Source: Mycobacterium leprae TN
GTDB lineage: Bacteria > Actinomycetota > Actinomycetes > Mycobacteriales > Mycobacteriaceae
Assembly: GCF_000195855.1 (NCBI RefSeq)
Contig: NC_002677.1
Location: 2,460,001 to 2,492,000 of the forward strand
Length of the DNA stretch: 32,000 nucleotides
Direction of reading: 5' to 3'
Shown: positions 1 through 32,000 of the stretch, piece by piece
Layout: each line of letters begins with the position of its first letter
Numbering within the stretch: position 1 is the stretch's first letter
Made by a program: the position numbers and the translations under genes
Notes under the pieces: generated by a model
The model's input: the letters and a program-made list of their open reading frames with translations, nothing else
What the model was told of the DNA's origin: nothing
Database searches by the model: none

Positions 1-191
1 GGATGGCGCCGTTAGTCGATCAGCAAAACGCCGAAGACCCAGCATATCGCCCGATGGCGCCTAATTTCGATGACAGCATCGCGTTCCTAGCGGCGCAGGA
101 ACTGATACTGTCCGGCGCACAACAGCCCAACGGCTATACCGAGCCGATCCTGCATCGCCGTCGTCGCGAATTCAAGGCACAGAACCGGTGA
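1..191 (+). CDS. glcB: malate synthase G, C-terminal end (partial; N-terminus lies upstream of the window)
   Basis: The frame is open from the window edge to a stop at 189-191. The peptide ...[45 protein letters not shown] matches the GlcB C-terminus as I recall it. Its position next to the Rv1836c-like gene fits mycobacterial synteny. Confidence 0.7.
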
Positions 192-385
192 CGGATGCAG
201 GCTGCTGGCGGCCAGCTGTGAGAGCACCACCAGCCGCGCCGCGGCTAAGGACAGAATCGGGTCCATCTAGATAGAACCGCTGCCTTACGCCAGCTCGGCA
301 TACGGTTATGTAGTCGATGACTAAACTCGGCGCCGAGTTCAAACCAGATCAGACACGGATCAACAGAAAGGCGGCGAATACCGGT

Positions 386-2518
386 ATGGGTAGGCACAGC
401 ATGCCCGACCCTGAGGATTCCATCGATCAGCCATCTAACCAATTTGCTGCATCCGGGCCGGATCAGAGCGACGAGATAGATCACGGCTACCAAAGCAGGA
501 TGGGGTACCCAGAGCCTGTTTTTGAACCAGCGGCTACCGGCTCGCCGAGCTACCGGAGCTACCCGCACGGAGCAGAGCATCCGGCTGACTCCACACCCGA
601 GGCTCTCGACGAAACCATCGATTACCAGAGTTACTGGGCGGAAGACCGCAACGAGGACCTTTTTGTCGATGGTGCAGCCGACGACCACCCAGACTTTCCT
701 CCCCGACCCGCGGGCTCGTCGACTAGCTCACAGGCACCGACCAGCCTGTCGCACCTATTCAAAGCTAGCCACCGTAGCGTCGGCAAATGGCAAGGCGGAC
801 ACCGCAGTGACGGCGGACGACGAGGGGTCAGCATCGGCGTGATCGCGACCCTCGTCGCGGTCGTGGTGCTAGTGGGCGCGGTGATCATGTGGAGTTTCCT
901 CGGCCATATCTTGAACAATCGCAAGCACCAGGCAGCCGCACGCTGCGTAGGTGGTCACCAGACGGTCGCTGTCGTCGCCGATCCGTCGATCGCCGATTAC
1001 CTGCAAGAGTTCGCCCAAAGTTACAACGCATCCGCCCGACCGGTGGGCGACCACTGCATGATGGTGACTGTCAAACCTGTCGGCTCGGAGGCAGCCCTCA
1101 CTGGTTTCAACGACAGTTGGCCAGCTAATTTAGGGGACAAACCGGCACTGTGGATACCGGGCAGCTCGATCTCCGCAGCACGGCTCGCCGTGACCGCGGA
1201 TCAGAAGACAATCAGCGAAAGCCATTCTCTGGTGACGTCGCCAGTGCTGCTAGCGGTTCGGCCCGAATTCGAGCAGGCCCTCGCCAACAAGGGCTGGGCA
1301 GCACTGCCCGGCCTGCAAACCAATCCGAACTCCTTGGCTGATTTGAACCTGCCGGCCTGGGGATCACTCCGGCTGGCCTTGCCGATGAACGGCAACAGCG
1401 ACGCCACGTTTTTGGCCGGCGAGGCGGTAGCGACTGCGTCGGTACCTGCTGGTGCACCTGCAATCCAGGGCGTGGGAGCAGTGCGCACCCTAATGAGCGC
1501 CCAACCCAAACTCGCCGACAGCACCTGGGCAGAAGCGATGAGCACACTGCTCAAACCCGGTGACGTAGCAACTGCACCAGTGCACGCTGTGATCACCACC
1601 GAGCAGCAGCTATTCCAACGCGGCCAGTCATTGTCAGACGCCAAGAGCGCTTTGGGATCCTGGCTACCGCACGGGCCTGCGCCTGTTGCTGACTATCCCG
1701 CGGTGCTGCTCAACGGCTCGTGGCTGACACAGGAACAAGCCGCAGCGGCCAGTGAGTTTGCTCGGTTCGTGCAAAAACCCGACCAGCTAGCGAAGCTGGC
1801 TAAAGCTGGTTTTCGAGTTAACGGCGTCACACCGCCGAGCAGTTCCGTTACCAGTTTCGCGGCGGTGCCTTCCACCGTCTCGGTAGGTGACGACGGGATG
1901 CGCGCCACACTGGTCGAAGAAATGATCCAGCCGTCTAGCGGAGTAGCAGCGACTATCATGCTAGACCAGTCGATGCCCACCGATGAGGGCGGCAAAACCC
2001 GGTTGGCCAACGTCGTGGCGGCCCTGGACGACAAGATCAATGCGATGCCGCCCACCTCAGTCATGGGCCTGTGGACATTCGACGGCCACAAGGGTCAAAC
2101 AGAAGTGACAACCGGTCAGCTGGCCGACCCAGTCAACGGCCAGCCCCGCTCAGCAGCGCTGACGGCTGCGCTGGACAAGCAATACTCATCCAACGGCGGT
2201 GCGGTGTCATTTACCACGCTGCGAATGATCTACCAGGAGATGCTGGCCAATTACCACGTTGGCCAAACGAATTCGGTATTGGTGATCACTGCTGGACCGC
2301 ACACCGACCAAACCCTGGACGGAGCGAGGCTGCAGGATTTCATACGCACCAGTGCCGACCCGGCCAAACCGATCGCGGTAAACGTCATCGACTTCGGGAC
2401 CGACCCCGACCAGGCAACCTGGAAAGCTGTCGCCCAGATCAGCGGAGGAAGCTACCAGAACTTGTCGACGTCGGCCTCTCTTGACCTCGCTACCGCGATC
2501 AACACATTTTTGAGCTGA
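386..2518 (+). CDS. membrane-anchored vWA-domain protein (Rv1836c-like)
   Basis: The long ORF is 317..2518. I prefer the ATG at 386 (MGRHSMPDPEDS...), which resembles the N-terminus I recall for the M. tuberculosis orthologue. There is a single hydrophobic helix (VSIGVIATLVAVVVLVGAVIMWSFL). The C-terminus has vWA-like strands (ATIMLDQSMPT, VMGLWTFDG, SVLVITAGPHTD). Start choice 317 versus 386 is uncertain. Confidence 0.85.
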   Translation: MGRHSMPDPEDSIDQPSNQFAASGPDQSDEIDHGYQSRMGYPEPVFEPAATGSPSYRSYPHGAEHPADSTPEALDETIDYQSYWAEDRNEDLFVDGAADDHPDFPPRPAGSSTSSQAPTSLSHLFKASHRSVGKWQGGHRSDGGRRGVSIGVIATLVAVVVLVGAVIMWSFLGHILNNRKHQAAARCVGGHQTVAVVADPSIADYLQEFAQSYNASARPVGDHCMMVTVKPVGSEAALTGFNDSWPANLGDKPALWIPGSSISAARLAVTADQKTISESHSLVTSPVLLAVRPEFEQALANKGWAALPGLQTNPNSLADLNLPAWGSLRLALPMNGNSDATFLAGEAVATASVPAGAPAIQGVGAVRTLMSAQPKLADSTWAEAMSTLLKPGDVATAPVHAVITTEQQLFQRGQSLSDAKSALGSWLPHGPAPVADYPAVLLNGSWLTQEQAAAASEFARFVQKPDQLAKLAKAGFRVNGVTPPSSSVTSFAAVPSTVSVGDDGMRATLVEEMIQPSSGVAATIMLDQSMPTDEGGKTRLANVVAALDDKINAMPPTSVMGLWTFDGHKGQTEVTTGQLADPVNGQPRSAALTAALDKQYSSNGGAVSFTTLRMIYQEMLANYHVGQTNSVLVITAGPHTDQTLDGARLQDFIRTSADPAKPIAVNVIDFGTDPDQATWKAVAQISGGSYQNLSTSASLDLATAINTFLS

Positions 2519-2543
2519 GCTCGTCGACGCGGTACGGAGCGCA

Positions 2544-3400
2544 ATGAACGTTGAATGCATTCCAGATCCCCAGCTGTACCTATTTCCGTCGGACTGTTTC
2601 GACAGCTCACGAGGGCGCATCCATTACATCGACGATGGAGATGCCCCGGCCAATGTTGTTGTGCCACGGCAATCCCACCTGGAGCTTCATGTACCACAAC
2701 ATTGTGGTCGCACTGCGTGATCGGCTTCGCTGCATCGCGCCCGATGATCTCGATTTCGGGTTCTCTAAGCGTCCCGCGGGATTCAGCTGCAAAATACACG
2801 AACACCTCCCCAAGTGGTGGGCAAGTTGGTCGTTGACCTGAACCAAGACCGCAGACAACTACCTGACGATGAACGAGGACTGGGGTGGAACGGATCAGCA
2901 TGACGGTCGCGGTCGAGCGTGCCGCTCGGGTGCGCGGCATGAATTTTAGGAAATACCTGATTTTAGCCGACAGACACGTGGACAACAAAGACCGTCAGCA
3001 GGAGTAGTGTACAGCCTGCCGATGCAGCTACCCGATCCTGCGATAAAATTTCTTTGTCGAGAGGCTGTATCCCCACCAGAACAGAGCGCCGACTCAGCAC
3101 CGCGGTGATAGCACATTACTGGGCGGTATAACCCAACGCCACAGCACGGTTGAGCATAGCCGAAAATGCCCAAGCAGATCCTGCCTGGCCGCCCGTCCTC
3201 TGCGGGCACGGCACGTGTAAGAAGTGTCAGCCAAACTCGGTACCAAACCGCCCTTGTTTGTGTAGGACATGAAGGATTTTGCCTTCAGACTTGACCCTAC
3301 GCTGCCGTGTATGCGCGAGACGCTCCCGAATAACATCCTGGTCGAACATGCACACTGCCAAGTAATTTCAAGCCGGCGATAATCCTCGAGAGCTTAGGCT
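2544..3400 (+). pseudogene. haloalkane dehalogenase-like alpha/beta hydrolase relic (Rv1833c-like)
   Basis: Homology runs through three frames. MNVECIPDPQLYLFPSDCFDSSRGRIHYIDDGD is in one frame from ATG 2544. It shifts to MLLCHGNPTWSFMYHNIVVALRDRLRCIAPDDLDFGFSKRPAGF. Later pieces NEDWGG, MPKQILPGRP and AIILESLG are separated by stops and frameshifts. Confidence 0.8.
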
Positions 3401-3418
3401 GGATGGTTCGGGGCCGGC

Positions 3419-6277
3419 TCAGACGAACGCCTCCACCGGCAGGCACGAGCACACCAAATTGCGGTCGCCGTAGACACCGTCGATACGACGCACCGGCGGC
3501 CACACCTTCGGCCGGAACGCTTTGCCAAGCGGATAAGCGGCCTCTTCTCGGGTATACGGATGATCCCAGTCGGAGGCCAGCAGGCACTCAGCGGTGTGCG
3601 GTGCGCCGCGTAGTGGGTTGTCCTCAACAGACCACTCCCCTGCACCGACGCGGGCGATCTCGCCACGGATGGCGATCATGGCCTCGCAAAATGCATCAAT
3701 TTCGGCCAGGCTCTCACTCTCGGTGGGTTCCACCATCAGCGTTCCGGGCACCGGGAAGCTCATCGTGGGCGCGTGAAAACCATAATCCGCCAAGCGTTTA
3801 GCAACATCGTCGACAGTCACACCAACCGACTTGGTGATCGGTCGCAAGTCCAGGATGCACTCGTGGGCGACCATTCCGTTCTCGCCGGTGTACAGCACCG
3901 GGAAGTATTTGTCGAGCCGACGGGCTATGTAGTTGGCCGAGGCGATTGCGGTCAGCGATGCCGTTCGCAGACCGTCGGCGCCCATCATCCTGATATAGGC
4001 CCACGTGATCGGCAGGAGTGAGGCGGACCCATACGGCGCCGACGACACCGGCTGACCTTGCGGCAGTTCGGGAGCAAAGGGGTGACCCGGCAGAAACGAG
4101 ACCAAATGCGAACGAACCGCCACCGGCCCGACTCCTGGTCCTCCGCCACCGTGCGGGATGCAAAACGTTTTGTGCAGGTTCAGGTGGCTGACGTCGCCAC
4201 CAAACTTGCCCGGCCGGGCCAGGCCGACCAGCGCGTTGAGGTTGGCCCCATCGACATAAACTTGACCACCGGCGTCATGCACCGCCGCGCAGATCTCGGC
4301 AATGTCATGCTCATAGACGCCGTGTGTGGACGGATAGGTGATCATTAACACGGACAGCCGGTTGGCATGCTCGCTGAGCTTGATACGTAGATCGTCAAGA
4401 TCAACGTCACCGTTATCGTGGCAACCCACCACGACCACGCGCATACCGACCAACGCCGCCGATGCGGCGTTGGTGCCATGCGCGCTTGACGGAATCAAAC
4501 AGACGTTGCGGTGCGGTTCCCCTCGGCTGACGTGGTAGTCGTGAATCGCCAACAGACCAGCGTACTCCCCCTGAGAGCCCGCGTTGGGCTGCAAGGAAAC
4601 CGCATCGTAGCCGGTAATCTGCACCAGCCAGCTCTCCAAGTCGCTAATGAGACGACGCAGCCCGGGGGTGTCTGATACTGGTGCGAATGGATGCTGGCGC
4701 GTGAATTCCTGCCAGGTAATCGACTCCATCTCGGCGGCGGCGTTGAGCTTCATCGTGCACGAACCGAGCGGAATCATGCTGCGGTCCAGAGCGATATCCT
4801 TATCCGCCAAGGCACGCAAGTACCGCATCATTGAAGTTTCGGTGCGGTACTTGGTAAATGTCGGATGCGTCAGGAACGCCGAGGTTCGGGTCGCGATATC
4901 CGGACCGGCGAAGCTCGCCCGCGCCGGCGTCGCTGCGAACGCCGCCAACACGGCCGTGATGTGCTCATCGGTGGTGGCCTCGTCACAGGCCACCGAAACA
5001 TGGTCGCCGTCCACGAGCCAGACATTGATACCGCGCTCCTTCGCAGCGCCCTGAATTTGCACCGTCCGGCCGGGTACCCGGGCCAGCACGGTGTCGAAGA
5101 ACGCCTGGTGTACCACCTCAACACCGGCTGCGGACAGACCGGCCGCCAGGGCGCGTGCCTGTGCATGCACCCGCCGCGCGATACCGGTCAATCCCTCGGC
5201 ACCATGGTAACTGGCGTACATCGCAGCCATCACCGCCAACAGCACCTGTGCGGTGCAGATGTTGCTTGTCGCCTTGTCTCGGCGGATATGTTGCTCGCGG
5301 GTCTGCAGCGCCAACCGGTAGGCCGGTGTGCCGTCGCTGTCGACAGAAACACCTACCAACCGACCCGGCAGCTGACGGGCATGCTTAGTGTGCAGGGCGA
5401 GGTATCCAGCATGCGGGCCACCAAATCCCATTGGCACGCCGAACCTCTGAGTAGTACCGAATGCGACGTCGGCGCCGATCTCGCCCGGTGGCGTAATCAA
5501 CGTCAGCGCTAACAGATCGGCACCGACAGCGACCAATGCGCCGCGGCTGTGGGCCTGGGCGATTAAAGCGGTCCAGTCGGTAATCCGGCCGCTGGCTCCG
5601 GGAAGTTGGGTGATGACGCCAAAGAACTCACCGTCCGGTAGTCCTTCGCGTAGGTCGGCCACAACGATGTCGATGCCTAACGGTTTGGCCCGAGTGGCGA
5701 ACACTGCGACAGTCTGGGCAAACACGTCGACGTCAACGACCACCCGGCTCGCCGTACTGCGGGCAGCACGGTACATCAATGTCATGGCCTCGGCTGCTGC
5801 TGTGCCCTCGTCGAGCATCGATGCGTTTGCGATCTCCAAGCCAGTAAGATCGCTGACCAGAGTCTGGAAATTCAGCAACGCTTCCAGCCGACCCTGACTG
5901 ATTTCGGGCTGGTACGGCGTATAGGGAGTATACCAGGCCGGGTTCTCCAAGATGTTGCGCGACAGCACCGCTGGCGTGAGGGTGTCGTAGTAGCCCTGCC
6001 CGATCATCGATACGGCAACGGTATTAGCACGAGCAAGCGCACCTAGCTCGGCTAGCGTCTCGGACTCGGTAGCCGGCGGCGGCAACCGGTCCAGGCCCGG
6101 TGCAACGCCGGTGTCGGTGACATTATCGAGAATGTCGCTAGGAACTGCCTTAGCTGCCAGATCGTCTAGCGATTCGACGCCGATGACTGCAAGCATGGTC
6201 GCAACGTCCTCGCTGTTAGGGCCAATATGCCGGGCTGTAAAGCAGGTCTGCTTGTTCGATGAGTTCGGTACCGACAC
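3419..6277 (-). CDS. gcvB: glycine dehydrogenase (decarboxylating), glycine cleavage system P protein
   Basis: An uninterrupted 952-aa ORF. The GTG start at 6277 is preceded by AGGAG 7 nt upstream. GcvP hallmarks are present: [22 protein letters not shown] and the PLP-lysine motif [21 protein letters not shown]. Confidence 0.97.
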
Positions 6278-6444
6278 TCAGAAACTCCTGATGTAAAGTT
6301 AGAGCGCAACGCGATGATGTTGCCAACATCGCGTTCGTAACTGACGGTCACAGAACTCTCCCGCGTGAGGGCGATGCAGATCCAACTTTACCCTCCGCCT
6401 CGCACGCGAGGGTAAACAATAGGAAGCCGCTAACTACGCTGCAG
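6278..6444 (-). promoter_or_regulatory. structured gcvB 5' leader; possible degenerate glycine-responsive element or terminator of the upstream merR-like gene
   Basis: Read on the minus strand, the leader contains CGGGAGAG, which resembles the glycine-riboswitch GGAGAG core. It has a 7-bp hairpin (TACCCTC..GAGGGTA, about 6383-6408). It also has a strong hairpin at about 6309-6336 (AACGCGATG..CATCGCGTT with inner ATGTT/AACAT pairing) just upstream of the SD. The other conserved riboswitch blocks are not clearly recognisable. Confidence 0.35.
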
Positions 6445-7140
6445 TTAGCCAATTTTACGGTCGCGATGCTTGCGCCGGGAAGCCAGTTCGTCTTCCGGCG
6501 CAGCTATCGACTCGCCACCATCGGCGCGCTCACCACGGAAGTCGTCGATCACGCCGGTCAGCTCACGCATAGCGCCGGACACGGCAATACCGAACACGCC
6601 CTGCCCGCCTTGTAACAGGTCGACAACCTCTTCTGCCGACGTGCACTCATACACCGTAGTGCCGTCGGAGAACAAAGTGATATTGGCTAGATCCTGAACG
6701 CCACGCTGGCGTAAATGGTCAACGGCAACCCGAATATTGTGCAACGAGATACCGGTGTCGAGCAATCGCTTGACGATCTTGAGAACCAGGATGTCCTTGA
6801 ACGAGTACAGGCGCTGGCTGCCGGAGCCAGCCGCACCCCGGATAGATGGAACCACTAATGACGTCCGTGCCCAATAGTCCAGCTGGCGGTACGTGATCCC
6901 GGCGATCTGGCAGGCGCTGGGCCCGCGGTAGCCAACCAACTCGTCAGGCACGGAGTCGTCAGGGAAGAGTCCGGGTTGTGCTGGTCCGCTTACTGCGGTA
7001 GGGCCATTGAGGCCAATGTCACCATGGGTTGTAGCGGTCGGGGTGTCCCGGTAGTCCGCAAGGTCCAGCTGACCTTGACGTGGCTGCTCGCTCACGGTGT
7101 TTCCTCTCGCCGATCGCGCTCTGGTCACTAGATGCGTCAT
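6445..7140 (-). CDS. MerR-family transcriptional regulator (Rv1830-like)
   Basis: A 231-aa ORF. The MerR-type HTH is ACQIAGITYRQLDYWARTSLVVPS and the downstream block is SGSQRLYSFKDILVLKIVKRLLDTGISL. It sits in the conserved position between gcvB and the DUF151 gene. Confidence 0.9.
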   Translation of the reverse strand: MTHLVTRARSARGNTVSEQPRQGQLDLADYRDTPTATTHGDIGLNGPTAVSGPAQPGLFPDDSVPDELVGYRGPSACQIAGITYRQLDYWARTSLVVPSIRGAAGSGSQRLYSFKDILVLKIVKRLLDTGISLHNIRVAVDHLRQRGVQDLANITLFSDGTTVYECTSAEEVVDLLQGGQGVFGIAVSGAMRELTGVIDDFRGERADGGESIAAPEDELASRRKHRDRKIG

Positions 7141-7372
7141 TGGCTCCCCTCGGTAGCCATGTTTGGTCAGGCCCGAGTGCTAAAAAGCATACGCTGTTCG
7201 GTAGTTGCCCTACCTGAAGTGGTCATCAAAATATGACCGTCGCTAAAATCTGTCAGCACTATCCACTAGGCGTGTCGCATCGCAGTGCTATACGAGACGC
7301 ATTCGTGATGTTAGCGCAAGCGTCCGTACCCGCCTTCACGCCCATCGTTACACGGCGCGCATCGTCGCTGGG

Positions 7373-7867
7373 CTAGGTCGCTTTGAAATCGTCAGGCGAC
7401 ACGCTGTCGAGAAACTCCTTGAACTTCTCTACCTCATCCTCGCGAACAGCGCCGCCGACCTCCTCATCATTTTCGTCGGGAATCAGCAGGCCGGCTTGAG
7501 CAAGCACGACGTCCTCGACGTAGATCGGAACACCGACCCGCAAAGCGATCGCCACCGAGTCCGAAGGACGCGCCGAGACCTTGATATTGCGATCGAAGAT
7601 CAGATCAGCGTAAAAAGTGCCTTCCTGTAGATCGACGATCCGCACCTCTTTAAGTGAATGCCCAAGCGCGGCAATGACGTCTCTGATCAGATCGTGCGTC
7701 AGTGGACGGGGCGGTTCGATACCTTGCTGCTCCAGCGCAATCGCGGCGGCCTCCGACTGGCCGATCCAGATTGGCAGATAACGGTCACCATTGGCTTCTC
7801 GCAGCAACAGCACCGGCTGGTTCTGCGGCTGCTCGACACGAATGCCGACAACACGAACTTCACCCAT
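7373..7867 (-). CDS. bifunctional nuclease (DUF151) family protein (Rv1829-like)
   Basis: A 164-aa ORF. The conserved core is VVGIRVEQPQNQPVLLLREANGDRYLPIWIGQSEAAAIALEQQGIEPPRPLTHDL. Confidence 0.85.
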   Translation of the reverse strand: MGEVRVVGIRVEQPQNQPVLLLREANGDRYLPIWIGQSEAAAIALEQQGIEPPRPLTHDLIRDVIAALGHSLKEVRIVDLQEGTFYADLIFDRNIKVSARPSDSVAIALRVGVPIYVEDVVLAQAGLLIPDENDEEVGGAVREDEVEKFKEFLDSVSPDDFKAT

Positions 7868-7983
7868 CTTTGTCCGCCCTCCGCACTTGCCGCTGTGTTC
7901 GATTCAGGCTCGGCACGACGACACGGTAGACACCGTGCCTTGCCACGCCGCCGAACACCAAGCTGTCGAACGAAGTCTAATCC

Positions 7984-8739
7984 TCAGCGGTGTAGAACGC
8001 CGCGAACCGCAGATTTGATCAACGAAGTGTGCAAAGTGATGGCGAGCGCAGCAACCTCACGCGCCAAGTCGTCGGCGCGGTCACGGGCACCGGCCTTACC
8101 GGCTTTGACGATCGGCCCGGCGATTTGGACGATCAGGTCGGACTGGCGGTCAGCCGCTGACCGGAAGGCTCGCAGATGCCGCGGCTCAACACCGTACTCG
8201 GACAGCGCCCGCGCGCATTGGAGGATCACGATTGCATGCTCATCGAAAAATCCGCCCGGCCCGGTGGTAATCACACCGGCCTTGAGCAGCGCCGTCAACA
8301 AGTCGTCTGCCACTCCTGAGCGGTCCAAGAGGTCTTCTCGACTCAGCCGGACGCCGGCGGGCGATACCGCCGGGATGTCGGATCCGACCCCCGATCCGAC
8401 ACCGGCACCCGGGCCGCCCGTCACCGAAAACAATCGGGGTGCGACATAAGGCGACCCGAATGATGGTAACTCACCATCAGGCTGGGCGTCCAGCTGCGCC
8501 CTAATAACCTTCAGCGGTAGATAGTGATCGCGCTGTGCAGTTAGGATGAACCGCAGCCGTGCACAATCATACGCGGTGAACCGCCGGTACCCCGATGCAG
8601 AACGCTGAGGGGTCACGAGCCCCTCAGCCTCCAGGAAACGAATCTTGGAGATTGTCACATCAGGAAAATCCGACCTCAGCAGATCCAAGACCGCCCCAAT
8701 CGACATCCCGACCAGTGCCGGGCTATCGGGCGCACTCAC
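7984..8739 (-). CDS. MerR-family regulator (Rv1828-like; the corynebacterial counterpart downstream of odhI is, as I recall, FtsR)
   Basis: A 251-aa ORF. The N-terminal MerR HTH is [47 protein letters not shown]. Its start overlaps the garA stop by 4 nt (8736-8739). Confidence 0.88.
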
Positions 8740-9224
8740 TTGCCTGCGGTTCGCCCGGTGTCGTCATCCTGCTTGGAACCGATCAGGAACACTAAGCGGA
8801 ATTTGCCGATCTGCACTTCGTCACCGTTTGCCAATACCGCAGAATCCACCGGCTCACGGTTGACGTAGGTGCCGTTGAGGCTGCCAACATCGACGACATG
8901 GAACTCATTACCTTCTAACCGGAATTCGGCGTGACGGCGGCTCACCGTGACGTCATCGAGGAAGATGTCGCTGTCAGGGTGTCGGCCGGCGGAGGTGATG
9001 GCCTGGTCGAGTAAAAAGCGCGATCCGGCGTTTGGCCCCCGTTTGACGACCAGCAACGCCGAGCCCGCCAGAAGTCCTTCAACCCCGGATACCACGCTCT
9101 CAGCACCTGCCTGTGCTGGAGCGTCCAGTTCGTTGAGGAAGTCGGCGCGGAAGACCGAAGTCGTCTCCACGGTGACTTCGTCAGAAGTCTGGTCTTCTTG
9201 TCTTCCTGAGTCCATGTCCGTCAC
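8736..9224 (-). CDS. garA: FHA-domain glycogen accumulation regulator GarA
   Basis: The track ORF runs 8736..9299. The orthologue-like N-terminus [29 protein letters not shown] begins at GTG 9224, preceded by AAGGAG 6 nt upstream. This gives 162 aa. The ETTS phospho-threonine motif is present, as is the FHA core [43 protein letters not shown]. Confidence 0.93.
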
Positions 9225-9467
9225 CCGCTGCTCCTTACTGGCCGCTGTGGCGTTGCCTGACCCGGGCCACTCGGCCCGGCTTCCCGCTAGGTTCTCCACC
9301 TGGTACTGCCGATTACAGCCATCTAGGGCTCATGTGTCGACCGTACCGCGCGGCGGTCTGCAATGCGCCAACCACCACAGGATCGGACCCTCATTGCCCA
9401 GCTCCTCCTCGAGCAGCCCGGCGTCCGCATCATCGTCACGTGGGATTGCCAAGCACCCTAGCAATCA

Positions 9468-9866
9468 TCATTTGGTTAGCGTGCCGCGATAAGTCTCGGC
9501 GTCAAGCAGCGTTGCGATAGCTGACTCCAAAGCCCCGACGTCGGAGACGTGAACATCCAGTAGCCAGCCAGCGCCGTATGGGTCAGAGTTCACTAGTTGG
9601 GGACTGCCTTCCAGATCGGTGTTTACCGCCGACACTGTACCCGACACCGGTGCATACAAGTCCGACACCGATTTCGTCGATTCCACTTCGCCGAAGGATT
9701 TGCCCGCCGCTAACTCAGCGCCAACTTCTGGCAGCTGGACGAAAACCACATCACCCAGTGTCGACTGCGCGAAGTCGGTGAGCCCGACCCGGACGGTGTC
9801 TTCGCGACTGCGCCGAATCCACTCATGCTCAGCAGTGTAATGCAGATCGGACGGGATATCACTCAC
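9468..9866 (-). CDS. gcvH: glycine cleavage system H protein
   Basis: A 132-aa ORF with the lipoyl-lysine motif region GEVESTKSVSDLYAPVSG. The N-terminus YTAEHEWIR is typical of GcvH. Confidence 0.95.
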   Translation of the reverse strand: MSDIPSDLHYTAEHEWIRRSREDTVRVGLTDFAQSTLGDVVFVQLPEVGAELAAGKSFGEVESTKSVSDLYAPVSGTVSAVNTDLEGSPQLVNSDPYGAGWLLDVHVSDVGALESAIATLLDAETYRGTLTK

Positions 9867-9873
9867 GGTAATC

Positions 9874-10738
9874 CTATTCTGGTCGGTGATCTACTTGACG
9901 GGCTGAGCGTATTGGTGCGATTTTGGTGGCCGCAAGGCGGTTACGTCCACTCGATCGACTTGTTGCACCGACACCACGCGGCCAACGCATTTGACGCTGT
10001 CCTGACCACCCAGGTATCGATACCGACCCGTACCGACTGGTATGCATCATTGATCTCGATCGCCTCGGCGCCGGCGGCACACAACTTGTTGATCACGTCA
10101 AGCATTGCTTGGGGCACGACCCCGGGGCCGGTATCGTCGATCGTCAACGTGACACCCGGCCCAGTGACGCCGACGGCACCGACCAGTATGAACAGCACAG
10201 CCAATCGAGTCTGGGCGCTTTGGATGGGATGGCGGCCTGATCGGTGTTGCCTGATGCTTGCGACACGTTCAACATGTTCTGTAGTTCGGTCACTTAGGTG
10301 TTAACGTGACCTCGCGTTGCCGTAACGGACCTAGCAGCACCAACAGGTCGGCAGAACGCGCAGTTTTTAAGGAATCATCGGACTTGGTCTGGCAGACCTG
10401 GGTGACAATGGCGATCCCCAAGAGCAAGCACAACAGGATCACTAGCGTTCCAAACGCCAGACGCGAGCGACCGCTCCGCAGTGACCCGGACAGTCCCGTG
10501 CGGCATAGCGACCCGCTAAGTTGTCGCGGATAGTCGGCGGTAGTTCGTTGCGCCCATGGCGCGCCGCTTCACGAGCTTTGGGGTCGGTGTTGGGTTGAGT
10601 CATGCCGATTTGGCTCGTCACAACCTTCCCATTCTGGGGGACCAGCGTGTACCAGGGGATCCTGGTACACGCTGACCTCATATCGGTCATGGCACCGCTT
10701 CTCTTCCCACATATCACTCTTTCGCTCTGCATCGTCAC
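9874..10738 (-). pseudogene. DUF881 family protein relic (Rv1825-like)
   Basis: Only fragments survive in different frames. These include HGRNELPP... near the N-terminus and LFILVGAVGVTGPGVTLTIDDTGPGVVPQAMLDVINKLCAAGAEAIEINDAYQSVRVGIDTWVV (ORF 9941..10204). No continuous ORF of the expected size (about 290 aa) exists. Confidence 0.7.
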
Positions 10739-10747
10739 CAGTGCATG

Positions 10748-11082
10748 TCACGCCCCGAACAGCCTGCGCCGCAGCGTGGCGGCACTGCCAAAGATACGAA
10801 TACCCAGCACCACAATGATCGCCGTGGATAGTTGCGTACCAACGCCCAGCTGGTAGCCGACATAGACGATCAGGGCAGCCATCGAGACGTTGAATACGAA
10901 CGAAATAACGAACACCTTCGGGTCAAAGATCCGCTCAAGATAGGCACACAGTCCGCCGAACACCGCGTCGAGCGCAGCGACCACAGCGATCGGCAAATAC
11001 TGGTTAGATGAGCTCAGGTTCGCTAGAGTGAAAAGCTAGGCCCAGGACGATGCCAATCGCAAGCACTACGAGACCGTAGCAT
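10748..11082 (-). pseudogene. small basic membrane protein Sbp relic (Rv1824-like)
   Basis: Minus-strand reading from ATG 11082 gives ATG CTA C GGT CTC GTA GTG CTT GCG ATT GGC. Removing one extra C after codon 2 restores MLGLVVLAIGIVLGLAFHSSEPELI. That stretch then hits an in-frame TAA. A further 1-nt shift is needed to join PIAVVAALDAVFGGLCAYLERIF... (ORF 10748..10996). That makes three lesions. A truncated 82-aa product from TTG 10996 cannot be excluded. Confidence 0.6.
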
Positions 11083-11131
11083 AATGGTCGGATTCCCTAC
11101 GAGTTGCCCCAAGGGGAATCATTATCACGCG

Positions 11132-11155
11132 GACTTTGTCTCAGACTTTGTCTCA
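11132..11155. repeat. perfect 12-bp tandem duplication (GACTTTGTCTCA x2)
   Basis: Read directly: 11132-11143 is identical to 11144-11155. On the minus strand it encodes the doubled tetrapeptide SETK-SETK at the C-terminus of the DUF881 relic. Confidence 0.95.
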
Positions 11156-11508
11156 CTAGGACCCAATTGTTTGGCCAATTTGATACCTCGGATCGCTCCA
11201 GCGGGCAACGTGAGACCGTAGGCGATGTTTTCTACGCTGACACCGACGCCGTAGGAGGCTTCCAGCAGCCTGAGGCGCTGGACAACAGGGGCTGTCGTCG
11301 AACACGTCCAGCATGGATTGCGGTGACCCCACCGGCGAGGATGTGTAGGGATTGTTGTCAACCAGGATCGCTCCACCGGCCTGCCGAATAGTCACATTAG
11401 GCCCAATCCGTGCGCCATCAACTGAGATTGTCTCAGCACCGCTCGCTCACAACGGGTTAACGATAAGTTGCAGGTCGCGGTCTAGAATGATTTACCGACT
11501 GCCCTTTA

Positions 11509-11540
11509 TATGCGTTGCTTGGAATATGCGTTGCTTGGAC
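11509..11540. repeat. 16-bp tandem duplication (TATGCGTTGCTTGGAA / TATGCGTTGCTTGGAC)
   Basis: Read directly: 15 of 16 positions are identical between the two adjacent units. The repeat lies inside the DUF881 (Rv1823-like) relic, and its length is not a multiple of 3. Confidence 0.9.
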
Positions 11541-12086
11541 ACATCGGAAAGATATTAGAGCCTAAACTGGGGTTGGTTACACTCACCGTCAAACCAGGCC
11601 CGATGATTTAGTGTGCTGGCGGCCGCTATGCTAAGCACATCGAGGCGGTCGGCAGTCGTCGACCCTCGGCGTTGTGTGCGAGCCCGAGCTGCTGCACATC
11701 GTCGACTTGAGCCGAAAGCACACTGCGCTGTTGATCTAGCTTGGCCGCAACAGGCCTGGGTAGAACACACTTGCCACCAGTAACTGCTGGGCGGCGCGCA
11801 CACCAGGTGTGACCAAACAAGCTTGTGCAGCCACGACAGCAAATACCGTGGTGACCAGAGCCAGCTACCAACCCTTGCTAGATCCAACTGAAAGCGCAGG
11901 CGCGCGGCATGGTTGAGCAGCCACGCTCAGCAGCTGCCGCGGACGTAACCGGGATCGAAACGTACGGGACAACGAAGCACACGGCAGCGAGGGCACACCG
12001 GGACCTTCTTGGGCGGGCTTCCGCGTGAAGATTCTAGCCCGCTTTCGGGTCATAGCCGCTGAGCTGTCGCTCACGTTCGGCCATAT

Positions 12087-12761
12087 TCATCTGGCCTTTC
12101 CCGCAAACTGACGATGGGCTTGGTGCTTGATCTTAGGCATCCACCGCACCACCATCGTCATCTGCACCACATACAGCACGAATGCCCACAGGTACGCATA
12201 GGTACCCCAGATCAGAAACGCCCAACCGCAGGCCCCCAGAACACGGCTCCACAACGTGTCCCAAGTTCCTAGAAGAACGAATGGAAAGCCGACCATCAAG
12301 CTGAACGTCGCCGCCTTACCGATATAGGTCACCGGTAATGACAGCAGTCCGCGACTCCACAGCAACGGCAGCGTTGCGGTCAGTAGCACGTCACGTGCCA
12401 GTAGAGCGACGACAAACCACCACGGCACGATCCCGCTCAACGCCAACACGACGGGGATCGTCACCATGTACAGCCGATCGACAGCGGGGTCAAGCAGCAC
12501 ACCCAACCGCGAATACTGATCCAGCAGCCGGGCAATCTTGCCGTCGGCCCAGTCCGAGACACCGCTGAACACCAGAATCACCACCGCCCAGCCATCGGCG
12601 TGCATGACCAGCAGAACGTAGACAAACGCCGGGATCAGCGCCAGGCGGACAGCGCTGAGCAAATTGGGCACTGTCAGCACCCGATTGGGCGGACACACCG
12701 ACTCCATGAGCAGTGACCTTAGCCTGGCGATATGACGGTCCGGATAACGGGCCGAAAGCAA
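12087..12761 (-). CDS. pgsA2: CDP-alcohol phosphatidyltransferase (PgsA2-like)
   Basis: A 224-aa multi-TM ORF. The CDP-alcohol phosphatidyltransferase motif is D-W-A-D-G-K-I-A-R-x8-G-x3-D-x3-D (SDWADGKIARLLDQYSRLGVLLDPAVDRL). An internal start at 12707 (MESVCPPNR...) is possible. Confidence 0.85.
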   Translation of the reverse strand: MLSARYPDRHIARLRSLLMESVCPPNRVLTVPNLLSAVRLALIPAFVYVLLVMHADGWAVVILVFSGVSDWADGKIARLLDQYSRLGVLLDPAVDRLYMVTIPVVLALSGIVPWWFVVALLARDVLLTATLPLLWSRGLLSLPVTYIGKAATFSLMVGFPFVLLGTWDTLWSRVLGACGWAFLIWGTYAYLWAFVLYVVQMTMVVRWMPKIKHQAHRQFAGKAR

Positions 12762-12768
12762 TCGGACC

Positions 12769-15105
12769 TCAGCGGAAAACCCCGGGTAGGCTCAAGGGAG
12801 AAAGCGTGTCATCGGACAGCGGGGCATCATTGACCATGTAGGTCCACGTCGACGTCGGCCGCGCTAGTTTGGACAAATCCAGTCCTGGCGCCCCATCAAG
12901 GATATTCGCGGTTTCGAACGTCTGCTGGGCCGCCTCGATCGCGTCGGCGGCCAGCAAAGCAAACGCGTTCACCGCCAACCGGTGAAACTCGTCCAGAGGA
13001 CTTTGCCGGCCGAGCGCGCGCAAATGGATACTTTCACGAATGTCAGCCAGATACGCCAGATGATCGGCCCAGCCACGGTCGAGGTGATACAACATGATCA
13101 ATCGGCAGATCGTCTCGAGCCGTTCTTCGGCCTCCTCTTTGGGCAGTGCCTGAGCCAGCTCCTCGTAACGCTTGGGCGCCAGCTCTGCGAGCTCCTCGCG
13201 CGCGGTTGCACTACTCAGCAACGCGTTTCGCCGATCCACGATGATGGCGCGCTGCTGGGCTATCAACTGGTTGTAGCGCCAGGTATTCGCATGCACGTCC
13301 AGCAGCCGACCCTCCGCAACACGCTGGGCATGGTCAAGCAAACCGGTGGTTTTGAGGCTGATGATGCGGCCATCCTCGTCGGTCTGCATCGGCAACTTGT
13401 TGCGGTCGAGGTTGGCCGCAATGACATCATCTTCCCAGCTGGAGAAGAACACCGACGATCCAGGATCGCCCTGGCGCCCAGCCCGGCCACGCAACTGGTT
13501 ATCCAATCGCTCGGTATGGTGCCGCCCGGTGCCGACCACGTGCAGCCCACCTAGCTCGACGACCCTGTCGTGGTCGGATTCGTCAGATCCACCAAGACGG
13601 ATATCGGTGCCGCGCCCAGCCATCTGGGTGGACACGGTGACCGCACCGAATTTGCCGGCTTCCGCGATGAACCGCGCTTCTTCGGCATCGTTTTTAGCGT
13701 TGAGCACGACCGCGGGCACGCCGTGTCGCAGCAACCGCTCGTGCAGCTCCTCGGATTCGGCAACGTTACGGGTCCCGACCAGCACCGGTTGACCCGTTTC
13801 GTGCACCTCAGCGAGGTGCGCCACGATCGCGTCATTCTTGGCGGCCGCGGTGATGTAGACTCGGTCCGACGCGTCGTCACGAATGTTGGGAGTATTCGGC
13901 GGTATCGGTGACACACCGAGCTTGTAGAACTGGCGTAACTGCTCACCAGCGGCCAGCGCTGTGCCGGTCATACCGCACACAGTGGCGTAACGATTGATCA
14001 GTGCCTGCACTGTGATGGTATCGAGCACTTCGCCGGTCTCGGTGGTCTCGATGCCCTCCTTCGCCTCGACCGCGGCCTGCAGGCCGTCCGGCCAGCGTTG
14101 CAGCTGTGCGATGCGGCCGCGGGAGGCGTTGACTAGATGTACCGCGTCGTCTCGGACAATGTAGTGCACGTCACGCTGCAACAGCACATGGGCGTGCAAT
14201 GCGACGTTTACCTCGGTCAACGTGGTGCCAACGTGTTCCTCGGAGTACAGATCGATGCCACCGAGCGCCTTTTCGACCTTGCGCGCCCCGACATCAGTCA
14301 GGTGGACGTTGCGGCTGTCGGAATCGGTGTCATAATCGGATTCGGCGGACAGCTCGCCGACCAGCTTGATGATCTCGAGCCGCGGCGTCTCCCGATGCGT
14401 GGCACCGGCTAACACGAGCGGCACCAATGCCTCATCGACCAGCACGGAGTCGGCCTCGTCGATAAGGGCCACATCAGGATGGGGCGATACCAGGTCGTCG
14501 ACGTCGGTCACCAACTGATCGCGCAGCACATCAAAACCGATCTCGTTGACCGAGGCGTAGGTGACGTCGCAGCCGTAAGCAGCCTTACGGTCCTCGCGTG
14601 TTGACTCCGCGGTGATCCAGCCCACCGTCAGGCCTATGGCCTCGAGCAGCGGGCCCATCCATTCCGCATCACGGCGGGCCAAATAATCGTTGATCGTCAC
14701 GACGTGCACATGCCGGCCGGCAAGGGCGTATCCGGCCGCCGCAATCGCGCCGGCGAGAGTTTTGCCCTCACCGGTGGCCATCTCGATCACGTCACCAGCA
14801 AGCATGCGTAGCGCCCCGAGTAACTGCACATCAAAAGGCCTCAAACCCGTGGACCGCTCAGACGCTTCCCGGACGATGGCAAGGAATTGGGGGACGTCGC
14901 GAGAATCGGCGAGATCGTTGAGATTGAGCAACCCGCACGCCTTGCGCAACTGCTCATCGCCCAGATCGGCAGCTTCCTTGTGGTAAGCCGCCGCAGCAGT
15001 GACCTCAGCGGAAGAGTAGTTTAGGTTCTTGTCCGTGCTGGCGCCGAGTAGCCGCCAAAATCGACTACTCAGACGGCCAGGCTGAGTGCGAGGCGTCTTA
15101 GACAC
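12769..15105 (-). CDS. secA2: accessory preprotein translocase ATPase SecA2
   Basis: A 778-aa ORF. Walker A is MATGEGKTL and the DEAD/Walker B block is [13 protein letters not shown]. It lacks the long SecA1 C-terminal tail. It is near-colinear with the mycobacterial SecA2 sequence as I recall it. Confidence 0.95.
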
Positions 15106-15212
15106 AGGTTAACGGTACGCTAGCCACCGATCACCTCAAGCAAGCGCGCCTGTACACCGACACGCCGCTAACCCCGGCAATCTGCGGACATTCGCGGCCC
15201 GGGCCGGCGTGA

Positions 15213-16859
15213 TCAAGCCAGGTTGGACCGGCGAGGGTAGGCGACACTCGGATCGGTCAGCACATTCACGACCGACGGCAGACCGGTGACGAAAGCACGT
15301 TCGAGTGCAGGCCGAAGCTCACCGGGCACCGACACCAGCTCGCCGTGACCGCCGAGGGCACGAACCACCTCGTCGTAGCGAGTACCCGGGCGGAGTTCCG
15401 CTACCACCGAGTAGCCGTACAACGCTTCCATCGGGTGTTTCTCTAAGCCCCAGATCCCGTTGTTGCCGATCACCGACACGACGGGAACATTGTGCCGAAC
15501 CAGAGTGTCCCATTCCATGCCGCTGAAGCCAAACGCGCCGTCGCCCTGCAGCAGGACAACTTGACGGTTGGGCCGGGCGAGTTTAGCGGCCAGAGCGTAG
15601 CCAGGGCCCGAACCCAGGCAACCGAACGGCCCGCTGTCCAACCAGCAACCCGGTAGATAGCTGTCGATCACCCGGCCGGCATAAGACCCGAAATCACCGG
15701 CGTCGATCACGACAATCGCGTCGCGGTCCAGCAGCGACGCGAGCTCAGCGTACACCCGCATCGGGTGCAGCGGGAGCCGGTCGTCGTCCAGTTCAGCTTT
15801 CTCAAGGTCACGCGTGGCGGTCTCGGCCGTCCGCAGCGCGCGGATCCAGTCCTGACTGTCGGTCCCACCGACTCCAGCCAACGCCGAGAGAATAGCTGGC
15901 AAATCTCCGTAGAGCCCGGCCGCGACGGGTCGCGGATAGTCGCGATCGGGTTCAGCACGGTCCGCCACCACGAGCTGTGTTTGTGACCCGAACACCTTGC
16001 CGAAGCCCAGCCGGAAATCCATCGGCACCCCAACAACCAGTGCCACATCTGCCTCACCCAATGCTTTTCCCCGCGCCCGCGAGAAAGCCAACGGGTGGTC
16101 GGCGGGCACTACGCCGCGTGCCATTCCGTTCATCAGCACAGGGATCTGGCATTCCTCGGCTAGACGTAGTAGCGCGGCCTCGGCGTGCCCCCACCAGACG
16201 TTGGTCCCGGCCATGATCACCGGCCGGTGCGCCGCGGCTAACAGGCCGGCAGCCCGGTCCAGGGCTTCGGGGTTGGCAGCGGGAGCCACAGGCAAGTTGG
16301 CCAAAGCGCCAGGACCACCGCCAACGTCGTCAGCCATGGAAAACACATAGTCCATCGGGAAATCAACGAAACCCACTCCGGACGGGGCAACCACCGCGGC
16401 CTGCAATGCTTCGTCGACAAGCCGGCCGGCGGCATCCGCCGACTGTGCGGTGGCGGCGAAACGGGCTAGCGGAGCCACGAACGGCACGTGATCAATCTCC
16501 TGTAACGAGCCCATACCCCATCGCAGTGCGGGTGCTCGGCCGCCGAGCACTACCAGCGGCGACTGGTTCTGCTGCGCCGCCGCCATCGCGCTCATACCGT
16601 TGGTGACGCCCGGCCCCGCGGTTAGTACAGCCACACCTGGCTGCCTGGTCACTTTCGACCAACCCTCGGCGGCGAAGGCCGCTGTCTGCTCGTGGCGCGT
16701 GTCTATGAGCCTGATACTCTCGCTACGGCAACCGTCGTAAATGGAAAATAGATGCCCACCTGACAACGTAAAGACGGTGTCGACACCGCTGGCTTTGAGT
16801 CGACGTACGACGAGCCGGCCGGCGTGAATGCTGTGGGTCAGGACAGGGTCGGTGCTCAT
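15213..16859 (-). CDS. ilvG: ThDP-dependent acetolactate synthase large-subunit-like enzyme (Rv1820-like)
   Basis: A 548-aa ORF. The ThDP-binding motif is [30 protein letters not shown]. The N-terminal Pyr domain has [18 protein letters not shown]. Confidence 0.9.
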
Positions 16860-16952
16860 ATCAGCAGCCTATCCGCGACTTTCGGGTACCTTCGCCGAGA
16901 GATTTCTGTATTGAGGTGCTTTCAGCGCCTCAATCGCGAGGAGACATCAAAC

Positions 16953-18869
16953 GTGGAGTTAAGACCATTCTATCCATCTGTCAACTGGGGCTACGCGCTG
17001 CCAGACTCGTTGTGGTGGATCGCCAAGGCATGGGCGATCAGTGCCGCTTGCGTCGTTGTCTTGGTAATGCTCAGTTTTATCACCCGCTGGGGTCGCCAAT
17101 ACTGGCGGATTACCCGCGGCTATTTCATCGGACCGCAGTCGGTCGGGGTGTGGCTGATGCTAGCTGTGCTGCTGTTCTCGGTCGTCATCAGCGTGCGGTT
17201 GAACGTTTTGTTCAGCTACCAAAGCAAAGACTTGTATAACGCGCTGCAAGCAGCCTTCGAAGGCGCCGGCGCACAGAACGACCTGGTTAAACAGTCAGGT
17301 ATGCACGGCTTTTGGATGTCGCTCGGAATCTTCTCCATTTTGGCAGTCATATTCATTGCCCGCGTGATGGCCGACATTTATCTGACCCAGCGGTTCATCA
17401 TCGCCTGGCGAATGTGGCTTACCAACCACCTCACAACTGACTGGCTGGACCAGCGCGCCTATTACCGGGAACAATTCATCGACAATACGATCGACAACCC
17501 CGACCAACGTATCCAGCAAGACATCGATATCTTCACCGCCGGCGCCGGCGGCACCCCCAACGGTCCCTCCAACGGAACGGGCAGCACACTGTTGTTTGGG
17601 GCTGTCGAATCGGTGATATCGGTGATTTCGTTCACCGCGATCTTGTGGAACCTTTCCGGTCGGCTCGCCGTGTTTGAGTTCGAAATACCGCGCGCCATGT
17701 TCTGGATCGTCATTGTCTACGTGCTGTTAGCAACGATCATAACGTTCTGGATCGGCCGCCCATTAATCGGGCTGAACTTTGCCAACGAAAAACTCAACGC
17801 CGCCTTCCGCTATGCGTTAGTGCGGTTGCGCGACGCTGCCGAGGCGGTTGCATTTTATCGGGGTGAGGAGGCTGAACGGAAGCAATTGGAGCAGCGCTTC
17901 ACACCGATTATTGACAATTACCGCAGGTACGTCAGCCGCACTATAAGATTCCTAGGTTGGAACGCCTCGGTAAGCCAGACCATTGTTCCGCTACCGTGGA
18001 TTCTTCAGGCACCGCGGCTGTTCGCCGGGAAAATTAACTTGGGGGACGTCGGCCAAACCGCGACCGCATTCGGCAATATTCACGACTCGTTATCGTTCTT
18101 TCGCAACAATTATGCCGCATTTGCGGCTTTCCGGGCCGCAATCATCCGGTTGCATGGACTCGTCGTTGCAAATGCTCGCAGCCGGGAGTTGCCCCACGTA
18201 ACAGCTAAGTCGACGAACGATGGTACAGTTCATGTGGTCGCTGTCGAGGTGCGAACGTCGGCAGGCGAGCAGCTGATTGACCCGCTCGACCTGCAACTTA
18301 ATTGCGGTAGTTCACTGGTCATCACTGGGCGCTCCGGGGTAGGCAAGACCACAATGCTGCGCAGCCTGGCCGAATTGTGGCCATACGCTTCCGGGACCCT
18401 AAGCCGCCCCGACGGCAAGAACGAAACGATGTTCTTATCGCAGTTGCCCTATGTACCACTGGGCAACCTACGCGGCGTGGTGTGTTACCCAAATGCGCCC
18501 GCCGACATCCCTGAAGACACTGTGCGGGACACCCTAACGAAGGTAGCCCTCAACCCGCTGTGTGACCGGCTAGACGAAGAACGGGACTGGGCCAAGATAC
18601 TATCCCCAGGCGAGCAACAACGCATTGCCTTTGCCCGTATCCTGCTCACCAAACCAAAGGCAATATTCCTCGACGAAAGTACGTCCGCGCTTGACGAAGG
18701 GCTGGAATTCGCACTCTACCAAATGCTGCGAAGCGAACTGCCAGACTGCATCATCGTCAGCGTTAGCCATCGGCGCGCAGTCGAGCTGCTCCACGCACAA
18801 CAGCTGGAACTGCTTGGCGGCGGCCAGTGGCGACTGGGCCCAGTGGAAAAGGAGCCGCTGCATGTCTAG
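16953..18869 (+). CDS. bacA: BacA/SbmA-like fused TMD-NBD ABC transporter (Rv1819c-like)
   Basis: The ORF is open from 16824, but that start overlaps the divergent ilvG start. GTG 16953 ([13 protein letters not shown]...), with GAGGAG upstream, gives 638 aa and an orthologue-like N-terminus. Walker A is GRSGVGKTT, the signature is LSPGEQQR, and Walker B is [11 protein letters not shown]. Confidence 0.9.
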
Positions 18870-19079
18870 CTAGCGCGGTGCTACCGCACGCTAACAGGTA
18901 GCACCCTTGCAGGGTTAACGAGTACAGGTTCGCATGCCCGAGCTCAAATTCACGGGACGAAGTGTCCATGTAGAGCACATACGGACCGTGCTTTTCTCGC
19001 CGGCCAGAGGAAATCGCGGTCCGCCGGTGATTCGTGGGTGTGCAAACATGCAAGCCACGCCCGACAGGTTCGGGCATAG

Positions 19080-19560
19080 TCAGTCGCGTCGATCTTTCGT
19101 TACTTTCTTCACCTCAAACCATTTCTCGCACGCGGTAGGCAATTCAGGCGCTCTAGTGGTGGGTGGTTTTGAGGCGTTTAGGTGTGGTTGGTTGAGGTAA
19201 GTGGGCGGTGTATGTGGTTGCTGTCTTGGAGTTGCGCGATGGCGACCGGGGTCGGCTGGGGTGGTTGACGAGGGTGTTGTGGGTGCTGGTGGGGCAGGTG
19301 ACACGGGCGTGGATTGTGTGGTTGGTGTCCGATGGAGTGGCTAGATACTGATATCGCGGTTCGGGTACGCCGGGGACGGGACGTGCTTCGGTGATCGATG
19401 AGGTCATGGTGCTCGTAGAGACGTTGGTCGGCGATGTTATGCGAATCGGCCGTTCAGCGTCGGAGCGGCCCGTCACCGGAGCAGTTGATGGCTGTGGGGG
19501 ATTTCGTTTTCCTTGGTCGCGCGGATCTGGCATAAGTGGGGGCATCCAGTCGCATCGCGT
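19080..19560 (-). pseudogene. possible second IS630-type transposase C-terminal relic (very degenerate)
   Basis: Weak evidence only. The minus-strand frames give IRITSPTNVSTS...YLATPSDTNHTIHARVTCPTSTHNTLVN. This loosely parallels ICDNYANPQTP..SWLQDN..LHFTPTSCS*L of the clearer relic at 21170-21535. Low-complexity A+C-rich composition makes chance resemblance likely. Confidence 0.3.
19150..19340. other. extreme G+T-rich (plus strand) compositional block
   Basis: My hand count of 19151-19330 (180 nt) gives G 88, T 55, A 16, C 21. That is about 79% G+T on the plus strand. A milder skew continues to about 19560. Confidence 0.9.
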
Positions 19561-19799
19561 GAAGACCTTCAAGTTCGTTACCGACCCCGACGTGGGAGAC
19601 CAAACGGCGTGATGTGGTCGGGCTCGACCTGGATCCACGTGCGTCACGAAGTGCTGATGATTGGCATGGCAGTGAAGGTGAGAGATCTTCGCCGCCGGGC
19701 CTGTCGCAGCAGGAACGGTGAAGCGGGGGCACCTTGGCCTTGGGTGGCGTCGGGAAGGGGAGGAATCGTCCTAGGTCCTGCTTGGGTGTTGTGTGGCCA

Positions 19800-20886
19800 A
19801 CACGATTTATCGGGTTGGGGTCATCGTCGGTCGATCGTGGCCGCAGGTTTGATGACCTGTTCAATCTCGTGTGTGACCCGGCGAACATTGTTGGTGGCGT
19901 TTGACTGGGTCACGGGCAACTATGGGGCGAATACTGCTGGTGTGGACGCCCGGACCGGAGCCCATGTTGAGGAAATCGTCGAGGTAGCGGGTTGTTGGAC
20001 AATCTGCGGATCGAGTCGTTCAGGCTGCGTTGAAGCTGGTGTTGGAGCCTGTCGTCGAGGCCGCTTTCGAGCCGATCTCCCCTGGATTCCGCCCCCAAGC
20101 GGCGATCTCAGGGACACGATCGCCGAAATTCACCAATACAGCACTACAAGCTATCGGTGGGTGCTGTATGCAGACATTGAGGTGCGCTGTGACTCTATCT
20201 CACATTCTGCTCTGTTGGAGCGGATGCTATTGCCAGTCAAGGATAAACGCGTACTTGGTCCTGGTGAAGGCGTTTTCTAAGGCCGGTGTGCTCACCGAGT
20301 CTGGTGAGCACCAGAACACTCACACCGGAACGTCTCAGGGCAATATCTTGTCGCCGGTGCTGACCAACATCGCCTTGCCTGGGCTCGATGAGTATCGGAT
20401 GCAGCCATGGAAACCGTGCGGCTCGATGTCCACTGCTTACCTGCCTAGTCGGCGCCGCGTCACAGGCCTGCTGAGTACAACGCAGTCGTCCCGCGTAGCG
20501 GACGACTGCGTTGTACTCAGCACATGGCGACCAGACACGCCAGAGGCCTGCAAAACGAAATAAACTCGATGCTTACGCCTCTAGGTCTGCAGCTGTCGAC
20601 TGCAAAGACAAAGACCGCGCACTTCGGTAACTGGTATGGACTTTCGCGGCTTCCACACCGGGTGGACACCCAAGAAGGCAACGACCACGTGGGCATGTCT
20701 AGGACTTGTATCGCCGACCGGGCACGACGGTCGGTCAAAGCCAAGATCCGTGCCCTGGCAAACAGGAAATCACAGCGCAATCCGGGGGCCGTGCTGGCAC
20801 AGATCAACCATCGGTGGTTTCGAGCACTGTATCGCCGGAGATGGAAAGACATTCGCCGGCAGTTCACCACCTCCGAAAAACGGTGA
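19800..20886 (+). pseudogene. group II intron reverse transcriptase/maturase, frameshifted
   Basis: RT motifs are spread over all three frames. They include FDDLFNLVCDPANI.., AFDWVTGNYGANTAGVDARTGAHVEE, KLVLEPVVEAAFEPISPGFRP, IAEIHQYSTTSYRWVLYADIEVRCDSISHSALLERM.., KDKRVLGLVKAFSKAGVLTE, TGTSQGNILSPVLTNIAL and RVADDCVVL (the YADD box). LTPLGLQLSTAKTKTAHF and the maturase tail SVKAKIRALANRKSQ...INHRWFRALY are also present. The sequence contains multiple stops. Confidence 0.85.
20471..20520. repeat. perfect 21-bp inverted repeat with 8-nt loop (50-nt hairpin) inside the dead RT gene
   Basis: Read directly. CTGAGTACAACGCAGTCGTCC (20471-20491) is the exact reverse complement of GGACGACTGCGTTGTACTCAG (20500-20520). 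The loop is CGCGTAGC. The right arm encodes the RT ADDCVVLS box. Confidence 0.95.
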
Positions 20887-21019
20887 AAACCGATTGACGC
20901 AGAAGAGACCACCCTATTGAACCCGACCTCGATACCGGTCACCCGGTACCGCTACCAAATCACCACAATACCCAACCCTTGGACCAGTATTCCCACCGCC
21001 TAACGGTAGTGACCATGAA

Positions 21020-21053
21020 AAGCCCGGTGCGCAAAGACGCGCACACCAGGATC
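21020..21053 (+). ncRNA. group II intron domain V-like element (decayed)
   Basis: The 34-nt sequence AAGCCCGGTGCGCAAAGACGCGCACACCAGGATC folds on the canonical domain V template. The AGC triad is at nt 2-4. The lower helix is 2-33, 4-31, 5-30, 7-28, 8-27 and 9-26. The AC bulge is at nt 24-25. The upper helix is 10-23 through 13-20. The 4-nt loop AAGA sits at the GNRA position. 10 of 14 template pairs are intact. Four of the five deviations (nt 1, 14, 15, 29) are what G-to-A changes on this strand would produce. Confidence 0.7.
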
Positions 21054-21169
21054 GGCGACCAGTCTGGGAAACGGACCGAAAGTAATACACCCACACCGCG
21101 CCCCAGGCCTACTCAACCCGCGGCCGCGATTATGCTCTAGCGTCGACAATGAAGCCCCAGACCCAAGCA

Positions 21170-21535
21170 GCTGGATCACACCCAAACCGATTCTGCCACT
21201 ACCTTCAAACTCGCCACCAAAACACACCCACACATACAGGCATGCCCCAATCTGCGACAACTACGCCAACCCACAAACCCCCAGCAGCCGATCCTGGCTA
21301 CAGGATAACCAGCAAGCCACACTGCACTTCACACCGACAAGCTGCTCATAGCTGACACATAACCAAAATCTTCTTCACCACCATCACCCGCCACAACACG
21401 TTCACCGATATCAACAACCTCGAAACCGCGATCCCCACCTACAACGAACACACCACACCGTTCACCTGAACCCAGACCGCAGACACCCCCTCAACAAAAT
21501 CAAACGTTAAAACAATCACCAACACACAACACTAG
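21170..21535 (+). pseudogene. IS630-family (DDE) transposase C-terminal relic
   Basis: One frame reads ICDNYANPQTPSSRSWLQDNQQATLHFTPTSCS*L. This fits the pattern DNYxxHxTPxVxxWLxxxPxxxxHFTPTSxSWLN. After a +1 shift it reads IFFTTITRHNTFTDINNLETAIPTYNEHTTPFT*TQTAD, which fits FFxxLTRRxxRRGxFxSxxDLExAIxxYxxxHNxxxxPFxWTxTAD. Both expected Trp positions are now stops (TAG 21349-21351, TGA 21467-21469). The family consensus is from memory. Confidence 0.6.
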
Positions 21536-21543
21536 CGAACACA

Positions 21544-22848
21544 TCAGACCTGTACGGGCAGTGCCGACATTCCGCGCATTGCCACATTTGGCTTATAGAC
21601 CAATTCACCGGCCAGCTGTACCTGTGGGAAACGCGCACTGATCGCAGATAATGTGACAGTCGCTTCCAACCGAGCCAATGCCGCTCCTAGGCAAAAATGT
21701 GAGCCGACGGCAAATGCCAAATGTCGTGAGCTGGGACGGTCGGGGTCAAATTCATCGGGGCGTGAGTAAACCGCTGGATCGCGATTGGCGGCGGCAAGCA
21801 ACAAAACCATTGTATCACCCTCGGTTAAAGTTGTCTGACCGATCGTCATGTCCTTAGCAGCTACCCGACCGATTAGATGGATTGCTGGATCATAACGAAG
21901 CGTCTCCTCAACCACCAGCGGCGCGCGCTGCGGGTTGCTACTTAGCGCTTTCCACTGCGACGGGTTGCGTAACATCGCCAGGACCGCATTGGCAATCAGA
22001 TTCACCGTGGTCTCATGACCAGCAACGAGCAACAGACCGCACGTTGCGATGATCTCTTCCTCGGTCAGCTGATCACCCGACTCGTCCAACTCAATCAGCC
22101 TGGATATCAGATCCTCACCGGGTGTACCGCGTCGACATTTAACTAGCTGCTCCAAGTAATCCCGCAACCACACACCAGCCCGCAGCCGCTCTTCAGTGGC
22201 CTCCGGCGGTTCACCGGTAATGGTAATGAACGGGTCGACTGACTGCACCAATAGTGCTGAGACGCGACCGAACTCCGGCGCGTCTTCGTACGGCACACCC
22301 AGCAGCCGACAAATCACAGCCACCGCAAGCGGAAAGGCTAGGTCAGCAATGACGTCAAACTGGCCAGCCGCGGCACCCTTATCCAGCAGGGAATCCACCA
22401 GCGCAGCAATATCACCTTCCAGCGCCTGAACGACTTTCGGTGCGAACGCCTTGCTGACAAGCTTGCGTAACCGGGTATGATCTGGTGGATCGAGAAACAT
22501 AAACGACGAGGCATAGAACGGTCGCGGTTCTGCACCAGCAGCAATGGCCTGCTGCGCTAGTGTCGCCTTGAGCCGATCGCTGGCCGACAACGGATGGCGC
22601 AATGCCTCGTCGCAGTCAGAAAACGACGAGAACACTGTCAACGGCATACCCGGTAGCTGCATCGGCCCGTAGTCAATTAACGCGCGATAAACCGGAAACG
22701 GATCCGCCCGGGTGCCCGGGTCAATCAAGCGTAGCAACAGCATTTGTGCCTCAACAAGCGATGGCGGGTTCGTTCCCATCGGTCGATTATGACTCAGGTA
22801 CTCGATAAATGCATACACGCATGTACGAGTTGGTACGCACGTCCGCAT
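21544..22848 (-). CDS. cytochrome P450 monooxygenase (I believe this is the M. leprae CYP164A1 gene)
   Basis: An intact 434-aa ORF. The I-helix is LLVAGHETT and the K-helix ExxR is EETLRY. The heme-thiolate loop is FAVGSHFCLGAALAR. An alternative start at 22779 (MGTNPPS...) is possible. Confidence 0.9.
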   Translation of the reverse strand: MRTCVPTRTCVYAFIEYLSHNRPMGTNPPSLVEAQMLLLRLIDPGTRADPFPVYRALIDYGPMQLPGMPLTVFSSFSDCDEALRHPLSASDRLKATLAQQAIAAGAEPRPFYASSFMFLDPPDHTRLRKLVSKAFAPKVVQALEGDIAALVDSLLDKGAAAGQFDVIADLAFPLAVAVICRLLGVPYEDAPEFGRVSALLVQSVDPFITITGEPPEATEERLRAGVWLRDYLEQLVKCRRGTPGEDLISRLIELDESGDQLTEEEIIATCGLLLVAGHETTVNLIANAVLAMLRNPSQWKALSSNPQRAPLVVEETLRYDPAIHLIGRVAAKDMTIGQTTLTEGDTMVLLLAAANRDPAVYSRPDEFDPDRPSSRHLAFAVGSHFCLGAALARLEATVTLSAISARFPQVQLAGELVYKPNVAMRGMSALPVQV

Positions 22849-23337
22849 GATTGAAGGTGGCTAGCCGAACACGTAATTATTTATCGCTACGAGCCACGAC
22901 GTCAGTCTTGGGCCAGATTCAGAGCCCTGCTCAACGGTGTTGCTCTGCAGCGTATATTTGCGGCATCGAATGGTATGGTGGGGACCACCCCTTAAGGGCC
23001 CTCAACGCCGTTAGCGGCCGGCTCGCCGTCGACTCCAGCACAATCATGGGGACACGCACAGCAGCAAGCCCAGACCATGACCGAGGACTGGCGGCGACAC
23101 GGACTCGACATGGACATCGTCGGCTTGACCTACCCGAATGAATACGACAGACATGGCCACATGCCTGCAAACGTATGGACGGACGGCGGCACAGTCCAAG
23201 CTCACCTAACCTCTGCACAGCTGCAGGCCTGTCCTAACTTCAAGCCACTGACCGACAGGACCCGGCCAACACAATCAGCCAATCAGCTTCGTGCAAGCCA
23301 TCCGCGCTTAACCGCTTTTGCAGTTGAACTTTCGCGA

Positions 23338-25291
23338 TCAAAAGCAGCGTTTAGCCAACCATTCGGCCTGCATCACCAGCAGGGCCAGTATTTGTAACTG
23401 CTGGGTATCAAGGTCGAGTTGACGGTAACGCTGATAAACATTGACAACCACTCGTTCGGCGTCCAGCCTGGTCGCGTACTCGCCTAAGTCGGGGGTCTCA
23501 ACGGCCTCAACCCACGACAAACCCCTGAGCACTAGGAGGCTTCGGCTTGTTCGGCGACGTAAACAAGTATAGCCCGGAGCACAAGTCCCGCCCGAATCGG
23601 TGACTGGACAGTGGCCAGGTACCACCACCAGCGCGTCGAATGTTAGCACTGCTTAGCACGCGGCGACCTGGCTGGCGATCGGCCCGACCCACACGACCTG
23701 GGTGCACCCAATGGACAGGAGATCCCATTGTCAACAATACGCCAGTGTCAGGCACGTACGCCACGGAGTCCGTAGCGGTATAGGCTGGACCCAAGTTCAG
23801 CAGATTGACCTGCCGGTCGCTAACTTCAACGATGAAGTTGTATTCGAACATCTGATCTGCGTTGCAGACCTTGATGCGGTTGAAGTCTAAGTGCCCGAGA
23901 CGGTCTCAACTTGTACGGCATTGCGATCGGGCCGAGACCGCCAGTTTGCATCATGGCTAACATCTGGAGCGCCCCGTCGTGTGCGATCTCGTCAGCAGTG
24001 TCCTTGGCGGCGATGATTTAGCACCGATCGGGTCCAGCAGTTGATTGCCGTGCATGTAGTCACCGTTGGCGTGGATGATCAACGCATCAGCGCAGGGCAA
24101 AGACAAGATGATGGACTTCATCGCGGTGAGCATCTCCCAGGGTAACTCCAGGTCAATCCAGGTATCGACAAGCAGTAACGCGCCGTAGCGGCTATCAGCC
24201 CCGCACTGCTCCAACTATACCCCCGTCCGACAGCGTCCACGCCCACACTCAAGTTGGCGACTTCGTTCAGCCCACGGATGTTTGTTGTAGAGTATCTGCG
24301 GGGTGCTCGGTTGACCCGACCGGAAGCGACCGTGGCACCGGTATTGGGCTGAGCCTCTAACGGATGTGGCAGGAGGCGCTCACGCGGAGAGTCTGTCGAA
24401 TCCAGACCAGCCCTTGCACCTGGAATATGACGAAGTCACAGTCGTGCAGCCATCCCGGGAACGACTCCCGCACCGTCAGGCTCAGGTGTTCGACGAATGT
24501 GCAGGTGAGTAGCGCACCGAAGCCAATAACCTCACCCGGCCGCAGTGTCACCCCACGTGAGACGTGAAAGATAACTTCGCCGAAAGTCCCAATCCATCTG
24601 GGCGGTCAAACCTGGTCTCATCACGGTGTCGTTAACCAGAGAGCGCACCCCATAAGTCGAGCTTGCCGTCACGGCTGTACAGCTCGAGCTCATCGGGCCT
24701 AACCAAGTAGGGGCCCAGTGTTACTACACTGCTTTTGCCCTGCCCGATCCCTAGACGACTTTCCATCTGTTGCAAGTCGCGTACGGACCAATTATTGAAG
24801 TATGGTTGTAACCAACGATGGCCTGTTCGGTTTCCTCAACAGTCAGGTCGCCGAGGTTTTTACCGATGGATCCGATGACCGCAGAAATTTCCAATTCGAA
24901 TTTCTACCAAGCACTTCCGGTAACCGCCGACACTTCGTCGTATCGAACCAAAATAGTTGCTGAGCAAGCGAAATAAAATCCAATACGATACCAGGTATCG
25001 CTAAGCACCCCATCAGAAGCCCAGCTCAGCTTGGCAATTGCACATATGGTACAAAACACAACGAGTCACGGAATCAACAGTGGGAGCGAGATCGGGGCCA
25101 TCAACCGCACGTCGACGAGTTGTACTACCGCCCAATGGCGAACGTTGCATATCTTCGCCAGCTGCTCGCAGCCAGTCAACGCCACTGGCTACCAGATAAA
25201 GTAGCGTCACGTCCGGCGACATCACGTAGATCACATACCCGGCGAGCACTCCGGTGCGTTCGCTGTCACCACGACACGTCACCCATTGCAT
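23338..25291 (-). pseudogene. fused fumarylacetoacetate-hydrolase-family + metallo-beta-lactamase-fold enzyme relic (Rv0939-like)
   Basis: FAH-type pieces are MQWVTCRGDSERTGVLAG (from ATG 25291) and TLRPGEVIGFG...PGWLHDCDFVIFQVQGL. MBL-fold pieces follow: ALLLVDTW, IIHANGDYMHGN (a decayed HxHxDH), VNLLNLGPAYTATDSVAYVPDTGVLL and DALVVVPGHCPVT. The total span of about 1.95 kb fits a protein of about 644 aa. Many stops and frameshifts are present. Confidence 0.6.
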
Positions 25292-25294
25292 TCC

Positions 25295-27680
25295 CGCACC
25301 ACACTCACTTGGTTTCTTTGTCTGGCCCGCAGCCCACACCAACTCGTTTAGCGCAACAGGTTATCCGCGGTCCATTCGCTATAGCGCACCTCGCCGACCA
25401 AAACCGGCTTAACAAAAATCACACCTTTAGCGTCGCGTGTCGGAACCAAGTCACCAAACGGAGATTGGTCGCTGCGCAAAAGGACGAAAGTCTACTTGAG
25501 GTTGGCCAGGTCACACTCGGCGAAGCAGGCACCAACCCACTCGGCAAAATGCAGCCCACCGGCGGTGGGGATACCCATCAGCAACGCACCGATGCCACAG
25601 CTACGTCCGCTTTTCCCGGCACGCCAGCCACCTATGACGACTTCCTGGGTTTTCCAGTGTTTGTCTTTAGCCCACGACGCAGAACGCTGACCCTGCTGAT
25701 AGTTGGAATCACGCTGCTTGGTAAGCAAGCTTTCCAAGCGTACTTGCGGTAGTACTCGAGCGCCTCGGTGCCATCTCCGGGTAGCAGCTCAAGTACTATG
25801 GAATTGCTTGCAGTAGGAAAGATTTCAATATTTTGCGCTGGTCAAGATAGCGCACTCGCAGTAACAAGCTGCCGTCTAGCTAGAGCAAGTCGAACATCCA
25901 AAACACGATACTGGTGGCGCAGTTGCGGCTGTGCATCTCGTTGAAACTGGGCACACCGGACTAGCCGTCTAGAACCACATGGTGTTATATGAAATCGGCT
26001 ACCAGTGAGCGCAATGGAAATATTCTTCGGTAACGTCACATCCTTTGCTGAACAACAAGAGTGACGATCAGTAGTCAGCTTCGATCAGGAGTCGGTAGCC
26101 GTCTCATTTGTCTTGGAAAGCCCACTAACCCCCCTTCAGTATCACCACCAAACCGTGCTTAGCGAGCACAGAGGGACGATGTCGTTCGTCGAACATAAAG
26201 ACTTTTTAGTCCTTCATCCTACTGTGCACCAGACACCGGTAACTGTTAGTTAGCATCAGTCCATAAATCCTGATTATCCGGATCTCGTGCAAGATTACGA
26301 TGAGCTCCAACGTTTTTCAGGGAAGTCGCGGAACTTCCCGGTGTCGTAGATTCCCTCTCCCAGAGGATTATCTGGTCAGTGCCATATTTACCTTTCGGTG
26401 ATCTCACTACCGAACATGGCTTAGTCCAAAGGATGATCCTCAGTGTGTACCGCCAGGTGGTTCACCGATGTGGTGTGCGACAGATTTTTCAGCACTGCAC
26501 ACGACACCAATACGCCATCTCGCTCCAGCCGGAAGTCTTAGTACGACTATAGTCCGTTATGCTCCTGGATGACAAACGTATTGCCTTTACCAATTATTTT
26601 TTTTCGCTGGTTTTGTTGAAATTATCGGATCAGGAATCTTCGATGTGTCACACATGCTATGGTATTTCGTCAACCGATCCGAGCTGGTAGCTCAGGGCTC
26701 CGGGGCGTCCATCCTCGCCAACAGTTCACCGTAAGGAGCGATTCGGCAAAGTACCTTGTCTTAGAGACAGCTTTCATAGTGCGGGATCGTCAAGTTATTC
26801 CCAGCTGCGTAACGCCATCACCTTCGAGGGCTCTCAGTTGCACAGCTAGTAAGGCACAATAGTGCTCTTCGAACCTCGGTTTTGGCTCCAGTCCACAAAA
26901 ACCTTCTCCATCAACAACCTTCGTGTCATGATCGACGTCACCAAGGTAGGAATGACGTTTTCCAGTTGCTGAGAAATGTTTTTAGCAAACAACACAGCTC
27001 CTCGACTACTCACTTGATGGTCAAGTGGCGTGTATGAGGTGCAACCCCTTTGCGATCGCTGGTCAGCGGGAAAATAGTCAGCCCGATATCGGAGATCAGA
27101 TCCCAGATTGCGCAGTCACTTTCGGCCAGCTAAGGCATTGTCATACCGTCACCGGATCCAGGTCGAACACCAATCGTGCCACCAGGCTAAGTTGTAGCCT
27201 GCCAGGATCTCCGACGAACAGCTACTGCGGCACATGTACCTCCAGCGCGGCCTGCTGTGCGATCCAAGCTAGCCCGGTGGGACTGTCGATTAACCGGATA
27301 GGTCGTGATTCCCGACCGGTGGGTCACGCTGGCACGCTACAGCCAGTCCAGCGTCACTAGGACGCTAACCGCAATGGCCACAATTGCCTATGACGAGTCA
27401 GCTACCTAGACGTTCGACCTGACCATGGGAAGCTCACTCCGGGACGCCTCCGGTCTTGCCGCCACTGTTTGTACACACCGGTATGTATCGCCGCCGTGCG
27501 CGAGCCGGGCTGCTTGGCGGTCACGACTCTGCTCGATGCCTACCGAGTGCCGGCACCACAGTCAGTTTCGACTCCAATGTACGTCCGTCACTAATCGTGG
27601 ACCAGGATCTGGACCGCGAGCGTATCGAACATATCTCGTTGAGTGCAACGATATCGTCAAAGTCATCGACGAAAACCTAC
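25295..27680 (-). pseudogene. ligD: NHEJ ATP-dependent DNA ligase/polymerase/phosphoesterase LigD relic
   Basis: Pieces are colinear with LigD as I recall it. N-terminal pieces are MTLT.. and TQRDMFD (about 27666 downward). The PE domain reads GNTFVIQEHNGL*SY*DFRLERDGVLVSCAVLKNLSHTTSVNHLAVHTEDHPLD*A (about 26330-26590). The ligase C-terminus reads KQRDSNYQQGQRSASWAKDKHWKTQEVVIGGWRAGKSGRSCGIGALLMGIPTAGGLHFAEWVG..DLANLK (25492-25737). The tail reads QTKKPSE. Numerous in-frame stops are present. Confidence 0.85.
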
Positions 27681-28183
27681 GCTAGATCGATCCCAACCAC
27701 GCACTGGAATGAACCGCCCTGACCTGGTTGACATCTGGACCGGCGATCGTTGCGGCGAGCAAGGCGCGTTGGCGTTATGCCTGGCCGGCAAGGCCCGGGT
27801 GGACATCAGGAACTTCCGGGTCGTGGACACCGTCTGCACCAGTGATGAGTTCATGGTCAGACTGCTCGACGGGTTATGGGGATATGGCTTATGAAGCGCT
27901 GATCGGCGAGCCAATCTTCAGCGAATCCGGCTCGACGCGCTGTCTGTCGCGCTGGACGCAGCTGACCTGTCGTCGAGGCTGACTATCGCCTACACCGGTA
28001 CTGACCTAGCCGACCGAGCGGCTATGGATACCTAAAACACTCTATCCCCAATATGTTTTACCCAACAGCAACTCATATGTAGTATCTAGGGATTAGTGGA
28101 TTACCCACCGACAAAACGCACTATATCGTACTTTGCCGCCTGGCGTGCTGTTGTGCGACCTAGAGTGTGGACATACTGACTGT

Positions 28184-28936
28184 ATGCACTTCATCTGGAA
28201 GGGTTCGATTGCTTCTGTGGCGGGTAAACATCCGGGTCAAAGCGTACAAGCTAATCCAGGACCACGATATCAAGTTCCACGAGGTGCACGCCAACGCTAA
28301 TGGGAGGATCCGATACAAACGAGTATGCGATGTAATGTGGATAAGTCGTCGAATACTGTGATCTCACCCAGGCCCACGAATTCGACGAAGGCCAATTGGT
28401 GGTGATCACCGATTACGACATCGCCACACTGCCCTAGGAGGGCAGCCGCGAGATCAAGGTCCTGGAGTTCGTCCCGGTCCGCCACGTCGACACCATAGTG
28501 TTCGACCGCCACTACTTCTTGTAACAGGATTCGAAGCCGTGGAAATCATAGGTGCTGCTAGCTAAGACATTCGCCGAAACCAACCAGATGGCAATCGTGA
28601 ATTTCGCGCTGCATAACAAGAATAGATCGGCGACGCTGCGCGTCAGGGACTTCGGCAAGCGCGAAGTTATAGTGGTGCACACCTTGTTGTAGCCAGACTA
28701 AATGCGCTACCGCGACACCTACCAGGCACAGATTCAGTAACTAATTGAAGCGAAAATTGAATATAAATAAGTATTTACCGCTGAGTAACAGCCGGAAAAT
28801 TTGACGATACCGAGGATGTGGCTGACCTGCCCACAAAACTGGAGGCCAGCATGAAGGAGTGCTCCGGTCACCTGAAATCCCCGGCGCAGAAAACTGCTGC
28901 CGAGAAAATCGGTTCGAAGGCGGCGTCAAAATCCTG
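28184..28936 (+). pseudogene. mku: NHEJ end-binding protein Ku relic
   Basis: The sequence begins MHFIWKGSIA.. from ATG 28184. A frameshift leads to VNIRVKAYKLIQDHDIKFHEVHANANGRIRYKRVCD. Later pieces are REIKVLEFVPV, MAIVNFALHNKNRSATLRVRDFGKREVIVVHTLL*PD and EDVADL..KLEAS. There are several stops, including TGG to TAG in the LLWPDE motif. An internal deletion of roughly 35 codons lies after that motif. Confidence 0.85.
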
Positions 28937-29130
28937 ACCTGCAGCTCTGAATTCCTGAAGTCTTGAGGACGATACAGCGGGGCGGTCTACCCAGACGCGT
29001 ATCGTGTCCATCCATAATTACGGCGAAATCATCCTGATCACCAGCAAGGACTTCGCTTATATGGTGGCTTTCGGGATCGCATCAGCACGGTTGCCGAGCG
29101 AGGAGACCAGGAGACCTAACGCGCCCGGTG

Positions 29131-30045
29131 TCACCGGCACCCGCTGCACCGCCGGGTAGCCAGGAAGCGGAACGCCGCGCCGAAGAGATTGATCCCGGCA
29201 ACCAAGATGATCAGAGTCAGTGCCGCGCCCCAAACCCGCAGAAAACCCGCGTATTCGGGATTGGTCAGTTCGGTGTAGATCAGCAGCGGCAACGAGGCCA
29301 TGTTGCCGTCAAAAATGTCGAAGTTGATGGAACGGCTGTACCCAACCAGGACGAGCACCGGCGCAGTTTCGCCGATGACGCGCGCAATGGACAACAAGAC
29401 ACCGGAGATGATGCCCGGCGTCGCGATTGGAAAGACAATGCGCACAATTGTCTTCCATTTCGGAATACCCAACGCGTAGCAGGCTTCTCGCAGTTCGTCA
29501 GGAACCAACCTCAGTATTTCCTCGGTAGACCGCACCACCACTGGCAACATCAACAAAACCAACGCCAACGACACAGCGAAGGCAGATTGTTGGAATCCCA
29601 GGGTGGCGATCCACAGGCAGAAGATAAACAACGCCGCTACGATCGAGGGCACTCCGGCGAGCACGTCAACCATGAACGTGGTCACCCGTACGAACGGGCC
29701 AGAACCGTATTCCACCAGATATACGGCTGTCATCGATCCCAGCGGCACGGCCATGATGGCGGCCACCACAGCCTGCACCAACGACCCATACAGCGCGTGG
29801 TATACTCCGCCGGCAAACTCTTCTGGCATCACACCGCGTAGCGAGTGGGTCCACCAGTCGAACCGAGTTACAGCGTAGAAACCTCGCGCGACCACGACTG
29901 ACAACAGCCAAACTAGCGGAACCAGCGCAATGAGAAACGAGGTGAAGAAAAACATTGTCGCAACGTTGTTTTTGATGCGGCGTCGCACGCTGATGGGGCG
30001 CAACACTACCGCTTTGACCGGTCGGTCGAGGGTATCAAGATTCAT
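29131..30045 (-). CDS. pstA: phosphate ABC transporter permease PstA
   Basis: A 304-aa multi-TM ORF with the permease EAA-type loop LREACYALGIPKWKTIVRIVFP. It is the last gene of the pstS-pstC-pstA order. Confidence 0.9.
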   Translation of the reverse strand: MNLDTLDRPVKAVVLRPISVRRRIKNNVATMFFFTSFLIALVPLVWLLSVVVARGFYAVTRFDWWTHSLRGVMPEEFAGGVYHALYGSLVQAVVAAIMAVPLGSMTAVYLVEYGSGPFVRVTTFMVDVLAGVPSIVAALFIFCLWIATLGFQQSAFAVSLALVLLMLPVVVRSTEEILRLVPDELREACYALGIPKWKTIVRIVFPIATPGIISGVLLSIARVIGETAPVLVLVGYSRSINFDIFDGNMASLPLLIYTELTNPEYAGFLRVWGAALTLIILVAGINLFGAAFRFLATRRCSGCR

Positions 30046-30062
30046 CGAGAGCTCACCGCAGC

Positions 30063-31022
30063 TTATCCGTTCACCCTTCCGCCGGAGATTGCGCGAGCGA
30101 CCGCGTTGACGACGAACGTCAGGAAGAACAGTGCAAATCCTGCTGCGATATATGCTCCGGTCGGCAGCGGTTGGCTAAATTCTGATGCCGCGGAGGCAAT
30201 CTTAGAAGCGAACGTGTAACCACCGTCAAAAAGCGACCAATTGCCCGAGCGAGCGGCCGAACGCAGGATTATCAGAACCGCCAGGGTTTCTCCTAAAGCA
30301 CGGCCCAAACCGAGCATTGCCGCCGCGGCAACGCCGCTACGGCCGAACGGCAGTACGGTCATCTGTACCACTTCCCACTTGGTCGCGCCCAGCGCCTGAG
30401 CTGCTTCGATCTGAATGAGTGGGGTGTGGCGAAACACTTCGCGCGACACCGAGGTGACAATTGGCAGGATCATCACCGCTAGGACGATGCCGCTGGTGAA
30501 AATGGTGCCGCCGCCAGCCAACGACACATTGCCCTGTTTGAACAGAAACAGCCATCCCAGGTTGTGGTTGAGAAACACCGCTATCGGCTGAAGCTTCGGC
30601 GCCAACACGAATACCCCCCACAACCCGAAGATAATCGATGGCACCGCAGCCAGCAGATCAACCATCGCACTGAACAGACGCGACAGCCGTGCCGGAACAT
30701 ATTGGGTAAGGAATACCGCGATTCCGATAGCCACCGGCACAGCCAACACCAGGGCACATATCGAACTCAGCACCGTCACCATGAAAAGGTCGCGGATACC
30801 AAACGCGAGATTCTTATCACCGGTGGTGTCGAATTTTGCGCTGGTGAAAAAATTTGCATGGTTCGCGCGCAACGAGGGCACAGCACGAAGCAACAGGAAT
30901 ATCGCGATCAGCAGGATCGCGGCGACGACCGTCGAACCAGCCGCGGCAGCGGCCGATTTGAACAGCCGATCGCACCGCCGGGTTACATATGAACCGACTG
31001 CTGCTGGCGTGGGCTTTATCAC
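30063..31022 (-). CDS. pstC: phosphate ABC transporter permease PstC
   Basis: A 319-aa multi-TM ORF with the EAA loop [23 protein letters not shown]. It lies between pstS and pstA. Confidence 0.9.
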
Positions 31023-31064
31023 AGTCGCAGGTACTAACGAATTTGTCGCCGTGACGATGTCATA

Positions 31065-32000
31065 TCAAGCGATGGCATTAGCCGCAGTCGACAATCTGGA
31101 TTTGAAAGAATCCGGAATAGGTACATATCCGTTGTCCCCTAGGCCATTCTGGCCTCCACCGATGGTGCTCTGCAGGAATGCCTTCACAGCCCTACCGACC
31201 TGGGCATCGGGATACTTCGAGCAGACAATCTCGTAGGTCGCCAGCACGATTGGGTAGGAGCCGGGCTGAGCCGGCTTGTAAAACGAGACCGTGTCAAGCA
31301 CTAAATCGTTACCCTCTCCAATGATCGTAGCCCCAGAAATTGTCTTGCCGACCGAGTCGACGCTGATCGCAATGGGTTCTGGATCGGCCGACGTGGCGAT
31401 CTTGGCCGTGTTCAGCTTCCGCGCCGAAGCGAACGACCATTCGTTGTAGGTGATCGACCCTTCAGTGGACTTGACGGCCGCCGACGTACCGTCATTGCCC
31501 TTGGCACCCTCACCAACACCGCCTTTAAAGGTCTTGCCGATACCTTTGCCCCACTCACCGTTTGATGCGACGTCAAGGTACCTCTGGAAATTATCCGTGG
31601 TACCGGACTCGTCGTTGCGGAACACGACATGAATCGGCTCAGCCGGAAGGGCGACGCCAGTGTTCAGCGCTTGGATCGCGGGATCGTTCCAACTGGCGAT
31701 GGAACCATTGAAGATCTTCGCGGTTGTCGGACCGTCCAGGTTCAGTGAACTCAGGCCGTTCACGTTGTAAGTGATCGCGATGGGGCCGAAGACCACCGGT
31801 AAATTCCACGCCTGCGAGCCACAACGTTGCTCTGCTGCGGCATACTCCTTCCTACTCAACGGTGAGTCTGAGCCACCGAAATCTGTTTGATTACCGTTGA
31901 ATTCGCTAACCCCCGCACCGGAACCATTAGCCGTATAGTTCAACGTCTGTCCTGGACATGACCGTTCGAACGCATTAACAAAGCGGGTCATCGCGTTGGC
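31065..32000 (-). CDS. pstS: periplasmic phosphate-binding lipoprotein PstS (partial; N-terminus beyond the window)
   Basis: The frame stays open through the window edge (..[11 protein letters not shown]..). PBP type-2 phosphate-binding features are present: [21 protein letters not shown] and [13 protein letters not shown]. Confidence 0.9.

Follow-up and report, generated by a model that had tools for sequence, protein, structure and literature searches.

The window analysed here (the whole stretch of Mycobacterium leprae DNA, 32,000 nt) contains two blocks of opposite strand composition between a bacA-type ABC transporter gene and an intact cytochrome P450 gene (Table 1). The base counts bore out the composition estimated in the initial annotation of this DNA, ~79% G+T on the left and ~76% A+C on the right: the plus strand at 19151-19330 consists of A 8.9, C 11.7, G 48.9 and T 30.6% (G+T, 79.4%), and that at 21181-21540 of A 35.3, C 41.1, G 10.8 and T 12.8% (A+C, 76.4%). 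The keto (G+T) fraction of the 32-kb window has a mean of 0.473, with a standard deviation of 0.058 in 180-nt windows and 0.049 in 360-nt windows, and both blocks lie ~5 SD off this mean. Within the 32 kb, values above 0.68 or below 0.32 were found in these two blocks only, plus one borderline window at 12141. The neighbours are balanced, as had been judged by eye: the keto fraction is 0.495 in the 283-nt spacer between bacA and the insertion sequence (IS) described below (18870-19152), and 0.48 in the P450 gene, which shows 97% identity in M. lepromatosis and 58-67% in other mycobacteria. The keto fraction is graded from left to right, being 0.79 at 19150-19300, 0.60-0.66 up to ~20000, ~0.5 at 20050-20450, 0.30-0.38 at 20850-21150 and 0.19-0.26 at 21150-21500, and it returns abruptly to ~0.49 in the left and right flanks outside the IS ends.

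Table 1. Features of the bacA-P450 interval (positions in the window)
Feature	Position	Strand	Basis or remark
bacA-type ABC transporter gene, left neighbour	16824..18869	+	ORF; Pfam SbmA_BacA, same gene in L092
Complete LEPREP unit: left CTAG to right CTAG, with the 17-nt carried flank	19153..21552	+	shared by M. leprae copies
IS630 left arm, G+T-rich block	19153..19638	+	aligned to intact elements L086, L089
CTAG target, left	19153-56	+	alignment of ends to L086, L089
Left inverted repeat and 5' UTR	~19154-19209	+	alignment to L086, L089
Relic transposase start codon	~19212	+	alignment to L086, L089
Group II intron relic	19639..21118	+	RT translation match; alignment to intact intron L081
Intron 5' GTGCG	19639	+	aligned with 5' end of L081 intron
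RT/maturase relic	~19845-20990	+	composite translation match
Perfect 23-nt inverted repeat, 8-nt loop	20469..20522		inside RT relic
YADD relic	20498-20509	+	inside RT/maturase relic
Intron domains V/VI	21017-21117	+	base-by-base alignment to RF00029 match of L081
IS630 right arm, A+C-rich block	21119..21535	+	relic translation match to IS630/DDE_3; alignments
Trp-to-stop changes, right arm	TAG 21349-51, TGA 21467-69	+	alignment to intact relatives
Right inverted repeat, then CTAG (IS end), right arm	CTAG 21532-21535	+	alignment
Native flank: 8-nt spacer, P450 stop codon and last two codons	21536..21552	+	shared; CGAACACATCAGACCTG
Cytochrome P450 gene, intact, right neighbour	21544..22848	-	ORF; conserved in mycobacteria

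Alignment to two intact relatives, L086 and L089, showed the skewed blocks to be the outer arms of a single IS630-family element, dead and bounded by CTAG at both ends, with its sense on the plus strand. In codon-by-codon alignments both arms match the transposases of these relatives (DDE_3 with an N-terminal HTH), and the ends next to the two CTAG motifs align to their TAGTGTCGCGTG... inverted repeats. The left arm, with a keto fraction of 0.67 overall and 0.79 in its first 180 nt, codes for the relic N-terminal HTH part as far as ..VVGLDLDP. The right arm (keto fraction, 0.26) codes for the relic C-terminal DDE_3 half, from which ~135 nt have been deleted after ..RTQP, and its relic translation matched IS630/DDE_3 proteins (PF13358, E=7.5e-19). 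The transposase frame is broken by stops, frameshifts and the ~135-nt deletion, and judged by this reading frame the copy is a relic and not an active member of the family. As the gene is destroyed, Pfam detected no transposase domain in the raw six-frame translations, only a weak RVT_1 match. Alignments of the left block to L083 and L085 could not be relied on, and the closer L086 and L089 were used in their place; in these two the inverted repeats are ~40 nt long, ~80-90% alike and fill most of the 54-nt leader. The left repeat is itself rich in G+T and the right one in A+C.

The comparison also showed the IS630 transposase gene to be interrupted by a putative group II intron, now dead as well. 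The composite translation of its RT relic matched group II intron RT/maturases (PF00078 + PF08388, RVT_1 and GIIM; E=4.5e-125) in a broken reading frame, and RVT_1 on the raw frame gave a weak match (E=1.6e-4). L081, an intact homologue from soil, has this intron too, in the same codon context of IS630, and the alignments placed the entry point at the usual homing site of the IS630 family, after VVGLYL(D/N)P. The intron relic has internal deletions as compared with both M. lepromatosis and L081. Domain V was located by alignment to the intact intron, in which RF00029 lies at 2170-2268; the Rfam search of 18500-22000 at E<=1 returned no match, because G>A changes break the domain V helix. The deviations in domain V and the two Trp-to-stop changes are of the G>A type, in accordance with the initial annotation. 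That annotation had also taken the right block to span unrelated elements and to end at the P450 stop codon (21544-21546), and had favoured a regional process over element composition. We found instead that domain V and the IS630 relic belong to one composite repeat, that the two blocks are arms of one element, and that both the IS and the skew stop at the CTAG ends. The 23-nt palindrome within the RT relic is present in all M. leprae copies and absent from M. lepromatosis; this distribution marks it as a short inverted duplication that belongs to the M. leprae lineage alone, and it was rejected as an ancient centre of the skew on the ground of its absence from M. lepromatosis.

Sequence identity further showed that the span 19153-21552 corresponds to a full copy of the known dispersed repeat LEPREP (~2.4 kb). 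Copies L091, L093, L094, L096 and L098 are 99.9-100% identical to 19152/3-21552, copy L095 stops at 21535 and copy L090 is truncated at 21258; at least four separate M. leprae loci share 99.9-100% identity across 2383-2401 nt. These copies, reached via a 120-aa relic ORF (20524-20886; seven of the ten relic ORFs had no entry in the protein collection), sit beside different neighbour genes. The 17-nt flank at the right end is carried along in other LEPREP copies, and its final P450 codons are part of the native gene, because P450 orthologues finish ..V-x-V*. The carried flank marks the bacA-P450 copy as their source, and we identify it as the source of further copies in both leprosy bacilli. 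The orthologous M. lepromatosis locus (L001) has the coordinates of LPMREP_05, and the LPMREP core sequence starts at the orthologous TAGTGG (PMC9248898 Table S3B). The orthologous copy is 79-92% identical, depending on the segment, in agreement with what is expected of an LPMREP counterpart (~79-83% identity and a group II intron maturase pseudogene); it carries the skew pattern as well, in the comparison that the initial annotation had proposed. The element shares with LEPREP and LPMREP the length of ~2.4 kb, the multiple near-identical copies, the group II intron maturase pseudogene and the first base of the LPMREP core, and the available parts of the descriptions of these repeats contain no IS630 host, CTAG ends, carried P450 flank or mirrored skew. 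Searches of the literature turned up no account of hypermutation or internal skew for either LEPREP or IS630; PMC3971601 treats only IS orientation relative to replication.

To polarise the substitutions in the relic, we used L086 and L089. In the left arm, the favoured changes were C>T at 31/99 (31%) and A>G at 16/67 (24%), as compared with G>A at 11/139 (8%) and T>C at 2/72 (3%) in reverse, and in the right arm they were G>A at 34/80 (42%) and T>C at 13/57 (23%), as compared with C>T at 5/128 (4%) and A>G at 3/87 (3%) (Fisher p = 4e-6, 2e-4, 4e-12 and 6e-4), counts in which some sites may be misassigned or misaligned, chiefly in the low-complexity left 100 nt, as the outgroups are ~50-75% identical. 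T>G changes in the left arm (13/72) may in part reflect alignment noise. Inside the intron, 31 C>T were set against 18 G>A in the left third, and 45 G>A against 17 C>T in the right third. These counts showed the skew to be made, as far as polarisation tells, by amino-to-keto transitions on the 5' half of each strand, that is, by C>T and A>G on the plus strand in the left arm and on the minus strand in the right arm, which agrees with the strand-specific mutation, flipping in polarity across the RT relic, that had been proposed from the letters. The changes affect all three codon positions. The strand bias was accompanied by no dinucleotide context of C>T, which occurred at 20-35% (left) and 30-59% (right) of targets across all 5' and 3' contexts. 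Deaminase-type hypermutation, whether APOBEC-like or DddA/SsdA-like, was rejected, as the expected context was not found and A>G was affected too. A>G was nearly as frequent as C>T, which is unexpected under simple hydrolytic deamination and counts against the mechanism proposed below. Among M. leprae- or M. lepromatosis-specific changes in the orthologous copy, 28 were favoured and 10 unfavoured in the left arm, and 20 and 8, respectively, in the right arm.

We found the same polarity in intact IS630 relatives. The keto fraction at 4-fold sites fell along the gene in 81 such elements, which are mutually related and hence not independent samples (0.71, 0.67, 0.51, 0.42 and 0.27), and was flat in 55 P450 control genes (0.55-0.56). 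The third-position keto fraction by quarter fell in 79/79 intact ORFs (0.68, 0.59, 0.41 and 0.31) and dropped by decile from 0.77 to 0.26, with 0.49 and 0.52 in the element flanks; first and second codon positions shifted too (0.56/0.54 to 0.41/0.48), and silent-site G/(G+C) went from 0.71 to 0.25. The gradient is roughly linear and symmetric, neutral near the element centre and absent from the flanks, and is more extreme at the 3' end of the gene than at the 5' end. When D was defined as the third-position keto fraction of the first gene quarter minus that of the last, 653 ordinary mycobacterial ORFs showed a mean of 0.015 (sd 0.085), and the top outlier was another IS630-family gene. Proteobacterial or Streptomyces IS630 relatives displayed a weaker gradient in 7/8 cases. 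No such gradient was found in IS1, IS2, IS3, IS5, IS30 and IS186 of E. coli, each represented by a single sequence, or in an Arthrobacter rve transposase. The comparison thus showed the relic skew to be an extreme form of the bias that intact relatives carry at silent sites. Free of selection on the protein, all three codon positions of the relic have drifted to the silent-site composition of live copies. The initial annotation had set intrinsic composition aside; intact homologues nevertheless have the same G+T-rich 5' half and A+C-rich 3' half, most strongly at silent sites, which is an outcome that the annotation itself had named as contradicting its regional reading.

We consider it somewhat better than an even chance that the locus holds a dead IS630/intron LEPREP copy bearing a family-wide mirrored gradient that arose from end-inward synthesis or single-strand exposure. 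The polarity, symmetry and boundaries of the skew point to transposition-linked DNA synthesis or single-strand exposure, inward from both ends, as the most likely mechanism. Such synthesis or exposure would begin at both element-target junctions and proceed inward, and would recur with every round of copying or donor-site restoration; candidate routes are replicative resolution of strand-transfer intermediates and two-ended gap repair. The 5' half of each strand would be the part that is repeatedly exposed or newly made, and it would gain T for C and G for A by G.T/T.G mispairs or by deamination of single-stranded DNA. The element would then resemble a miniature replichore pair, with origins at its ends and a terminus in its middle. 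The sharp CTAG boundaries, the linear symmetric gradient and the continuing lineage-specific asymmetry favour an element-bound, end-inward process, for which the role of the bacA-P450 copy as a source of others was also counted. IS630/Tc1-mariner elements are generally described as cut-and-paste, which counts against the mechanism, as does the lack of a gradient in IS4/IS5-type cut-and-paste elements (single E. coli sequences). A further objection is that a dead, non-autonomous copy would have had to be copied or processed after the loss of its transposase, which requires a helper element, now gone from M. leprae.

The strongest alternative, although an unlikely one in our estimation, is convergent transcription within the element. 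A promoter in the left repeat would drive the transposase and its near-copy in the right repeat an antisense transcript, and the strand left untranscribed by each promoter (plus on the left, minus on the right) would be exposed, perhaps in R-loops that its increasing G content promotes, and gain C>T and A>G in situ. Such a process would be confined to the element, would act as a mirror image on its two halves and would depend neither on neighbours nor on mobility; it fits the ongoing asymmetry in the stationary orthologous copy and the pattern in intact elements, and the similar ~40-nt inverted repeats of L086 and L089 that fill most of the leader are in keeping with it. However, the sense transcript crosses the whole gene, and a centre-symmetric gradient that is more extreme at the 3' end would have to be finely tuned. 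A scan of both ends of L089 and of the relic, weak for mycobacteria, detected no sigma-70-like promoter; the silent-site G/(G+C) range lies far beyond ordinary genes, as represented by the 653 ORFs, and no gradient is seen in other IS families whose ends contain promoters. Much less probable is a functional or compositional origin, in which the skew follows from the amino-acid content of HTH versus DDE, or from selection for a G/U-rich 5' half that pairs with an A/C-rich 3' half in the transcript or in single-stranded DNA. The shift at first and second codon positions and the composition of the inverted repeats would accord with this, but third positions and 4-fold sites shift the most, and the relic, with neither protein nor obvious function, is more extreme and changed at all three codon positions; the inverted matches between the arms are short, of low complexity and 73-79% identical.

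The explanations put forward in the initial annotation fared worse still. We regard it as barely credible that the ancestor of the leprosy bacilli underwent a single local burst of hypermutation, in which 5'-to-3' resection from a central break or structure exposed tails to deamination, either chemical or by a DNA deaminase. The predicted polarity of resection away from a central break is right and the load is very high (23-42% of target bases), but the gradient is wrong: the skew grows from a minimum near the centre to a maximum at the far ends, and it stops exactly at the IS ends, leaving the flanks free, where resection would not stop. Moreover, the palindrome is M. leprae-specific, the changes have no dinucleotide context, intact relatives elsewhere show the pattern at silent sites and lineage-specific changes are still biased; a mutation cluster from a resected break was accordingly rejected. 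Equally remote is read-through transcription from the convergent bacA and P450 genes into neutral DNA. The right arm does lie directly 3' of P450, with a polarity that fits a non-transcribed minus strand, but no skew is present in the 283-nt spacer that separates bacA from the IS, and the gradient occurs, with unskewed flanks, in intact IS630 elements at 81 unrelated loci. Identical LEPREP copies beside unrelated neighbours also speak against it, a weak point alone, since these are recent copies of the bacA-P450 copy. Two inverted copies of one skewed element, also suggested, were rejected: the arms lie in direct order within one element, and an inverted-repeat search between the blocks found only the short low-complexity matches mentioned above.

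The end-inward reading can be set beside known systems. Chromosomal replication skew, an excess of G over C and T over A on the leading strand that switches at origin and terminus, likewise gives a keto excess on the strand running 5' to 3' along presumed synthesis and a change of sign at a central meeting point. The present skew differs in spanning 1-2.4 kb and not megabases, in its far higher amplitude (G/(G+C), 0.71 to 0.25) and in following a mobile element instead of the replichore of the host. In the heavy-strand gradient of vertebrate mitochondria, C>T and A>G rise with single-stranded time during strand-displacement replication; the two transitions on one strand are identical to those in IS630 and also roughly linear with position, but that gradient has a single polarity round the circle, whereas two opposed gradients meet in mid-element in IS630. 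To our knowledge, no strand-displacement replication has been described for IS630. Kataegis-type clusters at resected breaks or in break-induced replication share a switch of the mutated strand on either side of a point; they are single events, densest beside the break and usually limited to C in a deaminase or alkylation context, whereas changes in the relic are densest at the far ends, hit C and A, and are context-free, cumulative and family-wide. Fungal RIP and retroelement G>A hypermutation similarly place a heavy, inactivating transition load on a mobile or repeated element only. RIP, however, is C>T only, in a CpA context and in duplicated DNA, and hypermutation of retroviruses shows a single polarity in an APOBEC context; neither yields a mirrored gradient that is present in functional copies too.

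These data remove an apparent mystery of locus-specific hypermutation in the leprosy genome and give LEPREP a concrete origin in an IS630 element and a group II intron. They also show that an extreme local skew in a degraded genome can be the inherited signature of an element and need not reflect local damage. The mirrored silent-site skew of one IS family may be a sequence read-out of a strand-specific step in its life cycle, and bears on donor-site restoration or element replication. As a tentative extension, in which we place rather less than even confidence, IS630-family elements in general might carry a linear, replichore-like asymmetry, keto-rich in the 5' half and amino-rich in the 3' half, from repeated end-inward synthesis or exposure, bounded by their inverted repeats. 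If so, these supposedly simple cut-and-paste elements would be regularly resynthesised from both ends, and the gradient could reveal the transposition history and mechanism of an element from its sequence alone. The same process may have shaped the RLEP, REPLEP and LEPRPT repeat families as well, whose published M. lepromatosis cores all start with G+T-rich DNA.

A base count over the left block (19151-19330) gave 79.4% G+T (G 48.9, T 30.6, A 8.9 and C 11.7%), and the right block (21181-21540) contained 76.4% A+C, in agreement with the hand counts of the initial annotation. The mean keto (G+T) fraction of the window was 0.473, with a standard deviation of 0.058 in 180-nt windows and 0.049 in 360-nt windows, and across the 32 kb only the two blocks and one borderline window at 12141 exceeded 0.68 or fell below 0.32. 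In a 100-nt profile, the left edge had a keto fraction of 0.79; values of 0.60-0.66 followed as far as about 20000, then about 0.5 over 20050-20450 and 0.30-0.38 over 20850-21150, down to 0.19-0.26 on the right edge, with an abrupt return to about 0.49 in both flanks. This shows that the skew across the element is graded, rather than confined to two isolated blocks.

The translation of the right block corresponded to the C-terminal half of an IS630/DDE_3 transposase (E=7.5e-19 against PF13358 proteins), and a composite translation of the middle region to a group II intron RT/maturase (E=4.5e-125); on the raw frame of the middle region, Pfam RVT_1 matched weakly. The best intact homologue of the intron, on soil contig L081, lies inside an IS630 transposase gene. 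Positions 1-86 of L081 encode a 29-residue peptide followed by GTGCGCC, and the same peptide is encoded by 19551-19638 of the window, followed by GTGCGTC at 19639. An Rfam search of the window itself gave no match; domains V/VI of L081 are bona fide, as matched by RF00029, and window 21017-21117 aligns with them base by base. The left block aligned to the left inverted repeat, the 54-nt leader and the N-terminal HTH coding region of L086 (a Mycobacterium MAG) and L089, the closest full-length intact IS630 relatives among those retrieved (ends TAGTGTCGCGTG...CGCGACACTA, preceded by C and followed by G). The alignments of both blocks and the intron context in L081 show a single IS630 element split by the intron, with the skewed blocks as its two arms. 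This element is the already named dispersed M. leprae repeat LEPREP, of which copies elsewhere are 99.9-100% identical to window 19152/3-21552.

Coordinates of the element and its intron (window positions)
Feature	Position	Limits	Remark
IS630 element	19153-21535	CTAG to CTAG	alignment to intact relatives
Group II intron	19639-21118		splits the IS630 element at its middle

The skew had initially been attributed to a regional process rather than to intrinsic composition of the element. The intact homologues contradict this: L086 and L089 bear the same gradient, with a keto fraction of 0.57-0.60 near the 5' end and 0.31-0.35 near the 3' end; the third positions of codons shift most (from 0.58-0.60 to 0.22-0.23), and the DNA flanking intact elements is unskewed (0.49 upstream and 0.52 downstream). 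A metagenome scan added 80 further IS630 loci. Among the intact ORFs, which are related to one another by descent, the third-position keto fraction by quarter fell in 79 of 79 (0.68, 0.59, 0.41 and 0.31); from the first to the last quarter, the GC3 skew went from +0.35 to -0.38 and the TA3 skew from +0.46 to -0.43, and by decile the drop in keto was nearly linear, from 0.77 to 0.26. At 4-fold degenerate sites, the keto fraction by fifth was 0.71, 0.67, 0.51, 0.42 and 0.27, against a flat 0.55-0.56 in 55 mycobacterial P450 genes used as a control. Third-position keto in the first quarter of a gene minus that in the last averaged 0.015 (sd 0.085) when about 1.6 Mb of mycobacterial DNA was surveyed (653 ordinary long ORFs), and the top outlier was a second, distinct IS630-family gene (DDE_3). 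The second-strongest outlier was a REP13E12-type gene (DUF222 + HNH; contig L074, 11709-13076), in which the third-position keto fraction goes from 0.68 to 0.37. Of eight further IS630 relatives, from Proteobacteria and Streptomyces plasmids, seven had the gradient in a weaker form, whereas none was seen in E. coli IS1, IS2, IS3, IS5, IS30 and IS186 or an Arthrobacter rve transposase, each represented by one sequence. At their two ends, live elements have silent-site values (0.77 and 0.26) that agree with the bulk keto fractions in LEPREP (0.79 for the left block and 0.24 for the right); the relic is therefore the product of the mutational bias of the family once selection on the protein had gone. 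Asymmetric DNA metabolism is known to leave the two strands with unequal composition; here such an asymmetry is seen at the scale of one mobile element, and in open-access full text we found no description of a mirrored skew inside elements of the IS630 or other IS families.

Substitutions in the arms were polarised with sites identical in L086 and L089 as the ancestral proxy, these outgroups being distant (about 50-75% identity). The left arm showed C>T at 31 of 99 sites and A>G at 16/67, against 11/139 for G>A and 2/72 for T>C; in the right arm, the excess was in G>A (34/80) and T>C (13/57), with C>T at 5/128 and A>G at 3/87 (Fisher p for the four contrasts, 4e-6, 2e-4, 4e-12 and 6e-4). In a stricter right-arm set, comprising sites where three more distant homologues agree, the favoured changes numbered 29/68 and 11/52 versus 3/93 and 1/67. 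Compared with L081, the left third of the intron had 31 C>T and 18 G>A changes, and the right third 45 G>A and 17 C>T. The proposal of strand-biased substitutions flipping between the two sides was thus borne out by the counts in both arms. Substitutions fell on all three codon positions and had no 5' or 3' neighbour preference in the arms, which speaks for neutral accumulation rather than the action of a context-specific deaminase. The orthologous M. lepromatosis locus (L001), a comparison proposed in the initial annotation, is colinear and likewise shows the two blocks, with keto fractions of 0.80 and 0.26. The majority of changes are common to the two species; species-private transitions comprised 28 favoured versus 10 unfavoured in the left arm and 20 versus 8 in the right.

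Seven features are demanded of any explanation: amino-to-keto transitions of both kinds in the 5' half of each strand; a roughly linear gradient, neutral at the centre of the element; inverted repeats as sharp limits; occurrence in active copies whose loci are unrelated; a build-up that has gone on in a copy kept at a single locus since before the two species diverged; absence of sequence context; and, among the sampled elements, restriction to the IS630 type. We infer that most of these could be accounted for if DNA synthesis or single-strand exposure started at both element-target junctions and moved inward to a variable meeting point. Forks or repair synthesis might be primed from flanking 3' ends in a strand-transfer intermediate, or, alternatively, two-ended, sister-templated gap repair might occur at the donor site. 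On the newly made or displaced strand, C would give way to T and A to G, through either G.T/T.G mispairing or deamination while single-stranded. The same logic applies to chromosomal leading-strand skew and the mitochondrial heavy-strand gradient, here at the 1-2 kb scale of an IS630 element. Actinobacteria are not known to possess MutS/MutL, and we speculate that this may explain the bigger amplitude in that group.

The main rival, which we consider unlikely, is convergent transcription within the element from promoters in both inverted repeats. It explains the sharp limits, the presence in active copies at unrelated loci and the continued accumulation in a fixed copy, but does not readily give the symmetry or the stronger skew at the 3' end, and a weak test for promoter-like sites found none. 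The three explanations offered initially fare worse. A central break agrees with the polarity but not with the gradient and boundaries; read-through from the bacA-type gene and the minus-strand P450 gene fails on the unskewed 283-nt spacer after bacA and on the intact-element data; and two inverted copies of one skewed element are at odds with the anatomy described here.

A protein lookup placed the 120-aa ORF of the relic on 63 contigs. Other M. leprae LEPREP loci lie at 1.10 Mb and 2.21 Mb in Br4923 and on differently flanked Logan contigs. One copy ends at CTAG (2383 nt), and in that at about 2.21 Mb (L090, 4236-5900) an IS1634/IS4-like transposase relic cuts the repeat off at the equivalent of window position 21258. 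The keto fraction of the latter relic itself runs from 0.66 to about 0.35, and the same G+T-rich start follows the LEPREP end on another LEPREP contig, L096. In M. lepromatosis, LPMREP_05, a copy of the counterpart repeat, is listed exactly at the orthologous place, and the LPMREP core begins with the orthologous TAGTGG (PMC9248898). The right ends of three M. leprae copies (L091, L093 and L096) carry 17 nt past the right CTAG, identical to window 21536-21552, where they form the native spacer together with the stop codon and two final codons of the P450 gene; the window copy is therefore the source of those copies. As annotated, LPMREP_05 extends 121 nt into the 3' end of the P450 gene (L001, 11188-11308), and other LPMREP copies are equally long. 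The sequences suggest independent dispersal in each species from an orthologous master copy, with a right boundary outside the inverted repeat. None of the open-access papers examined mentions the mirrored skew, the P450 flank carried by LEPREP copies, the CTAG ends or the nature of LEPREP as an IS630 element containing a group II intron. The M. lepromatosis cores of RLPM, LPMREP, REPLPM and LPMRPT are strongly G+T-rich over their first 50-200 nt (0.68-0.88 per 50 nt; PMC9248898 Table S3B). Because a mirrored skew looks alike on either strand, the G+T-rich starts of all four hint that other leprosy-bacillus repeats may share the pattern, as judged from the core 5' ends alone.

The master copies of the two species decayed independently. 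In M. leprae LEPREP, losses of about 200, 66 and 90 nt at 19842, 19994 and 20802 have removed intron stretches still present in M. lepromatosis and in L081; conversely, about 17-45 nt are missing elsewhere from the M. lepromatosis copy. The YADD relic of the RT is covered by a perfect inverted repeat (20469-20522; 23 nt, loop of 8 nt) that looks like a small template-switch inverted duplication. This repeat occurs in all M. leprae LEPREP copies and is absent from the M. lepromatosis locus, and is therefore a later M. leprae event; as M. lepromatosis has both blocks without it, we rejected it as the centre of the skew process. Soil contig L082 (335-3393) contains two tandem group II intron copies, of which at least one seems 5'-truncated or nested, since the second RT ORF begins only about 55 nt past domain VI of the first. 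In several metagenomic or genomic relatives within this IS630 clade (L083, L084 and L085), the transposase is split in two ORFs at similar places, after ..THDYI and near ..WTK, which may reflect decay or programmed frameshifts.
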